A DNA stretch of 64,000 nt from contig JAKSVF010000001.1 of the NCBI GenBank assembly GCA_024408235.1, positions 29,417 to 93,416 on the forward strand. Direction: 5' to 3'. The DNA comes from Bacilli bacterium (lineage in GTDB: Bacteria; Bacillota_I; Bacilli_A; RFN20; CAG-826). How positions within the stretch are numbered: the stretch's first letter is position 1; each line of letters opens with the position of its first letter. Made by a program: the position numbers and the translations under genes. Positions 1 through 64,000 of the stretch are shown here, piece by piece. The notes below the pieces were generated by a model that worked only from the letters and a program-made list of their open reading frames with translations, did not search any database and was not told the DNA's origin.

Positions 1-2
1 CC

Positions 3-3000
3 ATAGCCGACTCTGGAATGGATGCATTTAAGAACGCTAACAAGGATTACATCTACACAGCCAACAAAGATGAACTGAGATATGAAAATAGACAGCTCAT
101 CAGAATTCTTGAAGCTGCAGTCGATCCTGTCTATGGAGTCATCGCTAATGATGGTGCCGTTAAGGAAATCAAGATCTCAGACGTTGACGCTTACTACTTA
201 GTGAACCCTCTCCTCAAGTCATTGGCAGAATCTCACGTCTTTAACTCCTTGTCCGATAAGCAGATTGCGGAAGGTGTTAGTATGACCGCGTTGGAGAAAG
301 AATTCTCATCGCTTTTAGGTTCGGCTTCCCTCTTTGAAAGCAAGACGAATGCAGACAAAGCGGTTTTAAGCGTGACAAAAGGCGTTACATCGTTTGAACA
401 TCGTGCAAATCTTTGGGACGATGAGATTGATCAGGTCACCAATGTCCTTACATCAATCCAGGATTTAGACATCGATCTCAATAATTTCTCGTTCGACAGC
501 ATCTTCCCAGATGGCAAGGATGAAGCGAAGAGACAAAAGCTCGAGAATATGCTTTTGAGCATCAATAACTCTCAGATTCTCCACTCAGTTCTCCCATACC
601 AAATCAATAAATCTGTTGATACCTTGGCGGATAGCCTTGGTTCATCATTCACACTCACGAATGTTAACGCCTACTACACCGGATATGATTCTGATGGTTT
701 AGCAAATAGATATGATGATGCGGAAATCGTTAATTTCTCATATATCATCCAAGATGGCTTAACAATGGGCGAACTTGATATGTCTTCGATGCATGGCGAC
801 CAGATCGATACTGTCATGTCATTGTTGAAGAGAATCGCTTCGAGCAACGTTTTCAACACAATCAAGGAGCCTGCATCAACCTATGAGATGACCGCTTTCG
901 AAAGCTTGTATTATCAGGCTATCGAACAAGCTAATGTTTTCGATGACATCAATCAGTTAAAAGCGTCTATTTTCCACGTAACAAACGGAGCTAGAACTGA
1001 CTTATCCGTCCTTGGTTCGCGCGCAGCTTCTTGGGAAAATGAAATCGATACCCTTCACCAGGTCTTCCTCGACTTTGATGGCCTCGGATTCCAAATTGAT
1101 AATTTCGATTACAATTCTCTCGATGAGTCCAGGGATTCAGAGCTTGCTACATTACTTGATGATGTGGACAAATCAATCACAATGCATTCAATGCTTCCTT
1201 TGAAGATCGAGGCTGCAATTGATGAAGTCGATGATTCGCTAGGAGAAGGTGTTTCTCTTGGAGTTGCTAACACAAGATACAAAGGCACATCTATTTTATC
1301 TTATGGTGATGGTCTTACTGTTGAGGTTCCAAATGCTTATGACGATTACGATGAATGTGAACACATCGCCCGAATCGTAAATAGAGGCTTGCATATGGGC
1401 TCGGTGGATTTAAGCGCCGGATCAACGGATACCAAATTCATCGACTTACTTATTGAGATGGGTCACTCTAACGTATTCAACACCTTGCCTGATAATAATT
1501 ACGGAATTGACCTCACTTCATTAGAAACTGTTTTCTCAACATCGGTTAAAAAATCGGGTATCTATTCTGAGAAGGAAGCTCAGGCATCCGCTTTGCTCGT
1601 TACCAACAAATCCTCGGACCTCGCTTTGAGAGGTGATTTATGGGAAGAGGAACTCGCCTATGTCCGTGCAACAATCAATGCGTTATCGGAAATCGATTTA
1701 GATATCGAGCACTTTGATTTATCAGCTCTTTTCACAGGCGGTCCAGAAGATGAAACGACTAGACAGAAAATGGTCACCCTCCTTAATTCATTAAGCGATT
1801 CTAAGACACTTCATTCTGTTGCCCCTATTAAACTTAGAACAACAATTGACTCCTACAAGAGTTCTTTGGCCGCTGGTCAGGTTTCTTTTGACAACGCAAA
1901 CTACGATTACAACGGCAAAGTGATATATGAGTTCGATGATACCTCATTAGGAAATGTCACATTACCAAACGCCTACGGATACGACGAAAACGAGGCTTTG
2001 TCATACATCATCATGGAGTCTTCAAATCTTCCAGATCAGAATCTTGCTGATTTAACATCCATCGACAGAACTCCATATATATCCCTATTAAAGAGACTTT
2101 CAGCAAGCCACGTTTTCAATACGCTTGAAGAAGGACTTACGCATTCTCCAAATCTCCTAACAGCATTCGAAAACACATATGTAAGCATTCTTGATGAAGG
2201 CAACGTTTATGAGCATTATGCAGAGCAAGAGCTTGAAGTTGATAGAATTGCCACATTTGAAGCAACTAAGGGCGTCTCCAATTTCGACAATATAAAAGCG
2301 ATTTGGGATGATGAACTCGATTTAGTCGAACAGATCATCACCGATTATCAGACATGCGGATTTACAATGACATCCATCAACATTGCAAACCTCTTCCCGG
2401 CATCTGCAACAGAAGAAGAAGCGGAACTCAGCAGAATGAACTTACAGGAATTGATGGATGACGTAAACTCGTCACTCACCCTCCATTCAACCCTCCATCG
2501 CACGGTCAATGAAGCTATTGATAAAGTCAGTGACAAGATGGGTGGAGATTCGATGGACAACGCAAATGTCTACTTCACCGGTTACTCGGTACCTGATAAA
2601 AAGCTTGGTAACTACTACACCGACGAGGAAGTTGAGAAACTCTCCTATATTGTTAAAGGCTGCATGAGAATGCCTGATGTCGACAAGAGCGACATTGGCT
2701 CAATCGATGCATCTAAAGTTACGGATTTGCTTGCTCATTTAGCAACAAGCCAAGTATTCAACTCACTTAAGGATGGAGAGCCATTTACCGCATTTGATAA
2801 CGCCTATGCCACCCTCATGACAACGGATGGCTTAAACGATGTCTATTACCATGCTCCAAACCCGGTTGATAAAGACGCTATTTATTCAACTTCAGCCGAT
2901 AAGGCTAAGGTTGTTGCAAGGTCAACATGGACACCTCTTACTTTATCCATTGATATCGATACATATGATGTTTCAAATATCAACGGTAACACTGGTTCAT

Positions 3001-5114
3001 TGCAGTACGTCTTAGAGTACTTTGTTGATCCGTCTAACTCAGACGTCATGGATTCACTTAATGGCGAATTCTCGTCTTTAACTGGAGATAAGATCTATGA
3101 TTCACTTACTAGGTTGAACTCGTGCGAATTAACAAAGGACATGGTGCCTAACATCATCGATAAGACAATTAACGATCCATCTTTCTCCCTAGGCTCAATC
3201 AACATCAAGAGAGCAAATCCGTTCTATTGTTACAATGGATTATGGGGTAATAAGTATGATGACGATGAAATCGAATGCATCGCAAACATCATAACCGCTA
3301 ATAACAACATGAAGGATAGTGGTGGACATAGCATCTTCGCTAACCTCGGCTCGGCTACTATTACTCATTCAACGGTTGTCGAGTTAAAGAACTTGATGGA
3401 TGCAATGAACGAAAGCCAGGTATTCCATTTGTCAGGTGCTAGATCAGGCGCTGAATTCTTTGATTCAACAGTCGCTGCTTGGAAAGAGCCATTGACCGCA
3501 TTTGAACAGATCTTAGGAACTATCTATGAAGAGTCCAACCTCGCTTCTCTAGCATATAACTCAACTAGAGATGCATATGCTTCTTGGAGCGAGAAACTCT
3601 CTGCTCGAATGGGACACTTCCGCGATGGAAACCTCGAATCTCTCCACGGCGCAGTCGCCAATAGATATGAAATCGAAGTCGAAGCAATCTGCAACTTGAT
3701 TGATGTTGCTATCGACCTTGACCTATTGTCATCAGGTTTGAGCCTCGGTTCATTTGAACTCGGTTCATTCTCACCTGAACAAGTCAGATTCTTATCTAAC
3801 GCTCTCAACATCGTTGACATGGTTTCAGACGCTCTTCCAAATAAGATAGATTCATTCGTTAAGACAACAGGCGTTGATAAATACAATGCCGTTGATGTAA
3901 TGGGCGAAAAACTCGATATTGCCAATTACTTCCTCTCTCAAGAACAGATGAGGGATGGCGCTATCGATTCTATCTACACCTTCTCAAATTCAATTTACGA
4001 ACCGGCTGAATATGATACTTTAGGCAATAAGACCAAGGATGCTAAGTACACTACATTCACAGGTCCTGATGCAGTGAACATGTCTGAGTGGATTCTTGGC
4101 GAAGGAAAGTTCTCCTCAATATTGAAATTCATTGATGAGCCAAACGGTTTCTATGCGTCATCGCATTACACGGCTACCCCATTAGACGGTTCAAGCCTTG
4201 CCGCCATCAATGCTGCAACAGACACCTATGACTTCACAGCGAGAGATGCATTCTTCTATAACATCTCCTCATTCAGCGTTGCTGGAGAAGTTCTTAACCT
4301 CGGTTCATACCTCGGAGCGGGTGACTCGTTGCTACTTGATCTTAAGGGCTCTAGAGACGCGTTTGACCACGTCGAGAAAACTGACGCATCTTACTTAAGC
4401 GAAGAAATGTCCATCCACTCAACAATGATCGATCTTGGAACAATATACGTTGCCCTTAATGCATCGTCATCACTTGGAACTCTTCCAACTCACTTAGCTG
4501 AGTTTGAAATGTTAGCAAGCGACCTCGCATATTCAAGCGTTGAATCATTGTTCACATACTTCGGCACAAATAGCTCATCTCTATCCGGAAGATATGCTTC
4601 AGGACTTTTAGAAGAACCTGTTCATAAAGCTAACTCCTACATCAACGGCAACTCTTACTTCACCGCTCTGTTCGACGCTACAGGCCTCCCATACCCATCA
4701 AGCTATATGGATGGCGCCTCGGTTAGAACCCGTTCGTCCTACGATGAAGGATCTACATTAAGCACATACTCCATCTACTCAGATAACGGCTCGGATTTAA
4801 GAAGCGAAGATGTAAAGGATGCCTACATGAGCATGCTTAGAATCGTGAAGGAAATCGGCATTGGCGCATTAACGTCAAGCCACACAATTGATACCGTTTC
4901 CCTCAACTCTGCGTTCTCAACAATCGACTCCCTCGTATCAAATCCACGAGTCAGCGCATTAACAAAGTTATTCTATCTCTCATCCACATATGACTATCTC
5001 CTCAACAGAGGCGCATTCCACGGCGAAGTCCTCCCATTCCTGAGTGAGATTGATGTGCCAAATCCGTTCGATTCGGCCTTCACTTATAGTGGATTATCCT
5101 CATTCATCGCTTAA
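3..5114 (+). CDS. giant acidic modular repeat protein, C-terminal >=1698 aa (probably 5'-truncated by the window edge)
   Basis: The frame is open from nt 3 with no stop before the first ATG at 18, and no SD precedes that ATG. The stop is TAA at 5112-5114. The protein is D/E/S/T-rich and K/R-poor. It contains six divergent tandem modules (see repeat feature). I see no LPXTG, TM helix or known catalytic motif in the visible part. Confidence 0.85.
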   Translation: MADSGMDAFKNANKDYIYTANKDELRYENRQLIRILEAAVDPVYGVIANDGAVKEIKISDVDAYYLVNPLLKSLAESHVFNSLSDKQIAEGVSMTALEKEFSSLLGSASLFESKTNADKAVLSVTKGVTSFEHRANLWDDEIDQVTNVLTSIQDLDIDLNNFSFDSIFPDGKDEAKRQKLENMLLSINNSQILHSVLPYQINKSVDTLADSLGSSFTLTNVNAYYTGYDSDGLANRYDDAEIVNFSYIIQDGLTMGELDMSSMHGDQIDTVMSLLKRIASSNVFNTIKEPASTYEMTAFESLYYQAIEQANVFDDINQLKASIFHVTNGARTDLSVLGSRAASWENEIDTLHQVFLDFDGLGFQIDNFDYNSLDESRDSELATLLDDVDKSITMHSMLPLKIEAAIDEVDDSLGEGVSLGVANTRYKGTSILSYGDGLTVEVPNAYDDYDECEHIARIVNRGLHMGSVDLSAGSTDTKFIDLLIEMGHSNVFNTLPDNNYGIDLTSLETVFSTSVKKSGIYSEKEAQASALLVTNKSSDLALRGDLWEEELAYVRATINALSEIDLDIEHFDLSALFTGGPEDETTRQKMVTLLNSLSDSKTLHSVAPIKLRTTIDSYKSSLAAGQVSFDNANYDYNGKVIYEFDDTSLGNVTLPNAYGYDENEALSYIIMESSNLPDQNLADLTSIDRTPYISLLKRLSASHVFNTLEEGLTHSPNLLTAFENTYVSILDEGNVYEHYAEQELEVDRIATFEATKGVSNFDNIKAIWDDELDLVEQIITDYQTCGFTMTSINIANLFPASATEEEAELSRMNLQELMDDVNSSLTLHSTLHRTVNEAIDKVSDKMGGDSMDNANVYFTGYSVPDKKLGNYYTDEEVEKLSYIVKGCMRMPDVDKSDIGSIDASKVTDLLAHLATSQVFNSLKDGEPFTAFDNAYATLMTTDGLNDVYYHAPNPVDKDAIYSTSADKAKVVARSTWTPLTLSIDIDTYDVSNINGNTGSLQYVLEYFVDPSNSDVMDSLNGEFSSLTGDKIYDSLTRLNSCELTKDMVPNIIDKTINDPSFSLGSINIKRANPFYCYNGLWGNKYDDDEIECIANIITANNNMKDSGGHSIFANLGSATITHSTVVELKNLMDAMNESQVFHLSGARSGAEFFDSTVAAWKEPLTAFEQILGTIYEESNLASLAYNSTRDAYASWSEKLSARMGHFRDGNLESLHGAVANRYEIEVEAICNLIDVAIDLDLLSSGLSLGSFELGSFSPEQVRFLSNALNIVDMVSDALPNKIDSFVKTTGVDKYNAVDVMGEKLDIANYFLSQEQMRDGAIDSIYTFSNSIYEPAEYDTLGNKTKDAKYTTFTGPDAVNMSEWILGEGKFSSILKFIDEPNGFYASSHYTATPLDGSSLAAINAATDTYDFTARDAFFYNISSFSVAGEVLNLGSYLGAGDSLLLDLKGSRDAFDHVEKTDASYLSEEMSIHSTMIDLGTIYVALNASSSLGTLPTHLAEFEMLASDLAYSSVESLFTYFGTNSSSLSGRYASGLLEEPVHKANSYINGNSYFTALFDATGLPYPSSYMDGASVRTRSSYDEGSTLSTYSIYSDNGSDLRSEDVKDAYMSMLRIVKEIGIGALTSSHTIDTVSLNSAFSTIDSLVSNPRVSALTKLFYLSSTYDYLLNRGAFHGEVLPFLSEIDVPNPFDSAFTYSGLSSFIA
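18..3872 (+). repeat. six divergent tandem protein-level modules (~204-221 aa, ~610-665 nt period) inside the giant ORF
   Basis: The anchor motif LL+xxAxS[HNQ]VF[NH] recurs at nt 231, 843, 1467, 2106, 2748 and 3411 (aa 72, 276, 484, 697, 911, 1132). Each module also carries TAFE/TAFD, W[DE][DEN]E[IL]D, a DxxNF/HF stretch, [IT][LM]HSxxP...ID...SLG and N[AV]xxY..G..YDDxE. The repeats are visible at protein level only. The nucleotide copies are diverged. Confidence 0.8.
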
Positions 5115-5115
5115 T

Positions 5116-5727
5116 ATGACCCAATTACTACCATATCAGGAATACATAAGCGAAATTAAAATCCTAGGATCACGCTTTATCGCCGTATTGGAGCCGATTC
5201 TAGAGGAGAGTGAGATAGATGCTCATCTCGAACGTTTAAAGGCCTTATATCCAAAAGCAACGCATTATTGCTACGCTTCAAGATTCGGCCCAAGCGAAAG
5301 AATGAGCGATGATGGTGAACCATCACGAAGTGCCGGCATGCCACTTCTAACGATTCTCAGGCAACATGGCATCACTCAAGCCCTCATCCTCGTCATCAGA
5401 TATTTTGGTGGGACAAAGCTAGGATTGCCACGTCTCACTAGAACATATAGAGATGCGGCGGAGGATGTAATTGCAAACGCGAAGTTCGCAACCATCATCG
5501 AGGGTTCCACGCAAAACCTTACGATGAGCTATGCCAATTACGAGCATGTAAAGAAACTCGTGGCAAAAACTAACCTCGAGATGTACGGAGAAATATATTC
5601 CGAGGATGTGACCATTACCCTAAAAGGTGAGAATGAGTCGCTATTAAAATTCGTTTCTTCCCTTCCTTACGAGATCATCAGGGGAGAAATCCAGTCAGTC
5701 AAATTATTAAAGGAGGCAGAACAATGA
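5116..5727 (+). CDS. yigZ: YigZ/IMPACT (UPF0029) family protein
   Basis: Matches the family pattern SRFIAVLEP...HxCYA...DDGEPSRSAGMPLL...VIRYFGGTKLG..L. The ATG at 5116 lies 1 nt after the giant gene stop. The upstream 24 codons of the tracked ORF overlap that gene and are discounted. Confidence 0.8.
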   Translation: MTQLLPYQEYISEIKILGSRFIAVLEPILEESEIDAHLERLKALYPKATHYCYASRFGPSERMSDDGEPSRSAGMPLLTILRQHGITQALILVIRYFGGTKLGLPRLTRTYRDAAEDVIANAKFATIIEGSTQNLTMSYANYEHVKKLVAKTNLEMYGEIYSEDVTITLKGENESLLKFVSSLPYEIIRGEIQSVKLLKEAEQ

Positions 5728-7013
5728 TCCCTTCAAACGAATACGCAGCTAGAAGACAAAGAATTCTTTCCGTCATGGAAGAAGACAGCATCATGGTCCT
5801 TTTCTCAGGTGTTGAGAAGATGTCTAGCGCAGATGAAACATACCCATTTGAGGTTAACCGCAATTTCTATTACCTAACTGGTATCGACCAGCCAGACTCA
5901 AGTCTTATCTTGGTCAACACGGATGGCGAAATAAGAGAATTCTTATTCGTCTCGCCATTTGATCCTGTTAAGGAGAAATGGTATGGCAGGAGATTAACAC
6001 TCCAGGAAGCCGCAAAAATATCCGGAGTCTCAAATGCTCAGGTGAACACAATTGTCATGGATAAGGTTGCCGGTATTCTTGATCCAACTCTCGCTCAGTA
6101 TGGTGAAGTCAGCCATATTTATTTAGACCTCGAGCCTGAAATCAAGATTGCCGAAGAAACAACGACCAGAGATTATAGAGACACAATCAAACACACCTTC
6201 CCTAACGTTGAAGTGCTTGATGCATATCCATTGATAACCACTCTCAGATTAAGAAAATCCAACAAGGAAATCGAAGAATTGAGAAGCGCTATCCGCACAA
6301 CAAAACTCGGCGTTTATTCCGTCATGAACGCAATGAAGGAAGGCAAGAGAGAATTTGAGATGGCAGACTTGTTCCTCCACACAGTAAATGACGACAACTG
6401 CTATCAGGGCCTCGCTTTCCCAACCATCATGGCTGCAGGCAAAAACGCTACATGCTTACACTATAGAACCCTCCAGGGAGTTATGCATGATGGCGATCTT
6501 CTCCTTATGGATTTAGGAGCTAGAAACGGTTACTACTGTGCTGATGTTTCTCGTACAGTCCCAGTATCTGGCAAATTCACCAAAGAGCAGAAAGAGATTT
6601 ACAACATCGTCTTAGGCGCTAATAAAATGGTCGCTAAGATGCTTAAGCCTGGAGTGACAATCGAAGAGCTTCAACAGGCGACAATCATGTACTTGGCTGA
6701 TGAGTGCTTGGCAAAAGGCTACATCAAGAAGAAAGAGGACATCATGGAATACTATTACCACGGTGTTTCCCATTTGATCGGTCTTGATACGCATGACGCT
6801 TACTTCGCTCCTAATTCAAGGGAATCGAAGAAATTGAAACTAGAGCCTGGAATGATCATCTCCAATGAGCCTGGCTTATATATGGCCGATAGAGGAATTG
6901 GCATCCGCATCGAAGATGACTTACTCGTCACCGAAGAAGGCTGTGAAGTTTTAACTGCTGAAATCATCAAAGAAGCCGATGACATCGAAGCGTATTTAGC
7001 CACAAAAAGATAA
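5724..7013 (+). CDS. Xaa-Pro aminopeptidase (M24B family)
   Basis: Shows M24 metal-ligand motifs DLGARNGYYCADVSRT, HGVSHLIGLDTHD, SNEPGLY and IRIEDD. An AAAGGAGG SD precedes the start. The start overlaps the yigZ stop in an ATGA junction. Confidence 0.85.
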   Translation: MIPSNEYAARRQRILSVMEEDSIMVLFSGVEKMSSADETYPFEVNRNFYYLTGIDQPDSSLILVNTDGEIREFLFVSPFDPVKEKWYGRRLTLQEAAKISGVSNAQVNTIVMDKVAGILDPTLAQYGEVSHIYLDLEPEIKIAEETTTRDYRDTIKHTFPNVEVLDAYPLITTLRLRKSNKEIEELRSAIRTTKLGVYSVMNAMKEGKREFEMADLFLHTVNDDNCYQGLAFPTIMAAGKNATCLHYRTLQGVMHDGDLLLMDLGARNGYYCADVSRTVPVSGKFTKEQKEIYNIVLGANKMVAKMLKPGVTIEELQQATIMYLADECLAKGYIKKKEDIMEYYYHGVSHLIGLDTHDAYFAPNSRESKKLKLEPGMIISNEPGLYMADRGIGIRIEDDLLVTEEGCEVLTAEIIKEADDIEAYLATKR

Positions 7014-7022
7014 TTAGAGACG

Positions 7023-7050
7023 AAGCTCACAATAATGTGGGCTTTTTCTT
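7023..7050 (+). terminator. rho-independent terminator after the aminopeptidase gene
   Basis: The stem AAGCTCAC/GTGGGCTT has 8 bp including one G-U pair. The loop is AATAAT and a TTTTTCTTTTT run follows. Confidence 0.65.
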
Positions 7051-7078
7051 TTTCTCATAGAGTTTATAATAAACTCAT

Positions 7079-8560
7079 ATGAAGAAATATATCTTGGCTG
7101 TAGACCAGGGCACCACATCGACACGTGCCATTTTAATTAACAAAAAGGGCGAGGAAGTATACAAAGCTCAGCGTCCTGTCGATTGCTATTTCCCAAAAGC
7201 GGGATGGGTTGAACAAAGCGCGGACAACATCTGGGTTTCGGTAGTTGATGTCATCAACGAGCTCATGATTGTGAGCAGCGCTAAATGGGAGGAGATTGCC
7301 GGCATTGGTATAACCAATCAGCGTGAGACTACCATCGTGTGGGACAAGTCAACCGGAAGAGCTATCCACAACGCCATCGTTTGGCAATCAAAGCAAACAC
7401 AGAAAATCTGTGACCGTTATGAGAAAAAGAAGACGTTTATAGCTGATAGGACAGGCCTTAGGTTAAACCCATATTTCTCCGCGTCTAAAATCAGATTCAT
7501 TCTTGAAGCCGTACCAGGCGCTGAGGAGAAAGCCAAGAAAGGCGAGCTGATGTTCGGAACAATCGAGACATGGCTTATCTACAAGATGACTAACGGGGCA
7601 GTTCATGCAACTGATGTATCTAATGCCTCGCGTACTGCGATATTTAATATATATGATATGAAATGGGATGAGGAACTTTGCAAGCTCTGGAAGGTCCCAA
7701 CCTCTATGTTGCCTGAAGTAAAAGATTCTTCCTGTGACTTTGGCGAAGCTTCATTCTTCCCTGGCCACGTCCATATCTATGGCGTTGCAGGAGACCAGCA
7801 GTCTGCCTTATTTGGCCAATGCTGTTTTAAAGAAGGCGAATCAAAAAACACATATGGAACCGGTTGCTTCATGCTCATGAATACCGGCGAGAATCCAATC
7901 AAAACCAAATCCGGCTTATTAACTACAGTCGCTTGGCGAATCAACGGCAAGACAACTTACGCCCTAGAAGGTTCAGTCTTCATTGGCGGTGCTGTAGTTC
8001 AGTGGGTCCGTGATCAGACTAGATGGATTGAAGACTCAAGAGATTCTGAGTACTATGCATCAAAAGTGAAAGACACGGCGGGAGTGTACTTTGTACCTGC
8101 TTTCGTTGGATTAGGAACCCCATATTGGGATGATGATGCTAGAGGCGCAATATTCGGTCTTACAAGAGGCGCTGATAGACATCACATCACTAGAGCGGCC
8201 ATCTATTCAATTGCTTATCAATCCAAAGATGTAATTGATACCATGAGGAAAGACGCCAACCTAGATCTCCCTGTTCTGAAAGTTGATGGCGGCGCATCTG
8301 CAAACGCAATGCTTATGCAGTTCCAATCAGATATTCTTCAGTGTGAGGTCCGAATCCCTAAGAACGTTGAAACAACGGCCTTAGGCGCCGGTTACTTAGC
8401 TGGTCTTGCCTGCGGATTCTGGAAAGACTTAGCAGAAATTGAGAAGAACGTGGGTATCCAAAGACGTTTCTTCCCGACAATGGATCCAACTGAGGCTGAT
8501 AAACTTTGTCGCGGATGGGCGAAAGCCGTTATTGCTACGCGTGCATTCAAGACCGAGTAA
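7079..8560 (+). CDS. glpK: glycerol kinase
   Basis: The N-terminus is MKKYILAVDQGTTSTRA. FGGY-family motifs are present throughout (GITNQRETT, YGTGCF, DGGAS). The length is 493 aa. Confidence 0.95.
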   Translation: MKKYILAVDQGTTSTRAILINKKGEEVYKAQRPVDCYFPKAGWVEQSADNIWVSVVDVINELMIVSSAKWEEIAGIGITNQRETTIVWDKSTGRAIHNAIVWQSKQTQKICDRYEKKKTFIADRTGLRLNPYFSASKIRFILEAVPGAEEKAKKGELMFGTIETWLIYKMTNGAVHATDVSNASRTAIFNIYDMKWDEELCKLWKVPTSMLPEVKDSSCDFGEASFFPGHVHIYGVAGDQQSALFGQCCFKEGESKNTYGTGCFMLMNTGENPIKTKSGLLTTVAWRINGKTTYALEGSVFIGGAVVQWVRDQTRWIEDSRDSEYYASKVKDTAGVYFVPAFVGLGTPYWDDDARGAIFGLTRGADRHHITRAAIYSIAYQSKDVIDTMRKDANLDLPVLKVDGGASANAMLMQFQSDILQCEVRIPKNVETTALGAGYLAGLACGFWKDLAEIEKNVGIQRRFFPTMDPTEADKLCRGWAKAVIATRAFKTE

Positions 8561-8588
8561 TATTAGAATCACCCTATAGTGTAGGTGT

Positions 8589-10982
8589 ATGGTAGATAAC
8601 AAATATTTAGAAAAACTAAAAAATGCAGTCGTGATTGCTCCTCGTGAACTTCACGACTCTTTCTTGCGCATCAAGAACGTGCATCCGGATTATGATTTCA
8701 AAGTTATGGACATCGAGGCCTTTGTCTCTATGTTCACATATCAATATGATGATAGGGCAGTTCAAGATCTCTTAGAAAGAGAGTATCCATATAGACGTGC
8801 GCTTGAGATGTTGAAGCTTATGTCATCCAAGACTTGTGGCACTCTTTTGGACGAAGAAGAAAAGCAAATCTGTCATCAGTTGAAGACCGATTACTATTTA
8901 TACCCCGTCGCATACCCTGAAAGAACTTTCTTGAACAAGACAGTTGTGATTGCTGGATATCATTATGACGAATTCATTAAGACATATCTTAAAGATATAA
9001 AAATTGAAGAAGTCATTAGAATCGATGAGGAACCTATCAGCAATCCTAGCCGCGATTATTATTCCTTTTCTGATATCTATGAAGAGGTTCATTATCTTTT
9101 CAATGCGATTGCTGAGGACATAGAAAAAGGCACTGATATAAATAATATTTATATTCTCGGTGCCGATGAGAACTATGACATGCTTTTCGACGAATTCGGA
9201 AGACATTATGGCTTTGAAGTGGAAGGCCCAAATCCTTGTGATCTATCTCACTCCAAAACTTTCTGCCGCTATATAGTCATGAAGACCGAAGGAGTTGGAG
9301 AAGACATTTTTGACAAACTCGTTGAAGAAGGTTATCCGATTGAAGATATCGAAGCTCTCGAAAAAATAGTTCTAAGATATACAGGCGTAATGGGAAGCCC
9401 TGATTACGATTTGAAGACGATTGTCGACATCTGCAAGACAAAATCCTCCCATAAGGTCCATAAGGATAATGTAGTTAGACGATTAACGTCGTTTGTGGCT
9501 CCTGAGGGCGCGCACGTCTATATCGTTAACTTCTCCATGGGTGCATTCCCTAAAGTGTCTGAAGAAGGCTCTTATCTAACAGACGAGAAATGCGAAGTTC
9601 TTGGATTCTTAACAAGCAAAGATAAAAATGAGGAATCGAAGAAAGAACTTTATGATTTACTCGTTTCCAATAAAGTTAAATACATCTCATTCAAGAAGAC
9701 GGCGTTCGGTTCGGAATTCTTTGAGTCATCATTTGTAGGAAACCTCGAGATGAAGGAGATTAAATCCCCTGTCTCTAAATATGAGTATTCAGACGATAGA
9801 GGCGCTTGGTTCCTCTCAATGATGAAGGATCAGTATCGCAATTATTTGATTGTGGATAAGAGATTAAGAGAATGGGAAAAGGCGGTAGAAGTGCCTGATT
9901 ACTGCTCTTATGATTACTCTTTTAAAGGGTTTGACATCGACTCCAAGTATCTAAAGAGAGATTATTCGCCAACTAGCGTAAAGAAATATAATTCTTGCCC
10001 ATTCTCGTATTACGTCAACAAGGTCTTGGGCATCAATAGCTTCCGCAGTAACTTTACCGCTCGAGCGGGTGAGATATATCACACATTCCTCTCTGATTAT
10101 TACAACGATAGATTCTTTGATGAAAACCTCTCTTGGGAGAAGGCGGTTTCTATCACGGAAGGAGATGAGCAGTTCTCTAATAAAGAATTGTTATTCTTAG
10201 ACATTATTCATGAATACGCGATTAAGGCTCTAGAATTCCACAAAACTCATGAAGCTGAGATTAAGAATCCGACAATCTCCACTGAATCATCATTTAGACA
10301 GAGACTTGAAAAGAATAGAGACGTACAAATAAACGGCCGCTATGACAAGATCATGGAATTTGGTGAAGACCAGCAATATTACTGTGTCATTGACATCAAA
10401 ACAGGCGGGGAGAGATTCGACCAATCCAAATTATATTTCGGTTTGTCCATTCAATTGCCATTCTACGCCTACTTTGCAAAGCATGACGACAGGTTGAAAG
10501 ACAAGAAGCTTGCCGGTCTATTCATATCACCGGTATTAAGTGTGGACTATAAGAGCGATGGTAAGAAAACATATCAGGAAATCATCGACTCATCATTCAA
10601 ACTCGATGGCGTATTCCTTTCCGAAAAGGATGCATTGCTATCACTTGATCCATATTATGGTGGCTCAACATATATCAAAGGCTGCAAAACTAACAAAGAC
10701 GGTAATTTCTCTGAAAAATCAAAGGGAGAATTTGGTCGCGTTAAAAATGCTGATCAGTTAAACGCATTAGCGGATAGAGCTGAAGAAGTTGTTCTAGACG
10801 TCGATAAGAACGTTATGGAAGGCAACTTCGACATTTCTCCAATTCAGATTGGAAATGAGGCCTCTGCATGTGAGAATTGCGACCTTAGAGCAATTTGTTT
10901 TAGAAATATTAAAGACATAAGACGTTTGGCAAAACCAAAAGGTCTAGAAGATGAGGAGGAAGAAAATGGCGTGGACAGATAA
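8589..10982 (+). CDS. addB: AddB/RexB-type helicase-nuclease subunit B (short form, 797 aa)
   Basis: The C-terminal PD-(D/E)XK nuclease motif is CVIDIKTG. Four Cys (YNSCPFSYY ... CENCDLRAIC) match the AddB Fe-S cluster arrangement. The gene sits directly upstream of and overlaps addA. No Walker A motif is visible at the N-terminus. Confidence 0.7.
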   Translation: MVDNKYLEKLKNAVVIAPRELHDSFLRIKNVHPDYDFKVMDIEAFVSMFTYQYDDRAVQDLLEREYPYRRALEMLKLMSSKTCGTLLDEEEKQICHQLKTDYYLYPVAYPERTFLNKTVVIAGYHYDEFIKTYLKDIKIEEVIRIDEEPISNPSRDYYSFSDIYEEVHYLFNAIAEDIEKGTDINNIYILGADENYDMLFDEFGRHYGFEVEGPNPCDLSHSKTFCRYIVMKTEGVGEDIFDKLVEEGYPIEDIEALEKIVLRYTGVMGSPDYDLKTIVDICKTKSSHKVHKDNVVRRLTSFVAPEGAHVYIVNFSMGAFPKVSEEGSYLTDEKCEVLGFLTSKDKNEESKKELYDLLVSNKVKYISFKKTAFGSEFFESSFVGNLEMKEIKSPVSKYEYSDDRGAWFLSMMKDQYRNYLIVDKRLREWEKAVEVPDYCSYDYSFKGFDIDSKYLKRDYSPTSVKKYNSCPFSYYVNKVLGINSFRSNFTARAGEIYHTFLSDYYNDRFFDENLSWEKAVSITEGDEQFSNKELLFLDIIHEYAIKALEFHKTHEAEIKNPTISTESSFRQRLEKNRDVQINGRYDKIMEFGEDQQYYCVIDIKTGGERFDQSKLYFGLSIQLPFYAYFAKHDDRLKDKKLAGLFISPVLSVDYKSDGKKTYQEIIDSSFKLDGVFLSEKDALLSLDPYYGGSTYIKGCKTNKDGNFSEKSKGEFGRVKNADQLNALADRAEEVVLDVDKNVMEGNFDISPIQIGNEASACENCDLRAICFRNIKDIRRLAKPKGLEDEEEENGVDR

Positions 10983-13900
10983 TCAAAAACTAGCTATCGA
11001 TTCCCGTGAGGGCAACTTCCTCGTATCAGCTGGAGCGGGTTCCGGTAAGACTGCTGTTTTGACACAGAGAATTACGGATATCATCGCCAATAAACAGGCT
11101 GAGATTTCTGAGTTCTTAGTTTTAACCTTCTCAAACAAAGCCGCTCATGAAATGAAAACAAGAATCCGCAAATCATTGAAGAAAAACGGAATGATTGAGG
11201 CATCTGAACAAGTAGAACTGGCAGATATCACAACTTTTGACGCTTTTGCTCGAAAGGTTGTTATTAAATACGCAGATTTCCTTGGCGTTGATCCTAACTT
11301 CAATGTCATCGATGATACTTATCTAGAATCATTTAAGCGAGACCGCATTGAAGAACTTATTGAAATGTTTATTGCAAGCGATCCTAAGTTCAGAGAAATG
11401 ATGAAACATTTCTGCATAAAGGATGATAGACACGTAATCGAACTGATTTCCAAGATTCAGAAGTTTGCCGATAAGTTCTCCAATAGAGGGAAGGTCTATC
11501 AGATGCTCGCTAGAAATGTGGTAGACAAAGAATTTGTTGATGTGTGCATCGACGTTCTTTATGAGGACATCAATGCTCATGTGCATGAGGCAATTGATCT
11601 TACAGACCATTACCAGGATGAGAATCTCGCTGATATCGATAGAACGTTGATTGAATGCTTTGCCGATCTAGGCTCATATGATGCCTTCTTTGAAAAAGCC
11701 AAGCTTTCGAAGAGCAACAAAGAACTTCAATTCAAGAGGCTTTCCAAGACATTCACCACAGACGAGATGACGAAGAGCGTGCGCAAGAACACAAAGGATT
11801 TGCTCAATGGCTATATTGACCTTGTTCTTTCGTATGGTGACTCAACGAATCAAAGGGCGAGACTTGCAGAGACTCTTGAAGACATTGCTCCATTGATTAG
11901 ATTGTCTATAGAATTGGACACTATTCTTGAAGCGTATAAGATTGCTACATCATCATGGACGTTCTCTGATATTTTCTCTATGGCCTGTAGAGCCGTCGCT
12001 AACGAAAACATAAGACAAGAGATTCGTTCAAAATATAAATTCATCATGCTGGATGAATACCAAGACACAAACCAGCTTCAAGAAGATTTCATCGGTGCAA
12101 TTGCGAATAACAACACGTTTGCGGTGGGAGACATAAAGCAGTCCATCTATCGTTTCAGAAACGCAGAACCATCAATTTTCTCCGGTAAGTTCAATAGATA
12201 CGGAAGAAATGAAGGCGGAACTCTCATCAAACTTCAAGACAATTTCCGTTCTAGAAAAGAGGTTGTAGACGACATCAACAACATATTTGGAGCATGTATG
12301 TCAAACGAACTTGGTTCGGTAGATTATTCTGACGGACACTGTTTCAACTGGGGCAACAAAGCCCTATATAGCGCGACATGTAGTGATGAGCACAATCTCG
12401 ATTGGATTATCTATGAAGACACAAATAAAAATTCACGATTAACCGATCCGGAAAGAGAAGCGATGGTCATCGCTAATGACATCATTTCAAAAATCGAGAG
12501 CCATTACCAAGTGCTTGGTGGTGACGGGAAGATGAGGGATTGCACCCCATCAGATTTCGCGATTCTCATTTCTCGAAAGTCAAATTTCTCAGCATTCAAG
12601 CGAGTGTTTGCCGAAGCCAAGATTCCTTTAGCGGTTTCTGAGGATGCAGACCTTTCAAGCGACAACGTTTCCATGACTTTTGTCTCGCTGCTAAGACTCT
12701 TCAATTCTATCAACGGAACTGATAAGTATGACTCTGATATTGAGAAATTCTCATATGTTTCATTAATGAGAAGTTACCTATTCTCAAAGCCTGACAAGGA
12801 AATCTTCGAATCTATAAAATCCGGTGCATATAAAGTCTCGGAATTATTTGCAAAGGTCCTTGAAAACAGGGATCGTTTATACACGATGTCCGTTAAGGAT
12901 GCGACCATTGAAATTCTTCATATGTTCCCGTTTGTCGATAATCTTAAAAAGATTGGAGACGTTAAGGCGAATTATGAGAAGTTGAAATCAATAGTAAACG
13001 TTGCTGCAAGCATCGATTCGGTTGGAGCATCTTTCCCTGAGTTCGTTAAATACTTCGACGATCTTGAAGAATATGGCCTTCAGATGAAAGTGAAATCTTC
13101 TGGAGAAGCAGGCGGTGGAGTGCAGCTTATGTCCGTCCATGCCTCAAAAGGTCTTGAGTTCCCGATTATCTATTGTCCTGATTTGGCAAGAAAGGCCAAT
13201 AAAGATGACTCTAAGGGCATGTTCGCTTTAAGCGATCACTATGGACTTGCATTGCCAAAGGCCAAGTCTGATGAATACCCAAAGAACATGCTTCATTACC
13301 TCATCTCCGAGGAAGACGGAGCTGAAGCGAACAATGAATTCTTGAGACTTTTCTATGTCGACTTAACTCGTGCAAAAGAGAAGATTATCTTGGTATCCAA
13401 GAAACATAAAGATTTCATTTATGAAAGAATCAATAGCTGGCAGATCTTAAAGGTAACCACGAAAGTTAATGAAAAAGGGGAAACCGTTTATAATTCTTCG
13501 CTCCAAAATTGCGATTCTTTTGAGAAGTATCTAGCTTTAGCAGATCAACCTCTCAGAAAGATTGAAGTAGAAGTTAAACAGCCTCAAGAACTTAAAATTG
13601 GCGAGGTAGAAGTCAGAGATGTACCTGCCCCTGAATTCCGTTCAATAAAGGTTGAAGCGGTCGTTAAAGAACGCAAAAAAGCGTCAAAAACATCTGTTGA
13701 GCCTGTGGATGAAGGCGCACTTGCCTATGGCACCCGCCTTCACCGTCTATTAGAAGTGGTTGATTTCAAGACAAAAGACACATCATTCATCTTTAGCGAG
13801 AAGGAGAGAGCGACAATTGATAGAGTTCTTGCGCTTCCTGTATTTGACGATATTGCTAATGCTAAGGTATATCACGAATATGAGTTCTATGATGAAGATG

Positions 13901-14103
13901 AGAACATCCATGGATCAATTGACTTATTGCTAGTCTTTGATGATTATGCCTATATCATCGATTATAAGACGAAACATATCGATGACCCCGCTTACGAAAA
14001 ACAACTTTCCATATATCAGTCATTTGTAGAGAGAAAGTTCGGCTTACGCACACGCGCTGGATTACTTTCTATTATCGGAGCGGAGTTTAAAAGCGTATTA
14101 TAG
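10966..14103 (+). CDS. addA: AddA/PcrA-UvrD-type ATP-dependent helicase-nuclease subunit A
   Basis: Shows Walker A AGAGSGKT, DEYQDT, GDIKQSIYRFRNA and SVHASKGLEF. The C-terminal RecB-type nuclease motif is GSIDLLLV...YIIDYKT. I prefer the ATG at 10966 (MAWTDNQ) because AGGAGGA lies about 7 nt upstream. The tracked ORF begins at 10951. Confidence 0.9.
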   Translation: MAWTDNQKLAIDSREGNFLVSAGAGSGKTAVLTQRITDIIANKQAEISEFLVLTFSNKAAHEMKTRIRKSLKKNGMIEASEQVELADITTFDAFARKVVIKYADFLGVDPNFNVIDDTYLESFKRDRIEELIEMFIASDPKFREMMKHFCIKDDRHVIELISKIQKFADKFSNRGKVYQMLARNVVDKEFVDVCIDVLYEDINAHVHEAIDLTDHYQDENLADIDRTLIECFADLGSYDAFFEKAKLSKSNKELQFKRLSKTFTTDEMTKSVRKNTKDLLNGYIDLVLSYGDSTNQRARLAETLEDIAPLIRLSIELDTILEAYKIATSSWTFSDIFSMACRAVANENIRQEIRSKYKFIMLDEYQDTNQLQEDFIGAIANNNTFAVGDIKQSIYRFRNAEPSIFSGKFNRYGRNEGGTLIKLQDNFRSRKEVVDDINNIFGACMSNELGSVDYSDGHCFNWGNKALYSATCSDEHNLDWIIYEDTNKNSRLTDPEREAMVIANDIISKIESHYQVLGGDGKMRDCTPSDFAILISRKSNFSAFKRVFAEAKIPLAVSEDADLSSDNVSMTFVSLLRLFNSINGTDKYDSDIEKFSYVSLMRSYLFSKPDKEIFESIKSGAYKVSELFAKVLENRDRLYTMSVKDATIEILHMFPFVDNLKKIGDVKANYEKLKSIVNVAASIDSVGASFPEFVKYFDDLEEYGLQMKVKSSGEAGGGVQLMSVHASKGLEFPIIYCPDLARKANKDDSKGMFALSDHYGLALPKAKSDEYPKNMLHYLISEEDGAEANNEFLRLFYVDLTRAKEKIILVSKKHKDFIYERINSWQILKVTTKVNEKGETVYNSSLQNCDSFEKYLALADQPLRKIEVEVKQPQELKIGEVEVRDVPAPEFRSIKVEAVVKERKKASKTSVEPVDEGALAYGTRLHRLLEVVDFKTKDTSFIFSEKERATIDRVLALPVFDDIANAKVYHEYEFYDEDENIHGSIDLLLVFDDYAYIIDYKTKHIDDPAYEKQLSIYQSFVERKFGLRTRAGLLSIIGAEFKSVL

Positions 14104-14110
14104 ATAAACG

Positions 14111-15274
14111 ATGGAACAGATTAGCGAACAAGAAAGACAATTATTCTTCAAGACTTTGGATTACCTCAAAGTCAACCCTCGTGTTGATAGGGAAATTTTC
14201 CTTTCGCTTTATTTGAATGCAAAAGAAGCTGCTGATTCTTTGAAAGAAGAGAATGAAATATTCTCAAGAATGCAGATCAACCCTATTGAAATCATTCTTT
14301 ATTTGGTAAACGAATACACTTTTTATCTCGCATCCCATAACAAGGTTTCGCAGCAAGATATCGCAAGCAACGAAGATCTTCAGGATTATATCGTCGCTAT
14401 TGCAGTTGATAAGTATTACACGAATGAACACATGGCATTTAAATCAACCGTTCTTTCGAATAAATACTTGCCTGAGATATCTACAGTCACCTTATATTTG
14501 AACTTCGTCCTAGGTATCTTGTCGAGATACAAAATGAACGATCCAACTCAAACGTTGCTCGTAGATATTCTTCATAAGGGATTCTCTCAAGCTAAGTGTG
14601 TCGTTGAACTCGTTAATAACGGATATGAAACAGAAGCATTCTCCGCGTGGAGAACACTTCATGAAATTGAATGCATATTCGCTTTATTGATAAAACACGG
14701 CGAACCAGTAATCAAAGCCTATCTTGACCATATGCAATACGCTAGAGCGTTTAGACATATGATTCCTGATAAGGAAGCGACTGATGCGGTCTTCGTTAGA
14801 ATCAAAGAGGGAATGAGATCTCATGACCTTAAGAGCAAGGATATGAAGCGCTTTATTGAATATGGATGGTTATTCGCCATTCCAGACATCGATAAGGTGG
14901 TGGATTTCAAACTCAATTTCAGAGATGGAGTTGAGCGTTGTGCCGGGTTGCGCGATAAGGCTGAGATATATGAGATGTCATCAGAGATCGCTCATTCTTC
15001 ACCATTGCTAATCTACTCTGATAATAGAAAGTCATACTATTACCTCATCACTATAATGAATCTCTATGAGTCATTCTTCAGATTAGAAAAGTACTTCGCT
15101 TCATTCTATCTATCAAAACTTCCTGAAGAGGAAAAGAAGAAATATTTCGAGATGAGAAACAAATACCTTGGCCAGCTTCAAGTATGCTATGACCTTGAGA
15201 GATTTAGATTTGCTTCAATAACAGGACAGATAAAACAGCCTGAGGGCAATTCGATTGAAGGACAAAAAGAATGA
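14111..15274 (+). CDS. hypothetical helical protein, third gene of the addBA transcription unit
   Basis: This is a 387-aa ORF starting 7 nt after the addA stop on the same strand. A strong terminator follows. It has no TM segment, no signal peptide and no catalytic motif I recognise. Confidence 0.6.
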   Translation: MEQISEQERQLFFKTLDYLKVNPRVDREIFLSLYLNAKEAADSLKEENEIFSRMQINPIEIILYLVNEYTFYLASHNKVSQQDIASNEDLQDYIVAIAVDKYYTNEHMAFKSTVLSNKYLPEISTVTLYLNFVLGILSRYKMNDPTQTLLVDILHKGFSQAKCVVELVNNGYETEAFSAWRTLHEIECIFALLIKHGEPVIKAYLDHMQYARAFRHMIPDKEATDAVFVRIKEGMRSHDLKSKDMKRFIEYGWLFAIPDIDKVVDFKLNFRDGVERCAGLRDKAEIYEMSSEIAHSSPLLIYSDNRKSYYYLITIMNLYESFFRLEKYFASFYLSKLPEEEKKKYFEMRNKYLGQLQVCYDLERFRFASITGQIKQPEGNSIEGQKE

Positions 15275-15300
15275 AACCGACCAGCGAATGGTCGGTTTTT
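15275..15300. terminator. bidirectional rho-independent terminator
   Basis: The stem AACCGACC/GGTCGGTT (8 bp) has the loop AGCGAAT and is followed by TTTTT. An A-run on the other side lets it also serve the convergent minus-strand gene ending at 15302. Confidence 0.85.
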
Positions 15301-15301
15301 C

Positions 15302-16948
15302 TTAGTCAGCGTAGCAGCTTCCACCGATGAATTCTCTCATGAGTGAGTTTGAAGGGACCCATGAATCATCCATGTCTCTAAAGAATTTGAGCATGTGGAG
15401 AAGTCTTTCGGCTATAAGGAAATATGGTGAATCTTTCTCTATTTTTTGTAGTAGAGGTACCGCATATTTTTTCAGTACAGGTAGCTCGTACGCCAAATAT
15501 GAGTTATAAACGTAGTCGCATCCTTCTTGTGTTGGGTAAATCCATTTGAATTCCCCAGCGCGGACATTTGGCCACATCGACATCGTCTCCTCGGCAGGTG
15601 AATTTCTGAATTGAAAATCTCTAACCATGCGTCTTATTAAACGTAAGTCTGTGAGTGAAACTGGGTTGTGGTCATCGAGATTGACTTGGGCTTGTGGAGA
15701 GATAAAGATTTTGAATTTTTGGCTCTTAGGGATGTCTCTAGTCATTCTTTCGTTTAAGGCGTGGATACCTTCAATAACGATTGGCTCATCGTGGCCTACT
15801 CTTAGTTTCCTTCCTTCAACCCTGTGCCCGACCTTAAAATCAAATCTTGGTAATGTGACTTCTTCTCCATTGATAAGGTCGATCATATTTTGGTTGAAAA
15901 GTTCGATATCCAACGCCTCAATCGATTCTAAATCAGGTGTTCCGTCTGGGTTCTTTGGACATTCAGAAGATGGAAGATAATAGTCGTCCAATGAAATGCG
16001 TATAGGTTTTATACCTCTACAAAGTAGTTCCACTCTCAGTCTATTCGAGAAAGTCGTCTTTCCGGATGAAGAAGGGCCGGCTATACAGATGAGTCTAATA
16101 TTATTAATGTCATCCTCGATTAACTGGCCTAGTTCGGAAAGCATTCTGTTATGCCTTGCTTCACATATGTTAATGAATTCAAATGATTCGGTTCTTTCGA
16201 TTTCACTATTTATATTGGATACGGTGTCGACCCCGACAATCTTCGCCCAGTCGTGTGATTCTTTTAGAGTTCTGCCATAGGTTGGCGCGTCGTTGAAGTC
16301 AGGTATCTTTCCTCCACATTCCGGGCGAGGGTACTGGACTAAGAAACCTGGTGAGTAAAGTCTGATTTTGTATTGCTTTATATAACCCGTTGACGGAACC
16401 ATATGAGCATACATGTAATTCATGTATCCGTCACATTCGTAGAAATGAACGGTTTTCTCAGGTCTATATTGGAGGATTTCGAGTTTATCGTCGTATCCTC
16501 TTTCTCTGTATATTCTCGCTGCTTCCTGATTCGAAACGATTACTCTTTTAAGTGGTAAATCCGCTTCAACGATTCTATCGATCTCATGTTTAACTTTTAA
16601 AAGCATAGCCATGTTAGCTTGATATGGGGTGTCCTTAAGGAATATTCCGATTGTTCTAGAAACATTGAATGTGAACTTAACCTTAAGTCCCGGATAACAT
16701 CTAGCGAAGGCCATCGCAATTACGTATCTCAATGATGGCTCATACGCACTTTTAGCCTCATCATCTGCAAGAGTTAAGAATTGGATTTTTGCATCATAGA
16801 AAACCTCATATGTGAGTTCTCTTACACGGTTGTTGACCTTGGCGCAGATGAAGTGCTTGTCTTTGTTCTCTTCGGCGATCAGATCCTGAAGCATTACCTT
16901 TTTATTAAAGGTTTTTGTGATTCCATTGTAGTCTAAAGTAAATTCCAT
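15302..16948 (-). CDS. uridine kinase/phosphoribulokinase-family nucleoside kinase with long N-terminal extension (548 aa)
   Basis: The P-loop GPSSSGKTTFSNRL lies in the C-terminal half, followed by PRK/Udk-like blocks (ISLDDYY, VIEGIHALN). The N-terminal ~270 aa form an extra domain. An AAAGGAGC SD precedes the start. Confidence 0.7.
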   Translation of the reverse strand: MEFTLDYNGITKTFNKKVMLQDLIAEENKDKHFICAKVNNRVRELTYEVFYDAKIQFLTLADDEAKSAYEPSLRYVIAMAFARCYPGLKVKFTFNVSRTIGIFLKDTPYQANMAMLLKVKHEIDRIVEADLPLKRVIVSNQEAARIYRERGYDDKLEILQYRPEKTVHFYECDGYMNYMYAHMVPSTGYIKQYKIRLYSPGFLVQYPRPECGGKIPDFNDAPTYGRTLKESHDWAKIVGVDTVSNINSEIERTESFEFINICEARHNRMLSELGQLIEDDINNIRLICIAGPSSSGKTTFSNRLRVELLCRGIKPIRISLDDYYLPSSECPKNPDGTPDLESIEALDIELFNQNMIDLINGEEVTLPRFDFKVGHRVEGRKLRVGHDEPIVIEGIHALNERMTRDIPKSQKFKIFISPQAQVNLDDHNPVSLTDLRLIRRMVRDFQFRNSPAEETMSMWPNVRAGEFKWIYPTQEGCDYVYNSYLAYELPVLKKYAVPLLQKIEKDSPYFLIAERLLHMLKFFRDMDDSWVPSNSLMREFIGGSCYAD

Positions 16949-17077
16949 AATGGTGCTCCTTTCGTGTTTAAAGCGTTATATAATAACAAAACTGCAAAAC
17001 TCTGCAAGCGCTTTCATCATATTCTCCTTTTAATTTATTTATATAGTTGTCTTATACAATCTTTTGAGGTGGTGTTT

Positions 17078-17596
17078 ATGAGAAAGTTATTAGTAGTTGT
17101 AGATTATCAGGTCGATTTCGTTAACGGTTCATTAGGCTTTCCTGGAGCGGAGAATTTGGATGAAAATATATGTTCATTAATCAGAGAATTCGAATCCGAG
17201 AAACAAGATATTGTCTACACCTTAGATACGCATTCGAGTGAGTATTTGGTCACTGAAGAAGGCAAGCATCTGCCAATCGCTCACTGTGTGCCTGGAACCA
17301 GTGGTTATGAGATATATGGACATACTAAAGAACTGCTAAAAGATAAAACTTGCTTTGCAAAACCTACATTCCCATCACTTGAGCTTGGTAACTGGATCAA
17401 TGGCAAAAACTATGATGAAATTACTGTCGTTGGACTGGATCTTTCCATCTGTGTATTATCTAATGCGGTCATTGCTAAAGCTGCATGTCCAAATGCCCAC
17501 ATTATCGTTGACACATCCTGTTCATCGGGAGGCGATAAAGAGGCCAATGAAATCGCTATTAAAGCACTTAAAAGGATACAGGTTGAAATACGATAA
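17078..17596 (+). CDS. pncA: nicotinamidase / isochorismatase-family hydrolase
   Basis: The motifs are VVVDYQVDF, LDTHS...HCVPGTSGYEIY and GLDLSICVLSNA (catalytic Cys). The start follows a GAGGTGG SD. The upstream part of the tracked ORF (16964-17077) is discounted. Confidence 0.7.
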   Translation: MRKLLVVVDYQVDFVNGSLGFPGAENLDENICSLIREFESEKQDIVYTLDTHSSEYLVTEEGKHLPIAHCVPGTSGYEIYGHTKELLKDKTCFAKPTFPSLELGNWINGKNYDEITVVGLDLSICVLSNAVIAKAACPNAHIIVDTSCSSGGDKEANEIAIKALKRIQVEIR

Positions 17597-17622
17597 TCTA
17601 CTACCGATAGAGTTCTACTAAA

Positions 17623-17650
17623 TTGACTTATCTCGCGTACGCAGTAATAT
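17623..17650 (+). promoter_or_regulatory. candidate sigma70-type promoter of the atp operon
   Basis: TTGACT (17623-17628), a 16-nt spacer and TAATAT (17645-17650). Confidence 0.45.
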
Positions 17651-18139
17651 ATGCATTGTACGATTATGATGCAGTGGTATAAGAAACTTACGTCAAATAA
17701 GAAATGCCTACTTCTGTTAGGCGTTTTTGATGCGTTTGTTTTCGTTTGCTTAATCCCATTCGCCTTTTTCTCAATGGATAGCGGATATTGGCTTGGAACC
17801 CTTATGCTCGGATGGCTTTTAGGTTCAGTTGCTCAGATCATCGCTTATGTCACAATCGTTTTTACTAGCAAGATGCTTACAACGCCTAATGGCACGACCA
17901 CAACCGGTACTCTTATGGGTGCTGGTGGTTTCTTCATTAGGTACTTTTTGTATGCGGCAGTTCTTACTTTATCGGCCATCTGTACGTTTAAACCGGAATG
18001 GCTTTTAGGCTTTGATAAATTTAATGTATTTACATGCGGCGCAGCGCTCGTTGTGCTCTCATTCTTTGTCATGATTTTTAAAGTCATTGAAATGAGGGGA
18101 GAAGCTGACCCGGTTAAGAAACAGGAGGAGTCGAACTAA
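17651..18139 (+). CDS. small integral membrane protein, AtpI-like position upstream of atpB (start uncertain)
   Basis: This hydrophobic ORF has about 4 predicted TM segments and sits immediately 5' of atpB with a 1-nt overlap. The ATG at 17651 abuts the candidate -10 hexamer, so the true start may be 17666/17669 (MMQWYKK). Confidence 0.55.
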   Translation: MHCTIMMQWYKKLTSNKKCLLLLGVFDAFVFVCLIPFAFFSMDSGYWLGTLMLGWLLGSVAQIIAYVTIVFTSKMLTTPNGTTTTGTLMGAGGFFIRYFLYAAVLTLSAICTFKPEWLLGFDKFNVFTCGAALVVLSFFVMIFKVIEMRGEADPVKKQEESN

Positions 18140-18951
18140 TGTTGGCAGAAACAGTTGACTTTAACTATAGACTCGCCCATTTCTGGGATTGGGATTTAGA
18201 CGGATCTTTATTCTCGTCTTTATTCGTAATGCTTATTCTGATTGTTCTTGCGGTCATTATTTTCATCAAAGTGAAGATCGGTATGAAGAAGAAGTCGTAC
18301 TTAGAGAAGCCAAAAGGACTTTTGCACCTTGTTGAAATTTATTTCAATTACATTGATAACTTAACCAAAGACAATATGGGCGAACATAACGAAGGCTGGG
18401 GCGGATATCTCTTTGGCCTATTCGCATATTTGTTCCTTGCGTTTATGTGGGGAGCAACGGGATTCCCATCTGTCATCGATTGGTTAGCTGCTCCTTTATG
18501 TTTATCGGTCGTGATGTTTATCATCATTCAGGTGACTGCGCTCAAATATCAGAAGTTCTCGTACTTCCATAGATATATTGAACCTTTTGCGATCTTCCTT
18601 CCTATAAACCTTGTTACGATGTGGGCTCCAATCATCTCAACCACAATGCGTTTGTTCGGTAACTCAATTTCCGGCTTTGTTTTGATCGGTATCGTTCAAT
18701 GGGCGTTAGGCAATGCCGCAAACATGGTTTATGGCGTTTTATTCAGCCCATCAATAGAGTTAACAAGCTTCGTGCTCGCACCGGTGGTGTCGGGCGTGTT
18801 GCAGTTATATTTCACCTTATTCTCCGGCGCTATTCAGACATTGGTCTTCGGATCGCTGAATGCAGTCTGGATTTCGGCTGAAATACCTGAACCGGTATCT
18901 CCAGCTTTAAATGATCAGATGAGACCTGAGGTCGCAACTGATGTTGAATAA
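18139..18951 (+). CDS. atpB: F0F1 ATP synthase subunit a
   Basis: A polytopic membrane protein with the conserved stator Arg context TTMRLFGNSISG. An AGGAGG SD precedes the start. The operon position fits. Confidence 0.9.
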   Translation: MLAETVDFNYRLAHFWDWDLDGSLFSSLFVMLILIVLAVIIFIKVKIGMKKKSYLEKPKGLLHLVEIYFNYIDNLTKDNMGEHNEGWGGYLFGLFAYLFLAFMWGATGFPSVIDWLAAPLCLSVVMFIIIQVTALKYQKFSYFHRYIEPFAIFLPINLVTMWAPIISTTMRLFGNSISGFVLIGIVQWALGNAANMVYGVLFSPSIELTSFVLAPVVSGVLQLYFTLFSGAIQTLVFGSLNAVWISAEIPEPVSPALNDQMRPEVATDVE

Positions 18952-18978
18952 GAAAAACTAATCCCAGGAGGTAAAAAT

Positions 18979-19233
18979 ATGGCAAGTGTGGAATTAGGTT
19001 TAGTAGCCATCGGCGCAGGTATCGCCGTTGGTATGGGTGCCTTATCATCAATTGGTGAAGGCCTCATCTGTGCTAAGGCACTCGAGGGTATGGCAAGAAA
19101 CCCTGAAATGCAGAAGAAGCTTCAGTCAACAATGATCTTGGCTGTTGCATTAGACGAATCAACAGCTATTTATGCTCTTATCGTCGCTATCCTTCTCATC
19201 TTCGTCTTCCCAGGATTGGCTGCAGGACTTTAA
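18979..19233 (+). CDS. atpE: F0F1 ATP synthase subunit c
   Basis: An 84-aa hairpin proteolipid with the loop ARNPE and the ion-binding helix ALDESTAIY. An AGGAGG SD precedes the start. Confidence 0.95.
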   Translation: MASVELGLVAIGAGIAVGMGALSSIGEGLICAKALEGMARNPEMQKKLQSTMILAVALDESTAIYALIVAILLIFVFPGLAAGL

Positions 19234-19239
19234 TCGACT

Positions 19240-19794
19240 ATGGAAGCTATCGTTAGATTAACAACAGTTCTAGCGGATGCTCCTTTCAGTTCTGAAGATT
19301 TCATTAAGAAGCTCGTCCCTAATGGCTGGAGCTTACTCATCAATCTTCTTGCGCTGTTGGTTACTTTTACTGTGCTTTATTTCTTGGCTTATAAGCCAAT
19401 AAAGAAGTACTTGAAGGCAAGACAGGACGCAATCAAAGCGAACATTGATGAAGCAGAGGAAGCCAAACGAGTTGCGCAATCAACAATCATCAATCGTGAC
19501 GCTATCATTCAAGAAGCTAATGAACAGGCTGTAGCCATCATTAGCAAAGCTAAAGATGATGGTGAAAAGAGACGTCAGGAGATTGTTAAGGCTGCTGAAG
19601 ATGAGGCAGCAAAGAAACTTGAACAGGCTAGAGAGTCTATCAAGCAGGAAGAGATTGCCTCACGTGAAGCCATCAAGAAGGAGATCGTTGATGTCGCCAT
19701 GGATATTTCCCAGGCTGTTTTGCCACGTGAAATTTCCGATGAGGACAACAAGCGCCTTTTGGATGAGCTTACAAATCAATTAGAAGAGAAATAA
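19240..19794 (+). CDS. atpF: F0F1 ATP synthase subunit b
   Basis: A single N-terminal TM segment is followed by a long charged coiled-coil (AEE/KRR-rich). The operon position fits. Confidence 0.85.
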   Translation: MEAIVRLTTVLADAPFSSEDFIKKLVPNGWSLLINLLALLVTFTVLYFLAYKPIKKYLKARQDAIKANIDEAEEAKRVAQSTIINRDAIIQEANEQAVAIISKAKDDGEKRRQEIVKAAEDEAAKKLEQARESIKQEEIASREAIKKEIVDVAMDISQAVLPREISDEDNKRLLDELTNQLEEK

Positions 19795-19797
19795 TTT

Positions 19798-20346
19798 ATG
19801 AATAAGGACCGCTACGCAAACTACGCACAAGCATTGTTATCCTTTGCAAAAGAGGAGAATGATGTTCAGGGCTATAAGAATGATGTCCTCTATGTTTCAA
19901 ATGTTCTCGACGAGAACAAGGAACTAGTGGAGTTTTTGTCATCCATGAGCGTATCGGAAACCGGCATAAACTCAGTTATTGATAGCGTCTTCGGAAATCT
20001 GAAGAGTAAGCATCTTTGCTCGTTCTTAAAACTCCTTTCCGCAAAGCATATATCTCGTCATTATGACAAGATATTCTCGGCATTCATCTCGCTAAGCAAT
20101 GCCGAACTAGGCGTTAAGGAAGGAATCATCTATTCAGTGGATGAGATGTCAAGCGATGACATCAAGAAAATTGAAGAATCGCTATCAAAGAGATTGGAAT
20201 CAAAAGTCTATCTCGAAAACCGTATCGATCACGATTTGATCGGCGGATACAAAATCAGCATCGATGGAAAGGTATATGACTCTTCCGTCGTTTCAAAACT
20301 CAACCGTTTAAAAGCGGTACTCTATAAAACAGAAGGAGGCAAATAA
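19798..20346 (+). CDS. atpH: F0F1 ATP synthase subunit delta (OSCP)
   Basis: A 182-aa protein between atpF and atpA. The C-terminal pattern is LIGG.KI.IDG.VYD.S....L. Confidence 0.85.
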
Positions 20347-21875
20347 TGAGCAACAGAACCTCTGATATCTCAGCTCTCATCAAGGAGCAAATCAAAAAGT
20401 ATTCAGGCGAAGTAGTCGAGGAAAATGCGGTTGGTACCGTTATTTCCGTAGGTGACGGAATCGCAACTGTTTACGGTTTAAAGGGCGCTATGCTCTCTGA
20501 ATTACTCGAATTCCCTAATGACATTTATGGTATGGTCATGAATCTTAACGTCGATAACGTTGGCGTTGTTCTTCTTGGCTCAGACCGTTTAATTAAGGAA
20601 GGCGACTTGGTCAAAGAAACCGGTAAGGTTGTCGAAGTTCCTGTCGGTGATGGAATGCTCGGAAGAGTTATTTCACCTTTAGGCCAGCCTTTAGATAATT
20701 TAGGCCCAATCGAATACTCAAAAACTAGACCAATTGAAAGAATCGCTCCAGGTGTTATGACCCGTAAATCGGTCAATACTCCTATGGAAACAGGAATCAA
20801 GGCAATTGACTCCATGATCCCTATTGGACGTGGACAGCGTGAGCTCATCATCGGTGACCGTCAGACTGGAAAAACCTCCATTGCAATCGACACGATCATC
20901 AACCAGAAGGGCAAAAATGTTAAATGCGTCTATGTCGCAATCGGACAGAAGAATTCTTCAGTTGCTTCCTTGACTAATAAATTAAAAGAAAAAGGCTGTT
21001 TAGATTACTGCGTTATCGTTAACGCTTCGGCATCTGAACCAGCACCTCAGCAGTATATCGCTCCATTCGCAGGCATGGCTATTGCGGAAGAATGGATGGA
21101 GCAGGGACAGGATGTCTTAATCGTATTTGACGATTTATCAAAACACGCTGTCGCTTATCGTACTTTGTCGCTTCTTTTAAGAAGAGCGCCAGGACGTGAG
21201 GCTTATCCAGGTGACATCTTCTATCTCCATTCAAGACTCTTGGAGAGAGCTTGCAAACTTAATGCTAAATATGGTGGTGGTTCAATCACCGCTCTCCCTA
21301 TCATCGAGACTCAGGCGGGCGACATCTCTGCCTATATTCCAACTAACGTCATTTCCATCACTGATGGCCAAATATTCTTAGTTACAGACTTCTTTGCATC
21401 AGGTCAAAGACCAGCGGTCGATTCTGGTTTCTCCGTTTCGCGTGTTGGCTCTGCAGCCCAGTACAAATGCATGAAACAAGTATCCTCTTCCTTAAAGATT
21501 GAGCTTGCAAACTATAGAGAAAATCTCTCATTCAGCCAGTTTGGCAGCGATCTTGATGCGGAGACAAAGAGAATTCTTAATCACGGTGCTATTGTCACCG
21601 AATCACTCAAGCAGAAGAACAATTCTCCTCTTGCTTTCTATGAAGAGGTCATTGATTTATTTGCAGTTAAAAACAGATATTTAGACGACCTTGATCTTAA
21701 GGCAGTCAACCCATTCCTCACCGCTTTAAGAGAAGAAATCATGACTTCTCATAACGACATCGTTGAGGAATTAAAAGAGAAGAAGATTTTCTCTAAAGAA
21801 TTAGAAGCTAAACTCTCAAACGCCATTGCATCATTCAAGAATGATAAGTGGCCTTCGATCTCAACTACAAAATAA
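20346..21875 (+). CDS. atpA: F0F1 ATP synthase subunit alpha
   Basis: Shows the Walker A GDRQTGKT plus DDLSKHA and ITDGQIFL. Confidence 0.97.
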
Positions 21876-21887
21876 TAAGGATTTCTA

Positions 21888-24165
<2,278 letters not shown>

Positions 24166-24166
<1 letters not shown>

Positions 24167-24471
24167 TGAGTGAGAAGATAGTTCTTACAATATTATCTGC
24201 CAAGGGCCTCGTTTTCGAAGGCGAAGTGGATGAGTGTTATGTTCCTACTAACACTGGTCCCGTCGGCATATTAAGGGGTCACACTCCGTATATTGCATCG
24301 CTTAAAAACGTTGGCATTTTGAAATTCACATCTCGCAGTGTGAAATCTTTCTACGTTATCAAACAAGGCGCTGTCGAGATGAAAGGTGAAAGGCTTTTAA
24401 TAATCACCACCGAAGCAATTTGCGCTAAATCTTTAGCAGATGCTGAAAAAATTATTGAAGATTTTAAATAA
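24166..24471 (+). CDS. atpC: F0F1 ATP synthase subunit epsilon, short form (101 aa)
   Basis: The N-terminal beta-sandwich pattern is present (GEVDECYVPTNTGPVGILRGHTPYIASL). Only about 17 aa follow the sandwich. The start overlaps the atpD stop. Confidence 0.85.
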
Positions 24472-24488
24472 TATAGGATTATTACGGC

Positions 24489-25712
24489 ATGAATTTCATT
24501 TATATCTCGCCTAATTTTCCAGAAAGATACTTCCAATTCGTGAAAGAACTCCGTGCTAGGGGCATGAATGTTCTTTGCATTGGTGACACACCATACACAG
24601 CTTTATTGCCTGAATTGAAGGAGTCAGCAACCGAATATTACTGGCTTCCTACCCTCAGTGACTATGAAGCTGTTTTAAATGCATGCCGTTTCTTCGAAAA
24701 GAAGTATGGCAAAATCGACTACCTCGAGTCCAATAACGAGTGGTGGCTAACGCAGGATGCTCGTTTGAGAAAAGATTTAGGAATCACAACCGGTCTTTTG
24801 CCAGAGGACATGAACGCCATTAAAGCTAAATCAGCCATGAAACAGGCATTCTCTCGCGCAGGCGTTAAAACAATGCGTTACGTGTTGGTGGATGGGCCAA
24901 AAGACCTTGAAAAGGCTAAAAAGTTCGTTGAAGAAGTGGGTTATCCTGTCTTCGTTAAGCCTGATGTCGGTGTTGGCGCTTCTGATTCATATTCCATAAA
25001 AACAGAAGAGAGGCTTCTTGAATTCCTTTCAAAGGAACTCCCTGAGACATATATCATGGAAGAATATATCGATGGTTCGATCGTGTCGTTTGATGGATGT
25101 TGCGATTCTAATTCTAATGTCGTTTTCTGCTGCACCGATCATTTCCCTGTCGCAGTCGCAATAACGGTTAATGAGAATCTTGATAACTTCTATTGGAACA
25201 CGCCATTTGAACTCCCGATGCAGGATGTTGATCCTGTCGCATTCGAAAAGGCTGGAAGAGCAGTTGTTAAATCATTTGGAATTAAGAAACGTTTGTTCCA
25301 CATCGAGTTCTTCGTTCTTAAATCTGATAGGCCTGGACTTGCGAAGAAAGGCGAGTTTATTGCTTTAGAATGCAATATGCGCTGCCCGGGAGGTAACACA
25401 CCTGACCTCATGAATTACGCTAATTCAGTTTCGTTGCACGCTATATATGCAGATGTTATTGCGTATGATGAAAATAGACAGGCGATGAACCTTGAGAAGT
25501 ACTACGCTTTTGCGGTCAGCAGAAAAGATTGCATGAAATACGCGCATTCGCATGAAGATATTTGCAACCTCTTCAAATCTCAATTGATGGTTTCTGGCAG
25601 ATATCCACACGGCATCTCTGAGGTCATGGGCGACCAATACTACTATGGCAAATTTAAAACGTACGAGGAAGGTTTGAAATTCCAGTCGTACGTTCAAGAA
25701 TATTTATCCTAA
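24489..25712 (+). CDS. ATP-grasp domain protein of unknown substrate
   Basis: A 407-aa protein with an ATP-grasp core: K..MKQAF..AGV, GYPVFVKPDVGVGAS, YIMEEYIDG and HIEFF...ALECNMRCPGG. It starts 17 nt after atpC. Confidence 0.7.
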   Translation: MNFIYISPNFPERYFQFVKELRARGMNVLCIGDTPYTALLPELKESATEYYWLPTLSDYEAVLNACRFFEKKYGKIDYLESNNEWWLTQDARLRKDLGITTGLLPEDMNAIKAKSAMKQAFSRAGVKTMRYVLVDGPKDLEKAKKFVEEVGYPVFVKPDVGVGASDSYSIKTEERLLEFLSKELPETYIMEEYIDGSIVSFDGCCDSNSNVVFCCTDHFPVAVAITVNENLDNFYWNTPFELPMQDVDPVAFEKAGRAVVKSFGIKKRLFHIEFFVLKSDRPGLAKKGEFIALECNMRCPGGNTPDLMNYANSVSLHAIYADVIAYDENRQAMNLEKYYAFAVSRKDCMKYAHSHEDICNLFKSQLMVSGRYPHGISEVMGDQYYYGKFKTYEEGLKFQSYVQEYLS

Positions 25713-26537
25713 TTACTTGTAGCCCTTAATAAGCGATCTAGCAGCGTCTAGGTCGTTTTTTACATTAACAGTGCCGTCTTCACATATCAGTAGAGGTTCG
25801 TATTCATTTAAAGAATATGCATCGAGAACTGATTGTTTGTTCGAATCGTCTAGCAAATCGAAATCAATGATGTCGACCCTCTTTTTTGATTTTTTGATTT
25901 CTGGGTATAACTCATTTTTATAGAAGTCAACTGAATCGTTATTGGTCGAATCTAATAAGTACTTAAGTGTTTTCTCATCTGTTATTGAGAAGGTTCTTGT
26001 GTGATATATCTCTGTAAGGGTAACGAATCTTTTGACTTCAACAGAGAGCCTAGAATATGAAACCGCTCCACCGACTATTTCAAAGGCTTTTTCAGAGTTT
26101 AGTCCAAGAACAGAAGGAGTTGCTGCGGAGATTAGCTCTTCATCTCCCTCAGCATATCCATAATACTCGTTCAAAGCGTCAACTTGTTTATGATATTCCT
26201 GGTACGTCTCATATGTTTTACCAGTATTCTCTATTACTCCGTACGCGATTGAGTTGGCTTTGCAGAAACCAACAAAAGTGTCTTTGAATCTAATGCAATG
26301 ACCACATGTCGTTTGCGTTAAGACAACTAGCATCCCAATACCCAAATCAAGTTGAGGTTTAATCTCGTCCCAGTTTTTGTAGTAGGCGTGATTGGAATAC
26401 GCAAGAGTGTCGTCTTCAAACGAAAGATTTACTTCCTCGGTCCTATCGACAAAAAAAGTTTTGCTGCCAACCCCATCTCCGCACGAGGTAAGGAGCAATG
26501 GCAAAATAGAAATCTCTAAGACAACTCTTTTTTTCAT
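25713..26537 (-). CDS. thioredoxin-like lipoprotein with CGHC active-site motif
   Basis: The signal peptide carries the lipobox LLTSC (Cys19). The C78-G-H-C81 motif lies at nt 26295-26306 in the context VVLTQTTCGHCIRFKD. The length is 274 aa. Confidence 0.7.
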   Translation of the reverse strand: MKKRVVLEISILPLLLTSCGDGVGSKTFFVDRTEEVNLSFEDDTLAYSNHAYYKNWDEIKPQLDLGIGMLVVLTQTTCGHCIRFKDTFVGFCKANSIAYGVIENTGKTYETYQEYHKQVDALNEYYGYAEGDEELISAATPSVLGLNSEKAFEIVGGAVSYSRLSVEVKRFVTLTEIYHTRTFSITDEKTLKYLLDSTNNDSVDFYKNELYPEIKKSKKRVDIIDFDLLDDSNKQSVLDAYSLNEYEPLLICEDGTVNVKNDLDAARSLIKGYK

Positions 26538-26543
26538 ACTATT

Positions 26544-26552
26544 AATATATCA
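26544..26552 (-). promoter_or_regulatory. extended -10 element (TGaTATATT) 6 nt upstream of the lipoprotein ATG
   Basis: The minus strand reads CTGATATATTAATAGT-ATG. No SD is present. The geometry suggests a leaderless transcript. Confidence 0.4.
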
Positions 26553-26613
26553 GCATTTAACATTTCTAACTACATTCGTTAAAAAATGATAAAGTAATGG
26601 GGAGGTATTACAT

Positions 26614-27168
26614 ATGGCAAATATGCACGTTATATGGCACTCAGTGTCAAAAGACAGGATTAAACCTGAAAGATTTTTAGCATGTATTGAAATCAGTGCT
26701 GGATCAAAGAATAAATATGAACTTGATAAAGAGTCGGGTATGTTGATTCTCGACAGAATCCTTTACACATCGACCCATTATCCGCAGAACTACGGATTCA
26801 TTCCTCGCACCTTATCTGAAGACGGTGACCCATTAGACGTATTGGTTCTATGTTCTGAGCCTATCCTTCCAATGGCCACAACCATATGTTATCCAATTGG
26901 GCTTCTTGAAATGATAGATGGTGGAAAACTCGATGAGAAAGTTATCGCCGTATGCGCTCACGATCCACTGTATAGAGGATATAAAGATATAACAGAGCTT
27001 CCTATTCATATCACAGAAGAAATCCAACATTTCTTTAGAGTCTATAAGGACCTTGAACATGGTAAGTTCACCGATGTTGGAGAAATGAAGGGAAGACAGG
27101 CCGCCATCGATGCGATTATAAAAGATTGCAAAGCTTATGATGAGGCGTTTCCAAATAACACAAAATAA
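26614..27168 (+). CDS. ppa: family I inorganic pyrophosphatase
   Basis: The motifs are [37 protein letters not shown] and DEKVIAV. A GGGGAGG SD precedes the start. Confidence 0.92.
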
Positions 27169-27174
27169 TAAATA

Positions 27175-27229
27175 GGCTGAAACAGTGAACTAAATGGGGT
27201 TCAGTTCATAGATCAGCCATTTTTATTTT
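27175..27229. terminator. bidirectional terminator between ppa and the rqcH-like gene
   Basis: A two-tier hairpin pairs GGCTGA...TCAGCC (outer) and TGAAC...GTTCA (inner). It is followed by ATTTTTATTTT and preceded by an A-rich tract. Confidence 0.6.
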
Positions 27230-27233
27230 AAAA

Positions 27234-28649
27234 CTATTTTCCTATATCCATTCTGACAGCGGACTTTAGTAAATCTTTAGTATGTTTTGATATATTATCA
27301 ATCCTAATTGATTCAAATTGTTTTACTATAGCTTGTCCAGAAACATTTCCTTTGCGAACGTTGCGGCGGAAAGTGTACATGACTTCACCATCTTCTCGAT
27401 GTGAATTCAATAGCGCAATCTCGGCAGCTACACGTATCTCCTCTTCACTTGCATCATCCTTTTTAATGACGACATGCGAGCCAGAATCTCCCATGATGTG
27501 AAGCCACATATGATTCTTGCTTGTGCCAAATAAGAATGTTAGGCAGTCATTCTGCTTGGATGTTTTTCCAAATAGAATTCTTGTCCCCTTGTAATCGACT
27601 TGATATGGGAGTGTAGCTAACGAAAGCGAATCAAAAGTGTCTTTTCTCTTTTTATTTGTTTTCTTTCCAAGGCCTAAATCCTTTTCAAGAATTTCAAGTC
27701 CTTCTTCATCGGCGGCCAAAACTTGTTTGAGAGCAGAAGCGACGTTTTCTAACTCCTCCTCGGTCTTAAGAATGTTTTCTTCACCGTATGCGATTGTCTG
27801 TTTTGCCTTCTTCGCGTTTTTATAATACTTTTCTGCATTCTTAGGGAGAGATTTCAAAGGATCTAATTTAATGAGTTCACCTTCGTATACAAATGATTTG
27901 GCGCCATCCTTTATGTCGCTGTAGCAGATGTATATGGCGTCTCCAAATCGAGCGTCATCTAAATGCGTCTTAGCTTCCTCGATTTCTTTCTGAAGAACGA
28001 CGATCTTTTTGGCTAAAGATTTTTCTTTTGCCTTAAGAGTTGTAATAATGTGGCCAAAGCGATCTTTTTTTCTTCTTGCAGAAATCTCTATTTCCTTATC
28101 AAGACAGTGTTTCAAATATTCGTTTGGGTCAAATCCATTTTCCTCATGCTGGAAATTACCTTTTGGAGGGTAGGAGTATGTCATACCTCTGTATAAAGGT
28201 CTTGCATCGGTAAAGTCTCCTGGTCTATATGAAACGATGATTTTGTCATTTGCGTCCGTGACAATAAGGTTCGCATGATGAGGAATCATCTCGAAATACA
28301 TATTCCTGGATTCTTCTTTATAGACTGAGTTGATTATTGTGAGAGTGAACTTAACTATTTTATTTTTCTCGGCGCACTCCATATCGATGATATATGCATT
28401 TCCGACTTCTTTTTGAAATTGGTCAAGGAACCTAGAATCTTGCCCTCTTCCGTCTATTGAATGGGTTGCCGTGTAGAATCTTGGGTCCGCATCATCTAGA
28501 GAAATTACAAATCGATGATCGTCTTTTCCGGACAAGTGGAAGAATATGGAATTTGATGCATAGAAAAATGGATGAGAGATATGCTTATTGATAAGCTTTT
28601 CTTTCATAAATGTTACAAAGTTTTCCAAATTTTCAGCAGTAAATCTCAT
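27234..28649 (-). CDS. rqcH: RqcH/FbpA-like NFACT-family ribosome quality control protein (short, 471 aa)
   Basis: An NFACT-N-like N-terminus is followed by a central charged coiled-coil. The C-terminal NFACT-R/DUF814 block is WLHIMGDSGSHVVIK. Confidence 0.65.
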   Translation of the reverse strand: MRFTAENLENFVTFMKEKLINKHISHPFFYASNSIFFHLSGKDDHRFVISLDDADPRFYTATHSIDGRGQDSRFLDQFQKEVGNAYIIDMECAEKNKIVKFTLTIINSVYKEESRNMYFEMIPHHANLIVTDANDKIIVSYRPGDFTDARPLYRGMTYSYPPKGNFQHEENGFDPNEYLKHCLDKEIEISARRKKDRFGHIITTLKAKEKSLAKKIVVLQKEIEEAKTHLDDARFGDAIYICYSDIKDGAKSFVYEGELIKLDPLKSLPKNAEKYYKNAKKAKQTIAYGEENILKTEEELENVASALKQVLAADEEGLEILEKDLGLGKKTNKKRKDTFDSLSLATLPYQVDYKGTRILFGKTSKQNDCLTFLFGTSKNHMWLHIMGDSGSHVVIKKDDASEEEIRVAAEIALLNSHREDGEVMYTFRRNVRKGNVSGQAIVKQFESIRIDNISKHTKDLLKSAVRMDIGK

Positions 28650-28704
28650 AACATGAACAATAATACCATTAAATGCGTTAATTAACTATTTTAGTTACTA
28701 GTCA

Positions 28705-28733
28705 TTGTAACAAAATGAAAATATAACTATACT
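28705..28733 (+). promoter_or_regulatory. candidate gmk promoter with leaderless geometry
   Basis: TTGTAA (28705-28710), a 17-nt spacer and TATACT (28728-28733). The gmk ATG at 28741 lies 7 nt after the -10 hexamer and has no SD. Confidence 0.5.
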
Positions 28734-28740
28734 TTTTACA

Positions 28741-29328
28741 ATGAAACGTGGATTGTTGATTATTATGTCAGGACCTAGCGGTGTCGGGAAAGGCACAGTT
28801 AGACAGAAAGTTATGGAGGATGAGACACTCAACCTCGCATATTCCATTTCCATGACTACACGCGGTCCACGCGCTGGTGAAGAAAACGGAAGAGAGTATT
28901 TTTTCGTCACTAAAGAAGAATTTGAGAAGAACATCAAAGAGGGCAACCTCCTTGAATATAACTTCTTTGTATCCAATTATTACGGTACACCAAAGAGTTA
29001 TGTCGATCAGTTAAGGAATGAAGGAAAGAACGTTCTTTTGGAAATCGATGTCAACGGCGCTAAAACTGTCATGGCTAAGTGCAAAGAGATTGGCGACGAC
29101 GTCGTTTCATTCTTCATCCTTCCTCCATCAATGCAGGCTTTAGAAAATCGTATCAGGGGCAGAAGAAGTGAGCCTGAAGACGTCATTCAAGAAAGACTTT
29201 CCAAGGCAGCAGCCGAAATTGACCAATCATCTAATTACAAATATCCGGTTGTTAATGACAACCTTGAAGAAACGGCTAAACTTATCCGCGATATCATTGT
29301 AAAAGAAAGTAACAAAAATTCTGATTAG
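28741..29328 (+). CDS. gmk: guanylate kinase
   Basis: Shows SGPSGVGKGT, TTR.PR.GE..G.EY.F and the YGT motif. Confidence 0.95.
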   Translation: MKRGLLIIMSGPSGVGKGTVRQKVMEDETLNLAYSISMTTRGPRAGEENGREYFFVTKEEFEKNIKEGNLLEYNFFVSNYYGTPKSYVDQLRNEGKNVLLEIDVNGAKTVMAKCKEIGDDVVSFFILPPSMQALENRIRGRRSEPEDVIQERLSKAAAEIDQSSNYKYPVVNDNLEETAKLIRDIIVKESNKNSD

Positions 29329-29361
29329 TTAATATGCTCAACATAGTTGTATAATTGAATT

Positions 29362-31563
29362 ATGCAATTAGTGAGCGTCTTAACACAGTATGGAGCTCGT
29401 GCATTAGCGCGAACTTTTTCTTATGTGTACTTTGGCAAGAAAAAAGTTGCTGAGCGTTTTAGAGTAAGAATCAACTTTAACGGTAAAGAAATCATGGGCT
29501 TTGTAACAGAAGTTCAGGTTGTCGATAAAACCCAAAATGAGCTTGAACAGGAGTGCGGATACGCAATAAAAGAGATTTACGAGTCAGACATCATTGATGA
29601 GGAACCTCTTATTAATGATGAATTGATGGAACTCGCCAATCAGGTTGCCGATTATTACATGGCGCCTCTTATCTCTGTTCTTCAGGCAATGCTCCCAAAG
29701 ACATTATCGCCAAAGATGTCATCATTGAAGGGTCCTAAAATCGCATATGAGAAGTGGGCCAAGGTTATAGATCAAAATGAAGACGGCCTTACACCAAAAC
29801 AAATAGAAATGTTGAGGCTCATCGCATCGAATGGTGATGTTCTCAAGAAAGAGTGCGGATCACCTGCGATTCTTAAAGCGTTAGAAGATAAGAAGAAAGT
29901 GCTTATTTTTAATAAGGAGAAGATGAGATTCGTTCTTCCTCCTGAAGAAAGAGAAAATCCGCATGAGATGTCTCTTGAGCAAAGAAGCGCATATGACACA
30001 ATTCTTTCTGCGCAGAAAGATGTTGTACTACTTCAGGGTGTTACTGGTTCTGGTAAAACCGAGGTATATCTTAGAGTATCGGAGAAATATCTCGAGGATG
30101 GAAAGACTGTTTTAATGCTTGTTCCCGAGATTAATCTCACCCCTCAGATGGTCGAGTATTTTTCACGCAGATTCGGGCCAAAAGTCGCGATTCTTCATAG
30201 CGAGTTGACCCCAGGGGAAAGATATGACGAATATCGTAGAATCGCGCAAGGCAAGGCTCAGATTGTTGTGGGGGCTAGAAGTGCGGTTTTCGCTCCGTTA
30301 AACAACATCGGATTAATCATCTTAGACGAAGAACACGTCGAGTCATATAAACAGGATAATTCTCCATATTACCACGCGAGAGAAGTCGCCATTATGAGAG
30401 GCAAGATCTCTAATGCAAAGGTGTTGCTTGGTTCTGCTACGCCTACTCTTGAGACAAAAGCTCGCGCTATGAGAGGCGTCTATGGTTACGCTGAGATGAA
30501 AAATAGAGTCAATAAGCGTCCTCTTCCTAAGACTCAGATCATAGATTTATGCAATAGATTTAACTACGATAAAAAATCCGAAAAGATCACAAAGCCTGTT
30601 TTACAGGCTATCCAAGAAAGAATCGGAAGAAAAGAACAGTCATTACTTCTCATCAACAGACGTGGATACTGGACCGCCATAAATTGTCCTCAATGCGGAT
30701 ACATTTTCGCTTGCCCTCAATGCGGAGGCAATCTTACATACCATGTTCACGACCACATGCTCAAATGCCATCACTGCGGTGAAGTCCAGATTCATCCTGA
30801 CAAATGTCCTGGCTGTGGTTATACCAAATTAAGAAGAGTTGGATATGGGACGGAACGAATTGTTGAGGAACTTAAAGAGATTATTCCAGGTTGTAGAGTG
30901 GCAAGAATGGATTCTGATGTCAGCCAAGTTTCCAAAAAAATGGAAGAGACTTTGAAGGCATTTAGAAACGGTGAATACGATATCCTTGTCGGAACTCAAA
31001 TGATTGCAAAAGGACATGACTTCCCTAACGTCACGCTATCAAGTGTTGTTATGGCAGATATCGGATTATCTCTGCCTACATATCGCGCGGCGGAGAGAAC
31101 CTTCCAGCTGATCGCGCAGGCTGTTGGAAGAAGTGGTCGCTCATCAAAAGAAGGTGTCGCTTTCATACAGACTTATAACCCTAAACATTATGCCATAACT
31201 CTCGGTGCTACCCAGGATTTTGAAAGATTTTTCATTCGCGAAATGAATGAGAGAAAGCTTACCCAATACCCTCCATATGTCTATTTAATCCTACTTGAAT
31301 TCGCTTCTGCTAATGAAGAAAAATGCGTAAATGCAGCTTATGACATTAAGACAGCTCTAGAGGATAAAAACCTCGACACATTGACGGTTGTTGGACCGAT
31401 TACCCCGTTCTATTCGATGATAGCAGGAAAACATAAGAGAGTCGTTCTTCTAAAAATGAAGAAACGCGAACCTGTTGTCGAGGCCTTAAAAGACCTTTTA
31501 TCATCGCCTATTTCTTCAGGCTCCGTCGACATTTCAATCAACGTTGACCCATTAGATTATTAA
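29362..31563 (+). CDS. priA: primosomal protein N' (replication restart helicase)
   Basis: Shows the Walker A GVTGSGKTEVY, the DEEH box and the Zn-finger region CPQCG...CPQCGG...CHHCG...CPGCG. The length is 733 aa. Confidence 0.93.
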   Translation: MQLVSVLTQYGARALARTFSYVYFGKKKVAERFRVRINFNGKEIMGFVTEVQVVDKTQNELEQECGYAIKEIYESDIIDEEPLINDELMELANQVADYYMAPLISVLQAMLPKTLSPKMSSLKGPKIAYEKWAKVIDQNEDGLTPKQIEMLRLIASNGDVLKKECGSPAILKALEDKKKVLIFNKEKMRFVLPPEERENPHEMSLEQRSAYDTILSAQKDVVLLQGVTGSGKTEVYLRVSEKYLEDGKTVLMLVPEINLTPQMVEYFSRRFGPKVAILHSELTPGERYDEYRRIAQGKAQIVVGARSAVFAPLNNIGLIILDEEHVESYKQDNSPYYHAREVAIMRGKISNAKVLLGSATPTLETKARAMRGVYGYAEMKNRVNKRPLPKTQIIDLCNRFNYDKKSEKITKPVLQAIQERIGRKEQSLLLINRRGYWTAINCPQCGYIFACPQCGGNLTYHVHDHMLKCHHCGEVQIHPDKCPGCGYTKLRRVGYGTERIVEELKEIIPGCRVARMDSDVSQVSKKMEETLKAFRNGEYDILVGTQMIAKGHDFPNVTLSSVVMADIGLSLPTYRAAERTFQLIAQAVGRSGRSSKEGVAFIQTYNPKHYAITLGATQDFERFFIREMNERKLTQYPPYVYLILLEFASANEEKCVNAAYDIKTALEDKNLDTLTVVGPITPFYSMIAGKHKRVVLLKMKKREPVVEALKDLLSSPISSGSVDISINVDPLDY

Positions 31564-31624
31564 TACCCATTTTTGATAATTTTATCAAATTTTACTATTC
31601 CTCTATTCGTGGCATTTTTTCATG

Positions 31625-31633
31625 TGATATAAT
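31625..31633 (+). promoter_or_regulatory. extended -10 promoter element TGaTATAAT embedded in a 17-bp palindrome
   Basis: The sequence TGTGATATAAT matches the Gram-positive TRTGnTATAAT pattern. The palindrome ATGTGAT-ATA-ATCACAT spans 31622-31638. Confidence 0.5.
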
Positions 31634-31656
31634 CACATATGAATCGAGGATTCAAT

Positions 31657-32166
31657 ATGATCACCATTTCTTTATTAGGCTTAGACCAATACGTGGCTGG
31701 CCACTACAGCAAGACGCACACAGAAAATCTCGCTCAGCTTTTCGAAGTTGATGAAGACGCAGTATCTTTCTATGCGCCAAATTCCATCATTATTCACAAT
31801 GGAGTAGAACAGACTTCATGGAACACCGAAGTCAGAGTTCACCTTCCTACAAAGTTCGCACCACTTGAAGAGAAGGTTGCCGATTACCTTATCCAGACCC
31901 TTAAGGAAATCACAATTAACATGAACATAACATTCGAGTATTACGAAGAGGCTAGCCACTACGAATACCAGAATGATGAATACCCTAAGTTCATCAGAGC
32001 CGACAACATCGTCGACATGGATGACCCATACGCAGAAGAAAACGAAGAGGAATACGATGGACCAACTCCAGAGCCTTACCTCGGAAATATATTCGCCGGC
32101 AAAGAGGAAGAGTTAGACGCTAAATATAGCGCTGATGAAGAATACCTCACTGAAGAAGATAAATAA
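31657..32166 (+). CDS. hypothetical protein with strongly acidic C-terminal tail
   Basis: The ATG at 31657 is preceded by a GAGGA SD at 6-nt spacing. The in-frame ATG at 31639 lies only 5 nt after the -10 hexamer, so the alternative start is 31639. The tail is rich in E/D/Y (EENEEEYDGP...EEYLTEEDK). Confidence 0.6.
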   Translation: MITISLLGLDQYVAGHYSKTHTENLAQLFEVDEDAVSFYAPNSIIIHNGVEQTSWNTEVRVHLPTKFAPLEEKVADYLIQTLKEITINMNITFEYYEEASHYEYQNDEYPKFIRADNIVDMDDPYAEENEEEYDGPTPEPYLGNIFAGKEEELDAKYSADEEYLTEEDK

Positions 32167-32179
32167 TGGGGAGAATAGT

Positions 32180-33499
32180 ATGCAGACATTAGATATTTGT
32201 GAAGCAGTATTAACAGACGTTCTTGCCAATGACGTCTCATTCGCTGACGCTCTCAAAAAGGTCTTTAAATCAAGCGTTGACCTCCGCCCTCAGAGAAATA
32301 CAGTCGCATCTTTGGTTGGATGTGAACTTCGTCACCATCTTCTCTTCTCTTATCTCTTGAAGCCAATTGAAGTTTTGACTGATGAAGAAAAGAGACTTGT
32401 CTCTTTATGTCTTGCTGAGTATTACTTCTATCAGAGACTCAACAAAGATGAAGTCGATAGCCACCTCCTTGCAAAACTTGGAGAAGAAAAAATTGAACTC
32501 CTCAAACCGTTATTCGATAAATCGGGTAAGCCTGAGGAATACATCCCAGCTGAGATATCAAAATCAAGCAACAAGTACTTATCATTAAGATACAACACCC
32601 CAGAATGGGTTCTTAAGATCATTGAGCATTATGGTTTCGGAACAACGTACAAAGTATTAAGAAAAAATGCTCAGCAGAGAATCTCGACCGTCCGTGTTAG
32701 AGAAGGCTTTGATAAGAATACAATAGATCCTAACGCTTTCAAAGGCTCACCTGTGCCAGGTATTTATTACTATCAGGGCAAGGAATCCCTAAGAAAACTA
32801 GAAGCCGCCAAAGAAGGCAAGATCTTCAATGAAAGACTAGCGACTAAATTTATCTTAGATAAATACAGAGTCAGCGATCCTTCAGAACTTTTCATCTTTG
32901 ATGGAAATGGCGATGGTTCAATCTTCAAAGAAGCAATCGAAACCTACGGCACAAAGATCGGAATGAACTTTGGAGTCTATTCCGAAGACAAGTATGCAGA
33001 TGTCGCTAGAATGATTAGAACCGAAGGCTTAAAGAACATTAACTACTTTGCAGCTGATCCAACATTCCTTGATGCAGCTATCTCTCGCCCACAGGATTTG
33101 GTAATCGTATCGCCTAAATCCACAAACTTTGATTTGATTAGAGAACAGCCAGATTATCTTCTTCACTTCAAGAAGAGCGAAATGGATGAACTCTTTAGAA
33201 AAGAGAAAGAAGCGCTTGAAGGCGTTTCTAAGGTTGTCGCAGATGATGGACTCCTCATCTACATGGTTTACACAATCAGCAAGAAAGAAGGCCACCAGAC
33301 GATCTCCGAATTCTTGCTCAACCACACAGAATTCAAGTTCGTTAAAGAAGAACAGCTCTTCCCTCAGGATGAACTCGACACAGCAATGTACTACGCTGTT
33401 CTCAAAAAAGAAGAGAATGCTATCATTCTTGATAACCCAGCATCATTGGCTAACCCATTAGAGGGAACGGCCTTCGCTATGTCAGCAAAGGAAAGATAG
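32180..33499 (+). CDS. RsmB/Sun-like protein (NusB-like N-domain plus degenerate m5C RNA methyltransferase fold)
   Basis: The position between priA and rlmN is that of rsmB. The fold blocks align to RsmB: FIFDGNGDGS (motif I region), LVIVSPKSTNFDLIREQPD (motif IV region) and GLLIYMVYTISKKEG (motif VI region). Neither catalytic Cys is present. The start at 32180 has a GGGGA SD. Confidence 0.6.
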   Translation: MQTLDICEAVLTDVLANDVSFADALKKVFKSSVDLRPQRNTVASLVGCELRHHLLFSYLLKPIEVLTDEEKRLVSLCLAEYYFYQRLNKDEVDSHLLAKLGEEKIELLKPLFDKSGKPEEYIPAEISKSSNKYLSLRYNTPEWVLKIIEHYGFGTTYKVLRKNAQQRISTVRVREGFDKNTIDPNAFKGSPVPGIYYYQGKESLRKLEAAKEGKIFNERLATKFILDKYRVSDPSELFIFDGNGDGSIFKEAIETYGTKIGMNFGVYSEDKYADVARMIRTEGLKNINYFAADPTFLDAAISRPQDLVIVSPKSTNFDLIREQPDYLLHFKKSEMDELFRKEKEALEGVSKVVADDGLLIYMVYTISKKEGHQTISEFLLNHTEFKFVKEEQLFPQDELDTAMYYAVLKKEENAIILDNPASLANPLEGTAFAMSAKER

Positions 33500-33503
33500 A
33501 ATC

Positions 33504-34553
33504 ATGAAGAAGAATCTCTTTGGTTTTTCGCTTCCTGCTTTAGAAGAAGAAATGACAAGCCGTGGAGAAACTCGTTATAGAGCAAGACAGCTTTATGAGT
33601 GGATTTACGTTAAAAAAGTCTATGACTTCTCGTTAATGACAGATATATCCAAGAATTTCAGAAAAGTTCTTGAGGAAGAATATTGCTTGGACTTGCCAAC
33701 AATTTTCACACGCCAAAATGCCGCTGACGGAACCGTCAAGTTATTACTTGAGATGGAAGATCATTCAAAGGTTGAGACGGTCCTTATGAGATATGATTAC
33801 GGCAATGTCATCTGCGTATCGTCTCAAGTCGGATGCTCAATGGCTTGTGCTTTTTGCGCCTCCGGAATTCTAGCCAAGACAAGAAACCTTACTGCATCGG
33901 AAATGGTAGGGGAAGTCATTCTTATGAACCAGTTACTTGCTGAAGAGGGTGAGAATATCTCCCATATCGTTGTAATGGGAACCGGTGAGCCATTTGACAA
34001 TTACGATAACGTAATGTCATTTGTGAGAGTCATGAATGAGCAAAGGGGCCTTGCGATTGGTGCAAGACACATAACCGTCTCCACATGCGGCCTTGTCGAT
34101 GGCATCAGGAAATACGCTAACGAGGGAATTCAAATCAATCTTGCGATTTCTCTCCATGCCCCAAATGATGAAATCAGAAATCAGATAATGCCAATTTCAA
34201 GAAAATACAACATGGATGAGCTTCTCGATGCAGTTAAATACTATGTTGAAACAGCAGGGCGCAGAGTCACTTTTGAATATATCATGATCAAAGGTCTTAA
34301 CGACTCAATTGAGAATGCTGATGAACTTGCTAGAAGACTCAGGGGAATTTTCTGTTACGTTAACCTCATTCCGCTGAATCCAGTTAAAGAAAAACCGTTT
34401 GAAAGAAGCGAAAATGTCCACGCTTTCAATAGGCGTTTAAACGATAAAGGTGTCAACTGTACTGTAAGAAAAGAGTTCGGTACAGATATTGATGCCGCTT
34501 GTGGACAACTCAGAGTTAAATATGAGAGGAAGGGGAAGAACTATGGCAACTAA
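33504..34553 (+). CDS. rlmN: 23S rRNA/tRNA m2A methyltransferase, radical SAM
   Basis: Shows YRARQLYEWIY, the radical-SAM cluster motif GCSMACAFCASG, GEPFDNYDNV and the C-terminal Cys in DIDAACGQL. Confidence 0.93.
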   Translation: MKKNLFGFSLPALEEEMTSRGETRYRARQLYEWIYVKKVYDFSLMTDISKNFRKVLEEEYCLDLPTIFTRQNAADGTVKLLLEMEDHSKVETVLMRYDYGNVICVSSQVGCSMACAFCASGILAKTRNLTASEMVGEVILMNQLLAEEGENISHIVVMGTGEPFDNYDNVMSFVRVMNEQRGLAIGARHITVSTCGLVDGIRKYANEGIQINLAISLHAPNDEIRNQIMPISRKYNMDELLDAVKYYVETAGRRVTFEYIMIKGLNDSIENADELARRLRGIFCYVNLIPLNPVKEKPFERSENVHAFNRRLNDKGVNCTVRKEFGTDIDAACGQLRVKYERKGKNYGN

Positions 34554-35295
34554 ATACCGTGGAAGCTATGGATATAAAGTCCATCCAGGCAAAGTTCGCA
34601 CAAACAACGAAGACCAGGCGTCCGTTTTGATGAATCCAGATGGTGAAATCCTTCTTGTCGTTTGCGATGGAATGGGCGGATCACAGAAAGGTGATGTTGC
34701 CTCAAGAATGGCGATCGACATCATAACCAAATCATTCCCCTCAAAGAAAAAACATGTTTTTGCGAGCGCTGATAAGGCTTGGCTTACAAAAATTGCTAAG
34801 AAGGCAAATTCCGCTATCTACGAAACAGCCGATAAGAATCCTAGGTATAAAGGTATGGGAACTACGCTTGTTGCGGCCCTTATCTCTAATAAGAGGATGA
34901 TTGTTGTCTCCATTGGCGATAGCCGTTGCTATTGTTTAAAAGACGGTGAAATTAAACAACTGACAGAGGATCAGACCTATGTTCAGATGTTAATCAACAC
35001 CGGAAAGATCACTCCAGAAGAAGCCCTTACTCATCCAAAGAGACACGTTCTTTTGAACGCGATGGGCATCTATCCGTCATTATCAATCGACATCAAACAA
35101 TATAAATACCGTGGGGAAACAATTTTATTATGCACTGATGGTTTATATAACCAGGTTCCAGCGGATGAGATAAAGGCAATTCTCTCAAGCGATGAGAGAG
35201 TTGACCAGAAACCAATATCACTAATCATCGCCGCTAACGCACACGGCGGAAGCGACAACATTGGAGTTGCTGTTTGGGAGACTGAAGCACAATGA
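34543..35295 (+). CDS. PP2C-family Ser/Thr protein phosphatase
   Basis: Shows NEDQ, VCDGMGG, GMGTT, LCTDGL and GGSDNIG. The start at 34543 (MATKYRG) follows a purine-rich SD and overlaps the rlmN end. Confidence 0.9.
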   Translation: MATKYRGSYGYKVHPGKVRTNNEDQASVLMNPDGEILLVVCDGMGGSQKGDVASRMAIDIITKSFPSKKKHVFASADKAWLTKIAKKANSAIYETADKNPRYKGMGTTLVAALISNKRMIVVSIGDSRCYCLKDGEIKQLTEDQTYVQMLINTGKITPEEALTHPKRHVLLNAMGIYPSLSIDIKQYKYRGETILLCTDGLYNQVPADEIKAILSSDERVDQKPISLIIAANAHGGSDNIGVAVWETEAQ

Positions 35296-36173
35296 TAGAG
35301 ATCGGAAGTAAAATAGACGGTCGCTATCGTGTAACCGGTCGTATCGCTCACGGCGGTATGGCAGATGTCTACGAGGGCTTTGATTCACTATCCCATCGCT
35401 ATGTCGCAATCAAGGTCATGCGAGTCGATTGCATGGCTGACCCAGAAAATATCAAGCGTTTTAGAAAAGAGTGCGAGGCATGCGCTTGTTTTAATTCGCC
35501 TCATATCGTCCGCATCTATGGTCAGGGCACTGTTGATGGTGGACGCCCTTACATGATTAACGAGTATGTTGAGGGCAGAACTTTAAGAGATAAATTGAAC
35601 ATGGTTGAAAACCATTGTTTAAGCGCTAGAGAAGCATGTGAATTCATGGTGCAGCTTTGCCTTGGAATGCAATACGTCCATGATCATGGAGTTGTTCATC
35701 GTGACATCAAGCCGGATAACATGTTCTACGCCGCAGACGGCTCTGTCAAAATCACCGACTTCGGAATTTCCAGTCATGTCGGCGAAAAAGCAAATAGAGA
35801 AGCCATTCCTGGAACGCTATTCTATACGGCTCCAGAAATCATCACAGGAGGAGACCCTCTCATCCAATCTGACATTTTTTCGATGGGTGTAGTTTTCTAT
35901 GAGATGCTAACGGGCAAACTCCCTTTCAGCGGGGAAGATAAGAAAGCTGTCGTAAGCGCAATCGTTAAAAAGAGCGCTCCAATTCCATCAGATGAGTATT
36001 CTTCGATTCCTAAAGCGGTTGATAGAATCGTCATTAAATGCCTTCGCAAGAGACATCAAGAGAGATATCAGAACTGCAATCAACTTAGAAGAGCGATCGA
36101 ATCTGTCCTTAAGGACAAGAATGCTTTTAAGGAAAAGAAATCACTCTTATCAAAGATATTTGGATTCAAATAA
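35292..36173 (+). CDS. Ser/Thr protein kinase, catalytic domain only (293 aa)
   Basis: Hanks motifs are present: GGMADVY, AIKV, HRDIKPDN, DFGIS and APE. There is no TM segment or PASTA repeat after the kinase domain. The start shares an ATGA overlap with the phosphatase gene. Confidence 0.9.
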   Translation: MIEIGSKIDGRYRVTGRIAHGGMADVYEGFDSLSHRYVAIKVMRVDCMADPENIKRFRKECEACACFNSPHIVRIYGQGTVDGGRPYMINEYVEGRTLRDKLNMVENHCLSAREACEFMVQLCLGMQYVHDHGVVHRDIKPDNMFYAADGSVKITDFGISSHVGEKANREAIPGTLFYTAPEIITGGDPLIQSDIFSMGVVFYEMLTGKLPFSGEDKKAVVSAIVKKSAPIPSDEYSSIPKAVDRIVIKCLRKRHQERYQNCNQLRRAIESVLKDKNAFKEKKSLLSKIFGFK

Positions 36174-36176
36174 ACA

Positions 36177-36842
36177 ATGGGAAATTATAAGAACAAAACA
36201 ACATATATAGCCCCATCTATTCTCGCTGCAGATCCGAATAGAATCGAAGACGAAATAGCGTTGATAAAGACTTCGAAGGCTGCATTCGTCCATATAGACA
36301 TAATGGATGGAAAATTCGTTAGAGCGACGACTTTTAATGATGATTTCGTAAAAAGGGTAATCGACGTTTCTGATCGTCTAGTCAAGGATGTCCATATAAT
36401 GGTGGAAGAGCCGTGGATTATCGGTCCTAAGTTTGCAAAGATGGGTGCATCTATTGTCACGTTCCACTATGAGGCGTGCGGAGATGACCAGGTCGTTTTT
36501 AAGACTATCAAAGCCATAAGAGACGCCGGCTCTAAAGTCGGAATATCAATCAAGCCTAATACGCCAGTAGAAGTATTGAATCCTTTTCTTGACCAAATCG
36601 ACCTTGTTCTTATTATGACGGTAGAACCTGGCGCTGGTGGCCAATCGTTCATGGCAGATATGATGGTGAAAGTTAAGAAACTCTCATCAATTGATGGCCG
36701 TAAGTTTTTGATTGAGTGCGATGGTGGAATAAAAGACACCACCGTCTCAATCGTTAAAGAAGCTGGAGCCGACGTTTTGGTCGCTGGTTCATATTTATTC
36801 GGTCATAAAGATTTTAAAGAAAGAGTGGAGACCCTTTTATAA
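36177..36842 (+). CDS. rpe: ribulose-phosphate 3-epimerase
   Basis: Shows APSILAAD, HIDIMDG.FV, MTVEPGAGGQSF and DGGI. Confidence 0.93.
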   Translation: MGNYKNKTTYIAPSILAADPNRIEDEIALIKTSKAAFVHIDIMDGKFVRATTFNDDFVKRVIDVSDRLVKDVHIMVEEPWIIGPKFAKMGASIVTFHYEACGDDQVVFKTIKAIRDAGSKVGISIKPNTPVEVLNPFLDQIDLVLIMTVEPGAGGQSFMADMMVKVKKLSSIDGRKFLIECDGGIKDTTVSIVKEAGADVLVAGSYLFGHKDFKERVETLL

Positions 36843-37516
36843 TGCCTATTTCATATTTCATCTTATTTACTGCCGTGCCTGCTATCATGTTAGCGGCCTT
36901 CCTAATCACCGTTTTCTTCGGTTACAAAAAAGAAGGAGAGGAATACTCCCTCAAAGCTTATTTGACTTATGAGGCCTTCGAGAGAATGAATCCGGCTACA
37001 AGGGTTATAGCGCGCATACTATATTTTATATATTTAGCCTCGCTACTTCCTTTCTATGCCTATGTCATTAAATATAGTGGTGGATATAACGATCAACTCG
37101 TATTATTCTCCGTCTTCAACTTATTGGCAGGAGTTGTAGCAGTTGGTATAAGCGTTGCCCTTACGTATGTAAAAGCAACATTGCCTCAGCCTCATCTATT
37201 CCTTGCGATAGGTCATGGGCTGGTGGTTGTCGTAAATGCGTTCACAATGTCTAGCGTATTGAATCTCATCAGAACGGCTAACATGGTAAGTTCAAGATAT
37301 GACATATTCATATTGATCGTCATCGTTCTCCTTATACTCATAGCGACATTTGTCATCCTCTTATTCGTGAAGAGGGATGTCTATTCTTGGGAATATGTAG
37401 AGAAAGAAGGTAAGAGAAGTTTCTTTGCCTTAGCGTTCACGGAATGGTTAGTAGTATTCTTCAATCTTGCCGTCTACTTAATAAGCGTCATCTCATTATT
37501 TGTTATCAATTGCTAA
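36842..37516 (+). CDS. hypothetical polytopic membrane protein
   Basis: A 224-aa protein with about 6 hydrophobic segments. It shares a 1-nt overlap with rpe. No family is recognised. Confidence 0.55.
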   Translation: MPISYFILFTAVPAIMLAAFLITVFFGYKKEGEEYSLKAYLTYEAFERMNPATRVIARILYFIYLASLLPFYAYVIKYSGGYNDQLVLFSVFNLLAGVVAVGISVALTYVKATLPQPHLFLAIGHGLVVVVNAFTMSSVLNLIRTANMVSSRYDIFILIVIVLLILIATFVILLFVKRDVYSWEYVEKEGKRSFFALAFTEWLVVFFNLAVYLISVISLFVINC

Positions 37517-37527
37517 AAGCGATAAAA

Positions 37528-37556
37528 AAGAAGCGGGGTTCCCGCTTCTATTTTTC
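37528..37556. terminator. bidirectional rho-independent terminator
   Basis: The stem AGAAGCGGG/CCCGCTTCT has the loop GTT. It is flanked by an A6 run upstream and TATTTTTC downstream, so it serves both convergent genes. Confidence 0.85.
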
Positions 37557-37574
37557 TTTGGTAAGAAGAACTAA

Positions 37575-37772
37575 TTACTCAGCTTCTTTAGCGCTCTTGT
37601 TGAGTGAGCGATAAGCACGAGCACTCATCTTAACAGTAACAACTTTACCGTTGACGTTGAGTTTGTACTTGTGAAGGTTGACGTTCCAAACACGTCTTGT
37701 TGCTCTAACAGAGTGGGAACGATTGTTTCCGCTCATTGGTCCTTTACCTGTGATCTGGCATACTCTTGACAT
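37575..37772 (-). CDS. rpmB: 50S ribosomal protein L28
   Basis: The sequence MSRVCQITGKGPMSGNNRSHSVRATRRVWNVNL is the L28 signature. An AAAGGAGTG SD precedes the start. The upstream 14 codons of the tracked ORF are discounted. Confidence 0.95.
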   Translation of the reverse strand: MSRVCQITGKGPMSGNNRSHSVRATRRVWNVNLHKYKLNVNGKVVTVKMSARAYRSLNKSAKEAE

Positions 37773-37937
37773 AATTAATTCACTCCTTTTCGGGTTACGA
37801 CTCGAAAATCGCATTTAGGAATATACCACTATGGAAGCAATTGGGCAACCAAATATTAAAATATTTTAGATAAAACACCGAATATGAAGAAAATATAGCA
37901 GGATACGCAAAGGAAAAGGTTCATTTCATAGATATTG

Positions 37938-37946
37938 TGATACAAT
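37938..37946 (+). promoter_or_regulatory. extended -10 element TGaTACAAT upstream of glgC
   Basis: The sequence TGTGATACAAT lies 28 nt upstream of the glgC ATG. A GGAGGG SD lies at 37962-37967. Confidence 0.5.
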
Positions 37947-37973
37947 ATAGGCACAATTTTTGGAGGGAAAATT

Positions 37974-39104
37974 ATGAGCACCAAATTGGCAGCTATGATT
38001 CTCGCAGGCGGAAAGGGCACAAGATTGTTGGCTTTAACGAAGAAAGTCGCGAAGCCAGCTGTTTCTTATGGAGGAAAGTATCGCATTATCGACTTCCCAC
38101 TTTCAAACTGCGCAAACACAGGAATCACCTGTGTATCTGTTTTGACCCAATATGAGTCAAGCGAACTTAACACCTATGTCGGAAACGGTGAGAAGTGGGG
38201 ATTGAATGGAGTTAGATCAATCACCTCTGTTTTAACACCTAAACAGACAGACGAAGGCAGCAACTGGTATAGAGGCACCGCAGACGCTATCTATCAGAAC
38301 ATCGACTGGCTTGATGGAGTCAACCCTGAGTATGTTTTAATCCTTTCGGGTGACCACATCTATTCATGCACATATAACGGCATGCTTAAGAAACACATTG
38401 AGAATAAGGCGGACTGCACGATTGCAGTTTATGAGGTTCCATGGGCAGAAGCTCCACGTTTCGGAATCCTTGTAACAGACGACAAAGATAATATCGTCGA
38501 CTTCCAAGAGAAGCCAAAAAACCCAGTAAGCAACCTTGCTTCTATGGGTATCTATATCTTCACATACAAGACATTAAGAGCAGCTCTTTTAGCTGATGCA
38601 GCAGACCCAAATTCAGAACACGACTTCGGCAAGAACATCATCCCAACAATGATGGCACAGAAGAAAAAGATGGTTGCTTACACTTATTCAGGATACTGGA
38701 AAGATGTCGGTACAGTCTCTTCGTTGCATGAGGCAAATATGGACTTACTTTTATCCGGAGACCCAAACATCAACCTTTATAAGGTCCAGGGTGATAACAA
38801 GATTTATTCCGAAGACAATCACTCGCTTCCACAGTACATTGGACCTGATGCGATCGTTAAGGATTCGCTCGTTAACCAAGGCGCATCAATCTTAGGCAAC
38901 ATCGATCACTGTGTTGTTTCAAGCGATGCAACAGTTGAAGCGGGTGCGAGCTGCAAGAACTGCGTCATTATGAATGGCGCCGTCATTAAATCAGGCGTCA
39001 ACGCAGCGAATGCGATCATCGGCCAGAACACCCTTGTCGATGAAGATGTAAACGGCGAGCCAGGAAACATCGAACTTGTCGTTAATGGAAAGGCAGGTAA
39101 ATAA
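37974..39104 (+). CDS. glgC: glucose-1-phosphate adenylyltransferase
   Basis: Shows LAGGKGTRL, FGGKYRIIDF-like YGGKYRIIDFPLSN, WYRGTADA, LSGDHIY and FGI..VD. The C-terminal region resembles a left-handed beta-helix. Confidence 0.93.
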   Translation: MSTKLAAMILAGGKGTRLLALTKKVAKPAVSYGGKYRIIDFPLSNCANTGITCVSVLTQYESSELNTYVGNGEKWGLNGVRSITSVLTPKQTDEGSNWYRGTADAIYQNIDWLDGVNPEYVLILSGDHIYSCTYNGMLKKHIENKADCTIAVYEVPWAEAPRFGILVTDDKDNIVDFQEKPKNPVSNLASMGIYIFTYKTLRAALLADAADPNSEHDFGKNIIPTMMAQKKKMVAYTYSGYWKDVGTVSSLHEANMDLLLSGDPNINLYKVQGDNKIYSEDNHSLPQYIGPDAIVKDSLVNQGASILGNIDHCVVSSDATVEAGASCKNCVIMNGAVIKSGVNAANAIIGQNTLVDEDVNGEPGNIELVVNGKAGK

Positions 39105-39105
39105 C

Positions 39106-40224
39106 ATGAAAGGCGTATTAGGTATTCTCGATTGCCATAACTCATGCTCACTTGGCGAATTGACTATGGATCGTCCATTGGCATCCGTAAGCTTCCTCGG
39201 AAGATACGCGATTTGCGATTTTCCTCTTTCCAATTTCTGCAATTCAGGAATTGATAACGTCGGAATCTTAGTTAAAGAGCACCAGAGATCCATCTTGAAA
39301 CACCTTGGCAACTCCATGTCATGGGTCAATAACACAAAGATGGGCCACATCAACGTTTTCTACAATGAAAAAGGACAGGTTAACCCTTCATACAACACTG
39401 ACTTAGCTAACTTGAAGGAAAACGATTGGGTCATTATTACTTCAGGCTGTAAATACATCGTTATTCAGTCCGCAGACGTAATCACAAACACCGACCTCAC
39501 ACCATTCATCGAAGAACATATTGAAAGAGGTGAGAAGATCACCACTCTCTATCATGAAATCGATGATGCAGACAAACAGTGGTTTGGCGGTAACACATAC
39601 GAGATTGATAGCGATGGTTGCCTTATCTCAACAAAGCCAAACGATGGCTCTGAGAAAAAGGCAAAAGTCGCGCTCGGCACTTGGATCATTAATAGAGATG
39701 CGTTACAGACAATCTTTGATGAATCCGCAAAAGTATCAGCTTCATGGGGATTAAAGGAAATGATGGGATACCTTGCTGAGAATGGCATCTTCAACATCCA
39801 CTGCGTTAAGCACGAAGGATATGTTAGAAGAATGGATTCCCTCCAGCATTATGTCGACTACTCATTCGAACTTCTAAATAGAGATGTCGCAAAACAGCTC
39901 TTCGTTCCTGAAAGACCAATTTACACAACTACACACGATACGGCTCCAGCCCTCTATGGAGTTGATTCTAAAGTTGCTAACTCATTCGTTGCAAACGGAT
40001 GCGTTGTTGAAGGAGAAGTTGAGAATTCAATCATCTGCCGTGATGTTAAAGTCGGCAAAGGAGCAAAGGTCAGCAACTCCATCCTCTTATCCAACGTTTG
40101 GGTCTTAGACGGCGCTAACGTTGATAATGTCATCATCGATAAATATTCAACAGTCCTTGAGAAACACACCATCGCAGGAGACAAGGCTAACCTTATCTAC
40201 ATCAGACAAGGAGCCAAGATCTAA
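39106..40224 (+). CDS. glgD: glycogen biosynthesis protein GlgD (non-catalytic ADP-glucose pyrophosphorylase subunit)
   Basis: This is a GlgC paralog that lacks the GGxGxRL motif (it has GILDCHNS...LGELT). It retains FLGRYAICDFPLSN. Its position between glgC and glgA matches the Firmicutes arrangement. Confidence 0.8.
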   Translation: MKGVLGILDCHNSCSLGELTMDRPLASVSFLGRYAICDFPLSNFCNSGIDNVGILVKEHQRSILKHLGNSMSWVNNTKMGHINVFYNEKGQVNPSYNTDLANLKENDWVIITSGCKYIVIQSADVITNTDLTPFIEEHIERGEKITTLYHEIDDADKQWFGGNTYEIDSDGCLISTKPNDGSEKKAKVALGTWIINRDALQTIFDESAKVSASWGLKEMMGYLAENGIFNIHCVKHEGYVRRMDSLQHYVDYSFELLNRDVAKQLFVPERPIYTTTHDTAPALYGVDSKVANSFVANGCVVEGEVENSIICRDVKVGKGAKVSNSILLSNVWVLDGANVDNVIIDKYSTVLEKHTIAGDKANLIYIRQGAKI

Positions 40225-41663
40225 TGAAGATAGCTATGTTCTCATCCGAGGCCAACCCGCTCGCAAAGTCAGGTGGTCTCGCAGACGTTGCTTACTCTCT
40301 TTCAAAAGAACTTGTGAAAATGGGTCACGACGTAATCCTCGTGATGCCACTTTACAAGGCGATGTGGAAGAAAGAAAAGCAGTACAAGTACAAGAAAGTA
40401 GATGAATTTGAAGTTTCTCTCTCATGGAGAAAAAACACCGCAACAATCTACACAACAACAATTGACGGCATCAAATATTACCTCGTATCGAATGGTCCAT
40501 ATTTCGAGAGAGATAACCTTTATAGCTATCCAGATGACACTGAAAGATTTGCTTTCTATCAAATCGCTTCAGTCATGCTTTTGAATAGGCTTAAATACCA
40601 GGCAGACATCATTCATGTCCACGATCACCAGGCAAGCTTCATTCCTGTCCTCATCAAGGAAAAGGAAGGAGATAACCCGTTGTTCTCAAAGACAAAATTT
40701 GTCTTAACCATTCATAACCCAGCCTTCAGAGGTGAGTTTGACAAGTTCTATCTCGGCGACTTCTATGGTCTCCCAGATTCAATCTATGACAGCGGCGCTG
40801 TTAGATTCAACAACATGGTCTCAACCCTCAAGGCCGCTATGATTTATTGCGACAAGATCACAACCGTTTCTCCAACTCATAGAAACGAGCTTCTCGATCC
40901 AAATTCAGAATTCCATCTTAACGGTGTTCTTGACTGGAGATACGATGATTTTGTCGGAATCGTCAATGGCATCGATATTAAGGAATGGGATTCTAGAAAA
41001 GATCCTAAGATTGAATTCAATTACGGAATCACAAACCTTGAAGAAGGCAAACACGCAAACCAGGCTGCGCTTCTCAAATCCATGAATCTAAAATTCTACG
41101 GCGGACCAGTCTATGGACTTGTTTCGCGTTTATCATGGCAGAAGGGCATCGGCCTCGTCGTTGAGTCAATGAGAAAGGCTCTTAGACAAGGCGCTAACCT
41201 CGTTGTTCTAGGCTCTGGCGAATACGAGCTTGAACAGCAAATGGAGGAATTGAGGAGAGAATTCCCTGACACATGTGGCATTTACATCGGCTATTCAGAC
41301 GATCTTGCTCACAAGATTTATGCTGGCTGCGATTTCTTCCTCATGCCATCTCTCTTTGAACCTTGTGGAATCTCTCAGATGGTATCTCAGAGATATGGTA
41401 CATTACCTATCGTAAGATACACCGGAGGACTTGCCGACACCGTTGAAGGATATGTTGGGGACAACATAAATTCATCTAATGGAATCGGTTTCAATAACTA
41501 TGATGCAATGGGAATGGATTATGCTATTGGCATGAGTAGAGCACTTTATGCTGACCAGAAATCATTCTACAAGGTCGCAAGAAACGCTATGAGACTTGAC
41601 CGTTCATGGGCACAGTCTGCAAAGAACTACGAAGACTTATACATCGCAGCTCTTACAAAATAA
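40224..41663 (+). CDS. glgA: glycogen synthase (ADP-glucose type, GT5)
   Basis: Shows the N-terminal [15 protein letters not shown], plus [12 protein letters not shown] and [12 protein letters not shown]. Confidence 0.93.
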
Positions 41664-41694
41664 CCAACTCATCATTTATAAAAAGGAGTCTAAC

Positions 41695-44100
41695 ATGGCT
41701 TACGATCATCAGAAAATCGAGGCTAAGTGGAGAAAGTATTGGGAAGAAAACAATACCTTCTTCTGCGATACCCACGATTTTAGCAAACCAAAATATTATT
41801 CACTCGACATGTTCCCTTATCCATCAGGACAGGGATTGCATGTCGGACACCCTGAAGGCTATACCGCAAGCGATATTGTTTGCCGTATGAAGAGAATGCA
41901 GGGCTTCAACGTTCTTCACCCAATGGGATGGGACGCTTTCGGCTTACCTGCTGAACAGTTCGCTGTTGCAAACAACGAGCACCCAGAAGGGTTCACAAGA
42001 AAAAACATCGCACACTTCAAGGATCAGATTCAGTCACTCGGTATGTCAATCGACTGGACAAAGGAATTTGCCACGATCGATCAGGATTATTACAAGTGGA
42101 CCCAGTGGATCTTCGTTAAGTTATTCGAGCACGACTTAGCCTATGTTGCTAACGTACCGGTCAACTACTGTCCAGAACTCGGCACAGTCCTTGCTAACGA
42201 AGAAGTCATCGATGGCAAGTCAGAACGTGGTGGCTATCCAGTCATCCGTATGCCAATGAGACAGTGGATTCTTAAGATTACAGCATATGCTGATAAGCTT
42301 GAGAAAGACCTTGACTTACTTAACTGGCCAAAATCCACACTCGAGATGCAGAAGAACTGGATCGGAAGATCAACCGGTGTCGAAATCAAATTCGGCGTAG
42401 CTGGAACTGATAAGAGTTTCAGAGTATTCACAACACGTGTCGACACGCTCTTTGGATGCACGTACTGCGTCCTTGCCCCAGAACACCCACTCGTTAAGGA
42501 AATAGTCTCAGATGCTCAGAAAGAAGCAGTTGAGAACTATGTTGCTGAGGCTGCAAAGAAGTCAGATCTTGCTAGAACATCATTAGAGAAAGATAAGTCT
42601 GGTGTCTATTTAGGCGCAGACGCCGTTAACCCAATCAACGGTAAACGTATCCCTATCTATATCTCTGACTATGTTCTTGGCTCATATGGTACAGGCGCAG
42701 TCATGGCTGTTCCTACCCACGATGAACGCGACTTCGCATTCGCATCAAAATATGGACTCGAACTAATCCCTGTATTAGAAGGCTATACCGGAACCGAGGC
42801 ATTCGTTGAAGACGGACCTCACATCAATTCAGCATATGCCGATGGGTTAAACATCAAGGAAGCCAAGAAGGTTATCACAGAACACCTCGAGGCAATGGGC
42901 GCTGGAAAAGAAGTTGTTAACTATAAGTTAAGAGACTGGATTTTCTCACGTCAGAGATATTGGGGCGAGCCAATTCCTGTCGTCACAATGGAAGACGGCA
43001 AGGAAGTTGCCTTAAAAGAAAATGAATTACCTCTCGTTTTACCTGAACTCGATGAGTACAAGCCATCTAGAGATGGCAAGCCACCATTAACCAACGCTTC
43101 ACCAGATTGGTTGAACGTCACAATCGATGGCAAAAAGGGTACTAGAGAGACCAATACAATGCCACAGTGGGCAGGCTCTTGCTGGTATTACATGAGACAC
43201 CTCGATCCACATAACACTGAGGCTATCGCAGATCCAGCCCTCATCAAACACTGGTTGCCAGTCGACTTATATATCGGCGGTCAGGAACATGCTGTCTTAC
43301 ACTTGCTCTATGCAAGATTCTGGCACAAGTTCTTGTATGACATCGGCGTTGTTGATTGCAAGGAACCATTCACAAGACTATATCACCAGGGCATGATTCT
43401 TGGCGCAAACCACGAGAAGATGTCCAAGTCACGTGGAAATGTTGTTAACCCAGACGACATCGTTAGAGAGGTTGGCGCAGACTCATTGCGTATGTTCGAA
43501 ATGTTTGCCGGCCCATTATGTGATGCAAAACCATGGAACACCGATTCATTACAGGGTTCTAGACGTTTCATCGAAAGATGCTTCCGTTTGGTTAGCGAAG
43601 ATGAATTCAAGGCTAGAATCGTTGATACAAATTCAGGCGAACTCGACTACTCATATAACTTCTTGGTTAAGAAAGTTACAGGAGACTTTGAAGATTTATC
43701 GTTCAACACCGCAATCTCTCAGATGATGGTGTTCATCAACGATTGCTATAAGGCAAAAACACTCTATCGCCCTTACATTGAAGGCTTCGTCAAGATGTTC
43801 TCTTGCGTTGCCCCATTCGCAGGTGAGGAGATGTGGGAGAACTTAGGACACGAAAAGACCCTCGCTTATGAGCCATGGCCAACATTCGATGAATCTAAGC
43901 TCACACTCAACACGGTTAATGTTGCAGTATCCGTCAACGGAAAGGTCAGAGATGTCTTGTCCCTCTCTCCAGATGCAACTCAGGAAGAAGCAGAGAAAGC
44001 TGCATTCGCTTCAGAGAAACTAAAAGTCTGGTTAGATGGCAAAACAATCAAGAAAGTCATCTACGTTAAAGGAAGAATATTCAACATTGTCGTTGCTTAA
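41695..44100 (+). CDS. leuS: leucyl-tRNA synthetase
   Basis: Shows [16 protein letters not shown], the HIGH motif [10 protein letters not shown] and the KMSKS motif. The start at 41695 follows an AAAGGAG SD. The tracked ORF's upstream extension overlaps glgA. Confidence 0.96.
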
Positions 44101-44108
44101 AAAACATG

Positions 44109-44135
44109 AAGGCGCTTACATGAGCGCCTTTTTCT
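44109..44135 (+). terminator. rho-independent terminator after leuS
   Basis: The stem AAGGCGCT/AGCGCCTT (8 bp) has the loop TACATG and is followed by TTTTCTTTC. Confidence 0.85.
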
Positions 44136-44231
44136 TTCATTCAAAAAAAAGAAGTAAATTTTGCTAAAAAATAGTGTCATTTAAAATCCTTATATATATA
44201 ATGCGACGTGTTAAAAAAGGAGAAATTTTCT

Positions 44232-45587
44232 ATGAACAATGCTTACGTCAACAAAGTGTTTGAAGAATTCAAATCCAAGAACCCTGGAGAAAAGGAATAC
44301 ACACAGGCCTGCCAGGAAATTCTTGAGTCTCTCGAACTTATGGTCGAGAAGAATCCTGCCATTGAGAAAAACCAGTTATTAGAAAGATTCCTTGAACCTG
44401 AACGCTTAGTTCAGTTCAGAGTTGCTTGGCTCGATGACAACAATGTGGTCCGTGTTAACAGAGGTTGGAGAATCCAGTATAACTCCGCTCTCGGCCCTTA
44501 TAAAGGCGGCATCAGACTTCACCCATCAGTCAACGTTTCAATCCTTAAATTCTTAGCTCTTGAACAGTGCTTGAAGAACTCGCTCACCACACTCCCAATG
44601 GGCGGTGCTAAAGGTGGCTCTGACTTCGATCCAAAAGGCAAGTCAGATATGGAAATCATGAGATTCTGCCAGGCATTCATGACAGAGCTTTATAGACACA
44701 TCGGACCAGACACCGACGTCCCAGCGGGCGATATCGGAACAGGTGGTAGAGAAATCGGCTACATGTTTGGCCAGTACAAGAGACTTCAGAACGAATTCAC
44801 AGGCGTATTAACAGGTAAGGGCCTCACATTCGGTGGATCTCTTGCAAGAACTGAAGCTACAGGTTACGGCTTATGCTATTTCACAGCTAAGGCTATGGAA
44901 ACAGTCTTCGGTGACTCTTTCAAGGGAAAGACAGTTGCAGTTTCAGGCTCAGGTAACGTTGCAATCTATGCTACAGAGAAGGCTCAGGCACTCGGTGCTA
45001 AAGTCGTCACATTATCAGACTCAAACGGCTGGATCTATGCACCAGACGGAATTGATGTCGCTGTCCTCAAGCAGATTAAGGAAGTCGAAAGAGGAAGAAT
45101 CAAGGATTACGCTGCACGCGTTCCAGGCGTCACATATGTCGAGAAGGTCGCAGGCGCTCCAACTCTTTGGACAACAAAGGTTGACATCGCTCTTCCATGC
45201 GCAACTCAGAATGAACTTAACATCGATGATGCTAAGGCATTAGTCGCAAACGGCTGTAAGGTTGTCTGCGAAGGCGCTAACATGCCATGTACATTAGAGG
45301 CTGCTCACTTCTTAATCGATAATGGCGTTCTCTATGGACCAGGCAAGGCTGCAAATGCAGGCGGTGTCGCTACCTCAGGCTTAGAGATGTCACAGAACTC
45401 AATGAGACTCAGCTGGACATTCGAAGAAGTCGATGCAAGACTCAAAGGCATCATGGAAGCTATCTACGAAAACATCAATGCCACACAGAAGAAATATGGC
45501 ATTGCTGCTAACGACTGCTTAACAGGTGCAAACATCGCTGGATTCGATAAGATTGCAACAGCAATGATCGCTCAGGGTGTCTTATAA
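44232..45587 (+). CDS. gdhA: NADP-type glutamate dehydrogenase
   Basis: Shows GPYKGGIRLHP, LPMGGAKGGSDFDPKG and GSGNVA. The ATG at 44232 follows an AAAGGAGAA SD. Confidence 0.94.
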   Translation: MNNAYVNKVFEEFKSKNPGEKEYTQACQEILESLELMVEKNPAIEKNQLLERFLEPERLVQFRVAWLDDNNVVRVNRGWRIQYNSALGPYKGGIRLHPSVNVSILKFLALEQCLKNSLTTLPMGGAKGGSDFDPKGKSDMEIMRFCQAFMTELYRHIGPDTDVPAGDIGTGGREIGYMFGQYKRLQNEFTGVLTGKGLTFGGSLARTEATGYGLCYFTAKAMETVFGDSFKGKTVAVSGSGNVAIYATEKAQALGAKVVTLSDSNGWIYAPDGIDVAVLKQIKEVERGRIKDYAARVPGVTYVEKVAGAPTLWTTKVDIALPCATQNELNIDDAKALVANGCKVVCEGANMPCTLEAAHFLIDNGVLYGPGKAANAGGVATSGLEMSQNSMRLSWTFEEVDARLKGIMEAIYENINATQKKYGIAANDCLTGANIAGFDKIATAMIAQGVL

Positions 45588-45604
45588 TCCTCAATTTAAG
45601 ATTT

Positions 45605-45634
45605 AAAGGTGTCGAAAGACGCCTTTTTCTTTTG
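45605..45634 (+). terminator. rho-independent terminator after gdhA
   Basis: The stem AAAGGTGTC/GACGCCTTT has the loop GAAA and is followed by TTTCTTTT. Confidence 0.8.
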
Positions 45635-45710
45635 TCATCATAATCAAAATGATTATACTTTACTTGCCCGATACTCAACAAAGGTTGAGATTGGAGCGGA
45701 GGTAGACCAT

Positions 45711-46472
45711 ATGCTATTAGCCATTGATATTGGCAACACCATGACAAATTTTGGTGTGTTTGAGGGCGAAACGTTGATCGCTACTCATAAGTTTGAGACA
45801 TCATCTGTAACCTCTGCAGACGATGCTTCAGTAAAAGGAGCGGGCTTCAAGCTTCTCCATAAAGAGGTAGGGAACATTGATGGAGTCATAATCTCCTCGG
45901 TCGTTCCAAGCAAGACTGCATTTTATATGCAGATGAGCAAAGACCTATGGGGTGTTAGGGCACTAACCGTCGGACCTGGCCTTAAAACCGGGCTAAAACT
46001 CAAGTGTGATTACCCAAACGAAGTCGGTGCTGATTTGATTGCCGACTGTGTAGGTGCATCTTCGAAATATGGGAACTCATGTCTCATCGTAGATTTGGGA
46101 ACCGCTAATAAATATATCTTCCTTGATAAAGACGGATCCTTTGCCGGTGTTTCAATCGCGCCTGGTGTCCGTATCTCGATTAATGCTCTGGTGAGTGGGG
46201 CAGCTGCTCTTCCTGAGATCAATCTCAAAGCTCCAAAGCGTGTCATAGGAACTAATACATTAGATTCAATGAATTCAGGCATTATCTATGGTACATGCTA
46301 TGAGATTGAGGGTTTTGCCAAGGCTTTTGAAAAAGAGGCTGGCTACCCGTTAAAGAGAATAATCACAGGTGGAAATTCAAGATACTTAACAGGATTGCTT
46401 GAAGGCTTCATTTTCGATGAAAATCTCACTCTCGAGGGTCTTGCTTCAATGTATTACAGAAGAGGCAAATAA
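45711..46472 (+). CDS. coaX: type III pantothenate kinase
   Basis: Shows MLLAIDIGNT, VDLGTA and the family length (~254 aa). The start follows GGAGCGGAGG. Confidence 0.88.
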   Translation: MLLAIDIGNTMTNFGVFEGETLIATHKFETSSVTSADDASVKGAGFKLLHKEVGNIDGVIISSVVPSKTAFYMQMSKDLWGVRALTVGPGLKTGLKLKCDYPNEVGADLIADCVGASSKYGNSCLIVDLGTANKYIFLDKDGSFAGVSIAPGVRISINALVSGAAALPEINLKAPKRVIGTNTLDSMNSGIIYGTCYEIEGFAKAFEKEAGYPLKRIITGGNSRYLTGLLEGFIFDENLTLEGLASMYYRRGK

Positions 46473-46555
46473 AAGAACAACACATCATTTAGAAAAGCAT
46501 ATCAACGTACTACTTCATTTTTTAAACATTGAGCATTAGCTCATTTGGAGAAAAC

Positions 46556-47131
46556 ATGAAAACTAAAATAACTACAAGACAGATTGCTGGAGTCGCTATC
46601 ATGACCGCTCTAGTAGCTGCATTATGGGCAATAAGCACATTCGTGCCTTTAAAGCCTTTCTCAATTAACCTCGCATTGCTTCCTATCGTAATTGGAGCGT
46701 GCTTATACGGACCTTGGTGGGGTTTATTCCTCGGCGCAGTTGATGGATTCCTAATCATTCTAGATCCAGCAACAGGCGGATTCTTAGGCGCAAATGCGGT
46801 TGCAACTGTGTTCCTTTGCTTATTAAAGACCGGATTAGGCGGACTCGCATCAGGATTCTTATTCCAACTCATCCACAAGAAGAATGACCTCGTTGCCGCA
46901 ATCGTTGCTTCTTTAATTCTTCCAATTGTTAACACAGGATTGTTCATGCTTGGCTCATTCATTTTCTTCCAGGATTTCCTTACTAGCCTTGGATTAACTG
47001 TTGTTGGAATCTCATTAACAGTCAACTTTGCAGTTGAATTCGCTGTCGCCGCCGTTATGTCACCGGTTGTTTATAAGCTAATTAAATTTGCAGTTAAAAA
47101 CCGTGATATAGGCTCTGTGTACCACGAATAA
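46556..47131 (+). CDS. ECF-transporter substrate-binding (S) component, substrate unknown (pantothenate candidate)
   Basis: A membrane protein of about 191 aa with 5-6 TM segments. The N-terminus is typical of the family (T+QIAGVAIMTALVAAL). It lies directly downstream of coaX. A GGAGA SD precedes the start. Confidence 0.6.
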   Translation: MKTKITTRQIAGVAIMTALVAALWAISTFVPLKPFSINLALLPIVIGACLYGPWWGLFLGAVDGFLIILDPATGGFLGANAVATVFLCLLKTGLGGLASGFLFQLIHKKNDLVAAIVASLILPIVNTGLFMLGSFIFFQDFLTSLGLTVVGISLTVNFAVEFAVAAVMSPVVYKLIKFAVKNRDIGSVYHE

Positions 47132-47139
47132 TGATTCAA

Positions 47140-47170
47140 AACCGGCATATTGAGTTATGCTGGTTTTTTC
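47140..47170 (+). terminator. rho-independent terminator after the ECF S-component gene
   Basis: The stem AACCGGCATA/TATGCTGGTT (10 bp with one G-U) has the loop TTGAGT and is followed by TTTTTC. Confidence 0.8.
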
Positions 47171-47347
47171 TTTGTACTTTAATCTTCTTAAAGAGAATAT
47201 TAAACTATCACTTAGTGTCGTGACTTTATGTCAATTGACATAACCGATAATCATCTTCAAAAGCGGTATTAATAAACGGTTATGGAAGACACTAAAGCTT
47301 CATCGGTAGGTGTTATTTGGAAGATGAAATGAAGCGTAGGAGACTAT

Positions 47348-48721
47348 ATGGCAAATTTTAAGAAACTCGCGAAAGGCTATGAGAATAAAGCCGTCGCAAC
47401 ACTCAAACAGTTCATCAAAATCAATTCAGTTTATGATGCAACAACTTCAAAAGAAGGACAGCCTTACGGATGGGGAGTCAAGAAGGCTCTTGATTTCGTT
47501 GGCAAAATCGGAAAAGACTTCGGCTGGAAAGTCAACACGGTCAATGGCTATTGCACTGAGTTAACAATCGGAGAAGAAGGACCGCTCATCGGAATCTATG
47601 GCCACTCTGATGTTGTTCCAGCAACAGGTTCATGGACAACAGGCCCATTCAACCCTGATGAAAGAGATGGCGTCATCTATGGTAGAGGCGCCGCAGATGA
47701 TAAAGGCCCACTCGTTGCCGCAATCTATGCTACAAAATTACTTCAGGATGCTGGATTACTCAAAGGCTTTAGAGTCAAAATCGTTTCAGGTGGAGATGAG
47801 GAAAGAGGATCGTCCTGCCTCGATTATTATTTCAAGAAATTCAAAGGCGAGCATGCTAAATACGCATTCACACCAGATGCAGATTACCCATTAATCTACG
47901 CTGAAAAAGGAATGAGATCATATGTACTCACAAAGACATTAGATCTCGGTCCTATCACCGCTATGGACGGCGGAGTTGTTACCAATGCAGTCTGCGACTC
48001 CCTCTTAGTCACTTTGAAGACAAACAAGAAATTCGAAGAATACTTAAAGACTAATAACGTCCCATGCGACATCTCATCCAACGAGTTTATCACAGTTGTT
48101 AGATTCAAAGGAAAGTCAGCTCACGGCTCAACTCCAGAGAAAGGCATCAACGCTGCCGGCATCGCATTTAAGGCGATCGGCGAATTCTTCAAGATCAAAG
48201 ATTTACTCGACCTCGTTCCAGTCATCAATTCCGGAGACGGATCCTACTGGGGCGGAAACGTCACGTCAAAAGAACTTGGAGCGTGCTCATATAACTACGG
48301 CATCTTCAAGTACGAGAAGAGAACAAAACTCCTATCAATGACTCTTGACTTCAGATTTGGCGAAGACGCTAAGAGAGATGACCTTGTTGCTGCGTTAGTC
48401 GCAAAGACAGGACTCAAAGCAACTCCTTTAGGAGAAGGCCACGCTCACCTCTTATTCGATAAGAAATCACCGTTGGTCTCTACGCTTATGAAGGCTTATA
48501 AGAAAGAGACATTTGACTTATTTGCTAAGCCACTCGCAATCGGCGGTGGAACATATGCTAAGGAAGCTCCAAATTGCGTTGCATTCGGCGCTGTCTTCCC
48601 AGCAAATAGAGAAGCTCAAGGCAACATGCATGGCGTTGACGAATTCATCAGCCGCAAGGATTTCATGAAGGACATCGCAATCTACGCTCGTGCTATTTAC
48701 ATGTTAGGTAATTTAAAGTAA
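47348..48721 (+). CDS. pepV: M20-family dipeptidase (PepV/Sapep-like)
   Basis: Shows GHSDVVPA, GRGAADDKGP and GGDEERGS, with the C-terminal block GGGTYA. A TAGGAGA SD precedes the start. Confidence 0.8.
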   Translation: MANFKKLAKGYENKAVATLKQFIKINSVYDATTSKEGQPYGWGVKKALDFVGKIGKDFGWKVNTVNGYCTELTIGEEGPLIGIYGHSDVVPATGSWTTGPFNPDERDGVIYGRGAADDKGPLVAAIYATKLLQDAGLLKGFRVKIVSGGDEERGSSCLDYYFKKFKGEHAKYAFTPDADYPLIYAEKGMRSYVLTKTLDLGPITAMDGGVVTNAVCDSLLVTLKTNKKFEEYLKTNNVPCDISSNEFITVVRFKGKSAHGSTPEKGINAAGIAFKAIGEFFKIKDLLDLVPVINSGDGSYWGGNVTSKELGACSYNYGIFKYEKRTKLLSMTLDFRFGEDAKRDDLVAALVAKTGLKATPLGEGHAHLLFDKKSPLVSTLMKAYKKETFDLFAKPLAIGGGTYAKEAPNCVAFGAVFPANREAQGNMHGVDEFISRKDFMKDIAIYARAIYMLGNLK

Positions 48722-49338
48722 TGAGAGGCCGCTTCAAGAAATGGGCGGCTCCATACTTAGATGAGCATGATGGAGTCGTTCTTAAAGAAATAAAAACCGA
48801 AGATCCATATTTCCAGGCTGAAAAGATCTATTTAGAGGTCGGATCAGGCAAAGGCGATTTCGTATTGGGGCTTTCGACTAAAAGAGAAGGGAACTTTCTC
48901 GCTTTAGAAAGAGATGTCTCAATCTCTGGAATACTCGCTAAGAAGGTAGTGGAATCCGAAATCAAGAACATCAGAGTCATGAACGAAGACTTTGACAATG
49001 TCTACGAGGCGATTAATGGAAAACTCAAGTTTGACATCATCTTCTTAAACTTTTCTGACCCATGGCCAAAGAAGAAACACTGGAAGAGAAGATTAACAAC
49101 TAGAGTTCGCCTCCAGAATATGATGAATATCCTCAAAGACGGCGGAGAGATAAGAATCAAAACCGACAATGACGATTTATACGCTTTCACTAAAGAAGAG
49201 GCTGAGACCCTTCCTTTGGTAAAAATATTCGATACCGATAATTACGAATTCGATGACAGTGATGATGCGATGAGCGAATACGAGAGAAACTTCCGTTCAA
49301 TCGGCAAAAACATCAATCGCCTCATCTATAGAAAGTAG
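48721..49338 (+). CDS. trmB: tRNA (guanine46-N7)-methyltransferase
   Basis: Shows EVGSGKGDF and the NFSDPWPKKKHWKRRL signature. The junction with pepV is a TAATG overlap. Confidence 0.92.
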   Translation: MRGRFKKWAAPYLDEHDGVVLKEIKTEDPYFQAEKIYLEVGSGKGDFVLGLSTKREGNFLALERDVSISGILAKKVVESEIKNIRVMNEDFDNVYEAINGKLKFDIIFLNFSDPWPKKKHWKRRLTTRVRLQNMMNILKDGGEIRIKTDNDDLYAFTKEEAETLPLVKIFDTDNYEFDDSDDAMSEYERNFRSIGKNINRLIYRK

Positions 49339-49346
49339 GACTAGTT

Positions 49347-49925
49347 ATGTACCGCATGTTCTACAATCATGAAGTAACAGGGGATACCTTGTTCATCATA
49401 ATGAATTCATCCAAAATCTTTGACCATGGAGTAACAATCGATGACGTCTATGCGATGTATAGCGGCGATGAGCTCATCGGGGTCAACATCAACAATCTTT
49501 CTAGAATCTTGAAGATCAAGGCTCACGGAATGATCGTTACACCTGGAGAAGAATTGGTAAACGTCGTTAACTCAATCCTCAAAAGAGCAAAGATTGCTCC
49601 GCTTCCATATTGCACATATTCCGGTTATAGAGTAGGGCAGATCGAAGCGATTGAAGGAAACAAAATAGCAGTAGAGATGGCAGGTGAACACCTAAAAGCA
49701 ATCTCTAATTACTCAAACCTTAAAATTGGAGACTATGTCGTCTTGGCATTAGATGGCACAATCCAATATAACGGTGCCACATTCAGAAACTACATTGAAG
49801 ATGGCACAACAATCAATTGCCTTATCTGCAACGCAAAAGAACTCCGTCTAAATATTGAAGGCGAAGGGGCGTTCGTTGTTGAAGGATATAAAACAGGAGA
49901 AGACTTCTATTTGGCAGGAGAGTAA
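49347..49925 (+). CDS. ytpR: YtpR-like protein with C-terminal tRNA-binding (OB) domain
   Basis: The pattern is shared with Bacillus YtpR as recalled: N-terminal FYN.E.TGDTL.I, G.NI.N.S, a VGQI...OB-fold region, CNAKEL.L and the C-terminal GEDF. Neighbourhood with trmB also fits. Confidence 0.65.
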   Translation: MYRMFYNHEVTGDTLFIIMNSSKIFDHGVTIDDVYAMYSGDELIGVNINNLSRILKIKAHGMIVTPGEELVNVVNSILKRAKIAPLPYCTYSGYRVGQIEAIEGNKIAVEMAGEHLKAISNYSNLKIGDYVVLALDGTIQYNGATFRNYIEDGTTINCLICNAKELRLNIEGEGAFVVEGYKTGEDFYLAGE

Positions 49926-49927
49926 AA

Positions 49928-51031
49928 ATGGAAGAACTAGAAATTAAACTTAAAGAACAAGGAAAGATTGCACGTCTTACAAACAAGACGTTCAAATTCG
50001 ACGAGAGAATCAAGGATGGCTATTATTCAGCAAACTATTTCTTAAAGTCTCGTAAAATCGTTTCAGAGCGTTGCCCTGGACACATCGTTGAAATGCAATT
50101 CTTCCAAAGAAGAGATAACGTGATGGTATGCGGAGTTGATGAAGCTATCGCAATCCTTCACACATTCGCAATCGAGCCTGAGACATTAGACATTCGCGCT
50201 CTTAACGACGGAGATATGGTTATGTCAGGTGAGCCAGTCCTCAAGATCACAGGTAAGTATGAGAACTTTGGTTTCCTTGAATCAATCATTGATGGAATCT
50301 TAACGAGAAGAACCGCAGTCGCCACAAACGTTAAAGAGGTGGTGGATGCATTAAAAGGTGCAGACACTTTCTCTATGGCGGATAGACAGGATGACCCATA
50401 CACTCAGACTGGCGACGGCTATGCAACTTATGTTGCTGGCATTAAGAAATTCTCAACAGACGCTCAAGGAGCGTGGGTTGGAGTAAAAGGCATGGGCACA
50501 ATGCCTCATGCGCTTATCCAGATCTGTGATGGTGATATCGTTAAAGCCTGTAACATCTATCATGAGACATTCCCAAACGAACTCGTCACCGCCTTAATCG
50601 ACTACAACAACAACGTTGTCGAGGACACAGTCAAAGTGGCTAAAGCTCTTGGCCGTTCGTTAAGAGGCGTTAGAGTTGATACGTCAAAAGCGCTCATCGA
50701 TCACTATTTCGATGATAAGGACACATCTGGATTTGATCCTCATGGCGTTTGCAAAGAGCTTATCTACGGCTTAAAAGAGAGACTCGTCAAAGAAGGACTC
50801 GAATGGGTCAAGATTACCGTCTCAAGCGGCTTTACTGCCAAGAAAATCAAAGAATGGACCGATGAAGGCGTGCCAGTTGATATGTACGGAGTTGGTACCT
50901 CCCTTATCAAAAACGACACCGTTGGTTATACCGGCGACTTAGTCATGCTTGATGGAAAACATCAGGCAAAAGAAGGTAGAGGCGACATCCCTTCAGCGAG
51001 ATTAAGCAAAGTACCATACCCAATCTATTAA
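49928..51031 (+). CDS. pncB: nicotinate phosphoribosyltransferase-family protein (short, 367 aa)
   Basis: A type II PRTase-like protein with the N-terminal YYSANYFLKS-type motif, the MPHALIQ block and VRVDTS. pncA in the same window fits a salvage role. Confidence 0.6.
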   Translation: MEELEIKLKEQGKIARLTNKTFKFDERIKDGYYSANYFLKSRKIVSERCPGHIVEMQFFQRRDNVMVCGVDEAIAILHTFAIEPETLDIRALNDGDMVMSGEPVLKITGKYENFGFLESIIDGILTRRTAVATNVKEVVDALKGADTFSMADRQDDPYTQTGDGYATYVAGIKKFSTDAQGAWVGVKGMGTMPHALIQICDGDIVKACNIYHETFPNELVTALIDYNNNVVEDTVKVAKALGRSLRGVRVDTSKALIDHYFDDKDTSGFDPHGVCKELIYGLKERLVKEGLEWVKITVSSGFTAKKIKEWTDEGVPVDMYGVGTSLIKNDTVGYTGDLVMLDGKHQAKEGRGDIPSARLSKVPYPIY

Positions 51032-51032
51032 T

Positions 51033-51764
51033 ATGTTGAATTTTGCTTCCCCAATTGACGCTATTATTTTTGCAGTCGAGGTCTTCGGATGTGTTTCTTT
51101 CGCAGTATCTGGAGCAATCACTGCTCTTAGAAAGAAGGCCGATTTACTCGGTGTTTGGGTTTTAACATTCATAGCAGTCTTCGGAGGAGGACTTCTTAGA
51201 GACTTAATCCTCCAACATGGCGCTCCTCATATTTTCTGGGACCCAGAATATCTTTGGTTAGCTGCCATCTCGTTAGCAATCTCTACCGTTTGTTTCGTTC
51301 TTGCGTGCATTCCTAAAACGGCAAAGACGCTTGAACTTCATAGACATGACTTCTGGCTTTACCTTTTTGATGCAATCGGCATTGCCGTCTTCTGCATCGG
51401 TGGAGTTAGAGTGTCTTACAATGCACTTCCTGACAGCATTGGCCCTGTAGCTACTTACATATTCTGCATAATCTTAGGAGTTGTCAGCGGTGTCGGCGGC
51501 GGTATGTTCCGCGATGTGTTCGTCGGGGAAATTCCGATGATGTTCAGAAAGAAGTTCTATACGATGCCATGTATCATTGGCACAACCGTATACACAATCT
51601 TCCACATCAATAGCATCGGCGACCCGTATGGCATCCTTGCTATTGTCCTATCGGTTTCTGTTATTGTTGGTCTTAGAATTCTAGCCACCATATTCAAATG
51701 GAATATGCCTACCGCGAAGGCCTTCAGTGCAGTGCTTGATGAAGAAACGAAAAACAAAAATTGA
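51033..51764 (+). CDS. TRIC/UPF0126 (YicG/YadS-type) membrane channel protein
   Basis: Contains two UPF0126 repeats with the signature Gly motifs: GAITALRKKADLLGV...FGGGLLRD and the second VGGGMFRD. Confidence 0.8.
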   Translation: MLNFASPIDAIIFAVEVFGCVSFAVSGAITALRKKADLLGVWVLTFIAVFGGGLLRDLILQHGAPHIFWDPEYLWLAAISLAISTVCFVLACIPKTAKTLELHRHDFWLYLFDAIGIAVFCIGGVRVSYNALPDSIGPVATYIFCIILGVVSGVGGGMFRDVFVGEIPMMFRKKFYTMPCIIGTTVYTIFHINSIGDPYGILAIVLSVSVIVGLRILATIFKWNMPTAKAFSAVLDEETKNKN

Positions 51765-51815
51765 GAGATTTGATTAATTGATTTATCTTATTAAATAAGG
51801 AAAAGAGGAAACGGC

Positions 51816-52337
51816 ATGAAAAATTTAGTAAATTTCACCGTTGGAAACGAAGGCGATAAGCTCGTTACCGACTACACTTTTGAGAGAACTGATACAAGAC
51901 TCGTTATTACTGAGGCGGAAGTCGCCCCTAAGAGAGGCGATTCAAAGACGACAACCATCACAAAGATCGTCGATTGGGACAAGACCTCAATTGAAGTCAG
52001 CGTTGGAAAGCTTAGAAAAGCGGCTAAGGTTGTCTTAGCAATTCTAGTTATTCTTGTCGGTGCCGCCATCATCGGCGCTTCATTCCTTAAAGACATGGTG
52101 TGTGTCGGAGTTCTCGCCGCTGTAGCAGAAGCATATCCATGGGTTTGTTATTTCGTAGGTGGCTTCGTTGTAATCGCTGGCATCTGCTGGCTGATCACCG
52201 GTATCTTAAGAAGAAAGAAAGCCGCTTTCACAGAGATACTCGTAAAGAGCAATGGCGAGGTTGTTGAATCGTTGAAATTCAATGACACCCCAGAAGGTGA
52301 GATCGCCTCAAACCTCATTGAATTCTTCAGAGGATAA
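51816..52337 (+). CDS. hypothetical membrane protein (two central TM segments)
   Basis: A 173-aa ORF with an AGAGGA SD. A soluble N-terminal ~75 aa is followed by two hydrophobic helices and a short C-terminal domain. A terminator follows. Confidence 0.55.
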   Translation: MKNLVNFTVGNEGDKLVTDYTFERTDTRLVITEAEVAPKRGDSKTTTITKIVDWDKTSIEVSVGKLRKAAKVVLAILVILVGAAIIGASFLKDMVCVGVLAAVAEAYPWVCYFVGGFVVIAGICWLITGILRRKKAAFTEILVKSNGEVVESLKFNDTPEGEIASNLIEFFRG

Positions 52338-52343
52338 ACAATT

Positions 52344-52365
52344 AAGGGGTTCGCCCCTTTTTCTT
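52344..52365 (+). terminator. rho-independent terminator
   Basis: The stem AAGGGG/CCCCTT has the loop TTCG and is followed by TTTTCTTTT. Confidence 0.75.
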
Positions 52366-52482
52366 TTGCATTTTATGTCAAATTAATGACCATTTATGAA
52401 AAATGTGTAAAAGAATGAAAATTTTTCATTGCACTCATGAAAATAACAAGTAAGATTGAACTGCTGAAAGGGTTTACATTAT

Positions 52483-53484
52483 ATGGAGAATTTAAAAGAA
52501 CGTGTAACGATTTACCAGGTTGCTCAAGCTGCAGGAGTATCTTTAGCAACAGTATCTCGCGTTATTAACAAGCAGGGCAACGTAACTGAAGCTACGAGAA
52601 CGAAGGTTGAGGAGACAATCAAGCGTTTAGGATATAAGCCTTCAGGCTTAGCTCAGGCTCTTGCTACAAACAGAACAACAAACATCGGTATCGTCATTCC
52701 TAGCGCTAACTATGTTTATATCTCAAGCATGTTGAGCGGTGTCTCTGAGGTCGCTAAGGAAAAAGGGTTTGTTCTTACATTATTTACAACAGGTCATTCA
52801 AGAGAAGATGCAATTGCGATGATTGAAAAGGTCATCGTCTCACACGTAGACGGAGCAATTATCTTTGATGATGAACTTGATGAGGCAGATATCGAGAAGA
52901 TTAACTCCTATTCCGTCCCAACAATCGTTATCAATAAGAAAGTTGTTGGCGAAAGAACAGGATGCGTTAACTTCTCATATACGAACGCGCTCGCGAAGCT
53001 TGTTCAGTCATACTACGAAAACGGTGGCGACACTGAGATGACTTTCATCCATCTTCATAACTGTGGTAGATTGTTGAGCCACTGCGAAAGAAGATTCATT
53101 GCAGCTCACCAGGAAATCGGAAAGCCATATCACATCATGAATGTCGATGACTCTTACACAAGAACGTACCGTGATTTCACCAATTATTTCCAGAATCATA
53201 AAAAAGGCTATTACATCGCTTACCGCGACTCAATTGCAGCAGCCGTTGCAAATGCAGCAACCGATAGTGGACTAAGAATTCCAGAAGACATTCAGGTCGT
53301 TTCACTTGTCGGAACAAAATATGCGCATATCTTGAGACCTACATTAACATCAATCGATTTGGATTGGCAGGAAGTTGGCAAGAGATCGATGTACATGTTA
53401 ATTGATTTGATCAACAGAAACCTTGAAGAAAAGTCTTACAAGTTTGATGCAAATCTCGTCATCAGAAACTCAACAAAACACTAA
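52483..53484 (+). CDS. LacI/GalR-family transcriptional regulator
   Basis: The N-terminal HTH is TIYQVAQAAGVSLATVSRVIN. A periplasmic-binding-protein-like sugar domain follows. Confidence 0.92.
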   Translation: MENLKERVTIYQVAQAAGVSLATVSRVINKQGNVTEATRTKVEETIKRLGYKPSGLAQALATNRTTNIGIVIPSANYVYISSMLSGVSEVAKEKGFVLTLFTTGHSREDAIAMIEKVIVSHVDGAIIFDDELDEADIEKINSYSVPTIVINKKVVGERTGCVNFSYTNALAKLVQSYYENGGDTEMTFIHLHNCGRLLSHCERRFIAAHQEIGKPYHIMNVDDSYTRTYRDFTNYFQNHKKGYYIAYRDSIAAAVANAATDSGLRIPEDIQVVSLVGTKYAHILRPTLTSIDLDWQEVGKRSMYMLIDLINRNLEEKSYKFDANLVIRNSTKH

Positions 53485-53492
53485 CACGAATT

Positions 53493-53517
53493 GACGCGCC
53501 TAACCGACGCGTTTTTC
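53493..53517 (+). terminator. weak candidate terminator after the LacI-family gene
   Basis: A GC-rich 5-6 bp stem (G)ACGCG/CGCGT(T) with a 9-nt loop is followed by TTTTTC. Confidence 0.45.
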
Positions 53518-53533
53518 TTTTATTTATAAACCT

Positions 53534-53562
53534 TTGATATTTATATCGCGTAAGTCTAGAAT
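53534..53562 (+). promoter_or_regulatory. candidate promoter of the GPH-GH31-transaldolase operon
   Basis: TTGATA (53534-53539), a 17-nt spacer and TAGAAT (53557-53562). An AGGAGG SD lies at 53600-53605. Confidence 0.55.
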
Positions 53563-53612
53563 AATAATTAATTAAGCAACTTAACCAATAAATCTAATTA
53601 GGAGGATTTTTT

Positions 53613-55133
53613 ATGGCTGAGCAAACAAAAACAGCGAAGACATCCGGAATCGGGATGAAAGACAAGCTTGGATACGCTTTCGGAGATGTTGGCTCCTTGA
53701 TGGTATTCGGACTTGTTAACACCTTCCTTCAAGTCTTCTACACCGAAACACTCGGTATAACACCAATCTTGGTCATGATTATCATGATCATCGCTCGTGT
53801 ATGGGACGCGATCAACGACCCTCTATGGGGAAGAATCGTCGACAAGGCGCCATGCAAGAGACCTGGAACAAGATATAAGAGATGGCTTGTTTATTTAGCC
53901 CTCCCTCTTGCTTTATCTTCCATCATCATGTTCTTGAATGTGAGAGGCATCTTTGGAGATAACCCTGCACTCACAGTAACATACGCAACCATTTCTTACA
54001 TTCTCTTCGGCATGCTATATACCGGAACAAATATTCCTTATGGCTCAATGGCTTCAGTCATTACAACAGATGATAAGGAAAGAAACGCATTATCAGTCTT
54101 CCGTTCGGTCGGTTCAACTCTCGGCGGATTTGGCCCTATGGCTTTAAGCTTTGTCTCATATGATAAGGTCCAGAAAGTCGTCGAAGGAGTGGCACAGTTC
54201 GATACTGATGGAAATCCAGTCATGGTATCTCAGTTAAATCCAACAAAACTCATCATTGGCGTTGCAATCTTAGCAGTGCTCTGCGTCGTATTCTCAATTC
54301 TCTGCGCAAAGTTCTCAACGGAGCGTGTTGTTACAGAACCATCTAGAGGAGAAACCAAGAAGAAAGGTGAAACCGCTAGAGTTCTCAAGAATCTTCTCAA
54401 GACCCGCTCATTTGTTGTCATCTCAATTGTCGGCATGCTTTTCTTAGCCGCTCAGATGTTCCAGACAACATACAACTCATACGTATTCATGAAATTCTTC
54501 GGCAGTGGTGGTCTTGCTGCTGTTACTCAGGTATGCCAGTACCTTCCAGTAGCAGTCGTCATGTTCCTTGCCGGGAAACTCGTCAAGAAATTTGGCCGTA
54601 AAGAAATCTGCGCTATCGGACTCTTATTTGTCGCTATCTCATTTGGTGTCTTAGCGATCATCCCAACTACAGTCGTTTCAAGAACAATCTTGATGTATCT
54701 CTTCTTCGTGTTCTCACTCTTAGGAGGTATTGGTAACTCCTTTATCTTCTTAATGATATGGGCTCTTGCTAATGACGCGATTGATGATTATTTCATCAAG
54801 TACAGAAGCCATGATGAAGGTACAGCATATTCAATCTTCTCTTTCATGAGAAAACTTGGCCAGACAATCGCAGCTATCATTGTCAACATCTCTCTTATCG
54901 CAATCGGATACGGAGCTGATGGAACAACCAACTTTGCTCCATCTGAAGCTCAGGCTACATCGATGTACTATCAGTCAATCATCATCCCTGCGGTTTTATC
55001 CCTTGCAATGTTCCTCTTACTCATGTTCCTATACCCTCTTGGAAAACAGGCTGTCTTAGACATGCAGGAGAAGAAGAACGCTATTTATGCGGAAGAAGCT
55101 TCAAATGTCGAAAATGAAGCCGTTAGCGAATAA
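53613..55133 (+). CDS. glycoside-pentoside-hexuronide (GPH):cation symporter family transporter
   Basis: About 12 TM segments. The GPH signature is GYAFGDVG...ARVWDAINDPLWGRIVD. The length is 506 aa. Confidence 0.88.
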   Translation: MAEQTKTAKTSGIGMKDKLGYAFGDVGSLMVFGLVNTFLQVFYTETLGITPILVMIIMIIARVWDAINDPLWGRIVDKAPCKRPGTRYKRWLVYLALPLALSSIIMFLNVRGIFGDNPALTVTYATISYILFGMLYTGTNIPYGSMASVITTDDKERNALSVFRSVGSTLGGFGPMALSFVSYDKVQKVVEGVAQFDTDGNPVMVSQLNPTKLIIGVAILAVLCVVFSILCAKFSTERVVTEPSRGETKKKGETARVLKNLLKTRSFVVISIVGMLFLAAQMFQTTYNSYVFMKFFGSGGLAAVTQVCQYLPVAVVMFLAGKLVKKFGRKEICAIGLLFVAISFGVLAIIPTTVVSRTILMYLFFVFSLLGGIGNSFIFLMIWALANDAIDDYFIKYRSHDEGTAYSIFSFMRKLGQTIAAIIVNISLIAIGYGADGTTNFAPSEAQATSMYYQSIIIPAVLSLAMFLLLMFLYPLGKQAVLDMQEKKNAIYAEEASNVENEAVSE

Positions 55134-55135
55134 AA

Positions 55136-57097
55136 ATGAATAAGCAGCAGCTTGACTCACTTTTCATTTCCTCAATCGAAGATGGGGGAATGCGCATTTC
55201 TCTAGCCCAGGGTAAAGCTAAATACAAAATGAGTCGTGGTTCATTCACGACAAAAGACCATATATTTGATAAGCACAACCTCAAGTTCGTTAATAAAGAG
55301 GGGGACAACTTCCTCTTTAGCGACGGCAAGGTTAACTGTGTCATGTCCTTAGAAAAAGGAGAGAACATTAAACTCCGTTTTAAGGCTGACCCAAAATACA
55401 ATCGCTTCATTTTGAAGATCCCTGCATTTGAGAATGAACACATATATGGATGCGGTGAGCAGTATACACACCTTGATCTCAAGGGGAATAAAGTTAAAAT
55501 CTGGGTTTCAGAACACCAACAAGTAATGAAGATCGCCAAGAAGTTCTTAAGAGAGAAACTCTTTGGTGTAAATCCTGATTACAAAGCCCCATACAAGGCT
55601 CACCAAACCTATTATTCTTCACCAGGCTTTATGTCCAGTGAAAACTATTTTGTCTACTGCCATGAAGACGCTTATGGACAAATCGATTTTGAAAAGAACG
55701 AGACTCTAATTAAATTCCGTCAAGTTCCTCAATCGATATCCATACTTACAGGGGATAATCCAATCGATCTTGTTAAGAAAATTACAAAGCTCGTTAATAT
55801 CCAGCCTAAGCTTCCTGACTTTGTGGGTGAAGGCGCAATAATTGCCACCCAAGGCGGAAGCGATGTTATGCTTGAGAAATACGAGGCCTTAAAAGCTAAA
55901 GGCGGAAAAGTATCTGCAATCTGGTGTCAGGACTGGTCTGGACAGATAGTTACAGAATTTGGCTCTCAGGTCTATTGGAACTGGGAAGTTGATAACAATC
56001 TCTATCATGATTTGAAGGAGATCATTGTCCGCTTAAATAATGAGGGAGTTAAATTCCTTGGGTACATCAATACATTCCTAAAAGAAGACACCCCTTTATA
56101 TAAATATGCGGTAGAGCACGATTATATCGTCAAGAAAAAAGACGGTACACCTTACCTCATTCAGTCTACAACATTTAACGCTGGAATAGTTGATCTCACT
56201 TTCCCTGAAGCATATGAATGGTATAAGGGAATCATCAAAACAAACATGATAGGACTTGGCTTATCTGGATGGATGGCTGACTTTGGTGAGTATCTTCCAA
56301 CAGACTCAGTTGTCCATGGGGGCGATCCTGAAAAGCTTCATAACAAATGGCCAACGCTTTGGGCTAAATGCAACTATGACGCCATTAAAGAGTGCGACAT
56401 GGAGGGCAAGATATTTATCTTCTCTCGCGCTGCATATGGTCATACAGTTCAGTATACGAACTCAATGTGGAATGGTGATCAGCACGTTGATTACTCCGAT
56501 GAATATGGGCTTGGTTCAGTCATCCCTGCGACATTATCAATGGCATGCAGCGGAGTTGGCGTGAACCACAGTGATATCGGCGGATACACGACGGTACTTC
56601 ACATGAAGAGAGACGCAGAATTATTTAGAAGATGGTCTGAGATGAATATCTTTACGCCAGTCTTCCGTTGTCACGAAGGAAATAGGCCAAAGGTCAACGT
56701 TCAGTTCGACAGCGAAGAAGTGGTTGATGAATTTATAAAGAACAGCGATATATTTGCCGCCTTAAAACCATATAGAGATGACGTTCTTAAGGAATATTAT
56801 GAGGATGGCATCCCTTGCAATAGACCTCTCTTCTTCCATTTTGATGAAGATGAGTGTTATACGAATCAAAGAGAATTCATGTTTGGAAGCGAACTGGTCG
56901 TCGCTCCTGTCATGCGTAAAAACGTCACCAAGTTGAAAGTCTATTTGCCTAAAGGCGAGTGGATTGGTCTATTTGATGGCAAGACCTACGAAAGTGGTCA
57001 CATTGAAGTCGAGGCTCCTTTAGGAACGATTCCTGCCTTCTATTTAAAGGGAAGTGTTCACGAGAATCTCTTTAGAGATCTTATAAAGGAAAAATAA
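55136..57097 (+). CDS. GH31 alpha-glycosidase of the YihQ (sulfoquinovosidase) clade
   Basis: Blocks shared with E. coli YihQ as recalled are HIYGCGEQ, IWxQDWSG...FG...WNW, GWMADFGEYLPTD (nucleophile Asp382), WAKCNY, MWNGDQ (acid/base Asp448), HSDIGGYTT and TPVFRCHEGNRP. Confidence 0.85.
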   Translation: MNKQQLDSLFISSIEDGGMRISLAQGKAKYKMSRGSFTTKDHIFDKHNLKFVNKEGDNFLFSDGKVNCVMSLEKGENIKLRFKADPKYNRFILKIPAFENEHIYGCGEQYTHLDLKGNKVKIWVSEHQQVMKIAKKFLREKLFGVNPDYKAPYKAHQTYYSSPGFMSSENYFVYCHEDAYGQIDFEKNETLIKFRQVPQSISILTGDNPIDLVKKITKLVNIQPKLPDFVGEGAIIATQGGSDVMLEKYEALKAKGGKVSAIWCQDWSGQIVTEFGSQVYWNWEVDNNLYHDLKEIIVRLNNEGVKFLGYINTFLKEDTPLYKYAVEHDYIVKKKDGTPYLIQSTTFNAGIVDLTFPEAYEWYKGIIKTNMIGLGLSGWMADFGEYLPTDSVVHGGDPEKLHNKWPTLWAKCNYDAIKECDMEGKIFIFSRAAYGHTVQYTNSMWNGDQHVDYSDEYGLGSVIPATLSMACSGVGVNHSDIGGYTTVLHMKRDAELFRRWSEMNIFTPVFRCHEGNRPKVNVQFDSEEVVDEFIKNSDIFAALKPYRDDVLKEYYEDGIPCNRPLFFHFDEDECYTNQREFMFGSELVVAPVMRKNVTKLKVYLPKGEWIGLFDGKTYESGHIEVEAPLGTIPAFYLKGSVHENLFRDLIKEK

Positions 57098-57098
57098 A

Positions 57099-57779
57099 AT
57101 GAAATACTATTTAGATTCAGCAAAGATCGATGAGATCGATTATGCATACAAATATTTGAAGATTGATGGAGTTACCACCAACCCTAAACACATCCAGAAC
57201 AGCGGAAAGCCATTTTTAACCGCGATTAAAGACATTGCGAATTGGCTTGAAGAGAACCATCTCCAAGGCAAGGATGTCTTCCCTGTCTCGGTCGAGATTA
57301 ATCCTCATTTGGACAACCATCTTGAGATGATTGAAGAAGCAAAAAAGATAGCGGCTATATCGGAGAACTTTGTCATAAAGATTCCATGCAACGTTGAAGG
57401 TTGTAAAGCTGCAAAGCTTTTGGAAGACCAAGGCATCAGAACAAACGTAACATTGGTCTTCTCTCCATCTCAAGCTATTCAGGCTGGAAGAATCGGTGCT
57501 ATGTTCGTTTCTCCATTCATCGGATGGAAAGAGTCTTCTGGTGACGATGGACTTAACTACTTACATCAGATTTCAAACATCTATAAGGAGAAGAACTATA
57601 AGACAGAAATCATCTGTGCTGCAGTTCGTTCCGGCAAGCAGATTGCTGAATGTACGGAGATGGGCGCTGATATCATCACAGCAGGACTCTCTGTTTATGA
57701 AGATTCGATCACAGATCCATGGACCGATTTAGGCCTTAAGAGATTCTGTGACGCTTGGGATAACACCGAAGGTAACTAA
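57099..57779 (+). CDS. class-II transaldolase / fructose-6-phosphate-aldolase-family enzyme (226 aa)
   Basis: Shows YLDSAKIDEI...GVTTNP, the Schiff-base Lys context FVIKIPCNVEG, NVTLVFS and FVSPFIGW. Confidence 0.88.
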   Translation: MKYYLDSAKIDEIDYAYKYLKIDGVTTNPKHIQNSGKPFLTAIKDIANWLEENHLQGKDVFPVSVEINPHLDNHLEMIEEAKKIAAISENFVIKIPCNVEGCKAAKLLEDQGIRTNVTLVFSPSQAIQAGRIGAMFVSPFIGWKESSGDDGLNYLHQISNIYKEKNYKTEIICAAVRSGKQIAECTEMGADIITAGLSVYEDSITDPWTDLGLKRFCDAWDNTEGN

Positions 57780-57780
57780 G

Positions 57781-58617
57781 ATGAAAGTTGGTTTTATTGG
57801 ACTTGGCATAATGGGAATGCCAATGGCCACTAATGTTTCTAGAAAATACGATTTAATTGGATATGATGTCATAGCAAAGGAAGCGCCTTTTGCTATTGCT
57901 AGTTCCATAAAGGAAGTTGTAGAGAATTGCGATGTAATCATCTCAATGGTCCCAAAAAATGAACATGTGCAGTCCGTGTATAGCGAGGCGATGCCATTTA
58001 TCAGAAAAGGACAGACTTTCATAGAAATGTCTACGATTTCGCCATCAGTATCTTCCAAGATTGCTCAAGAAGTTGAGAGCAAAGGAGCGGATATGCTCGA
58101 TTGCCCAGTCGTAAAGAGTCAACCAGCCGCAATTAGCGGTACACTTGGCATTTATGTTGGTGGAAAGAAGGATGTCTTTGAATCTGTAAAAGATGTGTTG
58201 TCCTGTATGGGATGCAACATCATATACATGGGCGGACACGGTGCCGGATTAACAATGAAGATTCTTCATAATGCGTTGGTCGGCCAGATTCAAAATGGTG
58301 TCAACGAGGTGATGTCTATCGCTTCAAAATTAGGAATCGATTTGAATGATTTTGTAAAAGCCATTTCCTATGGCGGGGGACAAAACTTCTACATGGATGG
58401 CAAGGCTAAGAACATCATCTCTCAGGACTACCCAACAGCGTTCTCTATCGCGAACATGCATAAGGATGCTCATTTAGCAAAAGACTTACTAAAAGAAAAC
58501 GATCTCTCATATCCGGGAATCGAAAACACCGCTCGAATCTATGACGAAGCGATGGAAATGGGTTTAGGACGTGAAGATTTCTCGGCAACGTACAAGGTTG
58601 TCAACGGAGGTAAATAA
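57781..58617 (+). CDS. NAD(P)-dependent beta-hydroxyacid dehydrogenase (3-hydroxyisobutyrate dehydrogenase / YihU family)
   Basis: The Rossmann N-terminus is MKVGFIGLGIMGMPMATN. The central block is DCPVVKS (catalytic Lys region), followed by a C-terminal all-helical domain. The start lies 2 nt after the transaldolase stop. Confidence 0.85.
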   Translation: MKVGFIGLGIMGMPMATNVSRKYDLIGYDVIAKEAPFAIASSIKEVVENCDVIISMVPKNEHVQSVYSEAMPFIRKGQTFIEMSTISPSVSSKIAQEVESKGADMLDCPVVKSQPAAISGTLGIYVGGKKDVFESVKDVLSCMGCNIIYMGGHGAGLTMKILHNALVGQIQNGVNEVMSIASKLGIDLNDFVKAISYGGGQNFYMDGKAKNIISQDYPTAFSIANMHKDAHLAKDLLKENDLSYPGIENTARIYDEAMEMGLGREDFSATYKVVNGGK

Positions 58618-58619
58618 AT

Positions 58620-59936
58620 ATGAGAAAAGCTAGAATCGGAGTTTGCTGTTTAACAAGAAAAACATATGACTATCAAACGGCATACGCACTATATCAGGAA
58701 AGAACCGCTGAATTAGTAAAGGACACATCTGTTGACTATTGTGTTTATGGCGAAAACGTTATTGAACCGGAAGATGCTGAAAAGGTTATCCACTATTTTG
58801 AACAGCAGGAAATAGACGCTGTCGTCATCGTCTCGGCCACATTCCATCTTGGACATCTCGCTCTCATGATCAACGACGCCTTGAAGAAACCTATCCTCCT
58901 TTGGGGCTTTGATGAACTCCCATATAACGGTGGAAAGATCAGATTGAATGCAGTGTGCGGCGTTAACTTAAATGCTTCTAACCTTTATAAGGCAGGGGTT
59001 GATAATTACTGTGTCACAATCGGCGATACAATCGATGAGAACTGGGTAAAAGCAATCAAAGCTATGGTCGCTATCCACACAACAAAAATTGGAATTGTCG
59101 GTTATCGCGCACAGGGATTCTTCAATGTCGGAGTTGACGAACTTAACCTCTATAAGAACACAGGTTTGCTCGTCAATCATTATGAGATTAGTGACTTATT
59201 CAAAAAACAGGCTGACGATGAAACCGTTGCTCGTGAAATTGAATGCGTAAAGAGAGAGTGGAATGTAGAAGGCATTAATGATAAGCAAGTTGAATTAGTG
59301 GCTAGACTTGTCGCTTCAACTGAGCTTTTCTTAAAAGAAAAAGGAGTCGATGCTCTTGCAATTCGCTGCTGGCCTGAATTCGCTGCAACCTACGGAATCT
59401 CTCCTTGCGCAATGATGTCTATTCTTCAATCCAGAGGAATTCTTTTGGCATGCGAAGGAGATGTTGAAGCCCTTGTTTCGATGATTGCCGTTAAGGCTTT
59501 AGGCGAACCAACACCATTTATGGCGGATTTATCTCAAGTTAACTTTAAAGATAATTACGCTCTTCTCTGGCATTGTGGCGTTGCGCCATGCAATCTTTGG
59601 GACAAGAAGTGCGTAAGATCTCTTGATACATACTTTGCAGGCGGAAAAGGGGTTACCGCAGGATTCGTCCTCAAAGATGGCGACTTCTCAATTTTCCGTA
59701 TCGACACAGCTAGAGGCAAAACAAGAATATTCTATGAAGAAGGCACAGCTGTTCCGATGGAAAAACTCCTCACAGGTACTTTCGCAAAAGTCCATTTCAA
59801 ACACGATGTCAAAGATGTTCTTGATGTTGTAGTTAATACGGGCGTTGCTCATCACGTCGTTATGGGCTATGTCCAATACGAACCGGTCATTAAGATTCTT
59901 GCTAAGTTGACTGGTTGGGAAATCATCAAGTGCTAA
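58620..59936 (+). CDS. L-fucose/L-arabinose isomerase-like family protein (438 aa)
   Basis: The N-terminal region resembles the flavodoxin-like fold of FucI/AraA-like proteins. The central block is ACEGDVEA and HCG follows. A GGAGG SD precedes the start. The assignment is by overall pattern only. Confidence 0.6.
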   Translation: MRKARIGVCCLTRKTYDYQTAYALYQERTAELVKDTSVDYCVYGENVIEPEDAEKVIHYFEQQEIDAVVIVSATFHLGHLALMINDALKKPILLWGFDELPYNGGKIRLNAVCGVNLNASNLYKAGVDNYCVTIGDTIDENWVKAIKAMVAIHTTKIGIVGYRAQGFFNVGVDELNLYKNTGLLVNHYEISDLFKKQADDETVAREIECVKREWNVEGINDKQVELVARLVASTELFLKEKGVDALAIRCWPEFAATYGISPCAMMSILQSRGILLACEGDVEALVSMIAVKALGEPTPFMADLSQVNFKDNYALLWHCGVAPCNLWDKKCVRSLDTYFAGGKGVTAGFVLKDGDFSIFRIDTARGKTRIFYEEGTAVPMEKLLTGTFAKVHFKHDVKDVLDVVVNTGVAHHVVMGYVQYEPVIKILAKLTGWEIIKC

Positions 59937-59954
59937 TTTCATAGGAGAGAGAAC

Positions 59955-60671
59955 GTGCCGGTGTGGTTGAGTAAGGCCCTATTTGTTGTAGTCGTCTTTT
60001 TAACAAACATTATCCAAGCGATAACTGGCTTTGCTGGCACTGTTCTTGCCATGCCTTTTTCCATTCAACTTGTTGGTAAGCCATATGCAAAACCGGTGTT
60101 GAATGCCATAGCATTGCTGGTCTGCATTATTGTTGTAGTACGCAACTTTAAGAAGATTGACTGGAAATGCTTATTAGAGATTATCGTTTTCATGGGTATC
60201 GGTATGGTTGCCGGTTTCTTCCTTGAAAAGTATCTCTACTCGAAATGGTTCCTAAAAATATATGGAATCATTATCGTGTTCATCGCTATTTATTACTTCT
60301 TTGTGGATAATCCAATTAAACTTCCTAAACCCATTGGATGGGTGATCATGTTCCTTGCGGGAATTATCCACATGATATTTGTCTCAGGCGGCCCGCTTCT
60401 AATCATTGCTGCCAAGAATAAAATCAAGGATAAAGAAACCTTCAGAGCGACTTTGTCAATGGTATGGGTGATACTCAACTCATCAATACTCGTCACTGAT
60501 GCGGTAGGCGGGAACTTCTCATTGGATCAACTTTGGATTCTCCTCATTATGATTCCAACAGTCGTTATTTCGATTCTTATCGGGAAGTTTGCCCTTAAGA
60601 AAATGTCTAACAACCTTTTCATGAAATTAACTTGTGTTCTCTTATTTATTTCTGGATTCCTAGTCATATGA
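59955..60671 (+). CDS. TauE/SafE-family anion (sulfite/organosulfonate) exporter-like membrane protein
   Basis: About 7-8 TM segments in 238 aa. The family motif ITGFAGTVLAMPF lies in TM1 and a second repeat contains SGGPLLI. The start is a GTG at 59955, 6 nt after a GGAGAG SD. Confidence 0.7.
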   Translation: MPVWLSKALFVVVVFLTNIIQAITGFAGTVLAMPFSIQLVGKPYAKPVLNAIALLVCIIVVVRNFKKIDWKCLLEIIVFMGIGMVAGFFLEKYLYSKWFLKIYGIIIVFIAIYYFFVDNPIKLPKPIGWVIMFLAGIIHMIFVSGGPLLIIAAKNKIKDKETFRATLSMVWVILNSSILVTDAVGGNFSLDQLWILLIMIPTVVISILIGKFALKKMSNNLFMKLTCVLLFISGFLVI

Positions 60672-61654
60672 TCATAATGAATAACCTCCAAAAATCTATA
60701 ATCAGAATCCTTCAGCAAAAGAAGGAATGCTCAAGAAAAGAGCTCTCTTCTTTGCTGTCGGTTACGCCAGCTGCAATCACCCTTGCAACAGGACCTCTTT
60801 TAGATGGCGGATTCATCGAACAATTGCATGAAGTATCTAGAGAAAAAGCAGGCCGAAAAGAGGTTATGTTATCGGTCAATGCAGATTCATTTTTCGCCAT
60901 TGGAATCGACGTAAATGATGATGGCATTTCACTTGTTAAACTTAATGGTCGTCTTGAAGTTACTCAATTAATTGAGTTATCTACTATTAAAGAACTAATC
61001 GTTGCTTTAGATAGGTTCGATTTATCTCTATGCATCGGCATCTCTATTTCACTTAAATCGTTCTATAGCGTTGAGCATATAAATAACGATGTTCAGACTC
61101 TCCTTAACCATTTAAAAACCATCAACGAAAATGTTACGCTGATCAACAATATTGCTGCCCTTGCTTACGCTTACAAAATGCGTAATCCTCAGGATGAGAG
61201 TTTCGTCGTTATTAAATATGGACCAGGCGTTGGCTCTGCATGTTTTATCAAGAACCATTTGCTCCAGTCTCCTTCAAACCCAACATATGAACTCGGAAAG
61301 GTTTTCCTTAATGATCGCCTGGTTACTATTGAAGAGGCTATCGGATATAAGTCGATCAGCGATTCTAAGCCTGAGGCTCTTGCTCTTTTGAGAACGGATG
61401 AAAACGTTAGAGCGCGAGTGCTGAAAGTTCTCGGCTTTACCATCCATAACGTGAACACTCTTTTGCAATTGGATAAGGTCCTTGTTTCTGGAGACATCTT
61501 CAAAGACGATAGAATCTTCAATGAGCTGTTGGAGAAAATACCAATGACTGATGAGGAGAAGGCAAAAGTAACAAGAATGAGTGACTATGCTGAATTGAAT
61601 AAAGCCAAATCCGCACTGACCGCTCAGTACTTATTCTTTAACGGTGATAAGTAA
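60668..61654 (+). CDS. ROK-family transcriptional regulator (degenerate sugar-kinase domain)
   Basis: The N-terminal winged-helix region is IIRILQQKKECSRKELSSLLSVTPAAITLATGPLLDGGFI. It is followed by an ROK/actin-fold-like domain that lacks the CxCGxxGC zinc motif. The start is 60668 (ATGA overlap with the upstream gene) or 60677 (MNNLQKS). Confidence 0.7.
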   Translation: MIIMNNLQKSIIRILQQKKECSRKELSSLLSVTPAAITLATGPLLDGGFIEQLHEVSREKAGRKEVMLSVNADSFFAIGIDVNDDGISLVKLNGRLEVTQLIELSTIKELIVALDRFDLSLCIGISISLKSFYSVEHINNDVQTLLNHLKTINENVTLINNIAALAYAYKMRNPQDESFVVIKYGPGVGSACFIKNHLLQSPSNPTYELGKVFLNDRLVTIEEAIGYKSISDSKPEALALLRTDENVRARVLKVLGFTIHNVNTLLQLDKVLVSGDIFKDDRIFNELLEKIPMTDEEKAKVTRMSDYAELNKAKSALTAQYLFFNGDK

Positions 61655-61684
61655 TCATAAATGATTGAGGTATAATATAGAAAA

Positions 61685-63349
61685 ATGGAACACACTAATT
61701 GGTACAAGGATGCTGTTATCTACCAGATTTATCCACGTTCATTTTGCGACAGGAATGGAGATGGAGTAGGTGATATACCTGGCATTATTTCAAAACTAGA
61801 TTACTTAAAGGACCTCGGAGTGAACTGCGTATGGCTTTCTCCTGTTTACGATTCGCCACAAGAGGACAACGGTTACGATATCGCTAATTACCGTGATATC
61901 TATAAGCCTTTCGGAACTCTTAAGGACTTTACTATGATGCTCGATGAAATGCATAAAAGGGGCATCCGTTTAGTCATGGATTTGGTCGTTAATCACACAT
62001 CCAGCGAACATGAGTGGTTCAAGAGCGCTATTTCGGACAAGAATTCGCCATACCGTGACTATTACATAATCAGAAAAGGTAAAGGCAAAAATGGAAAGAA
62101 GCCACCTAATAACTGGTCCGGATTCTTTGCTGAATCAACTTGGGAAAGGATTGGCGAGAGTGATGAATGGTATTTACATCTCTTCGCAAAAGGCCAGCCT
62201 GACCTCAACTGGGAAAACCCAAAGGTAAGAGAGGAAGTCAAAGATATCTTGAGATATTGGTTAGATATGGGTGTTGATGGCTTTAGATGCGATGTCATAA
62301 CCCTCATTTCCAAGAAACAGGATTTCAAGTCTAGATTCCCGACCCTCGCTTTATGCGGTAAAGACGCTTTTGTAATGGGTCCAAGACTTCATGAATACCT
62401 ACATGACTTATATAAAGACGTCTATGCGAACTATGATTGCATGACAGTCGGAGAAACGGTTCTTTCAAGTCTCGACGATGCCATTAGTCTTGTATCGCCG
62501 GAAAGAGAAGAACTTGATATGGTGTTCAACTTTGACCATACGGATGTCGATAACCATATGGGCGTTAAGTGGCTTTATAGAAAATTCAAACTCACGAACC
62601 TCAAAAAGGCGGTCCGCAAATGGCAAATCGGTTTAAAAGGCAAGGGCTGGAACTCTCTATTCATCGAAAATCATGACCAAAGAAGGTCAGTAGGGCGTTT
62701 CGGAACTGACGACAAGGAATTCCGCGTCATCTCAAGCAAAATGCTCTCAGCGACCTATTTCTTGCTTCAGGGAACGCCATTCATTTACCAGGGTCAAGAA
62801 CTTGGAATGACAAATGGAGATTTCGAATCAATCGATGATGTTGTAGATGTGGAGGCCCATAACGTTTACAAGCTAGGGCAGTCACTCCCAATACTTAAAC
62901 CGTTCCTTAAAAAGACATTAATGTCTTGCAACAGAGATAATGCAAGAACGCCTGTTCAGTGGGATGACTCACGCTATGCAGGATTCTCAGAAGCCAAGCC
63001 TTGGCTAAAGGTGAATAAGAATAAGAGTTTCATCAATGCAGAGGCAGCGATAAAAGATCCTGACTCAACTTACAATTTCTTCAAGAAGATAATTGAATTC
63101 AGAAAAGGAAATGATGTTATTAAAAACGGTGATTACATCGACCTGCTCCCTAGAAACAATTCCGTCTATGCCTATGTTAGAAAACTGGCTGATAAAGAAG
63201 TGGTTGTTATATCTAATTTCACGAATAAGAGACTCTCTTGCAAAATCCTTAAGGATTATAAGAAATACAATATTGTTTTGACAAATTATGTCGAAAAAGA
63301 AGATGATTATCTCAAACCATATGAGACAAGAGTCTTAATTAATTATTAA
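61685..63349 (+). CDS. GH13 oligo-1,6-glucosidase / alpha-glucosidase
   Basis: Shows WYKDAVIYQIYPRSF, DNGYDIANY, VMDLVVNHTS, GFRCDVI, GETV, FIENHDQ and QGTPFIYQGQELGM. Confidence 0.92.
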   Translation: MEHTNWYKDAVIYQIYPRSFCDRNGDGVGDIPGIISKLDYLKDLGVNCVWLSPVYDSPQEDNGYDIANYRDIYKPFGTLKDFTMMLDEMHKRGIRLVMDLVVNHTSSEHEWFKSAISDKNSPYRDYYIIRKGKGKNGKKPPNNWSGFFAESTWERIGESDEWYLHLFAKGQPDLNWENPKVREEVKDILRYWLDMGVDGFRCDVITLISKKQDFKSRFPTLALCGKDAFVMGPRLHEYLHDLYKDVYANYDCMTVGETVLSSLDDAISLVSPEREELDMVFNFDHTDVDNHMGVKWLYRKFKLTNLKKAVRKWQIGLKGKGWNSLFIENHDQRRSVGRFGTDDKEFRVISSKMLSATYFLLQGTPFIYQGQELGMTNGDFESIDDVVDVEAHNVYKLGQSLPILKPFLKKTLMSCNRDNARTPVQWDDSRYAGFSEAKPWLKVNKNKSFINAEAAIKDPDSTYNFFKKIIEFRKGNDVIKNGDYIDLLPRNNSVYAYVRKLADKEVVVISNFTNKRLSCKILKDYKKYNIVLTNYVEKEDDYLKPYETRVLINY

Positions 63350-63372
63350 TGTAGCCAATAGGAGGTACTTTT

Positions 63373-64000
63373 ATGGCATTACATGATACATATGATGGAA
63401 GCTTGGTTCCTAAAAGAACAAAAGGCTTCTACTGCGGTATTGCTCCGTTTAGAGACGCATGCTACACGCTGGTCTCGATGTTCCTTATCGCATTCATCCA
63501 GTACTCTGGCGTTCTTACTAGAGGACTTGGCGCGGGGGCAACTCAGGCCGAGAAGACAGCGATGTTCGTCGCTGCGTATGGCGTTATTTCCGCATTAGTA
63601 ATCGGATATCGAATCTTCGACGCTTTAAATGATCCATTCATGGGCGTCATCATCGAGAAGATTCACTTCAAATCCGGCAAATATAAACCATGGATTCTCC
63701 TTGGCGGCTTAACTAACACAATCGTTGTTCTCGCTCTATTCTGCGGACCAACAATCTTCCCATGGCTTTCAGGCTGGGCATATGTAGCCTGGTTCGCTGT
63801 TTTCTATCTCCTTTGGGGACTGACATTCACAATGAACGACATCGCTTATTGGGGTATGCTTCCATCCCTAACTTCAGAAGAAAAGCAGAGAACACAGATC
63901 ACAACTCTCATGTCCATCTGCTGTTCGCTTGGACAATTCCTTGTAGCAGGACTTGCTCCAATCCTTGCTTCAAGCATGGGCTATGGAATCTATGTTCCGA
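63373..64000 (+). CDS. second GPH-family sugar:cation symporter, 3'-truncated by the window edge (not in the supplied ORF track)
   Basis: I translated this by hand from the ATG at 63373, which follows AGGAGG at 63360-63365. The product reads MALHDTYDGSLVPKRTKGFYCGIAPFRDACYTL...YRIFDALNDPFMGVIIEK...MNDIAYWGMLPSLTSEEKQR. The frame stays open to nt 64000. Both GPH signatures are present (R.FDA.NDP..G and DI.YW.M.P.LT). Confidence 0.85.
   Translation, partial: MALHDTYDGSLVPKRTKGFYCGIAPFRDACYTLVSMFLIAFIQYSGVLTRGLGAGATQAEKTAMFVAAYGVISALVIGYRIFDALNDPFMGVIIEKIHFKSGKYKPWILLGGLTNTIVVLALFCGPTIFPWLSGWAYVAWFAVFYLLWGLTFTMNDIAYWGMLPSLTSEEKQRTQITTLMSICCSLGQFLVAGLAPILASSMGYGIYVP

Follow-up and report, generated by a model that had tools for sequence, protein, structure and literature searches.

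About 10 billion tonnes of sulfoquinovose are made each year. It serves as a selective nutrient in the gut, where its degradation contributes to hydrogen sulfide formation. The glycosyl hydrolases that release it are recognized through the residues holding the sulfonate. In the YihQ-type enzymes the sulfonate pocket is Arg301-Trp304-Tyr508(H2O) (PMC8006165), a Q/E-RWY motif has been described for sulfoquinovosidases (PMC12780224), and at least one survey of human gut genomes used a search model built from these signature residues (PMC8397734). By the published rule, the Arg-Trp-Tyr triad separates sulfoquinovosidases from the rest of GH31. The locus presented here lies in a window of 64,000 nucleotides (the whole stretch of DNA analysed) from a gut or rumen Bacilli bacterium. 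It raises the question whether an enzyme of this type could do without the arginine, as its YihQ-like gene encodes glutamine at that position and lies among genes that look like a sulfoquinovose operon.

A YihQ-like glycosyl hydrolase without Arg301

The gene under study (55136-57097, forward strand, as are all features below) encodes a YihQ-like GH31 glycosidase of 653 aa with a pocket of the Gln-Thr-Thr type, and its ORF is identical in sequence to MCQ2796906.1 of a Bacilli bacterium MAG. By sequence and fold it is a close relative of the sulfoquinovosidases (YihQ type, GH31_13). The protein scores 698 bits against PRK10426, the YihQ equivalog of NCBIfam (cutoff 553), and the N-terminal (PF13802), TIM-barrel (PF01055) and C-terminal (PF21365) domains of GH31 are all above their Pfam gathering thresholds. 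A HMMER search of the PDB chains gives E-values of 1e-132 to 2e-153 for sulfoquinovosidases and 1e-37 for the next GH31 protein. The AF2 model (pLDDT 93) matches four solved sulfoquinovosidases with TM scores of 0.90-0.91, versus 0.71 for the best other GH31 structure, and BLASTP against the translated YihQ of E. coli MG1655 gives 38% identity (E-value 2e-162).

The YihQ-type references are E. coli YihQ (5AED/5OHT), Bacillus megaterium BmSQase (8R56), E. rectale SftG (6PNR) and Agrobacterium SQase/SmoI (5OHS/5OHY). They are 35-38% identical to the window enzyme and share its fold, its length, the catalytic Asp pair, the two Gln, the Trp and the Tyr. They differ from it at three pocket positions, where Arg301, Gly368 and Glu369 are replaced by Gln, Thr and Thr in the window enzyme, and in one segment, where the window enzyme has a longer lysine-rich stretch and no GVGRN loop. 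The four solved and assayed sulfoquinovosidases are all of the Arg type.

The sequence-only reading of this DNA had aligned the protein with YihQ without gaps across the signature stretch. HMMER on the PDB chains and BLASTP on the genuine MG1655 YihQ agree with it, both pairing IWCQDWSGQIVTEFGSQVYWNW with IWAQDWSGIRMTSFGKRVMWNW gap-free. The YihQ numbering it had used (Q262, Q288, R301, W304, D405, D472, Y508) was verified on the actual E. coli sequence, and its offset also held, being 23 through D382 and 24 after a one-residue deletion. Alignment and codon checks place the equivalents at Gln239 (CAA, 55850-55852; YihQ Q262), Gln265 (CAG, 55928-55930; Q288), Trp281 (TGG, 55976-55978; W304), the catalytic nucleophile Asp382 (GAC, 56279-56281; D405), the general acid/base Asp448 (GAT, 56477-56479; D472) and Tyr484 (TAC, 56585-56587; Y508), and codons 239 and 484 mark the exact ends of the span 55850-56587. 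The two Asp, which form the catalytic pair of the GH31 family, are invariant in 38 clade members. The enzyme keeps the Q/Q pair, for which K/E is the alternative, and the Trp and the Tyr of the sulfoquinovosidase signature, whose R-W-Y part had been correctly named as the published hallmark (PMC8006165 and PMC12780224 concur), while the slot of the sulfonate-binding Arg301 holds Gln278 (CAG, 55967-55969), as had been read. Our scan of positions 256-295 for basic residues found only K258, H291 and K294, and none at 259-290. We rejected a neighbouring Arg as the occupant of the R301 slot, an arrangement that the earlier reading had considered, since the nearest basic residues are more than 12 positions away. 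Arg301 point mutants of YihQ, R301Q included, reportedly lose activity.

The earlier reading took Gln278 for an oddity of a single gene; instead, it belongs to a large clade of YihQ-like proteins without Arg301 that has hundreds of members in gut and rumen bacteria. Gln occupies the slot in 120 of the 120 closest database homologues (49-88% identity), in all 80 related genome loci and in all 120 relatives of a Roseburia copy, and most of the nearest 150 representatives (50% clustering) carry it too. One Roseburia Gln-type copy is found on hundreds of contigs; with 48% identity, a Gln-type protein from Roseburia is closer to YihQ than the Agrobacterium-type representative is, at 42%. The conservation in all 120 closest homologues excludes a sequencing error, and a pseudogene was rejected as well, given an intact ORF and a Gln that hundreds of relatives share without exception. 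We also rejected a recent substitution within an Arg-type lineage because all three Gln clades, among them the query clade with its 100% bootstrap, are old. Deep in the tree the branching order is uncertain, the Arg clade having a bootstrap of 57% and the Gln group one of 50%. Our literature search found no description of a Gln variant of YihQ.

A coupled substitution at a second site

The glutamine is coupled to a second change, at the slot of YihQ Gly368-Glu369, which holds Thr345-Thr346 in the window enzyme (ACA ACA, 56168-56173, by alignment). We compared residue frequencies over 103 Gln-type and 28 Arg-type sequences: the two positions are Gly in 100% and Glu in 96% of the Arg type, versus Thr in 100% and Thr in 98% of the Gln type. 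Family-wide, the combinations at positions 301 / 368-369 are R/GE in 30, R/GG in 10 and Q/TT in 109 sequences. The pairing of R with G368 versus Q with T/S368 is strong among the 150 representatives at 50% clustering (42/10 versus 5/77; odds ratio 65, p 1e-19). By alignment, Thr345-Thr346 is the predicted second half of a rebuilt C6 pocket, coupled to Gln278. The survey of Gln carriers and their neighbourhoods proposed in the sequence-only reading thus found Gln to be fixed, and added this coupling and the two pathway contexts given below, neither of which had figured in that reading.

Since Arg and Glu are lost together, the formal charge of the three positions (301, 368 and 369) is unchanged. 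Thr is bulkier than Gly, and hence the pocket of the window enzyme may be smaller. The Thr345 slot aligns with the tryptophan that forms part of the C6 pocket wall elsewhere in GH31, Trp380 in YicI (KWQPG...DFTNP), which we take to be the same conserved GH31 Trp as W517 of glucosidase II. W517 reaches the sugar 6-OH through water (PMC9061262). Thr345 takes up more room than Gly but much less than the Trp found in YicI and in ordinary GH31 genes (in related loci L003 and L070), and the Gln-type pocket would therefore still be enlarged relative to the glucosidases. Distant family members that have no sulfoglycolysis neighbours (e.g. P0147 in L089) share the Gln/Thr state, so the pocket type is no proof of sulfonate binding.

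The operon and the genomic association of Gln-type genes

The window operon is of the same kind as those of E. rectale SftG and Priestia aryabhattai. A LacI-family regulator lies upstream of it (52483-53484; Pfam LacI and Peripla_BP, with NCBIfam CcpA/RbsR-like matches below cutoff), and a 91% identical copy occupies the same position in related locus L001. The GPH-family (MFS_2) glycoside:cation symporter (53613-55133; TIGR00792 gph 235 bits, cutoff 231; Pfam MFS_2 E-value 6e-68) shares 29% identity with the GPH gene found in the P. aryabhattai sulfo-transaldolase cluster and is likely the importer of the sulfoquinovosyl glycoside. Second in the operon, the GH31 gene begins 3 bases past the transporter and ends 2 bases ahead of an SftT-like sulfofructose transaldolase of 226 aa (57099-57779; PDB and P. 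aryabhattai matches).

This transaldolase matches BmSF-TAL (8bc3) with an E-value of 9e-84, versus 3e-45 for the best ordinary transaldolase, and shares 59% identity with P. aryabhattai SftT. It has the Schiff-base Lys94 and the W138/R172 hallmarks, as Trp143 (57525-57527) and Arg177 (57627-57629). W138 orients the sulfonate, in place of the phosphate-binding Arg (PMC11659671). The equivalents of D6/E61/K89/N111/S133/W138 are kept in 63 of the 63 cluster transaldolases, and the AAxR stretch (R172) was judged from six rows only.

Downstream are a sulfolactaldehyde reductase-like gene (SftR-type, HIBADH family; 57748-58617, start probably at ATG 57781; Pfam NAD_binding_2 and NAD_binding_11), which shares 53% identity with its counterpart in the Arg-type Halanaerobium cluster for sulfoglycolysis, and a sulfoquinovose isomerase-like gene of the Halanaerobium type (58620-59936; 438 aa). 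The latter matches NCBIfam SftI with an E-value of 6e-59 at 200 bits (cutoff 700), has no match in Pfam or PDB, and is 50% identical to the Halanaerobium cluster isomerase and 25% to P. aryabhattai SftI. The YihU residues N174/S178 failed as a discriminator of the reductases, because the Firmicute SftR-type proteins have K-H-V at YihU positions 123/174/178 in both Arg- and Gln-type clusters. A TauE/SafE-family anion exporter follows (59955-60671; Pfam TauE E-value 3e-23), likely exporting dihydroxypropanesulfonate. The last gene is a degenerate ROK/Mlc-like regulator (60632-61654, probable start at ATG 60668) with weak PDB matches to Mlc/NagC/XylR (E-values 0.003-0.03) and nothing in Pfam or NCBIfam; a ROK gene is at the same place in Roseburia cluster L084. 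A tblastn search of the whole window at E 0.01 gave no match to DUF4867/SftX, an accessory protein without known role (PMC11968277).

No Arg-type YihQ or other candidate glycosidase was found in the window or any of the loci, and a second canonical sulfoquinovosidase nearby was rejected accordingly for the window. The second GH31 genes in loci L002, L003, L030 and L070 were rejected as sulfoquinovosidases, being distant ordinary GH31 members. Their pocket position is Trp in L003 and L070, the two of the four in which that residue was read; the L030 alignment stops short of the site.

Gln-type genes keep the company of sulfoglycolysis genes across genomes. The 80 Gln-type loci include the transaldolase in 60, the reductase in 62, an isomerase in 60, GPH in 52, DUF4867/SftX in 49 and TauE in 40. 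Another four of these 80 loci have the sulfo-transketolase route in place of the sulfofructose transaldolase. To our knowledge, the only steps common to the two routes are the release of sulfoquinovose and its isomerization. The sequence-only reading had offered three possibilities: a different way of binding the sulfonate, a different C6-substituted glucoside, or relaxed specificity. The evidence favours the first, and the occurrence in two different sulfoquinovose pathways argues against the second. Growth on free sulfoquinovose needs no such GH31 enzyme, and hence the context alone cannot fix the substrate.

Proposed function and alternative explanations

Our analysis suggests that the GH31 protein is probably a sulfoquinovosidase whose sulfonate pocket has been rebuilt without the Arg, and that it serves the sulfo-transaldolase operon (52.5-61.7 kb). 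As deduced from the gene set, the GPH symporter would import a sulfoquinovosyl glycoside, most likely sulfoquinovosyl glycerol, and the GH31 enzyme would hydrolyze it to sulfoquinovose using Asp382 as the nucleophile and Asp448 as the acid/base. The isomerase would convert sulfoquinovose to sulfofructose, and the transaldolase would turn this into fructose-6-phosphate and sulfolactaldehyde. The reductase would then form dihydroxypropanesulfonate, to be exported by TauE. What the data show are the substitutions, with their invariance, coupling and genomic association; we infer the substrate, how the pocket is shaped and how it forms hydrogen bonds. The sulfonate may be held by neutral hydrogen-bond donors, namely the amide of Gln, the hydroxyls of both Thr, the indole of Trp and a water bound to Tyr. 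For the family as a whole, there is perhaps an even chance that the two coupled states of YihQ-like GH31 proteins, Arg/Gly-Glu and Gln/Thr-Thr, reflect two modes of recognition, the latter being a second, Arg-independent one for the sulfonate of sulfoquinovose. In a rarer and more radical form of this idea, the Gln-type clusters would act on a sulfoquinovose-like sugar that is yet to be described.

Known systems offer partial parallels. AmSqgH, of the SqgH clade in marine Gammaproteobacteria, is by experiment a GH31 sulfoquinovosidase without Q/E-RWY (PMC12780224), so the RWY arginine is not the sole solution for GH31 sulfoquinovosidases. SqgH is ~28% identical to YihQ, lacks the connecting beta-sheets and is linked to the sulfo-SDO pathway; the residues predicted for it are R302, T377, K412 and F513, and hence it retains basic residues (PMC12780224). 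Measured against this description, the window enzyme is a close relative of YihQ that keeps the W and the Y, and with its 38% identity to YihQ it is unlikely to belong to the SqgH clade. The sulfonate pocket of YihU makes no contact through an arginine side chain and relies on Asn174, Ser178 and a backbone amide instead (PMC8006165). This is the same chemistry as proposed for Gln278, Thr345 and Thr346, although the fold and the reaction are unrelated and the likeness is an analogy only. The NAD-dependent sulfoquinovosidase family also has a coherent subgroup with an altered sulfonate-pocket position in sulfoglycolysis-like clusters, likewise described by bioinformatics. However, the altered residue there touches the sulfonate by its backbone and the pocket is preserved, whereas the window enzyme loses a charged side chain.

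The positive charge might have been relocated rather than lost, with Lys136 and/or His127 reaching the pocket of a sulfoquinovosidase in which Gln278 and the Thr pair only shape the site; we regard this as rather unlikely. The two residues belong to a clade-specific lysine-rich segment, E126-F143 (SEHQQVMKIAKKFLREKLF; 55511-55564, by alignment), which is longer than the canonical SEQGVGRNKQTYVTWQAD loop and stands in its place after W-T-S-E, so that YihQ Arg157 is gone too. H127 is present in 99% and K136 in 100% of the 103 Gln-type sequences, versus Asn and Ala in the 28 Arg-type ones, and the segment is confined to the Gln clades linked to sulfoglycolysis. It comes after the W-x-S-E motif in the N-terminal domain, in a region that extends to the active-site entrance in other GH31 enzymes. 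The general architecture of GH31 argues otherwise, as the N-domain loop normally flanks the aglycone side and not C6. In addition, the register of the segment differs between the two aligners and is ambiguous, and the helix modelled by AF2 at 130-143 (pLDDT 77-83) is only moderately confident.

An alternative hypothesis could be that the enzyme acts on a different alpha-glycoside, i.e. a neutral glucoside or quinovoside or one with another C6 substituent, while the downstream enzymes use free sulfoquinovose or an unknown analogue. The missing Arg, the narrowing of the pocket by Thr in place of Gly, the Gln/Thr majority in the wider family (members without sulfoglycolysis neighbours included), and a GH13 alpha-glucosidase-like gene with a second GPH transporter directly downstream would all fit this. 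Yet the tight placement of the GH31 gene between transporter and transaldolase, its pairing with the transaldolase in 60/80 loci and its presence in sulfo-transketolase clusters speak against it, as do the sulfonate hallmarks of the transaldolase, the Trp that YicI and the second GH31 of L003 and L070 have at the Thr345 slot, and the failure to find another sulfoquinovosidase candidate in the window or loci. Overall we consider it distinctly improbable. Relaxed specificity, where loss of the charged clamp lowers discrimination and the enzyme cleaves both sulfoquinovosides and ordinary alpha-glucosides, appears very improbable to us. Either a sulfonate or a hydroxyl together with a water could in principle form hydrogen bonds in a neutral Gln/Thr pocket, and the wider Gln/Thr group occurs in contexts with and without sulfoglycolysis genes; but the strict invariance of Gln, Thr and Thr across clades 40-50% identical suggests a tuned rather than a loosened pocket.

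Implications

The hundreds of Arg-less relatives in sulfo-sugar operons indicate that the textbook signature probably misses a large natural variant. Should these Gln-type proteins not be sulfoquinovosidases, a very common gene of sulfoglycolysis operons would have a role yet to be found. Should the Gln-Thr-Thr type prove to be active on sulfoquinovosides, the RWY rule is too narrow, and surveys that require RWY would undercount the sulfoquinovose degraders. The opening of sulfoquinovosyl glycosides by gut and rumen Firmicutes would then be wider than reported. If Gln/Thr-Thr is indeed a second mode of recognition, it would be the prevailing gateway enzyme of sulfoquinovose catabolism in these Firmicutes, among them Roseburia, Butyrivibrio, Oscillospiraceae, Erysipelotrichales and Acholeplasmataceae. 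Activity on sulfoquinovosides would also mean that nature has swapped a charged sulfonate clamp for neutral hydrogen-bond donors via two coupled changes.

Results

The region studied, 55850-56587, falls in the ORF 55136..57097 (+), whose 653-aa product (MCQ2796906.1, from a 'Bacilli bacterium' MAG) has all three GH31 domains in the Pfam search. On PRK10426, the NCBIfam equivalog model derived from E. coli YihQ, it scores 698 bits and passes the 553-bit cutoff. In the PDB it matches best the solved sulfoquinovosidases of B. megaterium (8R56), E. coli (5AED), E. rectale (6PNR) and Agrobacterium (5OHY), the four having E-values of 1e-132 to 2e-153, and the next GH31 structure follows only at 1e-37. 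The AF2 model (pLDDT 93, pTM 0.93) gives TM scores of 0.90-0.91 with all four and 0.71 with the next fold, YicI.

Gln278 of this protein occupies the slot of Arg301 in YihQ, as the sequence-only reading had claimed. The YihQ reference was translated from the genuine yih locus of E. coli MG1655 and has R301, Q262, Q288, W304, D405, D472 and Y508 at their literature positions. Since HMMER and BLASTP both align IWCQDWSGQIVTEFGSQVYWNW of the window protein with IWAQDWSGIRMTSFGKRVMWNW of YihQ free of gaps (BLASTP E 2e-162, identity 38%, and 37% in a separate pairwise comparison), Gln278 (CAG, 55967-55969) faces Arg301, and the other residue equivalences claimed earlier map likewise. That a nearby arginine might fit the slot instead is excluded, because K258, H291 and K294 are the only basic residues at positions 256-295. 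The protein thus lacks the Arg301 of the published sulfoquinovosidase signature and keeps its remaining defining features; we do not count it among the ordinary sulfoquinovosidases.

Gln at position 301 is a character of the clade and not a quirk of the window gene. The sequence-only reading had proposed counting Gln carriers in the YihQ clade, and in three sets Gln is invariant: FGxQVxWNW is found in 120/120 closest homologues (49-88% identity) from a 5.8-billion-protein collection, the signature QQQWDDY in 80/80 loci of a scan with one genome per species, and Gln in 120/120 relatives of a Roseburia copy, one of which is present on 640 contigs. The nearest 150 of the 50%-identity representatives in an exhaustive search comprise 66 with QQQWDDY, 27 with QQRWDDY and the rest with minor variants. 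The hosts of the 80 loci are mostly gut and rumen Firmicutes and Tenericutes; the nearest genome match of the window GH31 is in a Faecalibacillus MAG (81%).

Just thirteen positions are fixed differently between 28 Arg-type sequences around YihQ and 103 Gln-type sequences, named for their residue at YihQ position 301. They include R301Q, G368T, E369T, C372A and Y337F (Arg-type to Gln-type), together with H127 and K136 (window numbering), which lie in a replaced loop of the N domain. The family-wide pairings of 301 with 368-369 are R/GE (30), R/GG (10), Q/TT (109), Q/TD (9), Q/TS (5) and Q/TG (5). Among redundancy-reduced representatives, Arg301 occurs with Gly368 in 42 and with another residue in 10, whereas Gln301 occurs with Gly368 in five and with another residue in 77, of which 68 have Thr or Ser (odds ratio 65, Fisher p 1e-19, uncorrected for phylogeny). 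Position 368, Thr345 (ACA, 56168-70) in the window protein, is Gly in sulfoquinovosidases and Thr in Gln-type enzymes. Trp380 of E. coli YicI aligns with it in the conserved KWQPG...DFTNP stretch, and we take this conserved Trp to correspond to Trp517 of glucosidase II. In that enzyme a water links Trp517 to the sugar 6-OH (PMC9061262). Because Arg and Glu are lost together, the formal charge of positions 301/368/369 is unchanged, and the remaining Gln/Thr/Thr pocket would present neutral hydrogen-bond donors.

In neighbour-joining trees with 100 bootstraps the query clade is supported at 100%, and at least two more Gln clades are linked to sulfoglycolysis. A Lachnospiraceae Gln clade has the motif GCRRTGFGYQVMWNW and an Oscillospiraceae/Faecalibacterium-like one EGRRVTAVGKQLxWNW. 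The deep branches are weakly supported, with bootstraps of 57% (all-Arg clade) and 50% (all-Gln group). The Roseburia Gln-type protein is 48% identical to YihQ, more than an Agrobacterium-type KERWY representative (42%), which places the Gln clades within the sequence range of proven sulfoquinovosidases. More distantly placed, longer YihQ-like proteins of 700-1100 aa (representatives P0142-P0200) form a clade with 100% bootstrap, in which the pocket state switches repeatedly among R/GG, Q/TD and Q/GG. A long Gln/Thr member at locus L088 has a GPH transporter and an SftI-like isomerase as neighbours with TauE nearby; at least one other, P0147 at L089, a protein with an N-terminal MopE-like copper-binding domain, has no sulfoglycolysis genes among its neighbours.

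The window GH31 stands second in a compact operon with two regulators, LacI upstream (52483-53484) and a degenerate ROK-type one downstream (60668-61654). Between them lie a GPH symporter (53613-55133), the GH31, a transaldolase (57099-57779), a reductase (57781-58617), an isomerase (58620-59936) and a TauE exporter (59955-60671). By sequence, the operon's other enzymes belong to the sulfonate type. The transaldolase is a better match to B. megaterium sulfofructose transaldolase (E 9e-84) than to the best ordinary transaldolase (3e-45) and keeps Trp138, as do 63/63 transaldolases of related loci; the following AAxR stretch was read in six of the transaldolases only. Trp138 orients the sulfonate in place of a phosphate-binding Arg (PMC11659671). 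The reductase shares 53% identity, and the isomerase 50%, with their counterparts in a Halanaerobium cluster, where they accompany an Arg-type YihQ, DUF4867, a kinase and an aldolase. As listed, the window reductase starts at a GTG (57748) and overlaps the transaldolase by 32 bases; the alternative ATG (57781), two bases past the transaldolase stop, gives the usual Rossmann start MKVGFIGLG.

The isomerase has no Pfam or PDB match and falls short of the NCBIfam SftI cutoff, at 200 bits against 700. The same step is served by two isomerase lineages that have diverged deeply, to ~25% identity (compared in the window, L081 12202-13542 and L082 3864-5180), the window type in 16 of the 80 loci and the P. 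aryabhattai SftI type in 44. The ROK-like ORF, listed as 60632-61654 (340 aa), has no Pfam or NCBIfam match. It weakly resembles ROK/Mlc/NagC repressors (E 0.003) and takes the place of the normal ROK gene in the Roseburia cluster; ATG 60668 is a more likely start than the listed TTG, which overlaps TauE. The 64-kb window contains no DUF4867 and no other GH31. DUF4867/SftX is also missing from L001, the closest relative of the operon, and its absence may bear on the role of SftX. Directly downstream (61685-64000) are a trehalose-6-phosphate hydrolase-like GH13 enzyme (581 bits on PRK10933, cutoff 535), which L001 shares at 86% identity, and a second GPH/MFS_2 transporter cut by the window end.

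Among the 80 Gln-type genome loci, a reductase lies near the GH31 in 62, a transaldolase in 60, an isomerase in 60, DUF4867/SftX in 49 and TauE in 40. Fourteen loci lack all five, and most of them are contigs of 3-7 kb. In Roseburia lenta/NSJ-9 the order is GH31, transaldolase, reductase, DUF4867, TauE, SftI, ROK. Four other Gln-type loci, from Acholeplasmataceae, Tenericutes and Clostridia, lie in sulfo-transketolase clusters. L086, L019 and L020 have a split transketolase, an RpiB-like isomerase, an aldehyde dehydrogenase and an ADP-forming CoA ligase, and of these genes L023 has just the transketolase pair and the RpiB-like isomerase. Both L086 and L023 additionally carry an isomerase of the SftI-like kind. 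No Arg-type YihQ stands beside the Gln-type gene in any locus examined.

Second GH31 genes in four loci (L002 17340-18917, L003 17336-18958, L030 7717-8598, L070 19183-20778) were considered as extra sulfoquinovosidases and rejected, all being distant ordinary GH31 (24-31% identity) on the opposite strand with a WNDNNE-type nucleophile motif. Those of L003 and L070 have Trp at the C6-pocket position; the L030 alignment does not extend to the site. In L086 (1-9912, an Acholeplasmataceae MAG) the aldehyde dehydrogenase and two-subunit ADP-forming CoA ligase suggest sulfoacetate as end product, with ATP gain; heliorhodopsin, tocopherol-cyclase-like and photolyase genes lie just downstream of its GH31. 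The clusters of L005, L002, L003 and L012, in MAG records labelled Alistipes onderdonkii, Bacteroidales, Prevotellaceae or Roseburia hominis, are ~60% identical to the window operon and near-identical among themselves, and these 'cleanbin' labels look unreliable.

Discussion

The Gln-type variant most likely works like a sulfoquinovosidase. Judged by their gene sets, the sulfo-transaldolase and sulfo-transketolase routes would share no steps beyond releasing sulfoquinovose and isomerising it, and the occurrence of Gln-type genes in both is the strongest argument that the enzyme would deliver sulfoquinovose. The reading we favour, and consider fairly probable when allowing for uncertainty over which residues bind the sulfonate, is that the window GH31 acts as the sulfoquinovosidase of a sulfo-transaldolase operon, its sulfonate pocket rebuilt without the arginine. 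The remaining probability goes to another substrate or to relaxed specificity. The weak points of the sulfoquinovosidase reading are that YihQ R301 point mutants are reportedly inactive, that Thr is bulkier than Gly, and that the Gln/Thr state also occurs outside sulfoglycolysis contexts. Precedents are the sulfonate pocket of YihU, which has no arginine side-chain contact (PMC8006165), and AmSqgH, a GH31 enzyme that lacks the Arg-Trp-Tyr (RWY) motif but has been proven by experiment to be a sulfoquinovosidase (PMC12780224). A further weak point is that positive charge may have been relocated to Lys136 and His127, both invariant in the replaced loop of Gln-type proteins.

A full-text literature search returned no description of the Gln variant of YihQ. 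Some clade members already carry the label 'sulfoquinovosidase' (automatic annotation, JGI names), so naming them as such is no novelty. The new points are the systematic absence of the hallmark arginine, the coupling of this absence to the change from Gly-Glu to Thr-Thr, and the apparent prevalence of this type in gut and rumen Firmicutes.
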